Positions 1-50,065 of a stretch of DNA of 50,065 nt are shown here, in pieces. This DNA is from a virus. Both the position numbers and the translations under genes were made by a program. The first letter of the stretch is position 1. Every line of letters starts with the position of its first letter. A model generated the notes under the pieces. That model saw nothing but the letters and a program-made list of their open reading frames with translations. It was not told the origin of the DNA and searched no databases. Location: positions 1-50,065 of the IMG/VR virus record IMGVR_UViG_3300045988_086121; one strand, written 5' to 3'.

Positions 1-141
1 AATGGATTATCTCTGTAAGTTGTGATAAAATGATAAGTCTTAGGCTCTTTATTCAGTGTGCATAGCCAGTGGTCATCCGTAAATGAGGGGTTGTAGTCAA
101 TGATAGAGAATTTAGTGGTACGCATCTGTAGCTGCTGCCAT
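1..141. repeat. Terminal overlap: bases 1-141 are identical to 49925-50065 (circularisation overlap of a 49,924-bp unit)
   Basis: Direct comparison of both ends (aatggattatctctgtaagttg...gtagctgctgccat). The repeat lies inside the TerL coding sequence. Confidence 0.95.
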
Positions 142-554
142 TCAATGAACTTCAGCTCGTTGCCTTCATTAACGTACAAAATTTGACGCTTACGACCGCG
201 CAATTTTTGCTCGTTATCGCATGAGAAAAACTCCACCCATGAACCATTTGGAAAGGTGCAAATCAATTCAGATTTATTGAACTTGCATTCTCCCCAAATG
301 TTCATATCTTGCATCACTTCTTTAAAATCACGGAGAACTGAACCTTTGAGCGAAGGTAGAGTGGCACGAACTATAGACACACCAGTATTGGCATTCTGCA
401 AACAATACACACAAAGCCATATAACGGTGTTATATGTTTTAGAAGAACGGCTACTCCCTTGCTCGCTAACTGTCGTATAACCGCGAATGTAGGCTTTGTT
501 AATCTCTGAAAAGATTCTTGTTGTCTGTATTTTATTCTTCCTCTTCTTCGTCAT
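1..554 (-). CDS. terL: Terminase large subunit, N-terminal ATPase part; continues across the junction into 48337..50065
   Basis: Absent from the ORF track because it runs off the edge. Manual minus-strand translation from the ATG at 554 gives MTKKRKNKIQTTRIFSEINKAYIRGYTTVSEQGSSRSSKTYNTVIWL...RKRQILYVNEGNELKFIEWQQLQMR with no stops. It has a Walker A-like GSSRSSKT and a Walker B-like LYVNE. It reads in frame into MRTTKFS... of ORF 48337..50049. Confidence 0.85.
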   Translation of the reverse strand, partial: MTKKRKNKIQTTRIFSEINKAYIRGYTTVSEQGSSRSSKTYNTVIWLCVYCLQNANTGVSIVRATLPSLKGSVLRDFKEVMQDMNIWGECKFNKSELICTFPNGSWVEFFSCDNEQKLRGRKRQILYVNEGNELKFIEWQQLQMRTTKFSIIDYNPSFTDDHWLCTLNKEPKTYHFITTYRDNP

Positions 555-978
555 TATCGTCCGTATCAACTTGTTCTCTACTATCAATGATTTCAACCAT
601 TAAAGGCTCGCGAGCAATATCTTTTCCATTTGTAGTAACGTCAAGTTTTTGACCATCGACAAAGCGGTGTATAAGTTCAATCGCACGCAACTTAACCTTT
701 GCATCAACTTGCCCACTGAGCGCAAGATTGATAAGTTGTAGGTTTATCAGTGCGCCATTTGTCGCGTCTGCCGAGTTTATGCCTAACTTTTTTAAAGCTT
801 CACGTGCTTTTTTTTGATTTGCTGCGATAGGTTGATTTATCATAGCATTAAGAATCTCATACATAGCACGTTTTTCACGTCTTATTTTGCCCGAATTTTT
901 TCCACCCTTACTTCCGAGTTCTTTGCGCACTTCGGGAGGTTGCTTATTCATTGGGATAAGATTTTGTTCATTTGCCAT
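532..978 (-). CDS. terS: Putative terminase small subunit
   Basis: 148 aa immediately upstream of TerL, overlapping its start by 23 nt. Basic N-terminus (GSKGGKNSGKIRREKR), helical core and acidic tail. Confidence 0.55.
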   Translation of the reverse strand: MANEQNLIPMNKQPPEVRKELGSKGGKNSGKIRREKRAMYEILNAMINQPIAANQKKAREALKKLGINSADATNGALINLQLINLALSGQVDAKVKLRAIELIHRFVDGQKLDVTTNGKDIAREPLMVEIIDSREQVDTDDNDEEEEE

Positions 979-1198
979 TCCAGTAATCTTTATAATCTAC
1001 TTTTTCTTCTTCTGTTGGAGAATAAACTTCATAAGAATATCCACATTTAGGACAATGATAAAAATCCACAACAGCATTTTCATCATCCATTCTGTCGGTT
1101 GAATTATCCCATATCAAGCCCCCCCACAGCAAAAGCAGCGTTTCGTTTCGTCCATATTTGTTTTGTATTATAATTGTTTGAATAATTGCGCGTTCCAC
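968..1198 (-). CDS. Small zinc-ribbon-like protein (start uncertain)
   Basis: Contains CPKCG. Its stop overlaps the TerS start (atggcaaatga coupling). The internal start at MDDENAVV is plausible. Confidence 0.4.
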   Translation of the reverse strand: MERAIIQTIIIQNKYGRNETLLLLWGGLIWDNSTDRMDDENAVVDFYHCPKCGYSYEVYSPTEEEKVDYKDYWNGK

Positions 1199-1218
1199 AA
1201 CTTACTTTAGCCATAGTT

Positions 1219-1641
1219 TTATTGTTTATTTCCAATGTATTCAAAACTTGCTGTAATTCTGTTGTGAGAATTTGATTTGAACGATATTTTGGAAACTTTT
1301 GCATTTTTAGGTTGATGCTTTCTTTTCGGCATTTCTTTCAACACCCATTTTACATCTTTACATCTTGCATGTATCAATGCTGGGTTAGAAGTTGTAGAAA
1401 CATATCTTTTGCCATGTTTGATGAAATATTCAGCAACCCAATTTGAAAACTTATGTCCTATACCAATACCTTGAAAATCTGGTAATACAACAGTTCGATG
1501 TTCTCTGTACACATTCTTAATTTTAAAGTGAGGGAAAGGTAATGCCGCGCAAAATCCGCATAGGTTATCATTAGCAAAGCAAACAAAGACTTTTGCAGCA
1601 ATGTTAAAGCTGTCACTCAGATAATGATATTTGCTAAACAT
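1219..1641 (-). CDS. GNAT N-acetyltransferase domain protein (probably the C-terminal part of an ATPase-GNAT fusion)
   Basis: GNAT motif A in HRTVVLPDFQGIGIGHKFSNWVAEYF. The ORF is N-terminally short for the fold and lies in the -1 frame of the upstream ATPase. Confidence 0.7.
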   Translation of the reverse strand: MFSKYHYLSDSFNIAAKVFVCFANDNLCGFCAALPFPHFKIKNVYREHRTVVLPDFQGIGIGHKFSNWVAEYFIKHGKRYVSTTSNPALIHARCKDVKWVLKEMPKRKHQPKNAKVSKISFKSNSHNRITASFEYIGNKQ

Positions 1642-2321
1642 TTTCCAATATTTCCGCTTGTCTTGTGCTGTTTGTATTTCGTATATTGATAAAGTGATGT
1701 TGGGTCTTTTTTTTTTGAATACAAACTAAATGTCATATCATTCGTGTTGAATATCCAATCTGGCTGCAACCATTCAATCACATCAAAATGGCAAGTAACC
1801 GCAATGAATTGTTTTTTATTGTCTGATTGCCTAATAGCTTTCTGCATAGCTAATGAGCCTATCTTTGCTACATTTCGGTCAACGACAGATGTAAATTCAT
1901 CGAAAACGAATAATCCTTTTTCCGACAAAATAGCTCTTGCTAAATCACATCTCATCTTTTCCCCATTACTCAAAACTGCATAAGGTTTAAGCCATGAAGG
2001 AGGCGAAGAAAAGCCAACACTATTCAATGTTTTACATACATCTTGCATTTTTGCTTCCTTTGGGAAATCATCAAGGAAACATTCCTTGTTATATGCAAAT
2101 CGTTCTATGTAAGCATTTGGGAAAAGAGACTTTGCAATCGTTGTCTTTCCTGTTCCACTGTTACCAACAATCAATCCAATCTGCCAATTTTGTGGCAAAT
2201 CAATGTTACCCTTAAAATGTTCTTTGATTTTGTCGATACTTAAATCGTAAGTACCTCTTACGTACTCGCACCTAAAGCTTTTTGGTGGATTGACTTCTTT
2301 TATAATGTCAAAATTCGGCAT
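1617..2321 (-). CDS. Soluble ABC-type ATPase
   Basis: Walker A GNSGTGKTT, ABC signature-like LSNGEKMR and Walker B LFVFDEF. No transmembrane segments. Confidence 0.75.
   Translation of the reverse strand: MPNFDIIKEVNPPKSFRCEYVRGTYDLSIDKIKEHFKGNIDLPQNWQIGLIVGNSGTGKTTIAKSLFPNAYIERFAYNKECFLDDFPKEAKMQDVCKTLNSVGFSSPPSWLKPYAVLSNGEKMRCDLARAILSEKGLFVFDEFTSVVDRNVAKIGSLAMQKAIRQSDNKKQFIAVTCHFDVIEWLQPDWIFNTNDMTFSLYSKKKDPTSLYQYTKYKQHKTSGNIGKCLANIII
1707..1716 (-). promoter_or_regulatory. A10 slippery run (T10 on + strand): candidate -1 recoding, transcriptional slippage or homopolymer miscall site
   Basis: ATPase frame reads tca aaa aaa aaa gac. The -1 frame from here (RPNITLSIYEIQTAQDKRKYWK) is stop-free up to the GNAT ATG at 1641. 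Confidence 0.5.
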
Positions 2322-2881
2322 GATAATCCTCTTTCTGTTAATTCATTGTATATTTTTTCTTGTTCTTCTTCATTATCGAATGATATTTCTATTTTGTATT
2401 GAGTAGTGAGTTCTGAACTAAAATCTTCAATTTCATCATTTCCCCCTTCATCTTCGTTTTTTATCATATCTTCGTTATCTTCAAGAAAATCGCACTCCAG
2501 TCCGAAGTCCTGCAGCTCTTCAATATCCCATTCATTACCGAGCAAATCCCAATCGTTTTGACCGAATGCGATATTGTCCTTCTGGATATACGCGCGAAGT
2601 TTCTTTGCATCAGTTTTAGGTGGCAACACCTTTACTGGCGCATCTTTGTAGCCAAGTTCCTTCATGGCACGATAACGCATATTGCCAAGGATAACGACAA
2701 GTTCTCCGTTGTTATCGTAGGCTACGAGTTCGCGAAGTTGAAGCATCTCGGGGTCGTCCTCAATGCTCTTTTTTAATGCTTCATAACGCTCATCTTTGAT
2801 GAAGCGAGGGTTCTTTGGCACGTCTTTGATTTGCCCAGTATTGAGGTGCAAATCAGAAAGTTTGATTGTTTTTGCTTGCAT
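2300..2881 (-). CDS. ParB/Srx-like N-terminal domain protein
   Basis: IKLSDLHLNTGQI..NPRFI..YEALKKSIEDDPEMLQLRELVAY...LGNMRYRAMKELG resembles the ParB N-terminal nuclease/CTPase-like domain. Acidic C-terminus. Overlaps the ATPase start by 22 nt. Confidence 0.65.
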   Translation of the reverse strand: MQAKTIKLSDLHLNTGQIKDVPKNPRFIKDERYEALKKSIEDDPEMLQLRELVAYDNNGELVVILGNMRYRAMKELGYKDAPVKVLPPKTDAKKLRAYIQKDNIAFGQNDWDLLGNEWDIEELQDFGLECDFLEDNEDMIKNEDEGGNDEIEDFSSELTTQYKIEISFDNEEEQEKIYNELTERGLSCRILTL

Positions 2882-2970
2882 ATTTGTTTTGTATTATAAT
2901 TGTTTCTTCATAGTGCGATATTACGCAAAAGAGCCAAGTACTTTAATGTACTCAGCTCTAAATTCTCGTT

Positions 2971-3348
2971 TTATACTTCTTTTATTGCAATTCCGTGCAC
3001 GAAGAGCAATAATTTGCGTTTTATTATGTAAGTAGCATTTGAAAGGGTTATCGCAGATTTTACATCCTCAACAACCTGCTTTCCGTCTTGAATGTAGGTA
3101 AAGTCAGCGACATAATTGCAAGCCCGTTCAACGACCTTTCCTTTTTCGTTCCGCTGCGGTGGGATGAGTTCAAAGCTAACTTGTCGCTTTAAATTCTTTA
3201 TTTTACCGCGTTTTTGCAAGTCAAGTAAGTAAATATACCGCTTCCACTCTTTAATGCTGTCAAATCGCCCGAAATTGTTTTTAATCGCTGTGTTTCTGTA
3301 TTTGTTCTCTCGCTTCATTCTTGCTATCATTAGTTTAATATTTGCCAT
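2971..3348 (-). CDS. DUF1064-like (PD-(D/E)xK family) protein
   Basis: FDSIKEWKRYIYLLDLQKRGKIKNLKRQVSFEL...YVADFTYIQDGKQVVEDVKS matches the DUF1064 pattern recalled from Firmicutes phage replication/recombination modules. Confidence 0.6.
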   Translation of the reverse strand: MANIKLMIARMKRENKYRNTAIKNNFGRFDSIKEWKRYIYLLDLQKRGKIKNLKRQVSFELIPPQRNEKGKVVERACNYVADFTYIQDGKQVVEDVKSAITLSNATYIIKRKLLLFVHGIAIKEV

Positions 3349-3410
3349 AACAAAGTTATTTAATTGTGGCGACTTTACCTTGTTTGAAGTTTTTTCTGTA
3401 AAACTATTTT

Positions 3411-3436
3411 TTTTGAAAAAACTTGCTTTTTCAAAA
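3411..3436. promoter_or_regulatory. Perfect 10-bp inverted repeat TTTTGAAAAA-N6-TTTTTCAAAA just upstream of the early promoter core
   Basis: Read directly in the divergent intergenic region 3349..3535. Confidence 0.4.
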
Positions 3437-3444
3437 TTTTCTTT

Positions 3445-3475
3445 TTATCTTTGCAATGTATTTAAGAAACAAAGT
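3445..3475 (+). promoter_or_regulatory. Early promoter core, copy C (TATCTTTG box plus conserved CAATGTATTTAAGAAACAAAGT)
   Basis: TAnnTTTG is the Bacteroides -7 consensus. The core is shared with 6092..6122 and 41363..41393. Confidence 0.55.
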
Positions 3476-3535
3476 ACAAAAACATTCTAAAACAAACAAC
3501 ATCAGCCCTATCGCAGCACGGATAAGCGATTAAAT

Positions 3536-4030
3536 ATGGCATACCTAAGCAAGAAACAATATGAACACAGAAGCAATAACGCTGCACTTCGCAATGCACG
3601 TAATGCGCAGAAAGCCATTGCTAACGGGATGACTGAGGAACAAGCCGACCTTATTACACAGCTGTGTGGTCTACGCCATGACTTCCATTGCAACATGGAG
3701 AAGATAGCTGAATATATTGAATCTAAGGGCGAATTTTTGAGAAAATTTAGGTCATGGGAAGCCGAGGCAGAAAAAGAAAATTTACCCGAATTGTTTATCT
3801 CTGGCAAGCTTGAGGATATTGATGAGATTGAAGGTCTTGAAGATTACTACGGAGAGGACGTCCCCGAAGATAATGATAGCGATGAGTATAAAGAGTGGTA
3901 CTCTGAGGAATACTCGCGAATATATGATGAACTCAGCGAATTGCACAAGAAGATTGAGAGGTATCTAAAGAGTATTGATGAGCAATACAATACTGAATTC
4001 TGCCCGACTGGTATTCAAAGAATTTACTAA
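3536..4030 (+). CDS. Hypothetical, strongly acidic early protein
   Basis: 164-aa ORF, first gene after promoter copy C. Has a D/E-rich stretch (LEDIDEIEGLEDYYGEDVPEDNDSDEYKEW). Confidence 0.6.
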   Translation: MAYLSKKQYEHRSNNAALRNARNAQKAIANGMTEEQADLITQLCGLRHDFHCNMEKIAEYIESKGEFLRKFRSWEAEAEKENLPELFISGKLEDIDEIEGLEDYYGEDVPEDNDSDEYKEWYSEEYSRIYDELSELHKKIERYLKSIDEQYNTEFCPTGIQRIY

Positions 4031-4043
4031 TTATATAATAAAT

Positions 4044-4217
4044 ATGGCAAACAACAATCATGGCGGTGCGCGTGATGGTGCTGGTCGCAAAAAGGTGGGA
4101 GATGGCGTATTATATGTCAAGATGCCACAAGCAGCAGTAGACAAAATCAAAGCAAGTGCAAAGGCAGAAAAGAAAGCTTTAGGCGAATACCTTCAAGACG
4201 CATTACATCTTAGATAA
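4044..4217 (+). CDS. Small DNA-binding-like protein (GGxRxGAGRK motif, RHH-like tail)
   Basis: MANNNHGGARDGAGRKKVG... The start at 4044 is chosen over the upstream alternative because that one overlaps the previous gene. Confidence 0.5.
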   Translation: MANNNHGGARDGAGRKKVGDGVLYVKMPQAAVDKIKASAKAEKKALGEYLQDALHLR

Positions 4218-4255
4218 CGAAGAACCGATAGGCAGTTAAGTCTATCGGTTCTTCG
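4218..4255. terminator. Bidirectional hairpin between convergent genes
   Basis: cgaagaaccgatag-N10-ctatcggttcttcg, a perfect 14-bp stem. Confidence 0.7.
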
Positions 4256-4283
4256 CATTGTGATACAATTTCACCTGAACTAC

Positions 4284-4763
4284 TTAGTCCATTTCATCTT
4301 TCCAATTCATAAAGTCTTTATGCAGTTTTGCACCGAACTTATCAGAAGAATAGGATTCGTAAAACAATTCAGGTATCGTATTGATTACAATCTTCATGAC
4401 ACCAGTGTCAAGATTCTTTATTTGCTCATCGCTCACTGGAAGCATTATGTAGTGCGTGCCAGCTTCTTTACTACCATATTTACCACCTTTAAGAATTGTT
4501 TGTTGCATTGTTGTTTTGTAAGAGCAATCAGCACCTGATAGCCTTAGAATAGAACCATCGAAGAGTTGAATCTTGATTATTGGGCTTTCTACAAGTCTTT
4601 TCTCGTCATTGTCAGAGAATGAAAGGATAAGAAATTTGTTGCCCTCAAAGCACCATGCCGATAAACTTGCATTCTTGCCTATGTTGTAATAGTTCACTTT
4701 GTTCTGTGCGAACGAACACAAGGCAAGCAAAAGCATTGCAGATAATAAAAAAAACTTTCTCAT
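4284..4763 (-). CDS. Secreted protein (signal peptide), function unknown
   Basis: MRKFFLLSAMLLLALCSFAQNK is an N-terminal signal sequence. Last gene of the repressor-strand operon. Confidence 0.65.
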   Translation of the reverse strand: MRKFFLLSAMLLLALCSFAQNKVNYYNIGKNASLSAWCFEGNKFLILSFSDNDEKRLVESPIIKIQLFDGSILRLSGADCSYKTTMQQTILKGGKYGSKEAGTHYIMLPVSDEQIKNLDTGVMKIVINTIPELFYESYSSDKFGAKLHKDFMNWKDEMD

Positions 4764-4791
4764 AATGTTGTTTGTTATTGATTGATGTTGA

Positions 4792-4896
4792 TTATAAATC
4801 GCTTAACCATTTCTTGCCACTCTTTGTGAAAAGCCACAAGTAGAATCCTATTGCAATGATTGCAGATAGAATGAAACCAAATGCCATGTATTCCAT
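4792..4896 (-). CDS. 34-aa single-pass membrane peptide
   Basis: Manual translation gives MEYMAFGFILSAIIAIGFYLWLFTKSGKKWLSDL. The start lies 2 nt after the stop of the HTH gene. Below the ORF-track size cutoff. Confidence 0.4.
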   Translation of the reverse strand: MEYMAFGFILSAIIAIGFYLWLFTKSGKKWLSDL

Positions 4897-4897
4897 A

Positions 4898-5200
4898 TTA
4901 TAAAGCGAATCGTCCAATACCACTAAGCCCTATTTCTGTTTTTATGCCAATAGCACGGCATATACGCGAGATAGTGCTAAGTGAGCAATCTTTGCCATTT
5001 TCCACACGTGAGATTGCAGTACGACCAATTCCAGAGCGTTCGCTGAGTTGTTGTTGGGTTAATTGTTTCTTTAATCGTGCTTCCTTTATAGCTTCACCCA
5101 TAAGAAATGCGTTTAAATCTGTTTCGTATTGGTCACGTTTCGGAGAGCCTTTCTTACCGATGTACTTATCTTTGATATTTTCTAATGTATACAATTCCAT
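4898..5200 (-). CDS. XRE-family helix-turn-helix protein
   Basis: LKKQLTQQQLSERSGIGRTAISRVENGKDCSLSTISRICRAIG is a typical HTH_3 motif. Confidence 0.8.
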   Translation of the reverse strand: MELYTLENIKDKYIGKKGSPKRDQYETDLNAFLMGEAIKEARLKKQLTQQQLSERSGIGRTAISRVENGKDCSLSTISRICRAIGIKTEIGLSGIGRFAL

Positions 5201-5243
5201 AGTTTTTAAATCAAGATTCTATTTGCAAAGTTACTCATATTAT

Positions 5244-6026
5244 TTAATCTCCACTCTTTATAGAGTATATAACACGATACAAACGTATAACATCATCTTT
5301 AGGTATTGACTGATTTCTGAATACGCTGTTCTCGTTAATACATTTACATTCGTAAGAATCTCCGTTGTCATAGACCCTTCTGAATAAAAAGCCAAAACTC
5401 TTTGTGTCTATCACCATCGCAGAACCTTGTATTATATGTGCGTCAACGGGCATGTGCATAAGTGCAAGAATATCTCCTTTATCGTAAGTAGGGAACATTG
5501 CATCTTGTCTAACCTGATAATAGAAGTCGAAATCATCGTATTGTGGGAATGCAAGAATGTGCTGCAGTTTTACCCCATCTCCCTTCACTATCTTATAGAC
5601 ATCTGTATTAGGTCTTGATGCCAGTAGCTTGTTAACTATCGGTCTCAGGATAACCGAATGAGCATTATCTCCAAAATTTGTTTCCTGCATGGGTGGTGTT
5701 ATGGTAATGTTATTATTTCCACTCGCATTATCTCCGTATGAGTTATTGCTTGCTACAGTTGTAGTTCCTTGCGGTTGGGCAAGCATTTCGCCTTTGCCGT
5801 CTAATAACCAAGATATATTAAAAATATTATCGAATGTTGTGTTTAGACGGAAAAAGAACCCATCTGTAAGGAATCCATCAATACCACGCATAGCATTAGA
5901 TATATTCGGAGCTGATGTATTCATTTTATTCGCTAAATCCTTTTGTTTGCTGATATATCCGTTATATCTAAGGTATTCAAAGACTTCTCGGAATCTATCT
6001 TTTCTTGTTGTTTTTTCTGTTGCCAT
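5244..6026 (-). CDS. CI-like repressor: N-terminal HTH plus C-terminal S24/LexA-like domain with an apparently degenerate catalytic dyad
   Basis: N-terminus YISKQKDLANKMNTSAPNISNAMRG. C-terminus VRQDAMFPTYDKGDIL...FLFRRVY aligns with the LexA GDSMxP...GD...KR motifs but shows Ser->Ala and Lys->Arg. Divergent from the early operon. Confidence 0.65.
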   Translation of the reverse strand: MATEKTTRKDRFREVFEYLRYNGYISKQKDLANKMNTSAPNISNAMRGIDGFLTDGFFFRLNTTFDNIFNISWLLDGKGEMLAQPQGTTTVASNNSYGDNASGNNNITITPPMQETNFGDNAHSVILRPIVNKLLASRPNTDVYKIVKGDGVKLQHILAFPQYDDFDFYYQVRQDAMFPTYDKGDILALMHMPVDAHIIQGSAMVIDTKSFGFLFRRVYDNGDSYECKCINENSVFRNQSIPKDDVIRLYRVIYSIKSGD

Positions 6027-6048
6027 ATTATTAAAATATATTAAAGTT

Positions 6049-6122
6049 ATAATTTTCTTATATTTTTATTTTGTTGCTATATATTTTTGTTATATCTTTG
6101 CAACGCAATTAAGAAACAAAGT
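6049..6122 (+). promoter_or_regulatory. Early promoter module, copy A (74 bp, ~90% identical to 41320..41393); TATCTTTG box at 6093..6100
   Basis: Manual alignment shows 67 of 74 identical positions. TAnnTTTG box followed by CAACGCAATTAAGAAACAAAGT. Confidence 0.65.
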
Positions 6123-6196
6123 GCTTAAAAGTTTTAGTAAGATAGTTGCAAAGTTATAAATAAAATTAGTAACAACAAAATAAAACAGAAAACAAA

Positions 6197-6292
6197 ATGG
6201 TAGTACTTGAAATCCAGTGGAACAAGGAAGACGTTAAGCCTTCCATCGAAAAGTTCGAAACGTACGAACGTGCATGGAAAGAATTTGAATAA
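6197..6292 (+). CDS. Possible 31-aa leader ORF
   Basis: MVVLEIQWNKEDVKPSIEKFETYERAWKEFE is the first ATG after promoter A. Very short. Confidence 0.25.
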   Translation: MVVLEIQWNKEDVKPSIEKFETYERAWKEFE

Positions 6293-6446
6293 AGGAACAT
6301 TAATCTAAAGGTAATGTGGGGCTAACCACCCCACACTATAAAAATTAAAAGAATTGCCCATGAGGTATACAGCGGTATATCTTGCTTCGAAGCGCACAAG
6401 CAGGCTTAGGAGGTTATAGGGTTGACAGCTCGGAAAGACGAGCATT

Positions 6447-6520
6447 GGCAAGTATAGCAGGTTAAACGGATAGACCTGATAAAACCGCAACATTACATGG
6501 TTCGACCCCATGACTTGCCA
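6447..6520 (+). ncRNA. tRNA-like element (74 nt) with perfect acceptor stem and T-arm but a non-canonical core
   Basis: GGCAAGT pairs with ACTTGCC (7 bp). T-arm is CATGG-TTCGACC-CCATG. One extra hairpin CAGGT-N11-ACCTG. No foldable 5+7+5 anticodon arm could be found. Confidence 0.5.
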
Positions 6521-6542
6521 CAAACAATAAAACAACAACGAT

Positions 6543-6776
6543 ATGAAGATTATTAAATGGTTCAACTTACTTGTTGTAATGGCACTATTTGCGCTTGCAA
6601 CAATGTGTCTTGTGGCTTCATCAAACGAAGAAAGTCTAACAATCTACGATTTGATGACAATTATGTCACTACCACTTTATTGCATCGCGTTCGCTGCAAC
6701 GAGTGTTCTGTATAAACATAATTTGCTCCCTGACTTTTTTGAGAAAATCATGGATAACATTATGTCCGAAGACTAA
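6543..6776 (+). CDS. Small membrane protein (two hydrophobic segments)
   Basis: 77-aa ORF with WFNLLVVMALFALATMCLVA and LPLYCIAFAATSVLY. Confidence 0.55.
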   Translation: MKIIKWFNLLVVMALFALATMCLVASSNEESLTIYDLMTIMSLPLYCIAFAATSVLYKHNLLPDFFEKIMDNIMSED

Positions 6777-6797
6777 TAACACACAAAAAGAATAAAT

Positions 6798-7019
6798 ATG
6801 GTAAACAAGCATTTAATGACAGAGCATGAACTTGCTCTTGCGGTGCGAAACAACCGCTTTGTAGAAGAATTTAAGAGTATGTCAGCCCAGTACAAAGGTG
6901 TATCGAAATGGCGCATTATTCAAGCAATCGCTAAGAAGGAAAATACAACTGGGCAGACTGTTAGAATGGTGCTCCTTAAAAAGGGTGCTATCAGCAAGAG
7001 AAAACGTAAAAATGGATAA
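6798..7019 (+). CDS. Small basic early protein, possibly DNA-binding
   Basis: 73-aa ORF with a basic tail KRKRKNG. Overlaps the next start. Confidence 0.5.
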   Translation: MVNKHLMTEHELALAVRNNRFVEEFKSMSAQYKGVSKWRIIQAIAKKENTTGQTVRMVLLKKGAISKRKRKNG

Positions 7020-7227
7020 TATGCCAATAATCAACACACAGCCAGATGTTAAGCCCTTAGGTCGGTACACTGTTACCGAAGCTTGCAAGGCTCTTGGTAT
7101 AAGTCGAGAAACCCTAAGACGTCACACAATAGCAGGTCATATCGCGGTAAAATACCGCAAGGCAAATCTTAGACCCTTCTACACGGGTGCAAGCATACTT
7201 GCGTTCTGGAAAGATACAATCATTTAA
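7012..7227 (+). CDS. Excisionase/MerR-like HTH_17 DNA-binding protein
   Basis: YTVTEACKALGISRETLRRHTIAGHI... The start at 7012 is in frame with ORF 6898..7227. Confidence 0.6.
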   Translation: MDNMPIINTQPDVKPLGRYTVTEACKALGISRETLRRHTIAGHIAVKYRKANLRPFYTGASILAFWKDTII

Positions 7228-7250
7228 TCACGAACTAAATAACAATCACA

Positions 7251-8132
7251 ATGGAACAAGAAAACAACAAGAATGTGATATTAACACCGCAACAGCAAGA
7301 AATTCAAATTCTGCAAATCAAGCGTCAAGCCGAGTTCGACCTTACACCGATTGGTCAGCAAGTTAAGCAGTTCGAAGCTACACAACGCATAGCCATGATG
7401 TACGCGATGTCAAACTTCATACCAGACAGCTACAAATACAGAAACGGGCAACCACTTGAACAAAATGTGGTATTAGCCAACTGTACTATTGCATTGGAGA
7501 TGGCAACGCGAATGCAAGCGAACCCACTTATGGTAATGCAGAATCTATACATTGTTCACGGACAACCTGCATTCAGCAGTAAATTCCTTATTGCTTGTAT
7601 CAATGCGAGCAAGCGTTTCTCTCCGCTTCGCTATGAGTTCAAGGGCAAAGAAGGCACTGACGATTATGCTTGTCGTGCGATAGCATACGAAGCGAACGAC
7701 ACAAAGCACAAAGAACCTCTTGAAGGTGATTGGATTAGCATACGAATGGCAAAAGCTGAAGGTTGGACGAGTAAGAAGGGTAGCAAGTGGCTAACAATGC
7801 CAACACAGATGTTACGATACCGAGCAGCAGCGTTTTGGCAACGTGCCTACTGCCCAGAAATCAGCATGGGATTGCTTACCGCAGAGGAAGCGCAAGACGC
7901 ATTCGCACAAACTTACGAGGAAGTTAAGCAGCCATCGGCTACAACTGCAATCCCTACAGATGAGCTTGGCAGACCTTCATTAGCAAGCGTTGCAGCGCAA
8001 GCAGCACAAGATGTAGTTGTCGAAGCTGACAATGCGCAAGAAGAACAAGCGCAAGAGGAAGAAAAGCAAGAAGAAGCAACTGCAAAAGAAGAATCTGAAC
8101 AAGAATCAAAGAAACGTCCATCACTACTTTAA
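7251..8132 (+). CDS. recT: RecT-family single-strand annealing protein
   Basis: 293 aa with a RecT-like core (ANPLMVMQNLYIVHGQPAFSSKFL...SKWLTMPTQMLRYRAAAFWQRAY) and an acidic tail. Followed by the exonuclease partner. Confidence 0.7.
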   Translation: MEQENNKNVILTPQQQEIQILQIKRQAEFDLTPIGQQVKQFEATQRIAMMYAMSNFIPDSYKYRNGQPLEQNVVLANCTIALEMATRMQANPLMVMQNLYIVHGQPAFSSKFLIACINASKRFSPLRYEFKGKEGTDDYACRAIAYEANDTKHKEPLEGDWISIRMAKAEGWTSKKGSKWLTMPTQMLRYRAAAFWQRAYCPEISMGLLTAEEAQDAFAQTYEEVKQPSATTAIPTDELGRPSLASVAAQAAQDVVVEADNAQEEQAQEEEKQEEATAKEESEQESKKRPSLL

Positions 8133-8143
8133 AATACGATATT

Positions 8144-8908
8144 ATGTACGACAATCACAATCAAAACAATCTTGAATGGTTTCGCGCTCGTTTGGGCAAC
8201 ATTACTGGTAGTGCTGTAGGTAACATTATGGGCACTCCGCGTAGCAAGAGCGACAAGTGGACTGCAACGGCTATAAACTACCTTAATCAAGTTGCATTTG
8301 AGCGCACAATGAACCCTATAGTCGTAAATAACGATGAATTGTTTGCCCAATACATAACCCTTACGGACGTGAAGAGCAAAGCAATCCAGTGGGGACACCA
8401 AATGGAAGGCGAAGCAGCACACTTATTCGCAAGAAATTATCACAAGTACTTTGCCAAGAATGGTCAGGAATTTACGCTTGACCTTGAAGAGCCTTCGTCA
8501 GTTAAATGTTCAGACTTGCCACACTTTGCAAGCAGCCCCGACCGCATGTTCTACGACCCAGAAACTGGGGAAGAATGCTGTGTTGAAATTAAATGTCCGC
8601 AAGCAGCTTCATTCGCTAAGTTTGTTAATTGTGCATTCACTAATAACACAAAGGAGGAAATGCTTGAAGGGTTAAAGAAGGCTGATTCAAACTACTATTG
8701 GCAATGCTACGCGCACATGCTTGCTACTGGCGCGAGTAAGACATACTTTGTAATCTACAACCCATTTCAAGTCAACCCGATGTTCATCCTTGAAATAGAA
8801 CGTGACGAAGATATTTTAAACGAAATGAGAGCGAAGATTACAGCTGCTGATGAGTATATCACAATGCTTGTAGCAGGCTTGTGGCACGGCAAAAAGAAAT
8901 CTGTATAA
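8144..8908 (+). CDS. YqaJ/lambda-Exo-like recombination exonuclease
   Basis: EWFRARLGNITGSAVGNIMG plus PD-(D/E)xK elements (SSPDRMF...CVEIKCP). Confidence 0.75.
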   Translation: MYDNHNQNNLEWFRARLGNITGSAVGNIMGTPRSKSDKWTATAINYLNQVAFERTMNPIVVNNDELFAQYITLTDVKSKAIQWGHQMEGEAAHLFARNYHKYFAKNGQEFTLDLEEPSSVKCSDLPHFASSPDRMFYDPETGEECCVEIKCPQAASFAKFVNCAFTNNTKEEMLEGLKKADSNYYWQCYAHMLATGASKTYFVIYNPFQVNPMFILEIERDEDILNEMRAKITAADEYITMLVAGLWHGKKKSV

Positions 8909-8924
8909 CGCTAAAACGAAGGCA

Positions 8925-9533
8925 ATGAACAATACATTTAATCCAGACGCATTCAAGACATGGAAGAACCTAAAGGCTAAAGAGCCTAACAAAGTTGTAT
9001 TTGTCAATACTGATGATTTTGTTAGTTGCTATCAAGAAGATGCTGAAAGTGTAGCAAAATTCTTAGAAACTGCACCATTCGAAGTTGATGATGAGAACTT
9101 AGGGCATATAAAGTACCTGATTATACCAAACAGCATCTTTGAAGGGATGATTCCCAATCTGATACGCAATGGACACCGCATTATAGCAACTGATATAAAC
9201 GCAGTGGATTCAGAAGATAATGTGGAAAAGAATGACGAACCAAAAGAAATGCTTGAACGCACATTCTACGTGAACTGCTCGAAAGATATGTTGATTAAGC
9301 TTGGAGATTGGATGTATGATAACGGCATACAATTTGAAAAGCTCGCTGAAGAAAAATTAGCAGCCGAAAAGGGTATTTCGATAAGTAAGACAGATGCTTG
9401 TAGCATTGTAAAATATCTTGATTATTCGAAAGATACGTACAAGCTAAATTCTGACAACGACAGCAAGAACAAAGCGCGTATGGCAAGGCTGTTATCTACA
9501 AAATTAACCAATAAAATTGACAAGATAAAATAA
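8925..9533 (+). CDS. Hypothetical; N-terminus resembles MutS domain I
   Basis: WKNLKAKEPNKVVFVNTDDFVSCYQEDAESVAKFLE...IPNSIFEGMIPNLIRNGHRIIATD aligns by eye with E. coli MutS residues ~15-95. The GxFYE mismatch motif is absent. Confidence 0.35.
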   Translation: MNNTFNPDAFKTWKNLKAKEPNKVVFVNTDDFVSCYQEDAESVAKFLETAPFEVDDENLGHIKYLIIPNSIFEGMIPNLIRNGHRIIATDINAVDSEDNVEKNDEPKEMLERTFYVNCSKDMLIKLGDWMYDNGIQFEKLAEEKLAAEKGISISKTDACSIVKYLDYSKDTYKLNSDNDSKNKARMARLLSTKLTNKIDKIK

Positions 9534-9574
9534 CCCAAATAACCCAGTGGTTTTTAATTTAACCCAGTGGTTTT
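9531..9574. repeat. AACCCA-type direct repeats upstream of the replication gene (AACCCAGTGGTTTT x2, 20-bp period)
   Basis: taacccaaataacccagtggtttttaatttaacccagtggtttt. Confidence 0.7.
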
Positions 9575-9594
9575 ACAACTTAAAACTATTAAGA

Positions 9595-10488
9595 ATGAAA
9601 GAGCAAGCGTTTCTATTTTATCAAAGGTGGCGCGAGCAAATGAAGCGTTTGCCCGACAATGAGCGGTTACTGATTTACGATGCTATTTGCGACTATGCCT
9701 TTGAAAACAAAGAATCCAATCTTGCATACTATCTTGAAAGCATTCTTGACAATATTCGCTTGACTATCAACGAGAATCGCGCAAAACAACAAGCGTTTAT
9801 TGAACTGCAAAAAGAGAAAAGTAGAAAGGGCGTTGAAGCAAGGAATAGAAAAAAATCGTTGGGTAACCCAACACAACCCACGGGTAACCCACGGGTAACC
9901 ACGGATAACCCAACACAACCCAATAATAAAAATAAAAAAGAAAATAAAAATAAAAAAGATAATATAGATTCTTCATTACATTCAGAATCTACGTCAACGG
10001 AAGCCGTTGACCCTGAAACTGAATCTGATGGAAAAATAACAATCGTAAAGTCTGATGAAGAAAAAGAGAATAGGGAATACTGCAACAAGGTAGCGAAATA
10101 CTTCAACGAGCAAATGCAAGGTCGGCAGGTTAAGAAGATTGTAAGGCTAAACCAAAGTAGAATGTCGCAAATCTTAGCTCGAACAAAGGAGTACGGAAAG
10201 GAAGCCGTTGCGCAAGTCATCGTCAAGACAGCAAACAGCAACTTCCTAAATGGCGACAACAACAGAGGATTCTTAGCAACCTTCGATTGGATTTTCAGAC
10301 CGACGAACTTCCCAAAGATATACGAAGGAAATTATGACAATAGAACAAGCATACAACGAAGCACAAGTGCAGCAGCTGACAACGGGCGAGCACAACGTGA
10401 CGCAGCATGGAGAGCTTACGCAATGCAAAGACTTCAAGCAGCTAACTCTGAATCAGAGGAGATACCAGAAGCGTTACGGGACATTTGA
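9595..10488 (+). CDS. Replication initiator / replisome organizer (DnaD-like C-terminal region)
   Basis: N-terminus MKEQAFLFYQRWREQMKRLPDNERLLIYDAICDYAF. C-terminus NSNFLNGDNNRGFLATFDWIFRPTNFPKIYEGNYDN is typical of phage replication organizers. Contains the iteron/AT-rich array. Confidence 0.6.
   Translation: MKEQAFLFYQRWREQMKRLPDNERLLIYDAICDYAFENKESNLAYYLESILDNIRLTINENRAKQQAFIELQKEKSRKGVEARNRKKSLGNPTQPTGNPRVTTDNPTQPNNKNKKENKNKKDNIDSSLHSESTSTEAVDPETESDGKITIVKSDEEKENREYCNKVAKYFNEQMQGRQVKKIVRLNQSRMSQILARTKEYGKEAVAQVIVKTANSNFLNGDNNRGFLATFDWIFRPTNFPKIYEGNYDNRTSIQRSTSAAADNGRAQRDAAWRAYAMQRLQAANSESEEIPEALRDI
9861..9965. repeat. Candidate origin: iteron array (G[GA]TAACCCAACACAACCCA x2 flanking CGGGTAACC(C)A x2) followed by a ~43-bp A/T-only stretch
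   Basis: gggtaacccaacacaaccca cgggtaaccca cgggtaacca cggataacccaacacaaccca then ataataaaaataaaaaagaaaataaaaataaaaaagataatat. Lies inside the initiator gene, as in lambda O/ori. Confidence 0.6.
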
Positions 10489-11014
10489 AGCTCTCGCAAG
10501 AAAATTTGTTCCTGAGTATCAAATGAACTTCGCGAGGTACACTCAAAGGTGTCTTGTTGGTGATTGCCCAACTATTGCTGACGTTAGGCAAATTTGGGGC
10601 GAAATACCTGCTTCAATATGGCTTGGTAATCAAATTAACGACCTTTCGGAATATACTGGAGTAAAGAACGATTTACTTCAATATCAGAAGGAAGAAACGG
10701 CAAGAGTGATTATGAGCGAGTTCTACTACCTGAAACTATCAGAGTTTATGCTATTTTTCTTCCAGTTCAAAGCAGGTCGCTATGGCAAATTCTACGGAGC
10801 TGTAGACCCTCTCGTTATTACTGAAGCCTTGCAAAAGTTCAAGAAGTGGCGGTATGATATGTTGCAACAAATTGAACGACAAGATGCAATGATGAAGAAC
10901 AACAAGAAACCTCTTAACGACCCAAATTCTCTAACGTACAAGGAATGGCAAGAATTGAAGTGGTTATTCAACATGGGGTATGAACGAGATTCAGTAACGG
11001 GCAAAATAAAATGA
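10334..11014 (+). CDS. Hypothetical replication-module protein (start uncertain; alternative ATG at 10523)
   Basis: 226-aa ORF overlapping the previous gene by 155 nt. Conserved-looking core KLSEFMLFFFQFKAGRYGKFYGAVDP. Confidence 0.55.
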   Translation: MTIEQAYNEAQVQQLTTGEHNVTQHGELTQCKDFKQLTLNQRRYQKRYGTFEALARKFVPEYQMNFARYTQRCLVGDCPTIADVRQIWGEIPASIWLGNQINDLSEYTGVKNDLLQYQKEETARVIMSEFYYLKLSEFMLFFFQFKAGRYGKFYGAVDPLVITEALQKFKKWRYDMLQQIERQDAMMKNNKKPLNDPNSLTYKEWQELKWLFNMGYERDSVTGKIK

Positions 11015-11232
11015 AGTTCGTCACAATCTACTGGACATGCACTCGCGAAGCCAAACGAAAGATAATAAAGCAATTCGGAATCAACGGGCACACGACTGTA
11101 AACGGAGAAACAGAAGCGTGCATCAAAGATGAAGATTTACCGCTATTCAATGAAGTTCAGGCGCGAGGTTATCTGAAAATAAGAAACAAAGTACACGCAA
11201 CCAGTCCAAACAACGCAAAAAAACGCGATTAG
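11011..11232 (+). CDS. Hypothetical protein
   Basis: 73-aa ORF with an ATGA overlap with the upstream gene. Confidence 0.5.
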   Translation: MKFVTIYWTCTREAKRKIIKQFGINGHTTVNGETEACIKDEDLPLFNEVQARGYLKIRNKVHATSPNNAKKRD

Positions 11233-11300
11233 AGCGAGTTTAACGCGATTAAATATATTGGACGCACAAAGTTTACAGCTAAAACAAAATAAACGCTTAT

Positions 11301-11849
11301 ATGCAAAAAAAACAATGGACGGAAGAAGAATTAGAAACCCTTGTCAAGTGTTACCCAACTTGCACGATGGAAGAACTCGTCATTCTTCTTGGGGTGAGCG
11401 CAAAAAAAATCAGAGCGCAAGCATCGCGACTGAAACTCAAAAAAACACCCGAGTTTAGGAAGCATATACATCGTACAGTTGGTATGAGGAATAGACATAC
11501 AATGTACACGGATGAAGCGCAGCAAAAGAAATCATCCAGCCTTGCCAAAATGATAAGGGCTGAAAGATTGAGGATAAAGTATGGTCTGCCACGCAAGAAA
11601 AAAACACGCTTGACAATCTTTACTCCACGTGAAATACGCGATAATGCACGTAAGCGATACTACCTACGTAGCAAGGGATATATCGTTAACTGCAACAACA
11701 AAATAGTCTACTACAATGAGCTAACTAAACGAAGTGAGCAAATTGAAGCACGATATTCAAAGCAAGGGTATACGTTCGCAGAAGTCGGACAAGACGTAGA
11801 AATCAAGTCTTACGACCCAGAGCCTTGCCCATATTCAATAATCATTTAA
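11301..11849 (+). CDS. Hypothetical basic protein with SANT/Myb-like N-terminus
   Basis: WTEEELETLVKCYPTCTMEELVILLGVSAKKIRAQASRLKLKK. Confidence 0.5.
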   Translation: MQKKQWTEEELETLVKCYPTCTMEELVILLGVSAKKIRAQASRLKLKKTPEFRKHIHRTVGMRNRHTMYTDEAQQKKSSSLAKMIRAERLRIKYGLPRKKKTRLTIFTPREIRDNARKRYYLRSKGYIVNCNNKIVYYNELTKRSEQIEARYSKQGYTFAEVGQDVEIKSYDPEPCPYSIII

Positions 11850-11866
11850 ACTCAACTCAACAAAGT

Positions 11867-12196
11867 ATGAAAACAACATTTTTTGACTACGAGAAATTCG
11901 TAGAACAAACAAAAGACAATATGTGCAACGACATTCTATATCTTACCGTAGCAATGTGCGGTGAAGCTGGAAAAGTTGCAGACAAAGTAAAGAAAATCTA
12001 TCGCGACCACGAGGGTATTGTGGATAGCGTGGATGAGCAAGAGGTTGCAGCAGAATTGGGTGATGTGTTATGGTATCTTACCGCAATCGCTGTTAAATTG
12101 CGAGTACCATTGTGGAGCATTGCAAAATGCAACATAGACAAAGTTAATCGTAGAATAAATATGGAAACACTACACGGCAGTGGAGACTATAGATAA
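11867..12196 (+). CDS. mazG: MazG-like nucleoside triphosphate pyrophosphohydrolase
   Basis: LTVAMCGEAGKVADKVKKIYRD...AAELGDVLWYLTAIAVKL...NIDKVNRR is the MazG EEXX(E/D) helix pattern. Confidence 0.75.
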   Translation: MKTTFFDYEKFVEQTKDNMCNDILYLTVAMCGEAGKVADKVKKIYRDHEGIVDSVDEQEVAAELGDVLWYLTAIAVKLRVPLWSIAKCNIDKVNRRINMETLHGSGDYR

Positions 12197-12220
12197 CCAA
12201 CGAAATAAGGTAACTGCACT

Positions 12221-12544
12221 ATGAATCAAGCTATATTTATTGGCAACTTAGTTGCGCCTGCTGCCATAAAAAACGCGAATGGAAATTCGTTTATTACGTT
12301 CACGCTCGCAGTAAATCGTAAGTACAAGAATACAAACGAAACGCTCTATGTTGAGTGCGTCAAGAATGGCGATAACGCTAATCTTTTGCCTTATCTAACC
12401 AAGGGGCAAAAAGTAGCTGTTAGTGGTCGTGTATATTGCCATGCGTACATGGATAAGAATAACATTGCTAATGCAAGTCTGGATTTGTCTGTATACGAAC
12501 TTGAACTTGTTGGCAAGGCAAAAGAACAGCAAGCCCCATTTTAG
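12221..12544 (+). CDS. ssb: Single-stranded DNA-binding protein (OB fold)
   Basis: NQAIFIGNLVAPAAIKNANGNSFITFTLAVNR...LTKGQKVAVSGRV. Confidence 0.7.
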   Translation: MNQAIFIGNLVAPAAIKNANGNSFITFTLAVNRKYKNTNETLYVECVKNGDNANLLPYLTKGQKVAVSGRVYCHAYMDKNNIANASLDLSVYELELVGKAKEQQAPF

Positions 12545-12569
12545 CACAAAACATATAAATCAAACAACA

Positions 12570-12854
12570 ATGGATATTATAGATAAAACAACAAAGAACA
12601 TTGTAGACGAAATCATCAGCCTATTCGATGTTGACCACGAAGATAGAGCTAAGCGAAAGGCAAAAGCGAAATTCCAGCGTATCGCGCAAGAAATGAAAGA
12701 GCGCATTCAGGTCAAGGAGCACAACGGAAAGATGTATGTGTCTGTAGACAACATTCCTATGCTTGCAGAAGAATGTCTTAGCATTAACATCATTGACGCT
12801 GTGAGCAAAATAAGAAATACAATAACTGAATATAAGTGTTACACAACTAACTAA
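12570..12854 (+). CDS. Hypothetical protein
   Basis: The ATG at 12570 follows the ssb stop and is in frame with ORF 12423..12854. Confidence 0.5.
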   Translation: MDIIDKTTKNIVDEIISLFDVDHEDRAKRKAKAKFQRIAQEMKERIQVKEHNGKMYVSVDNIPMLAEECLSINIIDAVSKIRNTITEYKCYTTN

Positions 12855-12861
12855 AGAAACA

Positions 12862-13293
12862 ATGGAACAAAATAAAATCACAATTAAAGTTATGCGTAGA
12901 GGTGCATTAGCTGCACTTCCCAAGCAAATGCACAAAGGTGACGCAGGCTTCGACCTTGTGGCGAACTCTCGCAAGGTGGACTTGGAAAACAACTGCATGG
13001 TCTACGGCACTGGGCTTCGTGTTGAAATTCCTAAAGGTTACGCAATGTTCATCTTTCCGCGTTCATCGTGCTACAAGCATGCAGCTATGATGGCTAATTG
13101 TGTAGGCGTGATTGATTCAGGCTACAGAGTTGAGGTTCGTGTGGTTTTTAAAGGGCTGAATGCTTGCTACGAACTCGGAGAGCGCATTGCACAAGCAGTT
13201 ATTTTGCCAGTACCTGAAGTTGAGTACGTTGACGCTTGCGAATTGTCTGAGAGCGACCGAGGATTAGGCGGATTAGGTAGTACTGGTGTTTAA
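12862..13293 (+). CDS. dut: dUTP diphosphatase
   Basis: dUTPase motifs GDAGFDL, PRSS, GVIDSGYRVEV and RGLGGLGSTG. Confidence 0.85.
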   Translation: MEQNKITIKVMRRGALAALPKQMHKGDAGFDLVANSRKVDLENNCMVYGTGLRVEIPKGYAMFIFPRSSCYKHAAMMANCVGVIDSGYRVEVRVVFKGLNACYELGERIAQAVILPVPEVEYVDACELSESDRGLGGLGSTGV

Positions 13294-13311
13294 CTTTTTA
13301 AAAACAAGAAA

Positions 13312-13728
13312 ATGAACATTGCAGAAATATTAAAGTGTTGTCCGCAAGGTACAAAATTGTATAGTTCAACATGGGCAAATGTTGAATTATTAGAAGTGAC
13401 ACGCCAAAAAGATATAATAATTAAACTATGTAATGATAAGAGAATTAAATTATTTAGTAATGGTGCATATTCAGTAGATGGAGATTGTATCTTATTCCCA
13501 TCCAGAAATCAAAGAGATTGGAGTAAATTTAATATCTATCAGTTAAAGCCGTTCGACCGAGTTCTTGTGCGAGATTCAAACAGCGAGAAGTGGAGATGCG
13601 ACTTTTTCGAGCAACAAGAAGAAAAAGAAGGCTTCAATGTAAGGTGCTTCCGTGGCGTATGGTGTCAGTGCATCCCATACAATGGCAATGAACACTTATT
13701 AGGAACAACAAACAAACCCAAACAATGA
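13312..13728 (+). CDS. Hypothetical protein, paralog of 16837..17286
   Basis: MNIAEILKCCPQGTKLYS...LKPFDRVLVRDSNSEKWRCDFF...CIPYNGNEHLLGTTNKP matches the other copy. Confidence 0.6.
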   Translation: MNIAEILKCCPQGTKLYSSTWANVELLEVTRQKDIIIKLCNDKRIKLFSNGAYSVDGDCILFPSRNQRDWSKFNIYQLKPFDRVLVRDSNSEKWRCDFFEQQEEKEGFNVRCFRGVWCQCIPYNGNEHLLGTTNKPKQ

Positions 13729-14054
13729 AACCGAGAAAGAAACTAATCGAAGAAGCAAAAGCTGATGGCACACTTGATAAGTGCGACAGACTAATTAGTT
13801 CAGCATTCTTGCTCTTTGTGATTGCGCAAGACTTCTACGATGAAGCAGGCGAAAAATTGAAAAAGCACGGCTTACTGCTTGGCGAAGATAAGAAGCAGTT
13901 CAACAAGAGCATAGATGAGATGAGCAAATATACACGCGACTTTGCTCAGACTTTCTTAGACGTGCGTGAAGGAGGTAGGCTGTTTAATGAAGATTGGGGC
14001 ATATACAAGGATAAAATTTTAAAGTTGCTTGAATTAGAGGAGGACTACAAATGA
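13725..14054 (+). CDS. Hypothetical protein
   Basis: 109-aa ORF with ATGA coupling on both sides. Confidence 0.55.
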   Translation: MKPRKKLIEEAKADGTLDKCDRLISSAFLLFVIAQDFYDEAGEKLKKHGLLLGEDKKQFNKSIDEMSKYTRDFAQTFLDVREGGRLFNEDWGIYKDKILKLLELEEDYK

Positions 14055-14275
14055 AAAGAAAGTACAGAATTAAGACTACTCAGCGCGAGGACATAGAAGT
14101 TTGGCTGAACACACTATACATGGATGTCGCTCCATGCTACAACGTATACGCAGTACAAATGCGCATTTTCCCATTCGTGTGGGTAACTATCAAGGAGTTT
14201 GATGATTACGATGATTGGACGGCTCACTCACGCGCATTAAACTTAATTGACGAACTCAACAAAGATACGCTATGA
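14051..14275 (+). CDS. Hypothetical protein
   Basis: 74-aa ORF, translationally coupled. Confidence 0.5.
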   Translation: MKRKYRIKTTQREDIEVWLNTLYMDVAPCYNVYAVQMRIFPFVWVTIKEFDDYDDWTAHSRALNLIDELNKDTL

Positions 14276-14541
14276 CAACATTTTATTGCATTGCATTTTT
14301 TACCGCAACTTACTGCGCAACTGCATACATTGCTTACTTGATAGGCAAAGTCCGTGGCGAAGAAAAGAGCGCAAAAGTGGCAAAAGATTATTATGAGAAT
14401 TTGCTTCATGCGGAAACCGAAGAAGCCTTTAGTAAGGGCTTTGACAAAGGGCGATACGAAGGCTACAACGATGGCAAACGCGAAGCCGAGATAATTACTC
14501 ACAACGAAAAAATTCTGCGAAAAAAAGGTATTCTAAAATAA
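14272..14541 (+). CDS. Hypothetical membrane-anchored protein
   Basis: N-terminal hydrophobic segment FYCIAFFTATYCATAYIAYLIG. Confidence 0.5.
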   Translation: MTTFYCIAFFTATYCATAYIAYLIGKVRGEEKSAKVAKDYYENLLHAETEEAFSKGFDKGRYEGYNDGKREAEIITHNEKILRKKGILK

Positions 14542-14632
14542 CAATCAAATAGGTGGTGTACTTATTAAGCGCACCACCTACTGAACTCCTTATTCTGAAT
14601 TTTTCAGGACGGGGCAAAAGTACAACAAACAA

Positions 14633-14842
14633 ATGAAAAAGCAAAATAAAATCGAAGTGGATGTGATGATAAAGGATATGTTCTACGGAACATTCTTGTA
14701 TGAACACAACCCTTGTTTCAAATTCGACATTCAAGGTGTTGTTCTTGCAGCTGAGCAACGCTACCCGACACTCAAAAACAAGGATTACCACCTCGAAATT
14801 GGGCACGGAAAATACCAGTTATCAATCCAAAAAAATAAGTAG
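14633..14842 (+). CDS. Hypothetical protein
   Basis: 69-aa ORF in the early operon. Confidence 0.45.
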   Translation: MKKQNKIEVDVMIKDMFYGTFLYEHNPCFKFDIQGVVLAAEQRYPTLKNKDYHLEIGHGKYQLSIQKNK

Positions 14843-14844
14843 TT

Positions 14845-15201
14845 ATGGAAAGAGTAGAAATTGAACCTACAATGTGTTTTGAAGATGCTGTCAAGAAAGT
14901 TCTTGAAAGAGCCAAACTAATTAACCAACGTGTAATCGCAGATTTTAATGGATTTATCATTAACTCAAAGCTTGGTTATGACACGAATATTGATTTATAC
15001 TTTGCGTACATGGGAGAGCCTAAGAATGACATCAACTGGGAGCAGCGCAGATACGAAATAGCCAAAAGTGCAATGGTCGGTCTTATGGCAGGTCATAACG
15101 CAATATACGAAGCAAAAAAGTTGGTTTCAGTTGCAATGGAATACACTGATGCACTTATCAAAGAACTAAAAAGGGATGATGTGCGGAATGAAATGGATTA
15201 A
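14845..15201 (+). CDS. Hypothetical protein
   Basis: 118-aa ORF. Confidence 0.5.
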   Translation: MERVEIEPTMCFEDAVKKVLERAKLINQRVIADFNGFIINSKLGYDTNIDLYFAYMGEPKNDINWEQRRYEIAKSAMVGLMAGHNAIYEAKKLVSVAMEYTDALIKELKRDDVRNEMD

Positions 15202-15460
15202 ACTTTCAGAAGATCTACCACCATACAACAAGTTGATAGTACTTCTTAGTGAGCGTGGTTTTACAGAATTGGATGTGCGCGAAACACAAAATCAAATTGA
15301 CGAGTTTAATGCGCGTATGTATTCTATGAGTAAGGAACTTGGTGTAACAGATATGGTAGTACAAACGCGTGACAACGTAGGTTTACCAACACCTAAGGTA
15401 ATTGGAGACAAGTGGGAATATTGGTGCTTGCTGCCTGAAAGACCGCAAATTTCCGAATAA
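15176..15460 (+). CDS. Hypothetical protein
   Basis: 94-aa ORF. An alternative start at MKWIKLSE is possible. Confidence 0.45.
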   Translation: MMCGMKWIKLSEDLPPYNKLIVLLSERGFTELDVRETQNQIDEFNARMYSMSKELGVTDMVVQTRDNVGLPTPKVIGDKWEYWCLLPERPQISE

Positions 15461-15491
15461 CAATAATTTTAAATCATTAAAAACAAACAAC

Positions 15492-15692
15492 ATGGAAATA
15501 GAAATCACATCGTATATTGAAGATACCGACATTCTTTCTTCTGTTTCAGAATACGAACAATCAAAAGTGCTTGAAAATATATTCAATGAATGCACTGAAG
15601 AGCAACAACATATATTTATCAGCAATCTTGATGATTCTTACCTTGTTGAAGAATTAGAAAGAAGAGGTTTTACGATAACTAAAAACAAATAG
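15492..15692 (+). CDS. Hypothetical acidic protein
   Basis: MEIEITSYIEDTD..., in frame with ORF 15402..15692. Confidence 0.45.
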   Translation: MEIEITSYIEDTDILSSVSEYEQSKVLENIFNECTEEQQHIFISNLDDSYLVEELERRGFTITKNK

Positions 15693-15694
15693 CA

Positions 15695-16228
15695 ATGACA
15701 CAAACAAAGTTTAAAAGAGTTCCATTTGACCTTGAACTGGCGAAGAAGATAACCAACAAGGAAATGAAAGGACGCATCGTAACGGAGAACGGACTTACTG
15801 CAAGAATTGTTTGCTTTGATTTTAAACGTTTCGGACGCATAAACAGCCTTGTAGTTCTTGTTGATTGTGGCGACCAAGAACTCGCCTTAGCTTATAATGA
15901 CAAAGGTAAAGAAAAAGACAATAGAGATAAGTACTACCTCCACATCGAACTTCCTACTTACCACAAGGACTACTCCAACTTTGTGCCGTGCAAATGGCAA
16001 TCGTGCTTGGTACGCAATGGATTAGAAGAACAATGGAATGTCCGTGTATGTGCTGGAGTGAATAAGTATAATGATGTTACTTTTTATCGTTTCGGTGGCG
16101 GAGCATGCACTTGGGAACACGTTCTCCCACTATCAAAGGTGACCGAACGCTTGATAGACACCACCAAGAGCTACGAAGAACTCATACAAGAACTTGATGC
16201 AGAATTAACTAAAAACGAAGAACAATGA
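15695..16228 (+). CDS. Hypothetical protein
   Basis: 177-aa ORF. Confidence 0.55.
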   Translation: MTQTKFKRVPFDLELAKKITNKEMKGRIVTENGLTARIVCFDFKRFGRINSLVVLVDCGDQELALAYNDKGKEKDNRDKYYLHIELPTYHKDYSNFVPCKWQSCLVRNGLEEQWNVRVCAGVNKYNDVTFYRFGGGACTWEHVLPLSKVTERLIDTTKSYEELIQELDAELTKNEEQ

Positions 16229-16809
16229 ATAAGGAACACCAACAAATGTTCTATTTCGGAACACATGGCGATTGTAAATATTCCCCCTTACTTGTAAGAA
16301 CAGAGGATACGTTGCCTTATCCTGACTACGGAGACACATGGGATAATCTAAAAAATCACATGCACGATTGGATAATGACCAATGGAATTATTGCACAAGG
16401 ACGCCTTTTTGACAGAGAGTGGACTGTGTATGGCAGACTTTGGTCTGTAGACGATAAAAGAAGATATGGGGCTTTCACATCCCTATTTTGGGAAGGTGAG
16501 CACACCATCGAAGAATTTGACGCGTTTATTAAGCAAAGTCCTTTTTTGCGATGTCAATTCTGCGTTCATCTTGAACCCAAAATGGTAAGTAAAGGTGATA
16601 TTGTGCGTAATTGCGATGGAACGCTCATAAAAATACATCACATTGACGATGCTGGCAAGATGCATTACATTGCTCATGCACACAAGGACTATGGTGGTGA
16701 AATCCAGCGTGCCCCATACGCAGACTATTACGATTATATACAAAATTGCTTCCATGCCACCGAAAAGCAAAAGCGTTGGCTAATGGACTGGATTGAAGCA
16801 AATGAATGA
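16225..16809 (+). CDS. Hypothetical protein
   Basis: 194-aa ORF with ATGA coupling. Confidence 0.55.
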   Translation: MNKEHQQMFYFGTHGDCKYSPLLVRTEDTLPYPDYGDTWDNLKNHMHDWIMTNGIIAQGRLFDREWTVYGRLWSVDDKRRYGAFTSLFWEGEHTIEEFDAFIKQSPFLRCQFCVHLEPKMVSKGDIVRNCDGTLIKIHHIDDAGKMHYIAHAHKDYGGEIQRAPYADYYDYIQNCFHATEKQKRWLMDWIEANE

Positions 16810-16836
16810 ATGGTCTTACAATAAAAACAAGAAACA

Positions 16837-17286
16837 ATGAATATTGCAGAAAAATTAAAGAAATGCCCGAAAGGGACGAAGCTTTATAGTCCTGTTTATG
16901 GCGAAGTGAAACTGGAAGACGTTAGAAATGAGCAAAATTTTTCTATTTATTGTATAACAGAAAATGGAGGTCTCGACGCCTTTACAAGCGATGGTAGGAT
17001 TTACAGCGAGTATCCCCATGCTGAATGTGTACTTTTCCCATCAAAGACACAACGCGATTGGAATAAGTTTGGAACGAATGACAAATCTACTGACCAAAAG
17101 CCGAAAATCGAGCTAAAACCATTCGACAAAGTGCTTGTAAGAGATAGTAACTATGGTAAATGGGAGTGCGACATTTTTAATCACATAGATAATGGCATTT
17201 ATAATTGCTTTAGGTCATATTGGTATCAGTGTATCAAATACGAAGGTAACGAACATCTTTTAGGAACAATAAACAAACCCGAATAA
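16837..17286 (+). CDS. Hypothetical protein, paralog of 13312..13728
   Basis: MNIAEKLKKCPKGTKLYS...LKPFDKVLVRDSNYGKWECDIF...CIKYEGNEHLLGTINKP. Confidence 0.6.
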   Translation: MNIAEKLKKCPKGTKLYSPVYGEVKLEDVRNEQNFSIYCITENGGLDAFTSDGRIYSEYPHAECVLFPSKTQRDWNKFGTNDKSTDQKPKIELKPFDKVLVRDSNYGKWECDIFNHIDNGIYNCFRSYWYQCIKYEGNEHLLGTINKPE

Positions 17287-17288
17287 CA

Positions 17289-17762
17289 ATGGAAAATAAA
17301 GAATTTGACTTTCACGAAATTAAAACTTTTGAGGACGCTTGCAAGCGGTTGGGGCTTCCTGCAGAAGCTCTCACTGTAGAATCATTTGGCGTTGCCTCGG
17401 CATTCTTGCAAGCAAACGCACTCTACAAGTTGCTCATCATCCAAAAGACTATCAACAATGGAAAGTGGCGTGATGAAGGTGGCTGGAGCTATTATCCTTA
17501 CTGGGTGCTCTACTCCAAGGAAGAAATGGAGCGCATGACTGAGGGGGAGAAGCAGAGAAAGGGTATTAGGCAGCTCCTCTCCTGTGCTTTTTCGAATTAT
17601 ACGGAGGGTGTCCGCTGTGCGGATGCGAATATTCGTGGTGCGGTTGCGAGTACGTATTGTGGTTTCCCCTTGTGCTTTAACAGCGAGGAAGCAGCACGAT
17701 ATGCAGCCAAACAATTTGAGAGCATATTCTTCCAGTACTACGGAATTAAAGTTAAAAAATAA
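17289..17762 (+). CDS. Hypothetical protein
   Basis: 157-aa ORF. Confidence 0.55.
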   Translation: MENKEFDFHEIKTFEDACKRLGLPAEALTVESFGVASAFLQANALYKLLIIQKTINNGKWRDEGGWSYYPYWVLYSKEEMERMTEGEKQRKGIRQLLSCAFSNYTEGVRCADANIRGAVASTYCGFPLCFNSEEAARYAAKQFESIFFQYYGIKVKK

Positions 17763-17767
17763 CTGCT

Positions 17768-17935
17768 ATGAGCAAACTAATCCCATGCCACGGCAATAAT
17801 TGCAACAAGCGTGAAGCGTGTCTTCGGTACGCTCTCTCGCACACTGCAAGGTTCGGAGAAACATTCATAAACGAGCGCAAATGCCTTGTTAATGGTAAGG
17901 AGTGCCCGAAGTTTATAACCAATAAAACAATCTGA
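17768..17935 (+). CDS. Small Cys-rich protein (55 aa)
   Basis: Manual translation gives MSKLIPCHGNNCNKREACLRYALSHTARFGETFINERKCLVNGKECPKFITNKTI. Below the ORF-track cutoff. Confidence 0.4.
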   Translation: MSKLIPCHGNNCNKREACLRYALSHTARFGETFINERKCLVNGKECPKFITNKTI

Positions 17936-17936
17936 C

Positions 17937-18269
17937 ATGAATCTAAGACAAGCACGGAAAATTCTCGATAGAATTGACTACATAGAGTTTTATGACCTAC
18001 CACGTCCAAAAAGTTTTCGTAGCATGCTACATCGAAAGATAAAGGCGGAAGCTGTTCACAATCATTATCGTTGTGGTAGTTTTGGAAGAAAATCAAACTT
18101 AACGTATTACCGCTATAATCATAAAATAAAAACGATGATGCAAGCTAATAGACATTATAAAACAGAATATCAACTGAGAATTGTAATGTCAAATATTATA
18201 GATGATTTTTATCTATCCGAATTTACATACTCAATCACAGCCATTACTGCTTCATCAACCTTCTTTTGA
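17937..18269 (+). CDS. Hypothetical protein (weak; 3' end overlaps the convergent integrase)
   Basis: 110-aa ORF, the last of the plus-strand operon. Confidence 0.3.
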   Translation: MNLRQARKILDRIDYIEFYDLPRPKSFRSMLHRKIKAEAVHNHYRCGSFGRKSNLTYYRYNHKIKTMMQANRHYKTEYQLRIVMSNIIDDFYLSEFTYSITAITASSTFF

Positions 18270-19447
18270 TTGCGCCTTATATATATATCAGTCATAGGGT
18301 AAGGCGATTTATGCCCAAGTGCCATATCTATAACTGCATCGGGAATGTCTATATCCGCTGCAATAGTTGCCCATGTATGACGTGCCCAATAGCTCGTTAT
18401 TTCTGGAAAGTCGGGAATGTAATGCTTTGACTTATGTATTGCCCCGTTCTTCGCCTGCTTGTATTCGTAGAACATTATGCCGACCTTCTGCAAATTTTCA
18501 TTCATGCGATGCAAGAAGTCTTTATGATTTTTGTATTCTTCGCCAAAACGCAACATACGTTCTTTGCCTTCGTATTTCTTTATTAACTGCAATGCTTCTT
18601 GTGGTACATTTAGCTGACATAGTATGCCCGTTTTGCTGCGTCTATATTCTATGCGCCCACCTTCAAGTTTGGGTAACTGCAAAAGGTCTATCATGTTAAT
18701 ACCAGCAAGGTAGAACGATATGAAGAACACGTCTATATATTTACGTATGTGCGCTTCGCCTGAATAATCCCGAAGCCTACGCAACTCGTCAACATTCAAA
18801 GAGCGTTTTGCTGTCTGCTCTGTCTTTATCCTGAACTGGCGAAAAGGGTAGTTTTCTTGACTAATTAAACCTTCGCGAATAGCTTCATTGTAGACTGCTC
18901 TTAGATTACGCAAGTATATGGAACGTGTATTAACTGCATTACCACGCTGCTCCATCCACGCTTCCCAATCTCGTAGCCATGTGTAGGTAATATCAGCGAA
19001 ACGCAGATTATCCACATCACAATATTTTCCGAGCATGGATAACGTAGTTTTATAAACCTCGGCTGTTTTAGGCTTATCCTTTCTATCAATAAATTTTGAC
19101 CAATAAGCAGCTACAAGTGTTTTATCCTGAACCTTCTTTTTCTTTTCTGAGGAATTTGGAGCAATTAAAGCAACAATCTCCTTGCCCGTCATCATCTTAA
19201 TGTCGTGCGTTGCACCGATTGAAGCTAACTTCAGTTTAAGAGATGAAAGGGTAAGGTCAAGCAACTTGTTTAGCTGCTTGTCTTGTGTTGTCCCAACGAT
19301 TCTTCCCTCATGCCAATTCTTTTCCTTGATGAGGATATTTGTTGGAATGTAACCTACTGTGTTCTTTGACCGAACACAAATGCGGATTTTATACATTCCC
19401 GTCTTCGATTTCTTTCTGTTATCTAAGTACGCTTTTATTGTTGCCAT
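18209..19447 (-). CDS. int: Tyrosine site-specific integrase
   Basis: 412 aa. SAM-like N-terminal region and catalytic region with ...SYWARHTWATIAADIDIPDAVIDMALGHKSPYPMTDIYI (R..H..Y). Adjacent to attP. Confidence 0.9.
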   Translation of the reverse strand: MATIKAYLDNRKKSKTGMYKIRICVRSKNTVGYIPTNILIKEKNWHEGRIVGTTQDKQLNKLLDLTLSSLKLKLASIGATHDIKMMTGKEIVALIAPNSSEKKKKVQDKTLVAAYWSKFIDRKDKPKTAEVYKTTLSMLGKYCDVDNLRFADITYTWLRDWEAWMEQRGNAVNTRSIYLRNLRAVYNEAIREGLISQENYPFRQFRIKTEQTAKRSLNVDELRRLRDYSGEAHIRKYIDVFFISFYLAGINMIDLLQLPKLEGGRIEYRRSKTGILCQLNVPQEALQLIKKYEGKERMLRFGEEYKNHKDFLHRMNENLQKVGIMFYEYKQAKNGAIHKSKHYIPDFPEITSYWARHTWATIAADIDIPDAVIDMALGHKSPYPMTDIYIRRNQKKVDEAVMAVIEYVNSDR

Positions 19448-19449
19448 AA

Positions 19450-19740
19450 TCTCATAAATTTCTCACGGATTTCTCACGGATTTTGTGGCAAAAATAGTCA
19501 TTTATTGGCAAAATGTGGCAATGTTTGGCAGTGATTTTTTCATTTTAAGCAAAAGAAAAACCACCGATTTACTTGCTAAATGCTTGTAAATCAGTGGTTT
19601 TTAATGTTTGTCGTGGCAACGGGATTCGAACCCACGACCCTCTGCCCGTTAGGTAGTAGAATAATATTCACAACTCATTGAAAATCAACATGTTTAGAAC
19701 CAGTACTTTTAAGTATCACGGATTTCTCACGGATAAGCCA
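19450..19740. other. attP region: tRNA 3'-end core plus arm-type repeats
   Basis: The minus strand of 19611..~19650 reads GGGTCGTGGGTTCGAATCCCGTTGCCACGA (T-arm plus acceptor 3' strand; no 5' half). The 19-mer TCACGGATTTCTCACGGAT occurs at 19463..19481 and 19715..19733, flanking the core. Four TGGCA(A) motifs lie at 19486..19530 and match the core end GTGGCAA. Confidence 0.75.
19556..19602 (-). terminator. Intrinsic terminator following the tRNA 3' fragment (supplied by the phage after integration)
   Basis: Minus strand reads AAAAACCACTGATTTAC-N13-GTAAATCGGTGGTTTTTCTTTT, a 17-bp stem with one mismatch followed by a U-run. Confidence 0.65.
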
Positions 19741-19784
19741 TTTTTTAACACTTGCGAAGCTGCATTTATTGCAAAGATACGCAA

Positions 19785-20144
19785 TTATTTAAAACTCTGC
19801 ATATAGAGCCAAATTTTATTGCAGGGTGCATCTTCGTCCTCAAAGAAGAATGCGTAAGCCGTTTCAATAATTAGTTCGGTCGTAAGCGTTTTATTCAGGT
19901 CTGCGTAAGCAGCATTGAACGCTACATACTTATCGTAATCCGTTACACATTGCTTAAACTGCAAATCTTTGGTAGCTTCAAGTACTTGTGCCAACGACCA
20001 ATGCGCCCCATAGTGCTCTACGCCATCTTTAGTGGTGTAGTATATGCTCTTGACCGCTTCTTCTGCACTCTCCTTGTCAAAGTGTCTGCATTTGCCTTTG
20101 CCTTCTCCCTTGCGAAATACCATATACAACCTTTCCATAATCAT
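19785..20144 (-). CDS. Hypothetical protein (attP-proximal accessory gene)
   Basis: 119-aa ORF with ATGA-type abutment with the upstream gene. Confidence 0.55.
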   Translation of the reverse strand: MIMERLYMVFRKGEGKGKCRHFDKESAEEAVKSIYYTTKDGVEHYGAHWSLAQVLEATKDLQFKQCVTDYDKYVAFNAAYADLNKTLTTELIIETAYAFFFEDEDAPCNKIWLYMQSFK

Positions 20145-20623
20145 TATTTTTTAAACTCGTTTATAAAATCACGAAGAACTGCACCAAGGCTCTTAACCTC
20201 ATTCTCAATTCCTTCAATACGTTTGTCTTGGGCACGCTTTTCAGCAAAAACTGGATTTAGTTCTTCAAGCAATTGACTACAATTTGTAACCACTTGCTTA
20301 TGCCGTTCAACTTGCGAGAGTGCATCTTCACTTGCTGTCTTTATGGCTTCAACCTCTCTCAATATTCCGTCTTTATCAGTTGACAAGACGAGTAGACCAG
20401 CATACGTTATTGTTGCAGTTTCTGGAATTGTGTAGGTTTTGGTTGCGCCATTGGCTTCAATAGTTATATCTACAACAAGTCCAGTTGGCTGTGCTCCGAA
20501 TGCTTTTGGCTGATTATCGAAACGAGGAACTGCAACACTTACTACCTTACCTTGATAATACTTCACATTCTCTTTGTCAAGGAAATAAATTGGATAACCT
20601 TGTTTTATATCTTTGAATAGCAT
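20144..20623 (-). CDS. Hypothetical protein with coiled-coil C-terminus
   Basis: 159-aa ORF. Confidence 0.55.
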   Translation of the reverse strand: MLFKDIKQGYPIYFLDKENVKYYQGKVVSVAVPRFDNQPKAFGAQPTGLVVDITIEANGATKTYTIPETATITYAGLLVLSTDKDGILREVEAIKTASEDALSQVERHKQVVTNCSQLLEELNPVFAEKRAQDKRIEGIENEVKSLGAVLRDFINEFKK

Positions 20624-20766
20624 AGTTTAAATTATTAAGGAGTGCTACCCAGAAGAATAGCACTCCATGATTACTTACTCCTACGTGACTTTTTCGACCT
20701 TTTTGTTGACGACAACAAATTGTTCTGAAATTCCTCTGGCTTCGCCACATAGGTTTTACCACTTCT

Positions 20767-21600
20767 TCAAGTTGTTGCAGTTGTGGTCTTACCAAGTGCT
20801 GCAATCAAGGCTGCTGTCTGGCTTTGTTGTGACAATTCCAAACGTGCATCTTGATACTTGCGGTCTATGTCAGCATACCAATGGTTGTTCAAGGCATCAA
20901 TTATACGCTGTGTGTTGTCCTGACCTGCGCGTATAACATCGCACTTGTCTTGCGACATCTGATAGCCGACTGAACTAAATCCGCGCTCAACCGATGAGTT
21001 GACGAAATTCAGGTTTTGCTGCAAAGCGTTGGTCTGACCTTGAATAGCTATTTGATTCTCATAGCCCATCTTCAAGATACTCTGCTGAGTATTGCAGCAG
21101 CAATTCTGAATAGCTTGAACAATGCTTGCATCTCCTCTTTCAGCTGCATTGATTACACGCTCTGCGGAGAAGCCAACTTGACCTGCAACTTGGTCAATTG
21201 CCGAACGTACTGCGCAAACACCTTGTTGCAACTGGTTAAAGTCACAATTAAGGTTTGCTCCAAGTGTGGTTAACGCTTCGTTGTTACCCTTGATAGCTTG
21301 CATCAAGAGGTCGGAATTGTGATTGTCCGAGAGCTGCGTTCTAAGGCTCTGAATCTGTCCTTGAATTTCTGCGTTCTGTACCGCATTTCCTCGGTTGCCC
21401 CATCCGCCAAAACCGCCATTACCGAACAAGGCAAGGAACATGATGTAAGCAAATGGATTATTCATCCACTGATTACCCATACCTCCGTTCATCATTGCAG
21501 CCATCGCCATTGGGTCGTTGTTCTTGTTTGCCATTGCTGCATAAGCAAGGGCATCGCTGTTACCTCTGTCGCAACAGATTACTTTTTCAACTTCACTCAT
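20767..21600 (-). CDS. Hypothetical Q/N/G-rich membrane-associated protein
   Basis: 277 aa. Hydrophobic/Gly-rich segment NNPFAYIMFLALFGNGGFGGWGNRGN, then Q/N-rich helical repeats. Cys clusters (VICCD, NCCCN). Confidence 0.55.
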   Translation of the reverse strand: MSEVEKVICCDRGNSDALAYAAMANKNNDPMAMAAMMNGGMGNQWMNNPFAYIMFLALFGNGGFGGWGNRGNAVQNAEIQGQIQSLRTQLSDNHNSDLLMQAIKGNNEALTTLGANLNCDFNQLQQGVCAVRSAIDQVAGQVGFSAERVINAAERGDASIVQAIQNCCCNTQQSILKMGYENQIAIQGQTNALQQNLNFVNSSVERGFSSVGYQMSQDKCDVIRAGQDNTQRIIDALNNHWYADIDRKYQDARLELSQQSQTAALIAALGKTTTATT

Positions 21601-21678
21601 GATAATATCATTTTTTTGTTGTCGAGAAATATCTCCCGATGGCGCAAAGATGATGAATATTTGTTTGTAAAATACTTG

Positions 21679-21999
21679 TTACTTTTGTAGGTTACATGTT
21701 AATTCCTTAACCTGCTTCCAGACTTCATCCTTTAAAATTCTTGCTGCAAGACCGCTTAACCTATATTTTGCGCTATTCTTTAATGAGTTGATACGTTGTT
21801 GGCTCATACCGCTTAATCTTACAATATCGTTTTCTGTTAAGCCCAATTTAATCAATGTTTCAACTATTACGACACGTGTTATAACACAATTCTCAGCACG
21901 GCTGTTTGCAAGTTGTTCAAGGGTCAATTCACTTTCGTGCATTGCACTCTCTAATACCTTGTTGTATATTTCTTTTAGTCTTTTCATTGTGGTAATCAT
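21679..21999 (-). CDS. Small HTH-like regulator
   Basis: LTENDIVRLSGMSQQRINSLKNSAKYR resembles a sigma-region-4/HTH motif. Confidence 0.45.
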   Translation of the reverse strand: MITTMKRLKEIYNKVLESAMHESELTLEQLANSRAENCVITRVVIVETLIKLGLTENDIVRLSGMSQQRINSLKNSAKYRLSGLAARILKDEVWKQVKELTCNLQK

Positions 22000-22077
22000 T
22001 ATTGTTCATAAACACAAAACAAGAGGGGAGCACCTCGCTTGATGTTTCCTCTTGTAATAACAAAACAACAATAATAA

Positions 22078-22569
22078 TTACTTTCTTTTATTATATATAT
22101 GGCGGTATATAATCATCACGATTGATACCAGAACTGCGAATAACACGTAGCTAAATAAGGATTGTAACCTGCTGGACGAGTGCTTCTCGATTTTTGTTTC
22201 TACATCCTTTGATTTAACTTTGTGCTCCTTTTCGACTTTGTTATTTACTCTATTGGATATATGGTGTGCATCCGACAGAGCATTCTTGTTATGGTATACG
22301 TTCTTGTCGTGTATTACGTAAGTACCAATCACCTTGCCTAACGTATCTACAATCACGTACTTTTCAGTTCGTTCTACAATAGAATCGACTGTTTCCATTT
22401 TAGAAATAGTCTTTATTGTATCACGAACAATCACGCTGTCAGTCTTGACTATTACCACACTATCTGTGCTGCGCTCTACGCTCTGTATGGTCTTTCTCGC
22501 ACAACTCTGCAAAAAGCCTGAGCAGATAATGAGTAGTAAACTGCAATATGTTAGCTTAAACCTTTTCAT
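22078..22569 (-). CDS. Candidate unimolecular spanin (N-terminal lipoprotein signal plus C-terminal TM)
   Basis: MKRFKLTYCSLLLIICSGFLQSCARK (lipobox-like LQSC) and C-terminal LFSYVLFAVLVSIVMIIY. Overlaps the amidase 3' end by 14 nt. Confidence 0.5.
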   Translation of the reverse strand: MKRFKLTYCSLLLIICSGFLQSCARKTIQSVERSTDSVVIVKTDSVIVRDTIKTISKMETVDSIVERTEKYVIVDTLGKVIGTYVIHDKNVYHNKNALSDAHHISNRVNNKVEKEHKVKSKDVETKIEKHSSSRLQSLFSYVLFAVLVSIVMIIYRHIYNKRK

Positions 22570-22984
22570 ACTCTTTCTTTGCGTTAAAACAAGGGCAAGC
22601 TTTACCCTTGTTGAAATCATGATGACCTACTACACGAGCCTTCGGGTACTTTTTCTTCAATCGCTTCACAAGTGCCAATAGTGCAGCCTTCTGCTTTATA
22701 GTGCGCGTGTCCTTAGGTGTCTTGCCATCCTTAGCAAGTCCGCCAATATAGCACACCCCAAGGCTTATGCTATTCACGCCAGCGCAGTGTGCACCAACTT
22801 TGTCCTCTGGTCTACCCTGCTCTACCTTACCATCTAAATCAACTACGTAATGATAGCCGATTCCGTCCCAACCTTGGGCGCGATGCCATCTGTCGATGTC
22901 TACCGCCCTGAAAGTCTTACCCTCAGCCGTAGCCGAGCAATGCACAATGATGTACTTTACCTTTTCTGCCAATAACTTTGCCAT
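22556..22984 (-). CDS. N-acetylmuramoyl-L-alanine amidase endolysin (Amidase_2/PGRP type)
   Basis: IIVHCSAT...WHRAQGWDGIGYHYVV..GAHCAGVNSISLGVCYIGG...VGHHDFNKGKACPCF. Confidence 0.85.
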   Translation of the reverse strand: MAKLLAEKVKYIIVHCSATAEGKTFRAVDIDRWHRAQGWDGIGYHYVVDLDGKVEQGRPEDKVGAHCAGVNSISLGVCYIGGLAKDGKTPKDTRTIKQKAALLALVKRLKKKYPKARVVGHHDFNKGKACPCFNAKKEYEKV

Positions 22985-23091
22985 AATCGTTTTTTTTAAG
23001 TTTTAATTTATACTTCTTAGTTGATATTCCAATCTTTTGAATCAAAGAACAAAATATCTTTCAAAATCCTACAAGGATAAAAAGATATTTG

Positions 23092-23167
23092 TACCTTTGC
23101 AATGCTTACGCAGAATTACAAATTCCCCTTTCATTATGGCGCATCATTTATTTGGTGCGTCATTTTT
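23092..23167 (+). ncRNA. Candidate short plus-strand sRNA: TACCTTTG promoter box plus intrinsic terminator, antisense to the holin 3' end
   Basis: TACCTTTGCAATG at 23092. Hairpin ATGGCGCATCA-N6-TGGTGCGTCAT (23136..23163; the two G-U pairs work only in the plus-sense RNA) followed by TTTTT. No plausible plus-strand CDS. Confidence 0.35.
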
Positions 23168-23662
23168 GTTGTCTAAAGCTTCTTCAATAACTTCCCCCAC
23201 TTCGGCATCCTTTCGCTTCAAATAAGCCACGAATAACCGCTTTAAGGATAGTTTTTTTCGTATTCCGTGAATGTCGCACACATGACCATAGATTGAATCA
23301 AACTCTATCAGTAATGCAGCAGCCGCACCGATTGCGCCTCCAGTGGTGTCAGAGCCTATTCCGAATGGCTCTAACGTAGCCTTGGAGAGGAGTAGCCCGA
23401 ATATGATAAAGTTTACGTATTCAAGGAACTTGCAAATCGTTCGCCTCAAAGCTCGCGACAAACGAAAATCTTCCTTGCGTACCTTAACACTCGCTGTTAA
23501 TCCGCTCCAAAAGTCAGTAAAGACCATCACGATAATAAACAACACCGCCCATCTTAAATCAAATAAGACTTGCAGTAACTCGGTGTAGAATGTTCCGCCT
23601 ATTACCGCTCCACTTGCCGTGAGTACTGGATTTGCTCCACTTGTTGATACGGATTTAATCAT
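23144..23662 (-). CDS. Holin-like membrane protein
   Basis: 172 aa with multiple TM segments (LRWAVLFIIVMVFTDFWSGL, FLEYVNFIIFGLLLS) and a charged C-terminus. Sits in the lysis cassette. Confidence 0.6.
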   Translation of the reverse strand: MIKSVSTSGANPVLTASGAVIGGTFYTELLQVLFDLRWAVLFIIVMVFTDFWSGLTASVKVRKEDFRLSRALRRTICKFLEYVNFIIFGLLLSKATLEPFGIGSDTTGGAIGAAAALLIEFDSIYGHVCDIHGIRKKLSLKRLFVAYLKRKDAEVGEVIEEALDNKNDAPNK

Positions 23663-24105
23663 AGACCAATCTCAGTTAAGGCTGACTTCACGCGCTCTAT
23701 AAAATCATCGTGTTCTTTGACCTCATCAGCCGTTTCGTTCATGCGATTCTTGCGCGAAAGGCTCGCTGCAAATGCAGCAACATCCATTGCAGAACGTAGG
23801 TTGTAGGCTTCCATCTCTGCAGCATTGATAGCCTTATCGCGTGAGAGTGGCTTGTCTACGCAAAAACAAAATGCTTTAGTGACCTTCCGCTCCCTTAAAG
23901 TTGTAGGGGGTACTCCATTTGGGGTCTCCTCCATGCCCTCAATGGGGGCAGATTCAGCCACAACGCTATCCTCATGGAACAACATTACTTGCACCTCATT
24001 GGTGCGATTCTCTAAAACACAGCGACCATTCTTCCAAACGTGCTGCTCTCTCTCCGTGTCATTCTCAATAACACTCGGAACTTCAATATAATTCAAATTC
24101 AACAT
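23659..24105 (-). CDS. Hypothetical protein
   Basis: 148-aa ORF with ATGA coupling to the holin. Confidence 0.55.
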   Translation of the reverse strand: MLNLNYIEVPSVIENDTEREQHVWKNGRCVLENRTNEVQVMLFHEDSVVAESAPIEGMEETPNGVPPTTLRERKVTKAFCFCVDKPLSRDKAINAAEMEAYNLRSAMDVAAFAASLSRKNRMNETADEVKEHDDFIERVKSALTEIGL

Positions 24106-24143
24106 AACTTACTCATTTAATGTGTTTAATCTGATTTGTAGTT

Positions 24144-24190
24144 ACCATTAGCCTTATACATTTGTTGTATAGGCTAATGGTTTATTTTTT
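24144..24190 (+). terminator. Hairpin plus T-run (plus-sense polarity) between fiber gene and downstream gene
   Basis: accattagccttataca-tttgt-tgtataggctaatggt followed by ttatttttt. Confidence 0.5.
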
Positions 24191-24208
24191 GGGCAGTTCG
24201 GCTTCGCC

Positions 24209-27200
24209 TTACTTCGTCAGCACACACTGGGCAGAACCAGCAGCGTTAAAATGCGAAAGGAGCGCGGAGGCGGACGCAGCGAAATAACGCGCGGACGCAA
24301 TGGGATTGCCAACAGTACTGCGAAAACGCAAGCCGATGAGTACGCGTGAATCCTTAGTGCTCGCCCAAGATGGATAAGAATAGCTGTAAAAGCATTGTCC
24401 ACTACCGATTCCACCGCCTTGTGCAGTCTTATATGGCGTAAATCCCATTCTTGTCTTAGCATAGCCATCCGCGAGAATAGGAGCACCGAATTTGCCAAGA
24501 TAGCTATATTGGTTCTCAAGCTCCAATCTGCCTAACGCACTCTGTTGGAACTTTGTCAAATATAGCCATTTAGATTGGTTTGATTCAAGGTAGAAGTCAA
24601 TAAAGCTTCCAGTAAGTGCATTATTGTAAGTACCGACACATCCGATTCCACCGCCCCAATAAGCAAATACATCTCCGCTCACGTTCATGCCGTGAATAAG
24701 GCTCATTCTAAGACTTAACTCAATGTCGTATTCTTGCAGCGTATTAGCATCCTTATAACCCTTACAAGAGCCTACCTTGGTACGATACACTTTGCAGTTC
24801 ATCAAGCCATCAGACAACCCCTTAACGCCTACTATATTCTTGTACTTATACGTCACACCATAGGCTTCAAATTCTGTGTTCTCAGCGATACCAAACTCAG
24901 CAGCCCATGATGCAGCCATTTGGCTTTCCATACATTGCTCTTTGGGTCGGTACTCATTGATAAAGTAGCTAAGACTATCTTTATTCATTGCAGTATTACC
25001 GCCAAATGGCATAGTAGAACCGAATGTGTAATACTTCCAATCTGTAGCACCCTTTTCACGCAATCTAACACCTCCATTAGCATAGAACTGAGATTCATTA
25101 CCGCATGAATCATTACACGATATGCCCGAACCAAACAAGTTGTTATCGTGTAAGTACTTAGTTCCGTAGAACAATTCCATACATAGGATAAACGTATTGT
25201 AAGCATGATAGCCACCCTCAGCAAATGGTACTGCCGATTGTTGGTCTGAATTGTTCTTACGCGCCATCTGCATATTCGTTTGCTGATTTACATCGGCAGT
25301 ACGTGGGTAAGTACGACCATCATTGTAAAACAAACTACACATGTTGCTTCCAAAGTGACTTGCACCGCTATTTGTGTTGCGATCACCAACTGCGTAAGCG
25401 TAGAAGAAATTACGTGTCTTATCTCCTACTGTGGTAACTGGACACGGAGCAATAGCCGTTCCGATTAGAGGGAATCTGCCCGTATCAATGCCATCGTAGC
25501 GTGTTTGTTTGAGGAATACACCCGATAGCATTGCGCCACTCTTACCCACTTGTCGGTCTACTGGATAGAGCGTATCATAGCGACCAATCATGATTGAGTA
25601 CTTTGTTTCAGTAGTTTCCCAAGGAAGTAGTTGACGCACCTTGTTTCCGTTTGCATCGTAGAGGTCAACCAAACCTAACGAGTTGTAAACCTCCACCGCG
25701 TTATAGGGGTGCGCTCCATCCTTATCAGTTACCACAACACCATTCTTCAATGTGAGCTTTGTCGTGTGTGCTTTGTCGGTGTAGAGCTGCACATCACACG
25801 CTGCTCTCATCTCCTCTGTAATGCCTACAGACGGAGCGAACGCGCCCGAAGTAAAGCGGAAAAAGTTGTTATTCATCAACTGCCCTACTGGTTTCGTTCC
25901 CTCTCCATCATTGCGAGTGTGGTCTATCAAGAACGGATGCCATTCTGCGAGGAATTCTTTATTTCCCTTGCCGTTCATAAATTTAGGAGAACCAGTCTTT
26001 TCGTCATTCTCGGCAATGTAGTAATCCTCCTTGCCCTCTAAAGCTACATTCAGACTTTCGATAGCTGCTTTTGTTTCGTCTACTTTCTGATTTACCTTAG
26101 ATAGCTGAGTACACATGCTTGCCGTCATACCATCACGCACTACTTTCATAGTGAGGTCTGCACTACCTACCTTGTAACTGACAACAACCTTGATACTTCC
26201 TCTTGCTTGAAAGTTACTTACGAAGCGACAATAGCCATCGGTGGGGAGTTCTGCATTCGCATTGAGTAGGGTCAAAGGCTGATATGTGCCTACCTTGGTT
26301 TGATATGTCGGTGGCAAATAGTCTACCACATTACCATTCTCGTCTGTGATTGTACAAATCTCGCCCACTCCTTCAGATGCGTTTGTCTGCTCCTGCTTGG
26401 TGTAGGTGTAGGTATATGTGTGTGTCTTGCCTAAATAGGTGGCTTTTGCAGTTGCTATACGTCCTTCAGAATCGTATGTGTAGGTATAATCCACACCGCG
26501 AGTTTCTTGTTTGTCAATATACTCGGAAAATACGCACACGCTACCATCTGTCGTGCCTACCTTGAACAGATATTCATTACCGAGTGCAGCATCGAACATT
26601 GCGATTGCCCAACCGCTCTTGCTGACCTTGACACCATCTGCGCTGATTGCTACATTGCTCTCCTTTGGGGTAAGCTTAATGCTAGGTCGGTCTGAGTATG
26701 CACCTAATGAGAGGTTTATGCGGTTTATCTTGCTGAGTGCAGTTGTGGTATCACTCTTTACATCGTCATAGATAGTTTTCCAAGATTCCCAAGCACCATT
26801 CTTGTAATAGCGATAAGCAATGGTCACACCCTTACTTGTGTTCGATGAAATTACGTTATCCGTCACCATCAAACTACCCTCAACCCATATTGCCGAAATC
26901 TGCTCTTTGGCATAGAGCACAGAGAAGGTTACAAAGAAAGGTACACCACCCAAATAGACTACATACCGCCCGCTCTTCAAGCTGTTATAAGTAAGCCCGT
27001 CCAAGTAGTTGTTGAATGCTTCACTTGAATCAAAACTACCCAACGAACCCCTTAACCAAGGTTTAAGCGTCTCGAGATAGATTTTATCTACAACCCCCAT
27101 TATACCTGCTTGCGAGGTGGTTGCTTGAGATAAATCCATTGCCTGCGTTCTGAATGTTTCGCCATTTCGCGAGACTATAATACCATCAGTAGCAAGACCT

Positions 27201-27250
27201 TCTGTTTTGTTTAATCGTGAGAGAACCTCACTTAATTTGATTGTTTCCAT
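24209..27250 (-). CDS. Tail fiber / receptor-binding protein
   Basis: 1013 aa, the last large gene of the tail module. Call based on position and size only. Confidence 0.55.
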   Translation of the reverse strand: METIKLSEVLSRLNKTEGLATDGIIVSRNGETFRTQAMDLSQATTSQAGIMGVVDKIYLETLKPWLRGSLGSFDSSEAFNNYLDGLTYNSLKSGRYVVYLGGVPFFVTFSVLYAKEQISAIWVEGSLMVTDNVISSNTSKGVTIAYRYYKNGAWESWKTIYDDVKSDTTTALSKINRINLSLGAYSDRPSIKLTPKESNVAISADGVKVSKSGWAIAMFDAALGNEYLFKVGTTDGSVCVFSEYIDKQETRGVDYTYTYDSEGRIATAKATYLGKTHTYTYTYTKQEQTNASEGVGEICTITDENGNVVDYLPPTYQTKVGTYQPLTLLNANAELPTDGYCRFVSNFQARGSIKVVVSYKVGSADLTMKVVRDGMTASMCTQLSKVNQKVDETKAAIESLNVALEGKEDYYIAENDEKTGSPKFMNGKGNKEFLAEWHPFLIDHTRNDGEGTKPVGQLMNNNFFRFTSGAFAPSVGITEEMRAACDVQLYTDKAHTTKLTLKNGVVVTDKDGAHPYNAVEVYNSLGLVDLYDANGNKVRQLLPWETTETKYSIMIGRYDTLYPVDRQVGKSGAMLSGVFLKQTRYDGIDTGRFPLIGTAIAPCPVTTVGDKTRNFFYAYAVGDRNTNSGASHFGSNMCSLFYNDGRTYPRTADVNQQTNMQMARKNNSDQQSAVPFAEGGYHAYNTFILCMELFYGTKYLHDNNLFGSGISCNDSCGNESQFYANGGVRLREKGATDWKYYTFGSTMPFGGNTAMNKDSLSYFINEYRPKEQCMESQMAASWAAEFGIAENTEFEAYGVTYKYKNIVGVKGLSDGLMNCKVYRTKVGSCKGYKDANTLQEYDIELSLRMSLIHGMNVSGDVFAYWGGGIGCVGTYNNALTGSFIDFYLESNQSKWLYLTKFQQSALGRLELENQYSYLGKFGAPILADGYAKTRMGFTPYKTAQGGGIGSGQCFYSYSYPSWASTKDSRVLIGLRFRSTVGNPIASARYFAASASALLSHFNAAGSAQCVLTK

Positions 27251-27252
27251 CG

Positions 27253-29844
27253 TTACTTGTTTTTAATTTGTTTGATAGATTTTTCCAAGCTTGAAAACTT
27301 AGAATATATTGCTTTTTCGCCCACCATGTAAACTGGGCTATCATAAGGTATATCCATCTTTCGCTCGTAGCCTATAATTCGGCTGTCACGATAGCCATTC
27401 TCGAAGAATGCAGCATTCCATAGCTTTACGCGCTGTCCGATTTTAAAGATATTCTTGTTGCTTTCGTCAAGACCTGAAGCACTATCGTCTGTTCGTATCG
27501 CAATCCCTCTTTCATCAGTCAGCACAACACCATTATCATCAGTCACAAGCGTTTCTTTAGCAAGTCCGTATGTGTAATCTGAGAACATTGTGCATTCGTA
27601 TGTAGTAGGGTCAATATTCATCTTGTCAATCTCGAATCTTGTCCTTTCTGCCAATTTTCCTTCCGCTTTTTCTATGAGCTTAAGGTCTTCTATTCTTGAA
27701 GCATCCCACCCAATCAAGATAAAATTATCGCCTAATTTTGGGTGCATCGCGTCACTTGGCAAGTAGATACCACCATCGAATTGTTGACGCACAATCTGGA
27801 AGTATTGTTGTGGTGGTTCTTCTTGGTTGAATATTGCTTTTGGATGGAATATTGCTTCAAAGGTCAGCCCTGATAAAGCACCCGTTTGGAATTTGATTTC
27901 CAACTTATCTGCTGTATCGAGCTTGTAATCCTCATCAAACGTAAAGTCGTCAGTATGTATGTAGTATTCAGTATACTTAATATCGGTCTTTTCGTCACCT
28001 TCGTAGACATACTGCGGCTTTGGTTCTATCTTCGTGATAAGGCTTTCTATACGAGGATATATATCGTCAAAGACCAAGACTTTCTCGACAAGGCTGTTGA
28101 AAGGAACACTGCTCGCTTCGACATAATAGGGTGCTGGAAGAGATAAACGTCTTTCCGCTATTGCTTTAATGCTTTTGGAGTTCTGAATATCCTTTTCGCT
28201 GTCGAAGTACCACGATGGCAACTTGCTTTCTATTATATTATCAATCGTGACCTTTCTACCCTCATATTTACGTATTCCCTTAAATCTGATATAGTTCGTG
28301 CCGTAATTAGGAAATAGTTCTGCGGATGTTATTAAGACCGCTTCCACTGTGTCTGTTGGGTTTCCTTCTTCTTGTGTTTGGTATCGAACGACAACTCTTG
28401 TAAGAACCTCTTTTGAATTTCTGAAATAAGACAAGGTATTAGCAAATAGACACGAAGGATAACCAATGCCAACTTTTATATAACCCTTAGAAATAGTCGA
28501 GTTTTGATATTCGACCCCAACTAATATCTTAATGCTAATATTTTGTTCTTTGGATAAAGTGAATGCTGGAAACGTAATACCATCATCATCATCAAGATAT
28601 AGAGAACCTTTATTATCATTATTATTAACAGATATTCTTTTTGTAGGATAACTAATAGAGGTAATTGCATTTTCAACTTGTACTTCTCTTCCGACATTAA
28701 AAGTCTGCGTAGAACCATCCTTATCACCACAAAGAATCACGAACACAGTTACCTCATACGACTTATATACAACACCTATCAATCCAGTAATTGAATAATC
28801 TAAACAGATACCAAATTTTGTTGATTCAACATTTTTGTCTAAGTAGAATTTCAGGTCTTTATATTCACCTGAACCTAACATGATTGAAGATGATTCAGCA
28901 ATATCTGTGCTAAGATATATACCACTTGTTTCTGAAGGACTTATTGTGATATTGCATTTATTCAGATTGAATGTTGGGTCTGAGTTATCAAGTCTATCGC
29001 TTTTATTGAAAAAGTCCGAATACAGAGGTTTGTCAGTTTTAAAATAGCTATAATTATCCTTGAATTGCGGATTACTATCCATAGTAAACACTGCGTCCCC
29101 CTTGCCGTAGTTCTTGGGCAAGTTCTTGTCTGAACCGAATGCGTAAACTCGTGTAGCATAATCTGTTTCAGACCTTGAACCGCTCATTGAAACAACATTT
29201 TCGCCTAACTTAAATTCAATCGCTTCACCTGCATCTTGGCACTTACCGAATTTGATAACATTACCTTCAACCCACCATTCTGCATCCCATTCGTCTGCAA
29301 TTTGGTTTAATGCTTCAATGAAGTTTACCGATGAATAGGTCATGGTCTTAACTTCTTTGTAATAATTTTCATCAGGCACATCTTTTTTGAATTCCTTCTT
29401 ATTATAACGGAAGCCCTCCTTATTAAGGCATCTAACGAAGGTGTTGACTTGGTTTTCAAGATTTGCAGTTAGGCTAAATTCCGCTTCTCTTGTACCATTC
29501 TCTTTATCAACCTCTTTACCATTCTCTTTATTAACATCTGGCGAGTATTTGTAGATTTTCATCTGCCATGCTCGGTAGTATGCTTCAAATTTAAGCTCAT
29601 AGTTATAGCCACCCGTACTTTCATCGTATGAGGGCTGCTGTGCTTCGATTATATAGTACTCCTTATCATTCCACGTAGTGTGTGACCCAATGGGAAAATA
29701 GATTGGGTCTACACTTTTGAAATGCAGTTCTATGTAATCTTCTTGCATAAGAGTAAACTTCTCGATACACCCTTCATAAATGTTGAGCATTTCGTAAAGC
29801 ACATTTTCGTCTGATGTGTCTCCTGATGGGTCATATATTTTCAT
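27253..29844 (-). CDS. Tail tip / Tal-like baseplate hub protein
   Basis: 863 aa, directly after the Dit-like gene and the tape measure gene. Confidence 0.55.
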   Translation of the reverse strand: MKIYDPSGDTSDENVLYEMLNIYEGCIEKFTLMQEDYIELHFKSVDPIYFPIGSHTTWNDKEYYIIEAQQPSYDESTGGYNYELKFEAYYRAWQMKIYKYSPDVNKENGKEVDKENGTREAEFSLTANLENQVNTFVRCLNKEGFRYNKKEFKKDVPDENYYKEVKTMTYSSVNFIEALNQIADEWDAEWWVEGNVIKFGKCQDAGEAIEFKLGENVVSMSGSRSETDYATRVYAFGSDKNLPKNYGKGDAVFTMDSNPQFKDNYSYFKTDKPLYSDFFNKSDRLDNSDPTFNLNKCNITISPSETSGIYLSTDIAESSSIMLGSGEYKDLKFYLDKNVESTKFGICLDYSITGLIGVVYKSYEVTVFVILCGDKDGSTQTFNVGREVQVENAITSISYPTKRISVNNNDNKGSLYLDDDDGITFPAFTLSKEQNISIKILVGVEYQNSTISKGYIKVGIGYPSCLFANTLSYFRNSKEVLTRVVVRYQTQEEGNPTDTVEAVLITSAELFPNYGTNYIRFKGIRKYEGRKVTIDNIIESKLPSWYFDSEKDIQNSKSIKAIAERRLSLPAPYYVEASSVPFNSLVEKVLVFDDIYPRIESLITKIEPKPQYVYEGDEKTDIKYTEYYIHTDDFTFDEDYKLDTADKLEIKFQTGALSGLTFEAIFHPKAIFNQEEPPQQYFQIVRQQFDGGIYLPSDAMHPKLGDNFILIGWDASRIEDLKLIEKAEGKLAERTRFEIDKMNIDPTTYECTMFSDYTYGLAKETLVTDDNGVVLTDERGIAIRTDDSASGLDESNKNIFKIGQRVKLWNAAFFENGYRDSRIIGYERKMDIPYDSPVYMVGEKAIYSKFSSLEKSIKQIKNK

Positions 29845-30269
29845 ACTGTAAATCTGTTTATCGGATTTGGCTCATAGAACTTAAACTTGGCGATTCTTAA
29901 AAGTCTACCATCGTGCAGTTTATAATCTGTCGCATCAGTCACTTCGCGCAATATAAGTTTGAAGCCATATTTTAATTTCGGCACACTGAAATCAATATAT
30001 CCAGCAGCATCCTCAGATAACGCGTTAAAATTGTATATCAGACTTTCGTAGTCACTTCCTTCTACGGCAATCTGAATTGTGAACTCGCGAGATTTTACAT
30101 TTGGATATTTGCTCGGAACAACTCTATCGCCATCCTCTAAGCGACTTGTGTTAGAAACATAGTCCTTAAAGGCGAGCGTTCCCGTGAGTGCCTGATATGC
30201 ACCTTTAACGAGGTTAGCCCTATACTCGCTCCAAATATCCTTGCCATTGATTTTTGCTTGCCCTATCAT
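29841..30269 (-). CDS. Distal tail protein (Dit)-like
   Basis: 142 aa immediately downstream of the tape measure gene. Confidence 0.45.
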   Translation of the reverse strand: MIGQAKINGKDIWSEYRANLVKGAYQALTGTLAFKDYVSNTSRLEDGDRVVPSKYPNVKSREFTIQIAVEGSDYESLIYNFNALSEDAAGYIDFSVPKLKYGFKLILREVTDATDYKLHDGRLLRIAKFKFYEPNPINRFTV

Positions 30270-30274
30270 ATCGC

Positions 30275-33200
30275 TTACATGTTTCTTGTGTTCTTTTCGA
30301 TTTTAGTCAATTTTGCATTCATTGTATACAGCTCATTTGTGTTCTTTTCGATTGCTGCTAAATGGCTAACCGATGTGCGCTGAATCTCAATACTTTCATC
30401 GTAGTACGCATTACGCTTATTCTCGATTGTTACAATTACTTGCAAGCCATCGTTAATGCTTACCAATGTAGCAGCGTCAATGAGTTGTTGGTTGCGTATT
30501 GAATACAGAGCTTCGTTGGTAGCAAGCGCACGACCGCTAAGTTCTTCGATACTCTCTTCTGACGCAGTAGCGTAGCCACCTGACTTACTACTTTCTGTCG
30601 ATGATTTACCAAGCCCTACATTTTCGGTAATTTGTTTCCGTTCTTCGTAGAACGCATTGCTCATTTCTTTCGCTTCATCAATGAACTGCTGTTTCTGCGC
30701 TTCGGAAATTGTGCCGTTACCTGCCTTCATTGCTGCTTGATACCTTTCGGTGTAATCCTTCATCCATGACTTAACCTTTTTGCCCATCATGTTCTCAATA
30801 ATTGCGCTTCGGATTTTGTCCTTAAAATCAGAGACCCAATCGTCTGCACTCTTACTCATGTCTGTTAGTGCGCTCATAAAGTTTGAGTACATGTCATCGA
30901 ACTTCACACCAGTAAGTTTTTCAAGAACGTCTTGTGTTGCATCATCCAAAGTGTCTTGTTTATCTATAATGCTATCAAGATATTCTTGATACTTTTCAGG
31001 AAGTTTGACCCACCATTCAGTATAGTTTTCCTTTAAACTTTCAAGTTGCTGTTTGGAAAGGTCTGCCAACTGAGAAACATCAGTAATTGAAGTGCCAACT
31101 GTTCTTGATACATCAGACCAAGTAACACCTTCAACACTTCCTTTCATTTTTTCGTTAAACTTATACCCTGCTGAGTGCGAACCTTTCTTCCAAGCACCAA
31201 GAAATTGTTTTGCAATCAATTTCGTTGCTTTTAAATCGGTTTTTGCGAGTTCAATGTATTCTTCTCCGACTTTTTTCGCTTCATCGCCATACGATAAGGA
31301 AAGGTACTCTTTCTTCTTTGAAATTAGAGAAGTCCAAACCTTATCAAGCTTTTCGTACTGTTCAGAAGCCTTTCTGTAAGAGTTCCAATTATCACGCATA
31401 CCGAATGCATCTCCAAAACCTCTACCAATACCACCAACAAGATTCCATATACCTTTTCCAATGTCAGCGAAGAACTTACCGCTTCCTATTTGACTAAGCA
31501 ATGTTTCTATAATATTGCCAACCTTTTCAAGCAATGTTCCTGCTAAATTACCAATACCGCCTTCAAGGTCATCGCCCAAAATATCTAACACAGAAAGAAC
31601 AGCACCAATAGCTTGTGTCCATGCATTCGGAATTACTTGCAAAGCTTGACCAGTAGCTGCGATAGCCTTGCTTGTTTCTTTTTGAGCTTGCTCTGTTTGT
31701 CCTGCGGATACTGAATTAGATTGAGCATCCTTTTCTTGTTGTTTTGCAGTTTTATTTGAAGCTTCCTTAACATGTTTAAAAGCATCAACAAGAGATACGA
31801 TACTATTGAACGTACCGCTAAGAGAACCTGATTTCAGATTTTGAAATACACTTGTTATTGTATCGAATGAAGAAGTCAGATTCTTACCATGTTTCTTTAC
31901 ATCATCCCTCGACTGCTTGGTTATATCTGTTTGAGTTCTAACAGCATTACTTGAATCGTCTGCGTTTTTCTTTGCTGTTACATAGTTTTCTTGTGCGCTT
32001 TTTAGATTCTTTTGTGCTGCTTCAAGATTTTTCTGCGCTGCTTGTATATCTGCATCTTTTCCAGATTCCGTTGCTTGTTTTAGTCTTTCTTGTGCATCAG
32101 CAAGTTCTTGAGTTTTTTGCGCTTCAACTTCCTTAGCTTCGGTAAGAGCGTTTTGCGCCTTAATCTCGTTGTCTTGTAATACTGAAAGCGTTACTAATTG
32201 TTTTCTATAGGCATCTACAGCTTTACCGAAATTCTTGAATGAACCAATGATTTGTGGACCTGCTTCTTTCTCGAGCTTATCGATTGCTTCCGATATAGCT
32301 TGTTTATCTTTAGCTTCTAACCCTTTGTATTCGTCTGTCTGAGTATAGGCTTGAAGATTAGCAAGTTGTATTTTTGCCATCTTGCTACTCATCATTCCAA
32401 TATCAGAAAAAACGCTACTCCAATCAATATTTGACTTTAGCTCACTTGTGCTAAGTGATGATTTGTTTTGTTTATATTCTTCATACTTAGCTTTGTATTC
32501 TGGAGAGTTTTTATCAAGCCCTTGCGTATCATGCAAGAACTTTTCTTCAAGTGCAGCACGCTTTTCAAGGAATGTTCCGTACTTCTGATAGTAATCGTTC
32601 CATGCGTCTTTGGACTGAGATACCCAATCTAATTGCGCTTGCGCATTTTGGCGTAACTTGTTTAGCTCGTTCTTTTCGGCTTCCGAAGTTGCCTTTGCTA
32701 ACTGCTCTTCAAGTTCGGCTATATCTGCTCTTAGCTTGTTTAGTTTATTTATTTTTTCGACTTCTTGCTTGTCATATTCTTTAGCAAGTTCATCGATAGT
32801 ACTTCTATTTTGAGATTCTTGCTTAAAGTCTTTTAATTGATTAAATTGTTCATTTATTTTATCAATCTTACCTTTGTCTAAATCTTTATCTTCATTCCAC
32901 TTAGACACTCTACCACCACGTGCTTTAATCAATGCTTGCGTAGCATCAAATTCGGCTTTTTGCCTTTTTTTCTCTGCTTCAACTGCTTTAATACGTTGCT
33001 GTTCGATTGCAAGCAATTCTTCTTTATTTTGCTGTGCTTTTTCTGCCCTTGTACGTGCGTATCCATCTTTCATCGCTTTAATACGAGCATTTGCCAAACT
33101 TTCTTCAAGTGACACATTAGCAGCAGCTTCTTCAATAGCATTTTGATTAACGACTTCCGCTAATTTACCTGACGCTGACGTTATCGCATTATGCTGATTT

Positions 33201-35437
33201 AATTCTCGTTTTGAAGCACTATTTGCTTTAGAGTTCATACTTCGTATATTAGCTGCTTGCATACGGTTTAGCATTCGTACAGAAGCATGTGCTTTAGATT
33301 CTGTAAGATATATTTCCGTTTGAAGATTTCTTTCTTCGGATAATTGGCTAAGATTCTTGACGTGCATGTCATTTTGTGCTTTAGTAATAGCCAATCTCTT
33401 ATTCGCGATATCCAACAAACCACTTTCATGCGTACCATCAGCTAATTGTCTACCATAATATAGCTGCAATTTCATTGCTTTAAGCTTTTCTATCGCTGCG
33501 TCTTTTTCTTTGCCTTGTAGCGAATAAATCTTGTTTTGCTGCTCATCAATTCTATCTTGCAGTTTTGCATTACGTAGTTTCGTTTCACCTTCTTCTTTTG
33601 CTAAGTTTAGATTTTCAAGAGCTAATCGTGCTGATTTCTTTGCATTTGGAATAAGATTAGTGAATGCTTTTGTCAAAGAATTACTCAATTCCTTATCCGT
33701 AAACAAACCTTTAACAGTTGAATAGGCTGCACCAATAGCTGAAACCCATGTTTTGTTATGACTTATAACAGCTTGCAATGCTTCTTTAAAACCCGTGCCC
33801 ATTTGGGATGCACCTTGCTTAATAGCTTCCCAACCTTTTTCTATATCACCATTTATAACACCCCAAACACCTTTAAAGATAGCACCAAAACCAACAACTA
33901 AATCTTTAACCGCATAGAAGCCATTCTTAAAGGTTGTAACAAAGTTGTTTATAAATACACTCACAGCTTTATTAGAACCAGTGAGAGTTTTAAACAAATA
34001 ACCACCGAATGCGACTACAATATCAGTAACAGATGCCATAATACTGCCAAAGAAAGCAGATATTTGAGCCATTTTCTTTTGACCTTCAGCACTCTTGTTT
34101 AACCACGTATGAACTGCTTTTAGGTATAAGACAATAGCTCCTAAAACAGCACCAACTGGAGTTGCAATAAAACGCAATGAAGCAAGCGTTAATTGCTTCA
34201 TTCCTGCAATGCTATTACTAAGTGGAATCCCCATTCCGTCAATCTGAGAAGTAAAAGACGAAATTACACCCTTAGCACTCTGGAGTTGGTTGTTTGCAAA
34301 ATTAGAAACACCATCACCAAGTTGTGAGATTCTTTCCTTTAGCCTACCCCATGCAGAAGTTTGTTGCTCAGCCCTTTGTGACACATCAGCACTAACTCGC
34401 CCAAAGTCAAGTAAGTTTTGATTTGCCTGCTTAGATTGATTTTGAAGTTCTACAAGTCGGTTCTTTGCATTGATTAAACTCGTTTCAAGTTGTTGTATTT
34501 GCGATGCAATCTCGGTTGCAGAAGACATATCTCCTGCCTTTACCGCTTCTTGCATTATTGTTTGAAGGTTTTTTATTTGACCTTCAAGTGCTTGTACGAC
34601 ATTCTTCTGTTCATTATATGCAGTTTGTGCCGTTGCAGCAGCAGCAGCGTATGATGCTTGTACGTTCTTAATAGTAGAAGATACAGCTTCATTCTTAGCT
34701 TGCACCTCATCTGCTCCTTCAACAATATACCTCGTTTCTACTGTTTGTACAAGATTCCTTACACCATTTTCACCAACAGACGATGCGTTTGCACTATCAG
34801 CAGATAATGAATCGATAGCACTTTGTTGTGACTGTAAGTTTTGTTGAAAGGTATTAAAGGATTGGCGCAATGCTTCTATTTTTTCCGTTGCAGTTGTAGC
34901 ACCGCTTACAACATTGTCAAATGTAGGTTGTGAAGATTGAATTTCTTTGTACGCTTGTGTTAATTCTGTAATTTGAGCCTTTGCTTTCTTTTGCTCTTCC
35001 GTGAAACCATGCTGTTCATTCTTTGCGAGTGTAAGGCTATCTTTTGCTTCGTCAAGGGCTTCTTTTGCAGCCTTTATTTCGTTCGTATTACCGCTTTCTT
35101 TAGCTTCTTTGTAAGCACGAGCATAATCTTGTACTGCAGACGTTATATCTGCTATAACGACCTTTTGTTGCTCTATGGTCTGCCCAAGTTCAACGAAATT
35201 TGCCTTTGCTTCATTGAGTTTGTTGCCTATTTCCGAAACGGACATACCATTCACAGCCCTACCGAACTCGTCAACTTGCTTTTGCATTGAAGATAAACTT
35301 TCATTCATCCCTTGCACAACTTCGTTCGTTTTAGACTGCATATTCATTATGGTGTCAACCCATTCTTGCGCACTTTTCTGAATATCACTTGCATCAATCG
35401 TGGCTCTGATGCCTATTGCGCCATCAATATCTTCCAT
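30275..35437 (-). CDS. Tape measure protein
   Basis: 1720 aa. Long coiled-coil regions plus a central hydrophobic/Gly-rich block. Canonical position after the chaperone pair. Confidence 0.85.
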   Translation of the reverse strand: MEDIDGAIGIRATIDASDIQKSAQEWVDTIMNMQSKTNEVVQGMNESLSSMQKQVDEFGRAVNGMSVSEIGNKLNEAKANFVELGQTIEQQKVVIADITSAVQDYARAYKEAKESGNTNEIKAAKEALDEAKDSLTLAKNEQHGFTEEQKKAKAQITELTQAYKEIQSSQPTFDNVVSGATTATEKIEALRQSFNTFQQNLQSQQSAIDSLSADSANASSVGENGVRNLVQTVETRYIVEGADEVQAKNEAVSSTIKNVQASYAAAAATAQTAYNEQKNVVQALEGQIKNLQTIMQEAVKAGDMSSATEIASQIQQLETSLINAKNRLVELQNQSKQANQNLLDFGRVSADVSQRAEQQTSAWGRLKERISQLGDGVSNFANNQLQSAKGVISSFTSQIDGMGIPLSNSIAGMKQLTLASLRFIATPVGAVLGAIVLYLKAVHTWLNKSAEGQKKMAQISAFFGSIMASVTDIVVAFGGYLFKTLTGSNKAVSVFINNFVTTFKNGFYAVKDLVVGFGAIFKGVWGVINGDIEKGWEAIKQGASQMGTGFKEALQAVISHNKTWVSAIGAAYSTVKGLFTDKELSNSLTKAFTNLIPNAKKSARLALENLNLAKEEGETKLRNAKLQDRIDEQQNKIYSLQGKEKDAAIEKLKAMKLQLYYGRQLADGTHESGLLDIANKRLAITKAQNDMHVKNLSQLSEERNLQTEIYLTESKAHASVRMLNRMQAANIRSMNSKANSASKRELNQHNAITSASGKLAEVVNQNAIEEAAANVSLEESLANARIKAMKDGYARTRAEKAQQNKEELLAIEQQRIKAVEAEKKRQKAEFDATQALIKARGGRVSKWNEDKDLDKGKIDKINEQFNQLKDFKQESQNRSTIDELAKEYDKQEVEKINKLNKLRADIAELEEQLAKATSEAEKNELNKLRQNAQAQLDWVSQSKDAWNDYYQKYGTFLEKRAALEEKFLHDTQGLDKNSPEYKAKYEEYKQNKSSLSTSELKSNIDWSSVFSDIGMMSSKMAKIQLANLQAYTQTDEYKGLEAKDKQAISEAIDKLEKEAGPQIIGSFKNFGKAVDAYRKQLVTLSVLQDNEIKAQNALTEAKEVEAQKTQELADAQERLKQATESGKDADIQAAQKNLEAAQKNLKSAQENYVTAKKNADDSSNAVRTQTDITKQSRDDVKKHGKNLTSSFDTITSVFQNLKSGSLSGTFNSIVSLVDAFKHVKEASNKTAKQQEKDAQSNSVSAGQTEQAQKETSKAIAATGQALQVIPNAWTQAIGAVLSVLDILGDDLEGGIGNLAGTLLEKVGNIIETLLSQIGSGKFFADIGKGIWNLVGGIGRGFGDAFGMRDNWNSYRKASEQYEKLDKVWTSLISKKKEYLSLSYGDEAKKVGEEYIELAKTDLKATKLIAKQFLGAWKKGSHSAGYKFNEKMKGSVEGVTWSDVSRTVGTSITDVSQLADLSKQQLESLKENYTEWWVKLPEKYQEYLDSIIDKQDTLDDATQDVLEKLTGVKFDDMYSNFMSALTDMSKSADDWVSDFKDKIRSAIIENMMGKKVKSWMKDYTERYQAAMKAGNGTISEAQKQQFIDEAKEMSNAFYEERKQITENVGLGKSSTESSKSGGYATASEESIEELSGRALATNEALYSIRNQQLIDAATLVSINDGLQVIVTIENKRNAYYDESIEIQRTSVSHLAAIEKNTNELYTMNAKLTKIEKNTRNM

Positions 35438-35446
35438 ATCGTTTAT

Positions 35447-35662
35447 TTACATTAGAGAAGCAAAAAAGCTATTACCATTGTCATTCTTAGCGTAGCTCTT
35501 GCGCTTTGGTTTTACTTGATTTGTGTTATTATTGCTTTGTGGTTCATCTTCATTATCTTCATCTAAAGGCTTGATTGAAGGGATTGCTGCATTCAGCAAG
35601 AGCAAATTGAGATAGCTGCGTTTAAAGACCACCTCATCGTAGCTCATGCGGAAATACTTCAT
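35447..35662 (-). CDS. Tail assembly chaperone, T-part (expressed as a -1 frameshift extension of 35659..36090)
   Basis: Lies in the -1 frame of the upstream ORF. That frame is stop-free from the T9 run to this ORF. Confidence 0.6.
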   Translation of the reverse strand: MKYFRMSYDEVVFKRSYLNLLLLNAAIPSIKPLDEDNEDEPQSNNNTNQVKPKRKSYAKNDNGNSFFASLM

Positions 35663-36090
35663 GATTCCTCCGATGAAGCCCCATGGACTTGTGCTTCTCG
35701 AGTATTCATCGTCGCTTGTTTTGACCCTCTTAGGAAAGTCATAGATTGAAAAAAAAATGGAGCATTGAAACTTTCAGCACAATATGAAATAACCTTTCCA
35801 TATACGCTCATTGTTGTTTTCCTTTTAATGTACCAACCAAGCAAAAACCTTAGTAATCCACTGCGAAAAACAGCTTTTACTACAACCTTTTGCAATAATC
35901 GTAAATCTTTTGAATGCTTCAATATTTCTTCGATAGCATTAAAGCGACCTTCCAGTTCAATTACATCGCATTTTTCTACTAATTCTCCAATCTCCCAAAT
36001 TTGCCCAAGGGTCATAGGACGGATGTAAAAAGGTAACAAGCCAAACCTAATCCAAGTGCCTTTTTCTTTTATTGTTGCAGAAGTACTCAT
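35659..36090 (-). CDS. Tail assembly chaperone (G-like)
   Basis: The start at 36090 is chosen because the upstream part of the ORF is a terminator hairpin. Position between the major tail protein and the tape measure. Confidence 0.65.
   Translation of the reverse strand: MSTSATIKEKGTWIRFGLLPFYIRPMTLGQIWEIGELVEKCDVIELEGRFNAIEEILKHSKDLRLLQKVVVKAVFRSGLLRFLLGWYIKRKTTMSVYGKVISYCAESFNAPFFFQSMTFLRGSKQATMNTREAQVHGASSEES
35749..35757 (-). promoter_or_regulatory. T9 slippery sequence (A9 on + strand) for -1 programmed frameshift of the tail chaperone (G/GT type)
   Basis: Zero frame CCA TTT TTT TTT CAA (NAPFFFQ). The -1 frame continues S I Y D F P K R V K T S D D E Y S R S T S P W G F I G G I M K Y F R M... 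Confidence 0.65.
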
Positions 36091-36097
36091 ATATAGA

Positions 36098-36141
36098 ATT
36101 TTAAAAAGCAGCGTTATTATGAATTTACTATAACGCTGCTT
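36098..36141 (-). terminator. Intrinsic terminator/attenuator after the major tail protein gene
   Basis: Minus strand reads AAGCAGCGTTAT-N12-ATAACGCTGCTT followed by TTTTAAAATT, a perfect 12-bp stem. Confidence 0.7.
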
Positions 36142-36225
36142 GTTCCTTAATTTTAGTGTTTCAGATAAATTCAATCAAATATCTACCCATTTCATCGATT
36201 ATTTGCTCATCTATATCTGAAACAA

Positions 36226-36855
36226 TTAGACGTTTTTTGCGTGGTCGTGTCCAGTATTATCTGATGTAGTCCCTGCATCGGGTTTCCATCGTGCCGAGGG
36301 CATTTCATCGCCAGTAAGGACATCGAAGACCGCTTGCTTTGTACATTCGATATTGATATTCGGGAAACCACTTTTACCAATCGTACCACTCTTAGTTACA
36401 ACGAGCTTCATGTTTGCCCACTCGAATATCTTAGAGGGGAACTCACTTGTACTTCTCGTCTGAATCTGGATGGCATGATTCTGCAACTTGAATTTTGGGT
36501 CTTCCTCAATATAGCCGTCTGTACCCTCCTTGTAGCCGAAGAAAAACATTGCAGCTTCCTTACTCATATCGTAGACCTGAACAGTGAAGCCCTCTGTACC
36601 TGCGTCACTCTGCAACGTAGCGTAATAGGTATCACTATCCTCAATTTCAATATTGTTTGTAGAAGGTGCTTGATCGTTAAAGGTAAGTGAATCCTTAACG
36701 ATTGCTTTCAACTGAAACTCAGTCCACTTAGAAGGGAAAGCAGGGGTAGCAGTAAGTGTTTCTCCATTATACGAGCCACCTTTAGTGTTTGGATTGTTTA
36801 CAAGGGGAGCAAATTTAATATGCTTAATACCCCATGCACCAGTTTTATTTGCCAT
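36226..36855 (-). CDS. Major tail protein
   Basis: 209 aa, followed by an attenuator and the chaperone pair. Confidence 0.6.
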   Translation of the reverse strand: MANKTGAWGIKHIKFAPLVNNPNTKGGSYNGETLTATPAFPSKWTEFQLKAIVKDSLTFNDQAPSTNNIEIEDSDTYYATLQSDAGTEGFTVQVYDMSKEAAMFFFGYKEGTDGYIEEDPKFKLQNHAIQIQTRSTSEFPSKIFEWANMKLVVTKSGTIGKSGFPNINIECTKQAVFDVLTGDEMPSARWKPDAGTTSDNTGHDHAKNV

Positions 36856-36868
36856 TGCCGTTTAATGC

Positions 36869-37276
36869 TTAGTTTGTAAATGTTACTTGAACTCTAAGAT
36901 TGACGAAGTGAGTATTATCAATGTCTTTAATGCAGTTACTATCAGCTTCTAAGTGATACCAACTACCATTGATAATAAGCTCACGCTCGTCATCTTCGGT
37001 CGTGGTGTTCTTTGGTGGAATTAACTCCATCACGCTTTGACTTATTTGTTGCAGTTTTATCGTGTCAGGCATTCCGTTATTCAAGTCTGGTACGTGAATA
37101 TTGACATTCACAATGCAACTTGTATTAACCCACGAGCCGTATGAGATTGAAAGGTAATTCAAGCAGATGTAAGGTAATGCGTAATTCACGGGCTTCTCTA
37201 TTTTGAACACCGCTACGTCATTTATCTTCTTGCTCAAATATAGCGCAAGGTCTGTTACTGCTTGCATTCCGTTCAT
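36869..37276 (-). CDS. Tail terminator / tail completion protein
   Basis: 135 aa. Called by synteny. Confidence 0.45.
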   Translation of the reverse strand: MNGMQAVTDLALYLSKKINDVAVFKIEKPVNYALPYICLNYLSISYGSWVNTSCIVNVNIHVPDLNNGMPDTIKLQQISQSVMELIPPKNTTTEDDERELIINGSWYHLEADSNCIKDIDNTHFVNLRVQVTFTN

Positions 37277-37755
37277 ATCTTGTTATCGTTTATGTCTTGA
37301 ATAAGTTTTTTTATTTTCTTATCGAGAGAACTTTGCAAGAATGATATTACATTGCAGCCTTTCGCTTCAACGTATCGTGCGTATTCCATTCCAGCTACAA
37401 CCACGACTTCCCACAAAGAGCCTTTCGCTTCAAATTTGCCTAATGCAGTTCGAGCAGCACTCTCGCCCTCAGCACTACCTCTGCCATCAAAACCACCACT
37501 TGTAACTTCCTTGCTTTCAAAGAAAATTTTAAATCCAATGCTTCCACGAAGATTGCGTGTGTGGTCGTCGTACCCTCCGCTATCACGTGAAGGGTAGGTA
37601 TCGCGAGCCATATTGCAAGTTTTTTCGGCAATGACTGTCAATTCCCTTAGGATGCGAGTGTCAAATTGTGGTTTCTGGCTGCTTCTCTGTGAACCAAGTT
37701 TCCTCAGCACCTCATCGAATCCAAAGCTTTCTACTTTAGCCATAACTTTAGCCAA
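37273..37755 (-). CDS. HK97 gp10-like neck protein
   Basis: TRNLRGSIGF...VVVVAGMEYARYVEAKG is the gp10-family signature. Confidence 0.6.
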   Translation of the reverse strand: MAKVMAKVESFGFDEVLRKLGSQRSSQKPQFDTRILRELTVIAEKTCNMARDTYPSRDSGGYDDHTRNLRGSIGFKIFFESKEVTSGGFDGRGSAEGESAARTALGKFEAKGSLWEVVVVAGMEYARYVEAKGCNVISFLQSSLDKKIKKLIQDINDNKI

Positions 37756-38054
37756 TTTCGTAATGTAACAAATCCAATCACGCGAATGTCCTTATCAATA
37801 GTACCATCTTTCTTTGTGATGTGTACCAAATCATTCTCGCGAGGGATATTGTCATTGCTCTTTGGTTTTCGTAGGAAAATCGTGTAAGAATAGGAGTAAT
37901 CATGCCCATCGTGTCCGCTTATCTTAGCTGCAGAATTGTTGGGGATAATCTTGCATTTACCAAGCTCAAGCCATTCAGTTATTTCTGTAGGGTTGAGTTG
38001 TTCGTCTGTACCCTCTATTCTTTTTTGTAGTTGGATAGAATCATCGAGTTTCAT
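37731..38054 (-). CDS. Head closure / head-tail adaptor protein
   Basis: 107 aa. Called by synteny. Confidence 0.45.
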   Translation of the reverse strand: MKLDDSIQLQKRIEGTDEQLNPTEITEWLELGKCKIIPNNSAAKISGHDGHDYSYSYTIFLRKPKSNDNIPRENDLVHITKKDGTIDKDIRVIGFVTLRNWLKLWLK

Positions 38055-38389
38055 ATACTTATTACTTTAATTGTGTTTTCGCCATCATCAGCAAGAACGA
38101 GGTCTGCTGATATTCCTGCGTCATTGGCTATAGCTTGAATAGCTTTGTCAATCTTGGTAATAGCATACGATTGCGAAATACCTCCGATGTTTTCGCTTTC
38201 AAGAACTCGCAATTTCGATAAGCATAACATCGAAGCAAGTGCAACACACTTCTTTCCCATTAAAGAATAGGTGTCTTCGGGGTCACATTCTCCGAAGCGT
38301 TCTCCTGCATCTATCAATGCTTTATCCAAGCTATCATCAGACACACTATAAGGTTCAATAGTGGCTGCAACTGCTTCTCTGTTATTCAT
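38051..38389 (-). CDS. Head-tail connector (gp6-like)
   Basis: 112 aa directly downstream of the capsid gene. Confidence 0.45.
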   Translation of the reverse strand: MNNREAVAATIEPYSVSDDSLDKALIDAGERFGECDPEDTYSLMGKKCVALASMLCLSKLRVLESENIGGISQSYAITKIDKAIQAIANDAGISADLVLADDGENTIKVISI

Positions 38390-38422
38390 ATAACTAACTC
38401 AACAAAAATCAATCTATGTAGT

Positions 38423-39550
38423 TTATACTTTACTTGCTTCTTGCTCTTTAACTACTTCTGCTTCTGTCTTGTCGGTTTCAAGAATGAAGTAGTCCTCCTT
38501 GCCAGTAAACACGGGGTGCGCCCACATCTCATAATCAATGAAACGTCCCTTTTCATTGCGCCACATACCAACTTGATTGTTGTCGTATGTAGAGTAAGTC
38601 TTGTTTGGCAACGGGTCAACCGATTCAAGAGTGTCTGCAACTTTCAACACCGCAACTGTATTAGCGCACTGGAACACAACGCGGTCATCCTTTGTCATGT
38701 TCGTTGATTTGCCATCAGCAAGGAGGCAGTAACGCTCCTTCTCGATTGTGATAGTCGGTAACAGAATCGATTCGAGATACTGATTTACTTCGTTATAAGA
38801 TACACGTGCAGCTGATACATCAACCTTGCCAAGTTTCAACTTGAATACATCACGCAACTGCTTTGATTTGCACATCTTGCGGAAGGTACGCACACTCATA
38901 CGCATCTTCAAGACAGTCTTACCGATTGAACCAAGGTAGTCCACAATCTCTTGAATATCGTCAAGAGGAGTAGATTTTTCGTTACCCCATGCAGCAACTT
39001 TAGCATAAAACTTCTTAACACCAATTTTGTATGTGTAAGTTACGCCTGATTTTGTGTTATTGCTGTCGTTTACGGTCTGTGTGCCGTTGAATAAGCCCTC
39101 AAAGTAGAGCATATCAATACGCTTATGAGGAGCGATTACAGCCTTCTCGAACGGGTCAAAGAGGAACTTAACCAACTTAGCATACTCTACGTTACGCTGC
39201 TCCTGCGAGAACGAATACTGCTTATCTCGGTATCGGTTTTCGAGGAAATAGTATTGGTCAAGTCTATCGTTATCCATTTGCCACTCATCGGCAATACGGC
39301 TCAGTGAACCAATCAACTGCTTTGCAGTTGGCATCTGATGAGTGGGTTTTTCACCATTCTTGTCGATGACTGAGCCAACCATTGCTGCTGCATATTCTGC
39401 AACATAAGCATTATAAACCTTAGATGCGCAATATTCTGGCGAAGGCATCTCGCTCTTCCACTCGGCAACATAGGTTGAGTTCTTCATCTGCTCTTGAATA
39501 AAGGCGTCAAAACGCTTCGGTTTTTCAAGCTCTTTGATTAAAGAATCCAT
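38423..39550 (-). CDS. Major capsid protein
   Basis: 375 aa. Position after the scaffold/decoration-like genes and before the connector genes. Confidence 0.65.
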   Translation of the reverse strand: MDSLIKELEKPKRFDAFIQEQMKNSTYVAEWKSEMPSPEYCASKVYNAYVAEYAAAMVGSVIDKNGEKPTHQMPTAKQLIGSLSRIADEWQMDNDRLDQYYFLENRYRDKQYSFSQEQRNVEYAKLVKFLFDPFEKAVIAPHKRIDMLYFEGLFNGTQTVNDSNNTKSGVTYTYKIGVKKFYAKVAAWGNEKSTPLDDIQEIVDYLGSIGKTVLKMRMSVRTFRKMCKSKQLRDVFKLKLGKVDVSAARVSYNEVNQYLESILLPTITIEKERYCLLADGKSTNMTKDDRVVFQCANTVAVLKVADTLESVDPLPNKTYSTYDNNQVGMWRNEKGRFIDYEMWAHPVFTGKEDYFILETDKTEAEVVKEQEASKV

Positions 39551-39576
39551 ATTTGTTAATGTTTTTGTGTTAGTAC

Positions 39577-40119
39577 TTAAAGCTTAAACGCATGACGCGA
39601 AGTAAGTGCAGTTTTGATTGCGTCATTGAGGTAGTAAGGCAATGTATCTTCCTCAATTTCGTATGCTTGTAGGGTTGGTGTGCAACTCTGCATGCCGTCC
39701 AATTCGACTGTTGCGTAATTAAGACCTACGACATTGCTTGCATTACCATCATCAAGGACTGCTCCCTTATCGGCTTTCTCCGCAAGTTCAGCGATTGTGA
39801 ATTTGTCAAAGTTTTCATTGCTTGAGTCAATAGCACTAATGGCAGAACCTGCGATAGTGTCGCCAACCATAAAGTTATGATTCTTGTCAACCTTGATTTC
39901 CGTAGCCGATTCAGTAGCGTTTTCGTAAACCTTAGCTGTCTTGCACAATACGACCTTTCCGTTTGAATTAAGCGCAAGGGGAGCACCCTTAGACAACCAT
40001 TTCAATGTTGCAGGCAACTTAGATTGGTCAATAGTAAAACCGCTCTGTCTACGCACGCAAGACTTTTCATCCCAAACACCTTCAGGAATATTCGAAGGGA
40101 TTGTTTCTTTGTAAATCAT
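39577..40119 (-). CDS. Head decoration or capsid-associated protein
   Basis: 180 aa immediately upstream of the capsid gene (lambda D/E-like order). Confidence 0.4.
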   Translation of the reverse strand: MIYKETIPSNIPEGVWDEKSCVRRQSGFTIDQSKLPATLKWLSKGAPLALNSNGKVVLCKTAKVYENATESATEIKVDKNHNFMVGDTIAGSAISAIDSSNENFDKFTIAELAEKADKGAVLDDGNASNVVGLNYATVELDGMQSCTPTLQAYEIEEDTLPYYLNDAIKTALTSRHAFKL

Positions 40120-40142
40120 CTTGTTTCTTTTTTATTAGTTAC

Positions 40143-40766
40143 TTATTCAGACTTAGGGGCAAGAGCCTTCTGTGCCGATTGCATTTTCTTAAGAAAATCA
40201 TCATCCGAATCTGCGCTACCATTACCAAGAGGTGGTACATCGGAAATTCCCAATGATGACAGAATTTCTTTTCGCTCTTCCGCGTAGTCTTGTTCAATCT
40301 GAGAAGCAAGATTGTCTGCATCTTCCTCTTTTTCAAGTTTGTAGCGTCCAACGAATTTGCTGGGTATGTTCTTTAGTTTGCTATGTGCAGACAAGATACC
40401 TGCAAGTCGCTTGTTCTGCTCTGCTTCCTTGTAGGGCTTTAATGCGTCAGCAATACCCGTTTTAAGCATTTCTTCAACTTGTTCCTTTGTCAATGTTCCT
40501 TCTGGCTTTTTCGGCTCGGGCTGCTTAGGCTCTGGCTTAATATAGCCTTTGTACTTATTTTCAACGGCAGATGCACAACGATTACCGAACTTCTGCATAA
40601 AGCCTACATAAACCGATGCACCGCTTGCAGCGTTGTTAATATCGTCCTCTGTAGAATCTTCTGTGAGATTTTGACCAACAATGTCTGCCAACTCCTCAAG
40701 TTCCGTTTGGTTAAAACCCTTGTCATGATACAAGGTTTTCAACGCGTTAATCAGTTTCTTCTTCAT
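40143..40766 (-). CDS. Scaffolding protein
   Basis: 207 aa, helical and charged with an acidic tail. Called by position. Confidence 0.5.
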   Translation of the reverse strand: MKKKLINALKTLYHDKGFNQTELEELADIVGQNLTEDSTEDDINNAASGASVYVGFMQKFGNRCASAVENKYKGYIKPEPKQPEPKKPEGTLTKEQVEEMLKTGIADALKPYKEAEQNKRLAGILSAHSKLKNIPSKFVGRYKLEKEEDADNLASQIEQDYAEERKEILSSLGISDVPPLGNGSADSDDDFLKKMQSAQKALAPKSE

Positions 40767-40831
40767 TAGATTTTTTATTAAATGATAATCACAAATGTAG
40801 ATAGTTATGTTTGTTGCTTTTGATGTTGAAT

Positions 40832-41191
40832 TTAGATTTTCGACATTTTCCTTGCATTTTCCTTATTTTGGAACGCTTTTAGTAGTTTCTTGACCTTGTT
40901 TGCGGAATAGGCATTTGAATTGTTTATCCTATATATGTGCATTCCCAACCTACGCAAGCACGCACTTCTGTTGCTGTCAAGTCGCTTTTGGTTGTCCGTG
41001 AAATGGTATTTACCATCTACCTCAATAGCAAGTTTGAGCGTTGGTATGTATATATCTATATAAAAGCACTTTCGTGCCGTTCTAACTGGGTACTGCCTTA
41101 TAAATTGCACATTCAATGCGCTTAGTATTCTACACACGGATTTTTCTGCCGATGTCGATTTGTTTAGTAGTTCATTTCTGTAGTTTGCCAT
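40832..41191 (-). CDS. DUF559 / Vsr-like PD-(D/E)xK endonuclease
   Basis: E..VCRILSALNVQFIRQYPV...FYIDIYIPTLKLAIEVDGKYHF...DSNRSACLRRLGMHIYRINNSN matches the DUF559 pattern (D...EVDG..H...R...L...G..v.R). Confidence 0.65.
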   Translation of the reverse strand: MANYRNELLNKSTSAEKSVCRILSALNVQFIRQYPVRTARKCFYIDIYIPTLKLAIEVDGKYHFTDNQKRLDSNRSACLRRLGMHIYRINNSNAYSANKVKKLLKAFQNKENARKMSKI

Positions 41192-41319
41192 AGATTTTTC
41201 GTTATTTCTGAGAAATCGTGATTTTTCTTCGTTTTTGAGAAAATATCCCTAACTCGTTGGTTTTCAAGCAAAAATACAGAGAAATTGCGAGATATAAAAA
41301 ATAAAAATATATTTAATAC

Positions 41320-41393
41320 ATAATTTTCTTATATTTTTATTTGGTAGAAATATATTTTAGTTATATCTTTGCAACGCATTTAAGAAATAAAGT
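41320..41393 (+). promoter_or_regulatory. Early promoter module, copy B (~90% identical to 6049..6122); TATCTTTG box at 41364..41371
   Basis: Manual alignment. Drives the plus-strand island genes. Confidence 0.65.
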
Positions 41394-41420
41394 AAGAAAC
41401 AATTTAAAAACAAAACAACA

Positions 41421-41621
41421 ATGAAATATTGTACTTGGAAAGAAACTGGCAAGAGTTGGATTTTTGATGAATATGGTTTCTATATTAACCCTTATAATGG
41501 TCGCGAAGAATGCTACATGGGTGAAGAATTGTTCAAGGTATCTTACAGAGAGCCGATAAAGAGTCAGATAATAATACGGGATTTTGATGATGTATACGAC
41601 ACAATAGAAAATTATCAGTAA
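41421..41621 (+). CDS. Hypothetical small protein
   Basis: 66-aa ORF, the first gene after promoter B. Confidence 0.5.
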   Translation: MKYCTWKETGKSWIFDEYGFYINPYNGREECYMGEELFKVSYREPIKSQIIIRDFDDVYDTIENYQ

Positions 41622-41667
41622 AAGGGAAACCTTAGTAGCTTGCAGGGGTTCGACTCCCCTCACACCT
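41622..41667 (+). ncRNA. Two-hairpin RNA motif, copy 1 (GNRA hairpin plus T-arm-like hairpin) directly after a stop codon
   Basis: AAGG-GAAA-CCTT, a 10-nt linker, AGGGG-TTCGACT-CCCCT, then CACACCT. No 5' acceptor partner upstream. Confidence 0.45.
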
Positions 41668-41705
41668 ACAACAAAAAAACGATAACAACTTAAAACAAAA
41701 CGACA

Positions 41706-41924
41706 ATGAACATAATCAACGACATCAACAGAATTGACACTCTTGAAAAATTCTTTCTCGATAACACAAAGGACTTGAAAGAAGAACTTTCAAAGCAGCC
41801 AGAACAAAGAAGTGCGGACGCAATTAGAATTGCACTTCTGAATCTGAAAATGATACAATACGAGTTCAAAAAAGCATTAAAGACCATTGCTGAGTATGAT
41901 TTTGTCAATGACTTCTCTAAATAA
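41706..41924 (+). CDS. Hypothetical helical protein
   Basis: 72-aa ORF. Confidence 0.5.
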   Translation: MNIINDINRIDTLEKFFLDNTKDLKEELSKQPEQRSADAIRIALLNLKMIQYEFKKALKTIAEYDFVNDFSK

Positions 41925-41931
41925 AACGACA

Positions 41932-42195
41932 ATGGAAACGAAAGCTACATTCGAGGAAGTTTATTTCCTTACGCATAATAATAGAAGTTTAAAAATTTCT
42001 ATATCAGAAAAGAGTAATCAGGTGTTATTCGCAGCAGCAGCTTACGGACAAACACCATTAGATTTCGCGAAATTTTATTTAGAATGTTTTTTAGATGACG
42101 GACAATCACATCTTTTTACTGAAGAAGATTGCCAAAAAATAATCGACTTCGTTGACGGAAATTTAAATAAGTACGAAAGAATATATGTACTTTAA
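41932..42195 (+). CDS. Hypothetical protein
   Basis: METKATFEEVYFL..., in frame with ORF 41887..42195. Confidence 0.5.
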   Translation: METKATFEEVYFLTHNNRSLKISISEKSNQVLFAAAAYGQTPLDFAKFYLECFLDDGQSHLFTEEDCQKIIDFVDGNLNKYERIYVL

Positions 42196-42200
42196 CCATA

Positions 42201-42247
42201 AGAGGGTAACCTTGGTGTCTCGGGTGGTTCGATTCCACCTTACTCAC
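42201..42247 (+). ncRNA. Two-hairpin RNA motif, copy 2
   Basis: GAGG-GTAA-CCTT, linker, GGTGG-TTCGATT-CCACC, then TTACTCA. Compensatory stem changes relative to copy 1. Both tetraloops are GNRA. Confidence 0.45.
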
Positions 42248-42564
42248 AAGCATGTACATGGATTGGTTACGGGATATTCTTTTCAGGTTTCTTCGCGACA
42301 TTCCAACCGCAAAAAAATGGGCAGGAAGCAAACTGGGTAGACTACACCAACGTGGTGCGAGACAACGGCAAAACCTCAGAGAAGAGTAAATCCGAGACAA
42401 CGTAACCGCCCCATATCGTGATTGGGTTGAGCAAAACAACTGAAAAGCCGATAGGAATGTGCAACGTATACCGCACATGAGTTCTTCAAGGGTTTGGCGA
42501 TAACCTTAAGCGCATTTTTAATTTGATAACAAACAACATAACAACAATATAAAACCATACTACA

Positions 42565-43449
42565 ATGGATAATAAATTTTTCGACTTCGACAAAGCAAAG
42601 GTGCAGACAATCACACTTGAACAACTTGCACGCACTCACAAAGAAAATGATGTGTACAATCAACCTTTGAAAGGTATCTACCACTTCGATTTACTCAACA
42701 AGGTTATCGATATGTGCAATGAGCAGCATTTCAACGTGGAGGTTTACGACCTCTTTGCTGCACAAAATAAAGACCGCGCTCAGCCTGGTGTTGTGCTCCT
42801 CCCACAAGTGGAAGCCCAGTACGGAGATAAGGCTGTAGAAGCACACATCTTGCGTAGAGTATTCGCGAATATTCGTATCACGGATTTTGACGATGACGAT
42901 AATACAACCAACATTGCTGTCGCTTTTCACCAAAAAGGTATTCAAGCAGGGTTCGGCAATATGGTAAAGATATGTCACAACCAATGTATGCTCAATGCTG
43001 AGAGCTATATTTCTACGTATGCTGAGAAGGGTACTGGTCGTGGAGATAAAGTTACCATTCAAGATGTTCTTGATGTTATCAAGTCATGGCTCGTTGACGC
43101 TCGACACCTCATTGTGAGTGACCGCGAACGCATGGAACGAATGAAAGCTATTGAACTTTCGGCAGAACAAGTCTTTCAGCTGATAGGCATGCTTACTACT
43201 ATCCGCGTTAAATGCGATACAAGTAACAAGGCTATCAAAGCACCTTGCGTTTATCCGCTTAATCAAGCGCAAATTTCACGCTTTACCGAGCTTCTGCTGT
43301 TAAACTATCATGAAACGGGTAAAACTACCGTATGGAGCGTGTATAACGCTGCTACGGAACTCTATAAAGCTGACAGCATGGAAATCCCTTCTTTGCTACC
43401 TCAAAACAGAGCGATGGTTAAATTCTTGGCTGAACAATACAATATCTAA
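42565..43449 (+). CDS. DUF932-like protein (conjugative-element/phage family)
   Basis: 294 aa. IAVAFHQKGIQAGFGNMVKICHNQCML resembles the DUF932 core (NS.DGS...G..R.vC.NGm). Confidence 0.4.
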   Translation: MDNKFFDFDKAKVQTITLEQLARTHKENDVYNQPLKGIYHFDLLNKVIDMCNEQHFNVEVYDLFAAQNKDRAQPGVVLLPQVEAQYGDKAVEAHILRRVFANIRITDFDDDDNTTNIAVAFHQKGIQAGFGNMVKICHNQCMLNAESYISTYAEKGTGRGDKVTIQDVLDVIKSWLVDARHLIVSDRERMERMKAIELSAEQVFQLIGMLTTIRVKCDTSNKAIKAPCVYPLNQAQISRFTELLLLNYHETGKTTVWSVYNAATELYKADSMEIPSLLPQNRAMVKFLAEQYNI

Positions 43450-43502
43450 AACAACAATGCAAGGGGAGCACAAGAACTCTCCTTGCTAAAAACGAAACAA
43501 CA

Positions 43503-44069
43503 ATGTACAATAACAAAGATTATCAATACGCAATTAAATGCGGTTTAGACGTGCGTTTCGCCAAGAGTTATGCAATCACTAAGCGCGAGAATCCAGATGC
43601 TATAAAACGCGTAAAAACAACTCAGGGCACGCTCATTTATTTCGTTGACTGGATTTGCACCGATGGCAGCGTGGTAATGCTCAATCCAAAGACAGCATCA
43701 TTGTATCACGAATTGAGATACGACACACATCCTGACGTTGATGAATATGGTGTATTCTTTGCTTTCAATCAAGAACAATTCGATAAAGGGTACAGCCATC
43801 TTGTCGAACTCGGTTTTATTTCAAATGGCGACAAAATCTCCAAGAGCAAGAGTGGTGTTTTCGGAACACCCGAATCTATTAAAGCTTTCCTTGATTTTTA
43901 CGACAATAGGGATAAGGAAATACCAACTAAATGCGACCCACAAGAAGCTTACTTCTTTGAGTACAACAACTATGAGAGCATGTTTGCTTGGGATGGCGAT
44001 AAAGACGCATATAACACAATAGTCAATTTGTGGGGTGAAGATGTGGCAAAAACAATCATACGAATTTAA
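43503..44069 (+). CDS. Hypothetical protein
   Basis: 188-aa ORF. Confidence 0.55.
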   Translation: MYNNKDYQYAIKCGLDVRFAKSYAITKRENPDAIKRVKTTQGTLIYFVDWICTDGSVVMLNPKTASLYHELRYDTHPDVDEYGVFFAFNQEQFDKGYSHLVELGFISNGDKISKSKSGVFGTPESIKAFLDFYDNRDKEIPTKCDPQEAYFFEYNNYESMFAWDGDKDAYNTIVNLWGEDVAKTIIRI

Positions 44070-44081
44070 TCTAAAACAGCA

Positions 44082-44492
44082 ATGGAAATAACAGTAAACA
44101 TTCCTCTGAACGATTATGTACAACCTTCAGAAGTACGCCAAGAAGTGGTTCAATACATTTGTGAAGCATTCCTTTCAAATAGCCATTGGAATTGCTTCCA
44201 CCCATATAAAGACCCAACATCAACACGATACAGAAATGCAACATTATACGTAAAAATATCAAAGCGCGAAAAAATTACTGGTTGGGGATTCGATAGCTAT
44301 GATAAAGACGACAAAGATTCAATGATAAAGTTCAACGGCTGCGAAATGCAAGCAGCGTTTAAAGCTCTCAGGGAAGCAGGATACCACATATTCCGAGTTT
44401 ATACTTACGGAACATGGAAGGGTTATGTCTGCAAAAGGAAACCTTATTCTGAGGGCACAGAGGTTACAACTTTCAATGACTTTATAGATTAA
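44082..44492 (+). CDS. Hypothetical protein
   Basis: 136-aa ORF. Confidence 0.55.
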   Translation: MEITVNIPLNDYVQPSEVRQEVVQYICEAFLSNSHWNCFHPYKDPTSTRYRNATLYVKISKREKITGWGFDSYDKDDKDSMIKFNGCEMQAAFKALREAGYHIFRVYTYGTWKGYVCKRKPYSEGTEVTTFNDFID

Positions 44493-44498
44493 GACGAT

Positions 44499-44726
44499 AT
44501 GAGGGCAAAAGATATTTTATTAGCGTTAAATAGATGCTCAATCTTCAACGGAAACGCATATTTGCGCGAGGAAAAGAAAGGCAAGCGTCTTACAATCTTG
44601 AAGGGAAAACTTTCACCCCGTGCTCTGTATTATACCTCATTCAAGTTATTATCATATCTTGATGAGCCTGATGTAATACTTACCCTATGCACGAACGAGA
44701 AACAGTATCTTTGGAAAATTGAATAA
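44499..44726 (+). CDS. Hypothetical protein, weak paralog of 44738..44980
   Basis: Shared ILKGK, PDVI and W-x-IE at equivalent positions. Confidence 0.45.
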   Translation: MRAKDILLALNRCSIFNGNAYLREEKKGKRLTILKGKLSPRALYYTSFKLLSYLDEPDVILTLCTNEKQYLWKIE

Positions 44727-44737
44727 CAAAGTGAGTT

Positions 44738-44980
44738 ATGAAAGCATACCAATTCCTCTTACACACAATAAATAGAACTATCTCTTCAACAGATATTCTT
44801 TTAGGTTGCAATCTTGCAACGTATGCGGAGCAGCACAAACCCAGCATAAGGATCCTGAAAGGTAAATTTAAATCGTGTCTTTATTTCGTCAGCAAAGACA
44901 AGGAAGCGTTACCGCAACGACCTGATGTAATAGAAAAGTATTTTGAAACGATGCTTTACTTTTGGGAAATTGAGATGTAA
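44738..44980 (+). CDS. Hypothetical protein
   Basis: 80-aa ORF. Confidence 0.45.
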   Translation: MKAYQFLLHTINRTISSTDILLGCNLATYAEQHKPSIRILKGKFKSCLYFVSKDKEALPQRPDVIEKYFETMLYFWEIEM

Positions 44981-44982
44981 AA

Positions 44983-45022
44983 AGCACTCCTTGCAATGCT
45001 TGTCGTATTTGCAAGGAATGCT
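44983..45022. terminator. Hairpin ending the plus-strand island
   Basis: agcactccttgcaa-N12-ttgcaaggaatgct, a 14-bp stem with one mismatch, flanked by A-runs. Confidence 0.55.
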
Positions 45023-45069
45023 TATCAAAAAAATAATCATAAAAACTTGCAAGGTATGGCTAAAATCCA

Positions 45070-45156
45070 TACCTTTGCAATGGGGATTCCGTAGCTAATG
45101 ACTACCGATTCCTCGACAGCGGGGGTCAGCAATTATTGCTGACCATCCGTTTTTTT
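45070..45156 (+). ncRNA. Candidate short plus-strand sRNA: TACCTTTG promoter box, ~45-nt body, perfect hairpin and T7 run; 3' end antisense to the MuF gene stop
   Basis: TACCTTTGCAATGG at 45070. Hairpin GGTCAGCAA-TTA-TTGCTGACC at 45124..45144 (the loop is the MuF stop codon). TTTTTTT at 45150..45156. Confidence 0.35.
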
Positions 45157-46878
45157 GAACAATAGTTTTATTTCGCCATCTTGATATCGAAGCCAAATTT
45201 CTTCTATATCTTCACCATTATTTATTCGATTATAAAGTCCTCTCTTCATAAAACGTTCAGTTAAGTTTGGTTTATCTATCACCAAACGATTGCTTTGTAA
45301 GAGACCATCTTTAATCATATTCCTAAATGCGTTTTTGGGATTGTTCGATATAAATCCTTCATGCTCATACCACTCTCCATCAACGTTCAAATCTGGGCAT
45401 TTACCCTCATATTTAGTGCCGATTAAAGATTTATAATACTTTGAATACTCAAATTCAGGAGGACGCTTCATTTTGGGGGTAAGAATCACTCTTGAACCAT
45501 TCTTTGCAAAATGTTCTGCCACTTGTATTAGTTTATTAAAATCATTGTCAGAATGATTTACAAATTTAGAAATGGCTATAACCCCATCACCCTTGCGATA
45601 TGTAATCTCATCAAGGTTTTTCCAATATCGTTCAAACCAAGCATTTTTTATAGTTCTTATTTGCTTATCAGTTCTCGCTTCATGACGAGCCTTTGCAGCT
45701 GCAAGTATTTTCTCACGGCTTGACATTGATTCTGTCCCTTGCTTCTCCTCCCATCCGAGCAAATTACCTACGACACGTTCGTTATCCTTCACGAAGTAAG
45801 GCAATTTCCCTTTTTCACGCGCCAAGTCCAATTTCTTAGCATTGCGCTCGCACCATTTAGAGAACTTTTCAGGCACGTTTTGTACAAGGTTGGGGGATTT
45901 GTAAGCCTTGTATTCTTTTTCGGGCAGAGAGCGCAAATATTTCCATTCTTCGCTATCTCTATCAATTAGAATTGACGAAGCAGAACACATGCAACGTGGA
46001 TGCCATCCGCGCCACATGAAATCTTTCGGGTAATCGCCAGCAAGCTCATCGCATATATCCTCCTTTGGATGATTGCCCGATAAGCGAATACGTATACCAA
46101 GCACAAACGGCTCACTACTCCACCTTTCACAATTAGCGAAGTTGTAAGCCATGTTTGTTTCGGTAATGGTTAGGCGCAAGGCATTTTGACGCGCAGAGCG
46201 ATAAACCCCAGTACCAACTTTAGCTAAGTCCTCTTTTACGAAATGCACATTCCCTTCTTCGTCCACAACTCGCCTACGCCATTCTATCACATCTTTCTTC
46301 GTGCCATCTGACATAGCCTTCTTGACATGATAGCGTCTGTACATCATATCAGGGTTGTTCAAATGCTGACGTATCTTGCGACCAAGGCTTTCAGCCGATT
46401 CTCCCTTTTTAATGCCATTCTCTATAGCATTAGACATTGCAAGTTCAAACTCAGCTTTTGTCTGTTGTGTGTAATTCCAAACTCTATCAGACAGATTCAG
46501 TCCGTCTGTTCTATCCCTTCTGCTACGTATAAACGCATTAGCAGTCTTATTCCTCCATTCATCAACGGCTTCGCCCTGCATACGTGTATATGCTTCAAAA
46601 GCCTTTTGTTGAGTTATTGTTGAAAGCATAACTGCACGCGTTATCCCTTGCTGAATAAGGGATTGTAACGCTTGCTTATAAGAATCAAGTATAGCTTGCA
46701 CCCTTTCCTTTTCGGTGGGGGTGCAAGCATTTGAAATCTTATAAAGTTCTTCTGGTGTAACTCGTTCCGTTGAAACAATAGTTGCCTTCGTTAACTCATC
46801 TATAACATGGTTGTACAACTTATTGAAATCAGACGAAACGTGCAGAAGTAATTTTATTATGTTCTTTTGAATTGACAT
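45133..46878 (-). CDS. MuF/SPP1 gp7-like head morphogenesis protein with ~280-aa C-terminal extension
   Basis: MuF core ...LRLTITETNMAYNFAN...WRGWHPRCMCS (HPxCxC) ends near aa 300. The extension ends in a domain with VILTPKM...KCPDLNVDGEWYEHEGF. Confidence 0.75.
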   Translation of the reverse strand: MSIQKNIIKLLLHVSSDFNKLYNHVIDELTKATIVSTERVTPEELYKISNACTPTEKERVQAILDSYKQALQSLIQQGITRAVMLSTITQQKAFEAYTRMQGEAVDEWRNKTANAFIRSRRDRTDGLNLSDRVWNYTQQTKAEFELAMSNAIENGIKKGESAESLGRKIRQHLNNPDMMYRRYHVKKAMSDGTKKDVIEWRRRVVDEEGNVHFVKEDLAKVGTGVYRSARQNALRLTITETNMAYNFANCERWSSEPFVLGIRIRLSGNHPKEDICDELAGDYPKDFMWRGWHPRCMCSASSILIDRDSEEWKYLRSLPEKEYKAYKSPNLVQNVPEKFSKWCERNAKKLDLAREKGKLPYFVKDNERVVGNLLGWEEKQGTESMSSREKILAAAKARHEARTDKQIRTIKNAWFERYWKNLDEITYRKGDGVIAISKFVNHSDNDFNKLIQVAEHFAKNGSRVILTPKMKRPPEFEYSKYYKSLIGTKYEGKCPDLNVDGEWYEHEGFISNNPKNAFRNMIKDGLLQSNRLVIDKPNLTERFMKRGLYNRINNGEDIEEIWLRYQDGEIKLLFKKTDGQQ

Positions 46879-46881
46879 ACA

Positions 46882-48330
46882 TTATTCTTCTCCATTTTGC
46901 TCTCCATTGACAGCGGAAGCAAATATGTCTAACTTGGCTTGTGCTGCACTTTCTGCCTGCAACTGCTTAATCGTTTGCTCTGGATTGTTCACAAGGGGGT
47001 TTAGCTTAACACCATCCTCTTGTGACATGGTAGCCTTGCCTTGTGTTGAAAGGTTGATTAGTTGCAGCGTTTCCATCTCATTCTTTGGAATGTACGGAGT
47101 GAAAACTGGCTCAACCTGCAACGAATCCACAATGCGCTGAGGTGTTGCTTTTATTAAGTTCGCAATACCATTCTTTACAATATTAAAGCGTCTTGTAAAC
47201 ATCTCGCCAAATAGCTCAACCTTTGTTTCTGCCTTCAAGTGTGGGTCGGTAAACATTAGTCGAATGGCTGCACCACTTGTATTGTTGCCAAGGGTTTTCA
47301 TGTTTTCAAACGAAACGTCAGGTGTCTGTGTGTACGAGAATATGATGTTCGTAAGATTAGCCACTTCTTGACGCATGCTCTCAGGTGCTGAGTTCCATGA
47401 AACAACCTTCATGTCTGCGCCCTCGCCTTCGCCTTGATATATTCTGCCGACCTCTCCTTTCTCGGCAAAGCCTTTCATCTTGCCTTTGAAGAAGTAAGTT
47501 GGCGCACCAAAGTAATCATTCACATCCCCCCAATTAGAGAGCAATTCTTCAAGTCGCTCAATTACGGGCTGCACTGATTCCCATTCCGTTTCGTCTTGTC
47601 TGTAATACACGACTGGGATTTTCCCAAAGCCATGTGTCTTTGCGTCAAGCAATACAAGGTTCTCGCCATCATTTACATATCTGTATAGCATTGAAGATGT
47701 GTACACATCAAAATGCACAGTTGTATTTCCTAACTCGTCAAGAACATTGTATTTCCGCGCGAAGCCATCCATGCGATGATAATCATCGAAGTGAGGGTAC
47801 AGAATATCACCACGCAATGGAGATAACATCATCACACGAATATCATATCCGCTGTCATCGTCTTTTGGCACCATATACCACAACTCAGCGCATTCACGAC
47901 AACGGAACAAATTACGGGCAAGACGCTTGTCAAAGTAGTTTATTTTGTTGTTTTGGAATACTGATATGGTTTCATTGTACAACTCTTGCAAACTCGCATC
48001 AACAACACCCTTGATGTTATACTTCACTTCTTCGGACAAGAGAAAGCCTACATCGCGCTCGCATATCAATCGTTGAGCAGGAACAGCGATGCGACATCTG
48101 TCAATAAACTTTTTCTTGTAAACTGCATTCCCATTCTCATCCTTTTTATCGGTCTTAACCTTTATAGCCTTCTTCTTGCGCTTGGTTTCATCCATTACAG
48201 CATGAAGCATTGGGTTGTATTCGGCTTCTGTTTCTTCTATTGATTTCTTAAAGCCCTGCTTACGCGATGTTAGCAAGGTGTATATCTGCATCGGGTCGCC
48301 CAATGCCATTATTTCTGTTATAGGTTTCAT
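46882..48330 (-). CDS. Portal protein
   Basis: 482 aa between TerL and MuF, with an acidic C-terminus. Confidence 0.75.
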   Translation of the reverse strand: MKPITEIMALGDPMQIYTLLTSRKQGFKKSIEETEAEYNPMLHAVMDETKRKKKAIKVKTDKKDENGNAVYKKKFIDRCRIAVPAQRLICERDVGFLLSEEVKYNIKGVVDASLQELYNETISVFQNNKINYFDKRLARNLFRCRECAELWYMVPKDDDSGYDIRVMMLSPLRGDILYPHFDDYHRMDGFARKYNVLDELGNTTVHFDVYTSSMLYRYVNDGENLVLLDAKTHGFGKIPVVYYRQDETEWESVQPVIERLEELLSNWGDVNDYFGAPTYFFKGKMKGFAEKGEVGRIYQGEGEGADMKVVSWNSAPESMRQEVANLTNIIFSYTQTPDVSFENMKTLGNNTSGAAIRLMFTDPHLKAETKVELFGEMFTRRFNIVKNGIANLIKATPQRIVDSLQVEPVFTPYIPKNEMETLQLINLSTQGKATMSQEDGVKLNPLVNNPEQTIKQLQAESAAQAKLDIFASAVNGEQNGEE

Positions 48331-48336
48331 TATTTG

Positions 48337-50065
48337 TTACATTAAATCGATAAATTCGTCAGCGTCAAGTCCGTTGCTGTTCTGACCTAATAACTCGTCA
48401 AGAACAACATAGCGTATGCCGTCCATGCAATTATGTACAAGGATGCCATTTGCGTAGTATTCATGAACATCTTCAACTTCTATATCATAGACTTTTTGAA
48501 TGTTTGCGTCTTGCACATGAATACTTTCCAGCACAAATTCTTGAACAGCATTTACTTCTTGAATATTTGTTGATAGTGAAAGTTTTTCCACACCAAATGC
48601 AGACGCGTTCTTCATCATCAACGTGCAATTCTCGTCTGTACTTTGACTTGCAATTATTAGAGCAGAACTTCGCATCTCCTTTCTTTGACTTAAACGATGT
48701 GCCACACTGGATGCAGACGAGGTCTTTAGGCTGAACAAGTTGCGCAATAATCCTTGCATGAATTGAATGCCATTTACGACCAATGTCCGAACGATGCCAC
48801 TTGTTCGCGTAAATGCGAGCATTATCCATGTTTTTACGAGCCTTAGCAAGATATTCTTCATCTTGACAATGTATGCAAGCATGATTTGAAAGATGGTCAT
48901 GTCCGTTAAGCATTTCAAGATTTGATATTTCGTTGTTGTGTGGGTTGTTATCTTTGTGGTGTATGTGATACCCTTTGGGGATTGCGCCATTGTAGTATTC
49001 CCATACAACTCTGTGTAAGCGTTTCGTTCCTCTGGAATAGTATTTTTCGCCCTTGTATAATTTGTAGTCTTTGCCGTTAAATCGTTGTACGTATACAACG
49101 TATCCATCTGAGTTAATTCTTGTACTTGTTTCCATCCTTTTTTGGTTTTGATTCGATGATTCGGTGTACAAATGAGTGTATACACATCTCCTGCTACCGA
49201 TGTTATTGTATATTTGTTTACTTGTTTATTCCCGTTTGCGAAGACCTTTTTCACTCTCCTATATCCTTTCGATGTTAGGACGTATTCACCAACTTGCATT
49301 TGGCTTATCCGTTTTAAACCACATTTAGTAAGAATAAGAGTACTCCCGACAAAGCAGTGATTATAGGCATCGATAGGCTCATTTAACCACTTGCCCTCTT
49401 TGTTCTGTCGGTATGTGTAATTACGGAACTCTTTCTGCACGTTTATACTTTTCCTCGTTACATATATCTTCATTTCCTGCATCTTGTTAATACCAGCCAT
49501 AATTGAACCAGAGAATTTCCGCACGGGGTGTATATCAAGTCCAGCGTTGGCAATCTCATCAATTAGGCGAGGGTCTGCGCTCTCTGAGATAATCTCTACG
49601 TTTTCACCGCATTCTTTATTTGCATCCTTCAGTACGCGTATTATGTCAGCAGCAAGCATGTGCGTCTGGTAGCATACTTCGTCAATCCACAGTGCACAAT
49701 CATTGATGTACACATCCACGATGGCAGTTGGGTCGTTGGTATAACCGAAGTCTATACCTCTGTAGTGATGTTTCTTGTGCCAACGTGGTATCTCGTCTAT
49801 TACCTCTACATTCTCAAATATCAAGCCTTCTACCATTGCTTGCAGCCCAAGACCATAAATGCGCCACAGCGAAGTATTCTTGTATTTAAGGCTTTCGATT
49901 TCATCAATAACCTTTTGTTCCAAGAATGGATTATCTCTGTAAGTTGTGATAAAATGATAAGTCTTAGGCTCTTTATTCAGTGTGCATAGCCAGTGGTCAT
50001 CCGTAAATGAGGGGTTGTAGTCAATGATAGAGAATTTAGTGGTACGCATCTGTAGCTGCTGCCAT
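48337..50065 (-). CDS. terL: Terminase large subunit, C-terminal part (nuclease domain) interrupted by an intein
   Basis: The frame continues upstream of the listed Met (..WQQLQMRTTKFS..) to the window edge and wraps to 142..554. Total 713 aa, or 404 aa after intein removal. Exteins ...EPIDAYNH / CMDGIRYVVLDE. Confidence 0.85.
   Translation of the reverse strand, partial: WQQLQMRTTKFSIIDYNPSFTDDHWLCTLNKEPKTYHFITTYRDNPFLEQKVIDEIESLKYKNTSLWRIYGLGLQAMVEGLIFENVEVIDEIPRWHKKHHYRGIDFGYTNDPTAIVDVYINDCALWIDEVCYQTHMLAADIIRVLKDANKECGENVEIISESADPRLIDEIANAGLDIHPVRKFSGSIMAGINKMQEMKIYVTRKSINVQKEFRNYTYRQNKEGKWLNEPIDAYNHCFVGSTLILTKCGLKRISQMQVGEYVLTSKGYRRVKKVFANGNKQVNKYTITSVAGDVYTLICTPNHRIKTKKGWKQVQELTQMDTLYTYNDLTAKTTNYTRAKNTIPEERNAYTELYGNTTMAQSPKGITYTTKITTHTTTKYQILKCLTDMTIFQIMLAYIVKMKNILLRLVKTWIMLAFTRTSGIVRTLVVNGIQFMQGLLRNLFSLKTSSASSVAHRLSQRKEMRSSALIIASQSTDENCTLMMKNASAFGVEKLSLSTNIQEVNAVQEFVLESIHVQDANIQKVYDIEVEDVHEYYANGILVHNCMDGIRYVVLDELLGQNSNGLDADEFIDLM
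48430..49356 (-). mobile_element. Class-1 Hint intein (309 aa) in TerL
   Basis: Block A CFVGSTLILT. Block B TPNH followed by KKGWKQVQELTQMDTL. Blocks F/G KVYDIEVEDVHEYYANGILVHN. The +1 residue is Cys. Confidence 0.8.
48485..49171 (-). CDS. HNH homing endonuclease encoded in an alternative frame inside the intein
   Basis: INSDGYVVYV...RLHRVVWEYYNGAIPKGYHIHHKDNNPHNNEISNLEMLNGHDH, plus two repeats of C-x2-CG..F...K(F/C)CS..C. The frame is offset by 2 nt from the TerL frame. Confidence 0.75.
   Translation of the reverse strand: MYTESSNQNQKRMETSTRINSDGYVVYVQRFNGKDYKLYKGEKYYSRGTKRLHRVVWEYYNGAIPKGYHIHHKDNNPHNNEISNLEMLNGHDHLSNHACIHCQDEEYLAKARKNMDNARIYANKWHRSDIGRKWHSIHARIIAQLVQPKDLVCIQCGTSFKSKKGDAKFCSNNCKSKYRRELHVDDEERVCIWCGKTFTINKYSRSKCCSRICAGKYSCARRKHSKSL
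49925..50065. repeat. Terminal overlap, second copy (identical to 1..141)
   Basis: See 1..141. Confidence 0.95.

Follow-up and report, generated by a model that had tools for sequence, protein, structure and literature searches.

Locus organization

The window, that is, the whole 50,065-nucleotide stretch of viral DNA analysed here, carries its bases 1-141 again at positions 49925-50065 and was therefore read as a circular genome. The lineage is probably one of Prevotellaceae phages, and a megablast search retrieved no near-identical annotated phage; Rfam gave zero family matches across the entire window. A cassette of three ORFs was called on the minus strand, encoding a ParB-like protein (2881..2300), an ABC-type ATPase (2321..1617) and a GNAT protein (1641..1219). 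The GNAT ORF lies in the -1 frame relative to the ATPase ORF, and a run of ten A residues (A10), the longest homopolymer of the 50-kb window, occupies the junction. The features of the cassette and its surroundings are as follows.

2300..2881, minus strand: ParB-like ORF of 193 aa (ORF call), a protein with a ParB/Srx-like N-terminal domain and an acidic C-terminal half; conserved upstream partner (Pfam and PHROG searches)
2300..2321, minus strand: 22 nt shared by the 3' end of the ParB-like gene and the 5' end of the ATPase gene (ORF calls)
1617..2321, minus strand: ATPase ORF of 234 aa (ORF call)
1717..2321, minus strand: ABC-type ATPase domain in frame 0, residues 1-202, ending at the putative slip site (Pfam ABC_tran)
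1707..1716, minus strand: A10 run (T10 on the plus strand), putative slip site, read TCA AAA AAA AAA GAC in frame 0 and TTC AAA AAA AAA AGA CCC in the -1 frame
1617..1706, minus strand: 29-codon tail that frame 0 adds to the ATPase-only product (DPTSLYQ...ANIII*), +1 relative to the GNAT frame
1219..1706, minus strand: GNAT domain in the -1 frame, including strand beta1 and helix alpha1 (1642..1706) upstream of the ATG (Pfam, AlphaFold)
1219..1641, minus strand: stand-alone "GNAT ORF" of 140 aa as called mechanically, its ATG the conserved internal Met of the family
968..1198, minus strand: small Cys-pair (zinc-ribbon-like) ORF between the GNAT and the packaging genes (ORF call)
532..978, minus strand: phrog_2412 protein at the position of a small terminase subunit (PHROG match)
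48337..50049, minus strand: large terminase subunit, following the cassette across the circular junction

The 22-nt overlap, from which translational coupling of the ParB-like gene to the ATPase gene is inferred, has the same length in 108 related loci, including those of Streptococcus, Lactococcus and Oenococcus phages; of 151 related loci, 127 have a ParB-like ORF immediately upstream of the ATPase-GNAT gene. The first-pass annotation had placed the cassette directly upstream of the packaging genes; this is correct once the circularity of the window is taken into account, the large terminase subunit (50049..48337) and the portal gene being reached past the junction. The product of 532..978 is inferred to be the small terminase subunit from its position only, and no family match was obtained for the small Cys-pair ORF in Pfam and PHROG profile searches.

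Protein families encoded by the cassette

The motifs quoted in the first-pass annotation for the ATPase and GNAT (GNSGTGKTT, LSNGEKMR, LFVFDEF and VVLPDFQGIGIG) were all found, and its assignment of both proteins was borne out. The ATPase scores 36.2 bits against Pfam ABC_tran (cut-off 25); its Walker A (GNSGTGKT), signature (LSNGE), Walker B (FVFDE) and H-loop (H178) are invariant in 25 aligned sequences, and its top Foldseek matches are ABC nucleotide-binding domains. By profile, motifs and structure matches it belongs to the ABC-type ATPase superfamily. A role in an ABC transporter was considered and rejected: no permease is fused or adjacent, and the genes around it are those for the ParB-like protein, GNAT and packaging. 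Databases misname this ATPase an "ABC transporter" or a "siderophore transporter".

The GNAT part scores 31.5 bits against Pfam Acetyltransf_1 (cut-off 20.7), contains the acyl-CoA motif QGIGIG (Q/R-x-x-G-x-G/A) and also retrieves GNAT structures with Foldseek; profile, motif and fold place it in the GNAT acetyltransferase superfamily. Foldseek searches of solved structures returned generic ABC nucleotide-binding domains and GNATs and no entry with both.

The evidence on the ParB/Srx-like identity proposed for the upstream protein is mixed. It matches phrog_17622 at 1.7e-47 and, at about 1e-12 to 1e-15, PHROG 620, 940 and 498 (ParB-like, nuclease and methyltransferase-N-terminal), the ParB-like families spanning 3e-12 to 2e-15, but reaches only 19.3 bits against Pfam ParB_N, under the cut-off of 26.3, and its best match to a solved structure is not significant (E 0.37-0.44).

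The ATPase and GNAT as a single polypeptide

The GNAT ORF had been described as N-terminally truncated, with a -1 frame free of stops from the A10 run to its ATG, and both points are confirmed. The -1 frame opens three codons ahead of the run (..*FVFKKKRPNITL..), passes the ATG at 1641 and closes with the stop at 1219. In the AlphaFold model, strand beta1 (E211-216) and helix alpha1 (H219-229) fall between the run and the ATG, and there is a GNAT fold only if the segment ahead of the ATG, residues 206-227, is counted in. Model, profile and homologues thus agree that the domain is whole only as a fusion with the ATPase through the A-run.

Addition of one A to the run gives a fusion of 367 aa, and removal of two gives 366 aa; the first-pass annotation had estimated about 375 aa. 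The predicted junction peptide is ...LYSKKKRPNITL... The 367-aa fusion aligns end-to-end (residues 14-366) with the 357-position profile of PHROG 11143 at E 1.8e-100, and the best 120 homologues listed are nearly all of 348-381 aa, with one of 396 aa, at 89-100% query coverage. Single-chain homologues number in the thousands and the gene family comprises at least 8,000 protein clusters; the single-chain ATPase-GNAT fusion is the family norm. It had been stated that homologues which were always separate proteins without an A-run would refute the fusion, and the search found the opposite: homologues are fused, and most of the close ones carry an A-run.

A further possibility is that translation starts anew at the ATG of position 1641, coupled to the end of ATPase synthesis 24 nt further on, and makes GNAT as a separate 140-aa subunit; in its favour, this ATG overlaps the end of the ATPase ORF. 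The Met is, however, a conserved internal residue in fused homologues; the codon is replaced by CTG in one relative (L021/L174); beta1 and alpha1 would be missing from the fold of such a product; the codons before the ATG show the substitution pattern of a coding sequence in the -1 frame; and Streptococcus phages have no start codon near the domain boundary. The alignments identify the ATG as the conserved internal Met of a W-x-M-F motif and not as a start codon, and separate synthesis is scarcely credible. Counts of internal promoters or terminators that could serve a separate GNAT transcript were not above those of shuffled sequence.

The A10 run in the lineage of the window

The lineage of the window is represented by 21 sequences, 20 of them distinct, in which the run is A10 (17 sequences), A9 (two), A11 (one) or A8 (one). 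GNAT is out of frame with A10 in 17 of the 21; the A11 sequence (L180) has GNAT in frame, and the A8 run is part of a 5-nt deletion that also puts GNAT in frame.

The first-pass annotation had allowed for a homopolymer miscall, in which the true run would be A11 and the gene an ordinary in-frame fusion under-called on assembly. Homopolymers of 10-11 nt are error-prone, and L180 does carry A11. Yet A10 recurs in 17 contigs, from several independent human-gut assemblies and with about 5% mutual divergence, no miscall to A9 or A11 was seen in the 74 in-frame A10 relatives, which come from comparable assemblies, and several further lineages have A9 or A10 out of frame; such an artefact is extremely unlikely.

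Both parts of the gene appear constrained. Substitutions in the lineage are 41 synonymous to 16 non-synonymous in the frame-0 ATPase part and 23 to 9 in GNAT, read in the -1 frame, and GNAT has zero stops in all ten full-length A10 sequences; by these counts GNAT is under purifying selection. In the 90-nt overlap from the run to the frame-0 stop the numbers are small, with one synonymous and seven non-synonymous changes in frame 0 and four and three in the -1 frame. The frame-0 stop after the tail is a by-product of the conserved YHYL codons.

These counts bear on the view that the frameshift is merely tolerated on the way to gene loss, with GNAT dispensable in this lineage and only the ATPase of importance. 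The hairpin present upstream of the run in relatives has decayed here, and additional damage is seen in some relatives (a 2-nt deletion in L017 and L178, a +1 insertion in L181), as that view would have it. Against it stand the selection on GNAT and the absence of stops, the restoration of the frame in two relatives (by A11 and by the 5-nt deletion) and the maintenance of the same arrangement in several other lineages, and gene loss is considered very unlikely.

Conservation of the run and hairpin in related viral contigs

Of 80 related viral contigs, 79 have a matching A10 run at the corresponding position of the linker, and in 74 of the 80 it is in frame and reads CAA AAA AAA AAT, encoding QKKN. 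No synonymous variant of the in-frame run was seen among these 74 relatives, at about 65% nucleotide identity. From codon usage elsewhere in the gene, calculated on 26 representatives each below 80% nucleotide identity (mean 65%), the spelling has p = 0.36 per lineage, and a joint probability of about 2e-12 if lineages are independent, which they are not fully. On this comparison the run meets the expectation for conservation at the nucleotide level beyond the need of the protein.

The in-frame relatives also share an 8-bp hairpin that ends 1 nt before the run and is followed by one C and then A10. Across the aligned sequences 94.6% of cells are paired and five of the eight pairs show compensatory changes, values reached in none of 500 shuffles; controls slid along the alignment were 30-72% paired, and the mean folding z is -2.3. 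The corresponding 36 nt of the window (1717..1752, minus strand) hold only a degenerate hairpin (-1.8 kcal/mol, z = +0.3), and no hairpin beside the run was detected in the lineage of the window or in the other out-of-frame loci (z about 0). Since that lineage has no stimulatory hairpin, the strongest mechanistic argument applies to the relatives and not to the genome of the window. Slippage on long runs does not depend on such a hairpin. A downstream stimulator was looked for in the 70 nt 3' of the run, which fold no better than shuffles (mean z -0.3 in 29 loci; +1.2 in the window).

An 11th A would produce an immediate QKKK* stop in 67 of the 74 in-frame loci. This was dropped as independent evidence of design, because the stop follows from AAT and a subsequent AGA or AAA codon and may be their by-product.

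Phase variation at the DNA level could account for the polymorphism within the lineage without slippage of polymerase or ribosome: replication slippage would alter the tract so that the fusion is on (A11, A8) or off (A10, A9) among virions, A10 being merely the off state. Poly-A tracts are classic slipped-strand sites (PMC3711429), and close relatives do differ, with A9 in L094, L189 and L192, A10 in 17 sequences and A11, in frame, in L180. The off length nevertheless prevails 17 to 1 while GNAT remains under purifying selection, and the hairpin kept in the in-frame relatives has no role in replication slippage. Those relatives are also invariant (74 of 74 A10), which shows that the tract has no inherent instability in assemblies. 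Phase variation is judged unlikely. It is not mutually exclusive with programmed slippage; DNA-level switching would yield the same A9/A10/A11 pattern, and the polymorphism does not rule out slippage at the RNA level.

Recurrence of the split in other lineages

Out-of-frame A9 or A10 runs occur in contigs whose bins are assigned to genomes of Alistipes, Gilliamella, Coxiellaceae and Pseudomonadota. Slippery heptamers lie in phase at the linker elsewhere, G_GGA_AAG in Spirosoma and Nibrella prophage copies and A_AAA_AAG in Enterococcus phage 9184. In a Streptococcus/Lactococcus clade, GNAT is in the -1 frame in all 13 distinct sequences with an invariant GTTTTTC; a C5 run was tried as the slip site of the Streptococcus phages and rejected, being not conserved. 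A neighbour-joining tree suggests that the split arose at least four times independently. No slippery site was found in distant members of the family, from Planctomycetota and phages of Actinobacteria, and the production of two proteins is therefore not essential to the family.

Proposed mechanism

The anatomy of the gene, base-level conservation, hairpin covariation, selection on both parts and the recurring split are observations; that slippage occurs, by which mechanism and with what product ratio, are inferences. There are no transcript or protein data, and it is considered reasonably probable that programmed slippage yields both the ATPase alone and the ATPase-GNAT fusion. The module consists of two conserved phage genes, one for the ParB-like protein and one for a single ABC-ATPase/GNAT polypeptide, and in a large branch of the family the domain linker is encoded by a conserved slippery element of an RNA hairpin, one C and exactly ten A residues. 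In most relatives, where the run is in frame, unslipped expression would give the fusion, and one added A the ATPase alone, ending in QKKK*. In the lineage of the window the default would be reversed, with the ATPase and its 29-residue tail made without slippage and the 367-aa fusion only after one A is added.

The host RNA polymerase most likely slips on the A10/T10 tract. Bacterial RNA polymerase slips efficiently on 9 A or T residues, a property exploited by Thermus dnaX, and a nascent hairpin directly 5' of a slip motif promotes slippage (PMC5009743). The run of the window passes the length threshold for transcriptional slippage of at least nine A or T given in that source. A -1 ribosomal shift is a possible alternative, as the heptamer A_AAA_AAA is in phase with the upstream frame (TC A_AAA_AAA AAA GAC).

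The scheme may follow the logic of dnaX tau/gamma, in which two forms have a common ATPase; here they would probably assemble as ABC dimers. The dnaX forms arise by transcriptional slippage on an A9 run in Thermus thermophilus and by a -1 frameshift on A_AAA_AAG in Escherichia coli (PMC5009743, PMC3711429). As in dnaX, one gene would give a full-length and a C-terminally truncated protein with the ATPase in common, the A-run or heptamer lies at the domain boundary with a stop soon after it in the other frame, and some lineages have the in-frame and others the two-ORF configuration (PMC5009743, PMC3711429). Unlike dnaX, the present family is an unrelated one of phage ABC ATPase and GNAT, has no experimental evidence, and has an A10 run with a preceding hairpin in relatives.

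The Roseiflexus IS630 transposase uses stem-loop-stimulated transcriptional slippage (Penno et al. 2015, as reviewed in PMC5009743), and the in-frame relatives resemble it in placing a hairpin directly 5' of a slippage-prone run, in the geometry of an intrinsic terminator with a hairpin and a tract of about the length of the RNA-DNA hybrid. It differs in that its motif is T5C5 and slippage deletes a base; the present motif is A10 and the hairpin is lost in the lineage of the window. The lambda tail-assembly chaperone G/GT is likewise a conserved phage -1 frameshift that adds a second domain at a set ratio, and the Spirosoma and Nibrella copies share G_GGA_AAG as the in-phase heptamer at the linker. 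Gene and function are otherwise different, and the site in the window is a homopolymer instead of G_GGA_AAG.

Possible function and significance

TmcA and NAT10 are ATP-dependent RNA cytidine acetyltransferases in which an NTPase is joined to a GNAT domain. The first-pass annotation had drawn this comparison, and it survives merely as a working analogy that may apply to the ATP-coupled transfer of acetyl groups to nucleic acid: the ATPase is of the ABC type and not a RecD-like helicase, Pfam searches found no DUF1726, GNAT_acetyltr_2, RecD-like/TmcA-type helicase or tRNA-binding domain at E <= 1, and the protein is not a member of that family.

Phage ParB-dependent thymine dioxygenases pair a short ParB-like protein with a modification enzyme, often near the terminase, and in one case the ParB-like partner is required for activity on double-stranded DNA (PMC13229309). 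In the Dnd system a ParB-family protein (DndB) is paired with an ABC ATPase (DndD) (PMC10853773). The present module resembles these systems in the ParB-like gene found ahead of the ATPase-GNAT gene at 127 of the 151 loci; the enzyme, a GNAT, is neither a dioxygenase nor a sulfur-transfer enzyme. To our knowledge no modified base is known for phages carrying the ParB-like/ATPase-GNAT module.

It can be inferred, with low confidence, that the enzyme uses ATP to add acyl groups to DNA or RNA ahead of packaging, aided by the ParB-like partner, and the module beside the terminase may represent a new activity in nucleic-acid modification or in anti-defence. PADLOC defence-system profiles gave weak generic ATPase matches only. 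The fullest version, in which the ABC-ATPase-GNAT of a widespread module uses ATP and a ParB-like activator to acylate phage DNA or host nucleic acid just before packaging and the ratio of ATPase-only to ATPase-GNAT subunits is set by RNA polymerase slippage on a terminator-like "hairpin plus A10" element, is tentative and rather doubtful. Were it to prove true, nucleic acids would be modified by a system of a type not described before, and hairpin-stimulated transcriptional slippage would have its first large natural family beyond insertion sequences.

Programmed slippage is known to us in few bacterial or phage genes beyond insertion sequences, tail chaperones and dnaX, and hairpin-stimulated polymerase slippage essentially from a single IS element. 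No published description of the ATPase-GNAT gene family or its recoding was found in the full-text literature. The present gene family is very large and combines several signs of slippage, namely a base-conserved run, a covarying hairpin, both frame configurations and heptamer replacements, and its natural variants are a ready set for testing how run length, hairpin and frame fix the ratio of the two forms. Annotation in many phages splits or mislabels the ATPase-GNAT gene as an "ABC transporter" and a "hypothetical protein".

Genome organization

The first 141 nt of the window recur exactly, as a direct repeat, at its end (1-141 = 49925-50065), so the window closes into a circular genome of ~49.9 kb in which gene order runs on across the ends. 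The three overlapping minus-strand genes and the A10 run described in the first-pass annotation were confirmed at the positions below; the run is exactly ten bases long and is the longest homopolymer of the window.

2971-3348, minus strand, DUF1064 protein (Holliday junction resolvase by PHROG), immediately 5' of the ParB-like gene
2881..2300, minus strand, ParB-like ORF, 193 aa
2321..1617, minus strand, ATPase ORF, 234 aa, overlapping the ParB-like ORF by 22 nt
1707..1716, minus strand, A-run
1641..1219, minus strand, GNAT ORF, 140 aa, in the -1 frame relative to the ATPase (frame 0)
50049..48337, large terminase, downstream of the cassette across the junction

Because the genome is circular, this cassette sits just 5' of the large terminase and portal genes, and its claimed position ahead of the packaging genes holds. 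The -1 frame, described as stop-free from the run to the GNAT ATG, is open from three codons 5' of the run through to 1219, and one additional A would conceptually give a 367-aa ATPase-GNAT protein (the fusion). The head-morphogenesis-like protein (45133-46878, minus strand) has a further match, at 1.4e-65, to a PHROG with the annotation Bxa ADP-ribosyl transferase.

The ATPase-GNAT protein

Pfam assigned the ATPase to ABC_tran (36.2 bits, cut-off 25) and the C-terminal portion of the fusion to Acetyltransf_1 (31.5 bits, cut-off 20.7). Neither domain shows any variation in its catalytic motifs among 25 homologues. The ParB-like assignment is based on PHROG families (1e-12 to 1e-15), the Pfam ParB_N score being under its threshold. 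The suggested fusion is supported by an end-to-end match to PHROG 11143 (residues 14-366, E 1.8e-100) and by full-length homologues: a large protein collection contained at least 7,994 homologous clusters, and the best 120 of these are nearly all 348-381 aa long (one is 396 aa) with both domains present. Judged from sequence, the fusion is the norm of the family, and distant members from Planctomycetota, Actinobacteria phages, and Leptospira and Pasteurella phages are fused without a slippery site. AlphaFold models the fusion (mean pLDDT 79.5) as an ABC nucleotide-binding domain with a GNAT fold after it; Foldseek matched ABC domains and GNATs, each separately, and no solved protein joining the two was among its matches. 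Membership of the TmcA/NAT10 family was considered and rejected.

Homologues were also found in contigs binned to archaeal genomes (L101, L103, L104, L110 and L158), the first three being copies in one Methanoregulaceae chromosome. In a Treponema locus (L102) the full gene is followed by an additional GNAT-like copy, in a different frame. Lone in-frame stops occur off the linker between the domains in two otherwise full-length homologues (L092, about 928-932; L095, about 3396-3400), and could reflect errors, pseudogenes or stop-codon recoding.

The A-run and upstream hairpin in related phages

Among 80 related viral contigs (51-97% protein identity), 79 carry exactly A10 at the linker and 74 read it in frame as CAA AAA AAA AAT (Q-K-K-N), in most cases with AGA CC next. 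Given codon-family shares elsewhere in the same genes (AAA 80%, CAA 77%, AAT 73%), the all-A spelling has an expected probability of 0.36 per lineage, and of ~2e-12 jointly for 26 representatives sharing <80% nucleotide identity (mean 65%), an approximation that treats lineages as independent. In these in-frame relatives an eleventh A would lead to an immediate stop (QKKK*) at 67 of 74 loci, and nine A's would give 29-33 codons before a stop arising from the YHYL codons, the frame also used by the ATPase tail of the window. One otherwise in-frame locus (L034, 1080-1140) has an in-frame TAA two codons 5' of the A10 (..FV*AQKKNRP..), at which the ATPase would stop at the domain boundary, and its GNAT would lack a start codon.

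The 36 nt 5' of the run in the in-frame relatives fold as a hairpin separated from it by a single C (mean energy -8.1 kcal/mol, mean z -2.3, 56 distinct sequences). In 28 ungapped sequences, 94.6% of the cells of its 8-bp helix are paired, against 30-72% in slid controls, and at five pairs both partners have changed (23 cells); no shuffle out of 500 reached the pairing and covariation values. Loci with longer linkers keep the stem position with other stem sequences, and no conserved structure was detected 3' of the run. The hairpin is present at in-frame A-run loci and absent at out-of-frame ones, being degenerate in the lineage of the window (-1.8 to -3.6 kcal/mol, z about 0).

Run length and selection in the lineage of the window

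A DNA pattern search yielded 20 further sequences, from human-gut assemblies, giving 21 with the window, 20 of them distinct. The run is A10 in 17, A9 in two and A11, which is in frame, in one; in another, a 5-nt deletion brings the GNAT into frame. The host is suggested by a Prevotellaceae genome bin, 91% identical and likewise A9. An assembly error at the run, the homopolymer miscall offered earlier as one option, is unlikely given A10 in 17 contigs of this lineage and in-frame relatives that are never mis-called (74/74). DNA-level phase variation by run length, perhaps alongside slippage, may occur and is compatible with the A9/A10/A11 polymorphism, but leaves unexplained the dominance of an out-of-frame length with an intact GNAT.

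Synonymous/non-synonymous substitutions in ten full-length A10 sequences (about 95% identical)
ATPase, 5' of run: frame 0, 41/16; frame -1, 7/51
Run to frame-0 stop: frame 0, 1/7; frame -1, 4/3
GNAT, 3' of frame-0 stop: frame 0, 7/28; frame -1, 23/9

None of the ten sequences has a stop in the GNAT frame. Decay of the GNAT is contradicted by this selection and by relatives in which the frame is restored. Separate translation of the 140-aa GNAT is also unlikely: constraint between the run and the frame-0 stop lies in the -1 frame, the start Met is a conserved internal residue (W-x-M-F-x-K-Y-H-Y-L) whose ATG is CTG in one relative, and the ORF proves N-terminally truncated as proposed, the AlphaFold model placing the first strand (residues 211-216) and first helix (219-229) in sequence coded between run and ATG. 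In L181, a +1 insertion about 65 nt 3' of the run regains one long ORF with beta1 and alpha1 in the wrong frame, and L017/L178 have a 2-nt deletion within the GNAT at reference position 947.

Linker splits in other lineages

A -1-frame GNAT also occurs in genome contigs from bins assigned to Alistipes (A10), Gilliamella (A9), Coxiellaceae (A10) and Pseudomonadota (A9), and two of these contigs have -1-frame stops immediately 5' of the run. In a neighbour-joining tree, out-of-frame A-run loci are scattered among in-frame ones, which suggests at least four origins. Other sites stand in phase in Spirosoma and Nibrella, which have no A-run (G_GGA_AAG), in Enterococcus phage 9184 (A_AAA_AAG) and in an Oenococcus phage (A_AAG_GGC). 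In the Streptococcus/Lactococcus clade the GNAT is in the -1 frame, GTTTTTC is invariant in 13/13 distinct sequences, and no usable start codon lies near the domain boundary. Its phage loci (L001, L002, L004, L200-L216), annotated as an 'ABC transporter' plus a short hypothetical protein, share the linker CA(A/G)GTTTTTC(A/G)A, which does not match a classical heptamer.

Proposed mechanism of recoding

In vivo, a run of nine A or T makes bacterial RNA polymerase slip efficiently, Thermus dnaX produces tau and gamma through such slippage, and in an IS630 element a nascent hairpin directly 5' of the slip motif boosts it (PMC5009743). The element of the in-frame relatives, a hairpin, one base and a tract of RNA-DNA hybrid length, has the geometry of an intrinsic terminator but with A's for U's. 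Seven A's would suffice for a ribosomal heptamer, which would account for neither the conservation of all ten nor the upstream hairpin. The A-run lineages are therefore inferred to use polymerase slippage by preference and the heptamer lineages ribosomal -1 shifting, both, like every conclusion on expression here, by computation alone. The A10 of the window is by itself of sufficient length for the polymerase to slip, but with A_AAA_AAA also in phase some ribosomal shifting is not excluded. This class of mechanism is already known. What appears new is the gene family, along with the conserved hairpin-plus-A10 element and the occurrence of both frame configurations side by side: no published description of the family or its recoding was found in the full-text literature searched, and an earlier mention is not excluded.

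Module context and predicted function

A ParB-like ORF lies directly upstream at 127 of 151 loci, with the same 21-22 nt overlap with the ATPase in 108, and the module is frequently 5' of the terminase. No permease is present at the module, and the common 'ABC transporter' labels for these genes are therefore wrong. Two precedents connect the ParB family with enzymes that modify DNA: in one, a thymine dioxygenase is activated on double-stranded DNA by a ParB-like protein of a phage (PMC13229309), and in the other, DndB works with the ABC ATPase DndD (PMC10853773). ATP-dependent acyl modification of nucleic acid by the module is proposed by analogy, as an inference of low confidence. In Streptococcus phages an ASCH-domain gene directly follows the GNAT (L001, 4131-4508; L004, 4117-4485), and the window shows no recognisable counterpart. 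The ATPase/GNAT pair of Thomasclavelia phage TR-TP1 and Enterococcus phage 9184 (L171, L172) has no ParB-like neighbour and lies amid replication genes (DNA polymerase, primase, exonuclease).

Follow-up and report, generated by a model that had tools for sequence, protein, structure and literature searches.

The window, by which is meant the whole stretch of 50,065 nt of viral DNA that was analysed, ends inside a phage terminase gene, terL. The gene lies on the - strand and extends beyond the window end, and its frame is free of stops from the window edge (50064) to its own stop codon at 48337..48339. The carrier is probably a Bacteroidota siphophage or prophage. The TerL frame is divided as follows:

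49357..50064, - strand: in-window part of the terL N-extein, comprising the end of the ATPase domain and the RNase-H-like nuclease domain (Terminase_3 and Terminase_3C matches)
48430..49356, - strand: class-1 intein of 927 nt or 309 codons, in frame with terL (Intein_splicing match, insertion precise)
49081..49356, - strand: N-terminal splicing subdomain, with block A (CFVGST) and block B (TPNH); pLDDT 64-87
48550..49080, - strand: read-through linker of 177 codons, the intein-frame translation of an HNH gene; stop-free, otherwise unconstrained
48430..48549, - strand: C-terminal splicing subdomain, blocks F and G (VYDIEVEDVHEYYANGILVHN); conserved in A1, A2 and A4, pLDDT up to ~80
48337..48429, - strand: terL C-extein of 30 codons and the stop codon, with the +1 Cys and the DGIRY nuclease motif

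The terL gene of the window is interrupted by a class-1 intein. The intein frame reads ...PIDAYNH/CFVGSTLI...TPNH...VYDIEVEDVHEYYANGILVHN/CMDGIRY (slashes mark the junctions), and the TerL frame is matched in Pfam both by Terminase_3C and by the Intein_splicing profile, the latter at 44.1 bits against a cutoff of 35.8. Cys1 (C237, codon 49354..49356) is nearly invariant among 60 host ORFs, as are T300 and H303 of the block B TxxH motif in alignment A1 (Thr at 49165..49167, His at 49156..49158). Block G ends in ...GILVHN/C, with the terminal His-Asn at 48430..48435, an invariant N545 and the +1 Cys at 48427..48429. The closest solved intein to the splicing domain is the gp41-1 intein (6QAZ, E 2e-12, both halves covered), a cyanophage-like intein that derives from the fractured-gene class.

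The in-window N-extein is 72-77% identical, by alignment, to intein-less TerL proteins of 396-409 aa. These proteins read ...AYNH/AIDAIRY where the window has ...AYNH/intein/CMDGIRY, and the C-extein aligns to ...AIDAIRYVVLEKLLG... within them, so that the intein sits directly upstream of the DxxRY nuclease motif. A preliminary description of this DNA had proposed a 309-aa class-1 intein with Cys1, TxxH, a terminal HN and a +1 Cys, inserted just before the conserved Asp of the nuclease domain. Its coordinates and motifs all hold, the alignment gives the same precise extein junction, and profile searches of both frames return the matches that it anticipated, Intein_splicing for Hint and HNH_3 for the overlapping gene. 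Homologous intein junctions are present in at least 59 IMG/VR loci. An example of an intein-less terL site is found at locus L084, which reads ...GACGCATATAATCAT/GCCATAGATGCTATTCGT....

A group I intron carrying an HNH ORF was also considered; nothing in Rfam matches at E <= 0.1 within 46000..50065, and such an intron was rejected on this ground and on that of the in-frame Hint blocks that flank the ORF.

An HNH gene nested in the intein

The intein wholly encloses a second gene, which is read from the same strand in frame -1 with respect to terL:

48485..49135, - strand: putative HNH homing-endonuclease gene, 216 codons and a TGA stop (48485..48487)
49133..49135, - strand: probable HNH start ATG, formed by the intein-frame GGA-TGG (Gly-Trp)
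48905..49021, - strand: HNH catalytic core (LHR...HIHHKD...NNEISNLE), the stretch matched by HNH_3 of Pfam
48533..48715, - strand: two zinc ribbons (CxxC...C...C) of the HNH protein, C141, C144, C158 and C162 followed by C179, C182, C197 and C201

The -1 frame is free of stops over 48485..49171. The ATG lies 73 codons downstream of Cys1, and the HNH stop 58 nt ahead of the intein end. The encoded protein matches HNH_3 at 52.8 bits (cutoff 24.8, E 3e-14) and phrog_15471 (E 2e-42), and its AlphaFold model is very confident (mean pLDDT 96.7). Five residues (H41, H59, H60, N68 and N72) are invariant among 75 homologues, H81 and H85 nearly so, His60 (codon 48956..48958) being the candidate general base. 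Six of the eight zinc-ribbon cysteines (C141, C144, C158, C162, C179 and C182) are invariant in alignment A3 and the other two, C197 and C201, nearly so; treble-clef profiles of Pfam match weakly at the ribbons.

The top match of the nested protein among solved structures is I-HmuI (PDB 1U3E), from a group I intron of Bacillus phage SPO1 (sequence profile E 0.003, over about the first 95 residues). Foldseek against the PDB also places I-HmuI first, with a probability of 0.96, though the match is weak (E 4.6e-3, TM ~0.2). These weak values arise because the HNH model is extended and multi-domain, and the assignment of the HNH fold therefore leans mainly on sequence profiles. The two proteins appear to share the HNH core and a beta region at the N terminus; however, I-HmuI is intron-encoded, and the C-terminal half of the window's protein, with its two zinc ribbons, does not align to it.

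The TerL frame crosses the HNH gene without a single stop. Synonymous reshuffling with the HNH protein fixed gives an expectation of 4-5 stops, and a stop-free TerL frame arises by chance in 0.15-0.5% of trials. The equivalent frame holds 1-14 stops in non-nested homologues, against 0 in nested ones. When relatives are compared over the overlap, amino-acid identity is 0.417 for the HNH reading, 0.226 for the TerL reading and 0.218 for the third frame. Substitutions in the exteins and Hint parts fall at TerL codon position 3 in 50-61% of cases; within the overlap, TerL position 2, where the HNH codons have their wobble position, takes 46% of them. The same is seen over a shorter distance between the window and an independent assembly at 96% nucleotide identity (L082), where five of the six changes in the overlap leave the HNH protein unaltered but alter the TerL-frame translation.

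By these comparisons, selection in the overlap acts on the HNH protein, and the TerL frame is merely held free of stops because a single stop would destroy an essential gene. They also support the reading of the -1 frame as a complete HNH enzyme under purifying selection. In both respects the preliminary description is borne out: it had taken the other frame to encode a complete HNH enzyme with a zinc-ribbon tail and had argued for selection to keep the TerL frame open, and true stops in that frame, which would have spoken against it, were looked for and are absent.

It had also seen no endonuclease motif in the central part of the intein frame, and this agrees with the domain searches. The linker has no match in Pfam or PHROG, and among the 60 host ORFs no endonuclease domain is matched in the intein frame by either collection. 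The linker is predicted to be disordered (pLDDT ~21-26) apart from one predicted helix, at residues ~391-418 of the 575-aa fragment, which is hydrophobic and could be a hindrance to folding. A conserved function for the linker was rejected on the absence of Pfam and PHROG matches and on an amino-acid identity equal to that of an unselected frame. Some glycines seem invariant in A1, but they follow from Trp codons that are invariant in the HNH frame.

Probable translation of the nested gene

The nested HNH is most likely translated separately, by internal initiation at ATG 49135. Both this ATG and a TTG at 49171 had been put forward as starts. The ATG is the likely one, since the start ATG in the closest relatives falls at the same place in the alignment (an ATG stands at the homologous position in L001, L002, L003, L005 and L008), and the TTG is not. 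In the window an A-rich tract (AATCAAAACCAAAAAAGG) precedes the ATG, with no Shine-Dalgarno motif. This plausibly fits initiation in Bacteroidota, though it falls short of proof. In the wider family, nearly every nested ORF has its own ATG 73-100 codons past Cys1. Across 51 unique nested loci, a Shine-Dalgarno-like motif occurs upstream of 29% of nested ATGs versus 9% of control ATGs (p = 4e-5), and the A content ahead of the nested ATG is 0.43 versus 0.32.

Programmed -1 ribosomal frameshifting from the TerL/intein frame would instead yield a TerL(N)-IntN-HNH fusion and no separate protein. Each of the 95 or more nested loci has its HNH frame at exactly -1 from terL, which would suit frameshifting, but a simpler explanation is that this frame has only ~7 stops to remove, against ~20-30 in the other. 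In the window, the HNH core is closely preceded by an A6 run (CCAAAAAAGG), yet a canonical in-frame X XXY YYZ site is absent there. Over the family, canonical slippery heptamers occupy 1.9% of positions near the entry to the HNH frame versus 0.75% elsewhere (~2.5-fold), and some frameshift-derived product may therefore be made; however, they occur in only about half of the loci and their positions are not conserved. The retention of an own ATG by nearly all nested ORFs, with enriched Shine-Dalgarno-like motifs and A-rich leaders, also argues against a fusion, as does the finding that the equivalent ATG-initiated ORFs are truly separate genes in split and free-standing relatives. Frameshifting is thus a very unlikely means of expression, and internal initiation is the preferred one.

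Distribution and mobility

Nesting in the -1 frame within terL is found in at least 59 IMG/VR loci and in 35 of the 80 GTDB genome loci listed, across many phyla. At all of these loci the frame is -1 and the host gene is terL, while the HNH proteins are only 35-55% identical to that of the window. Two cultured phages, phiCDHM19 and the Acinetobacter phage Highwayman, carry the same arrangement, with the nuclease unannotated within terL. The -1-frame intein also occurs in metagenome-assembled genomes labelled archaeal and in cultured phages of Clostridioides, Acinetobacter and Tetrasphaera. Among GenBank phages, only one partial match, MT838676, came from a nucleotide search. Just two of the listed homologues are long proteins, one of 1662 aa made of zinc-ribbon repeats and one (L143) fused to a PP-loop-like domain.

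The arrangement around the HNH gene varies. In some relatives it lies between TerL-IntN and IntC-TerL ORFs (L013, L017, L029, L032 and L054/055), the 3' end of the nuclease gene overlapping the IntC ORF; in others the same HNH is located just downstream of terL. The terL frame of the window is contiguous, so it is not a split intein in a fractured gene. A neighbour-joining tree of the HNH proteins has long, unsupported deep branches and was therefore not used for the direction of transitions between nested, split and free forms.

Could the layout be an artefact, in which compensating indels of assembly or sequencing hide an HNH domain that is truly in frame, or else the relic of a decaying pseudogene within an effective mini-intein? 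The chance of a stop-free TerL frame, taken from the HNH sequence alone, is not astronomically small, and phiCD119 carries a broken version of the nested arrangement. Artefact and compensating indels are, however, ruled out by L082, in which both frames are intact, and by ~95 diverged loci that keep both. An in-frame HNH, which the preliminary description had named as evidence against itself, was found neither among 118 word-indexed matches nor among the best 150 of 61,956 profile matches, that is, in none of the 268 matches listed. A relic would also not be expected to show overlap substitutions that track the HNH codon phase, catalytic and zinc ligands that are invariant or nearly so, or such a confident model. 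Either form of this explanation is extremely improbable, and we regard it as effectively refuted.

The element is sporadic in distribution and mobile, and recurs across phyla, judging from comparisons of related loci. Intein-less TerL relatives exist at 72-77% identity to the window's, and mini-intein alleles occur among relatives in which the HNH is deleted. Between the window and L082 the extein has diverged by 7.3% and the intein by 1.2%. Between L012 and L014 the exteins have diverged by 33-39% and the intein by ~1%; the near identity of inteins in such distant terL genes means that the element is mobile.

In cos phages, HNH proteins of the HK97 gp74 type are encoded beside the terminase genes. 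The nested HNH might similarly be a cofactor of packaging, its location in terL securing co-expression. The ~160 homologous loci examined would suit such a role, since in all of them the HNH is tied physically to the 3' part of terL, whether nested, between split halves or immediately downstream. It would also recall the zinc-ribbon HNH enzymes that PMC3592412 places next to cos sites and terminase genes. However, relatives with TerL proteins 72-77% identical to the window's and the same TerS-TerL-portal synteny lack the intein, and 13 kb of their sequence contains no HNH; mini-intein alleles have also lost the HNH. The almost identical intein and HNH in strongly diverged terL genes is the behaviour of a selfish mobile element, and the best solved relative, I-HmuI, is an intron homing enzyme. 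With relatives that do without the gene, a packaging role is unsupported and seems quite unlikely.

The locus is instead very probably a mobile, non-canonical terL intein that is spliced from TerL and carries a nested, separately translated HNH homing endonuclease. In this scheme terL would be translated straight through the 309-codon intein. The two Hint halves (N ~92 aa, C ~40 aa) would be joined by ~177 residues that are the +1-frame read-out of the HNH gene and that would serve as a disordered linker. The halves would associate and splice, releasing a mature TerL of ~400 aa with a Cys at the junction. Splicing is suggested by the persistence of the intein in a gene that is essential to viable phages in culture, phiCDHM19 and Highwayman among them. 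A free-standing-type HNH_3/zinc-ribbon enzyme of ~25 kDa would be made by internal initiation at ATG 49135 of the late mRNA, and would cut terL alleles that lack the intein, whether in co-infecting phages or in resident prophages, upon which repair would copy the intein and the HNH gene as one. That the HNH acts in homing is suggested, indirectly, by the intein being far less diverged than the exteins and by the existence of intein-free and mini-intein alleles.

Relation to known inteins and evolutionary implications

The preliminary description did not recognise this out-of-frame arrangement as described. In this it needs correcting, as inteins whose endonuclease is out of frame or antisense are described in two preprints (bioRxiv 10.1101/2025.01.02.630785 and 10.64898/2026.09.14.751524) and are credited to Gorbalenya (1998). 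The nuclease families in these out-of-frame or antisense inteins are LAGLIDADG, VSR-like and EndoVII-like; out-of-frame endonuclease inteins are already known, but have not been described with the HNH_3 family of the window. The later preprint (Phillips, DeSimone and Gogarten; 10.64898/2026.09.14.751524) credits Gorbalenya (1998) for the cyanobacterial dnaX intein with an alternative-frame LAGLIDADG (+2 ORF), whereas the case is called antisense in the 2025 preprint (10.1101/2025.01.02.630785).

The same-strand, other-frame intein described in preprint form resembles that of the window in being contiguous, with the endonuclease ORF between the splicing blocks and a structureless intein-frame read-out. 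Its authors infer that the intein was invaded by a free-standing endonuclease and that transfer is continuing. In contrast to it, the nuclease of the window is an HNH_3 protein with two zinc ribbons, I-HmuI-like and without an Endonuclease_7 match, and the host is probably of the Bacteroidota, with relatives in many phyla. The architecture is called rare there, whereas the HNH_3/terL family has at least 59 and at least 35 nested loci in IMG/VR and GTDB, respectively. The dnaX intein also has its endonuclease overprinted on the intein frame. It shares frame-dependent selection with the window (low dN/dS in the endonuclease frame, relaxed in the intein frame), and full, mini and intein-free alleles coexist in both families. 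It differs in its host gene, which serves cellular replication and not phage packaging, in having LAGLIDADG rather than HNH, and in its frame offset; unlike for the window's HNH, no split or free-standing siblings of its nuclease are reported.

The split relatives of the window resemble the fractured genes of Dassa et al. (2009, PMC2677866), in which a nuclease gene lies between split-intein halves and a phage terminase is among the fractured hosts. The nucleases there are GIY-YIG and Vsr-like, an HNH fracture being only predicted (PMC2677866). The host genes in that class are split, whereas the intein of the window is contiguous, with a TerL frame that has no stop.

For this one nuclease lineage and target there appear to be a free-standing homing endonuclease gene 3' of terL, a mini-intein with such a gene downstream, nested contiguous and split forms, and mini-inteins from which it has been deleted. 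Among overprinted homing endonucleases seen so far, that of the -1-frame HNH_3/terL intein may be the most widespread, with all stages of intein evolution at one site, a proposal whose chances we would place slightly below even. If it is right, out-of-frame nested inteins would be common and not rare. Nested inteins would then also be direct precursors of natural split inteins, because one nonsense mutation in the linker, which is not under selection, would be enough to break the gene in two. Recent papers call the out-of-frame layout rare, but the present counts suggest that it is common in terminase genes. The natural series, connecting free-standing endonucleases, bifunctional inteins and split inteins, supports a model of ‘splicing domain first, nuclease invades later’, and the occurrence of the arrangement in cultured phages makes the model directly testable. 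Gene callers and GenBank records overlook the nested nuclease, and counts of homing endonucleases, and of inteins that are full and not mini, are therefore too low. The Hint domain also appears tolerant of ~180 essentially random, unselected residues at the endonuclease insertion site, a property useful in intein engineering.

An arrangement comparable in part is the ShiLan insertion (Arsenault et al. 2025, PMC11855218), where an HNH ORF is hidden out of frame in a stop-free phage DNA methylase gene, with evidence of homing. ShiLan lacks splicing domains, and the read-through is retained in the mature protein, whereas the HNH of the window is flanked by Hint blocks and its read-through is therefore expected to be spliced out.

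An HNH gene nested in the terL intein

The large-terminase gene at the end of the window contains an intein, and the central part of this intein also encodes a putative homing endonuclease (HEN) in the -1 frame. The features are as follows (↓, splice junction):

50064 to stop at 48337..48339, minus strand: large-terminase gene (terL), open from 50064; the window ends inside the gene
48430..49356, minus strand: class-1 intein of 309 codons, junctions ...PIDAYNH↓CFVGSTLI...TPNH...VYDIEVEDVHEYYANGILVHN↓CMDGIRY
48485..49171, minus strand: open HNH frame (-1 relative to TerL), with an HNH_3 match and two Cys4 zinc ribbons

The TerL-frame product matches Terminase_3 and Terminase_3C (Pfam). The Pfam intein splicing domain is matched in a single stretch (residues 267-545), which leaves a wide gap between the two Hint halves that would mediate splicing. 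The intein has the extent given in the preliminary description, with Cys1, TPNH and a +1 Cys junction. Its central stretch was said there to lack an endonuclease motif, and no PHROG or Pfam family was found for this linker, the TerL-frame read-out of the HNH DNA. The complete HNH enzyme reported in another frame of the same strand is also borne out (HNH_3, 52.8 bits; cutoff 24.8). It matches phrog_15471 (E 2e-42), and its closest solved protein, by a weak match, is the intron homing enzyme I-HmuI. The third frame across the gene contains 44 stops. When the HNH protein sequence was fixed and synonymous codons were reshuffled, 4-5 TerL-frame stops were expected and 0.15-0.5% of reshuffles were stop-free; judged from the window sequence alone, an open TerL frame by chance is unlikely, but not impossible.

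The arrangement recurs widely. Scanning IMG/VR with the HNH protein gave at least 80 loci, whose relatives share 35-50% identity with the query. In 59 of the 80 listed, the frame +1 to the HNH is stop-free and lies inside an ORF that spans the whole HNH ORF (600-1090 aa, shorter only at contig ends), the remaining frame having 2-38 stops. Counting the window, each of the 60 host ORFs encodes a large terminase subunit, matches Hint or intein profiles and has homologous junctions (...H↓C ... (H/S)N↓C(x)D..RY), and none has an in-frame endonuclease domain. A scan of GTDB species genomes listed 80 loci, 35 of them nested, in the -1 relation without exception. The closest are from Bacteroides and Prevotella (51-55%), with others from Corynebacterium, Frankia, Nocardiopsis, myxobacterial, Nitrospirae, Chloroflexi and Omnitrophota MAGs, and several from MAGs labelled archaeal. 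Amongst cultured phages, Clostridium phage phiCDHM19 gp2 and Acinetobacter phage Highwayman carry the nested HNH unannotated in terL, and an HNH match lies beneath the terL annotation of Tetrasphaera phage TJE1. Both frames are intact in L082, a locus from an independent metagenome assembly with 96% nucleotide identity to the window. Both frames stay open in L082, at least 59 IMG/VR loci and at least 35 GTDB loci, and the out-of-frame terL/HNH_3 intein is real. An artefact is ruled out by the recurrence in diverged loci and by L082.

In Clostridium phage phi CD119 (L088; NC_007917, 201-2595), terL is annotated in three pieces (ter1, ter2 and a 'hypothetical protein', ORF3). The last of these pieces consists of the TerL-frame read-through and IntC, and the nested HNH frame lacks its N-terminal part. 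This broken layout is either a decaying copy or the result of errors in an old sequence.

Selection on the two frames and probable expression of the HNH

Selection in the overlap is on the HNH frame. When the HNH regions of 53 unique nested sequences were aligned by codon, amino-acid identity averaged 0.417 in the HNH frame, compared with 0.226 in the TerL frame and 0.218 in the third, stop-filled frame; non-nested homologues give the same by-product level. The Gly residues of the linker that seem invariant merely mirror Trp codons that are invariant in the HNH frame. For 17 pairs with >60% nucleotide identity, TerL codon position 3 takes 60% of substitutions in the N-extein, 51% in N-Hint, 61% in C-Hint and 50% in the C-extein, whereas those in the overlap fall mainly at TerL position 2 (46%), the wobble position of the HNH codons. 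Compared with L082, the window has 6 substitutions in the overlap, 5 of which leave the HNH protein unchanged but alter the TerL-frame product, and 5 in the Hint parts, 4 of which leave the TerL-frame product unchanged. Across 75 homologues, the catalytic His and Asn and each of the eight Cys of the zinc ribbons vary little or not at all. The AlphaFold model of the HNH protein has a mean pLDDT of 96.7; for the TerL frame, residues 329-505 score about 21-26, and the nuclease and Hint parts 60-93.

Overprinting carries a small amino-acid-level cost, noted from the genetic code: Met followed by an A-initial codon is barred in nested HNH genes (e.g. window 48488..49135, minus strand), because ATG then A makes TGA in the TerL frame.

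Almost all nested ORFs contain an ATG of their own, which in 48 of 51 unique sequences lies 218-305 nt past Cys1, just after block B; the HNH stop lies 40-88 nt upstream of the intein end. SD-like motifs precede 29% of nested ATGs and 9% of control ATGs (p = 4e-5), and the A content of the leaders is 0.43 versus 0.32. The HNH is thus probably translated from its own ATG. In the window and its closest relatives this ATG (49135) is formed by GGA-TGG, Gly-Trp after block B in the intein frame, and is preceded by AATCAAAACCAAAAAAGG. The portal relatives are all from Bacteroidota phages, and a leader that is A-rich and lacks an SD motif is in keeping with a Bacteroidota host. Production through frameshifting is a weaker alternative: slippery sites are 2.5-fold enriched in the family around the site where the HNH frame is entered, but there is no canonical one in the window and those elsewhere lack positional conservation.

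Mobility of the intein unit

Close TerL relatives in the protein database are of three types: intein-less (396-409 aa, 72-77% identical), mini-intein alleles (about 530-560 aa) derived from full alleles by deletion (database proteins P0168 versus P0127), and alleles that carry the long insert (about 705 aa). The intein-less homologues read ...AYNH↓AIDAIRY, confirming the extein junction. Their phages retain an identical TerS-TerL-portal order with no HNH within 13 kb, which argues against an essential packaging role for the nested HNH. Divergence is 7.3% in the extein and 1.2% in the intein between the window and L082, 16-21% and 2-8% between loci L031 and L040, and 33-39% and about 1% between L012 and L014, where divergence changes abruptly at the C-terminal junction. 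By this measure the intein is far younger than its host terL, which is evidence for a selfish, mobile intein and HNH unit, the presumed cleavage target of the HNH being intein-less terL.

Within the N-extein alignment to L082, window 49585..49644 (index 420-480) has 13 mismatches in a 60-nt bin, compared with 2-6 in neighbouring bins, suggesting local mosaicism or recombination in terL. Two intein-less relatives (L084 and L086, 3405-5559) have a QueC/PTPS/radical-SAM/GTP cyclohydrolase I cluster just upstream of TerS; these 7-deazaguanine-type DNA modification genes are absent from L085.

Origin, other layouts and described inteins

All 22 non-nested IMG/VR loci amongst those listed are tied to the terL 3' end. 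Some contain split inteins, with a TerL-IntN stop, the HNH ORF and then an ORF for IntC and 30 aa of extein, whose start overlaps the HNH 3' end (L013, L017, L029, L032 and L054/055).

Split terL loci with HNH_3 between the halves
L013: 1-1381
L017: 2563-4766
L029: 2410-4694
L032: 2447-4821
L054: 2-2026
L055: 17-3601

In L080 (2060-4537) a contiguous mini-intein occupies the same terL site and a free-standing HNH lies just past the terL stop, which resembles collaborative homing. In L030, L035, L039, L058 and L062-064 an intein-less terL is followed directly by the HNH gene. The closest match to the window splicing domain is the gp41-1 intein, which belongs to the naturally split inteins of fractured genes. 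A canonical intein that suffered a frameshift could also give the nested layout, but a search for HNH-intein fusions in one frame found none in 118 listed matches or in the best 150 of 61,956. Invasion of the intein by a free-standing homing endonuclease gene is therefore favoured. That the relation is always -1 may be due to common descent or to constraint, the latter because TerL's frame needs about 7 stops removed, versus 20-30 in the other.

The preliminary description was correct except in taking the out-of-frame arrangement as undescribed. LAGLIDADG genes that lie within inteins in an alternative frame or antisense are credited to Gorbalenya (1998). Actinophage inteins, terminase ones included, have antisense LAGLIDADG or VSR-like HENs or out-of-frame EndoVII-like HENs, and invasion by free-standing HENs was proposed for them (bioRxiv 10.1101/2025.01.02.630785). 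Frame-specific selection is described for a cyanobacterial dnaX intein, an arrangement called a rarity (bioRxiv 10.64898/2026.09.14.751524), and a phage methylase hides an out-of-frame HNH without splicing domains (PMC11855218). Dassa et al. (2009, PMC2677866) found GIY-YIG or Vsr-like genes between split-intein halves, a terminase being among the hosts, and predicted the same possibility for HNH genes; the HNH type, not observed in that study, is seen here in the split terL loci. A literature search found no published out-of-frame HNH_3 gene in an intein, nor any account of the breadth of the nested HNH_3/terL family. What is new relative to the recently described non-canonical inteins is the nuclease family, the hosts and the very wide distribution.

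L062 (2805-5231) has a second, different HNH_3-like ORF (4521..5231) overlapping the 3' end of the first. The architecture of L143 (2634-4224) is unusual: the HNH has an in-frame fusion partner of 300 aa at its N-terminus, which bears a PP-loop-like SGGSDS motif, and the ORF that follows ends with an IntC block and the terL C-extein.
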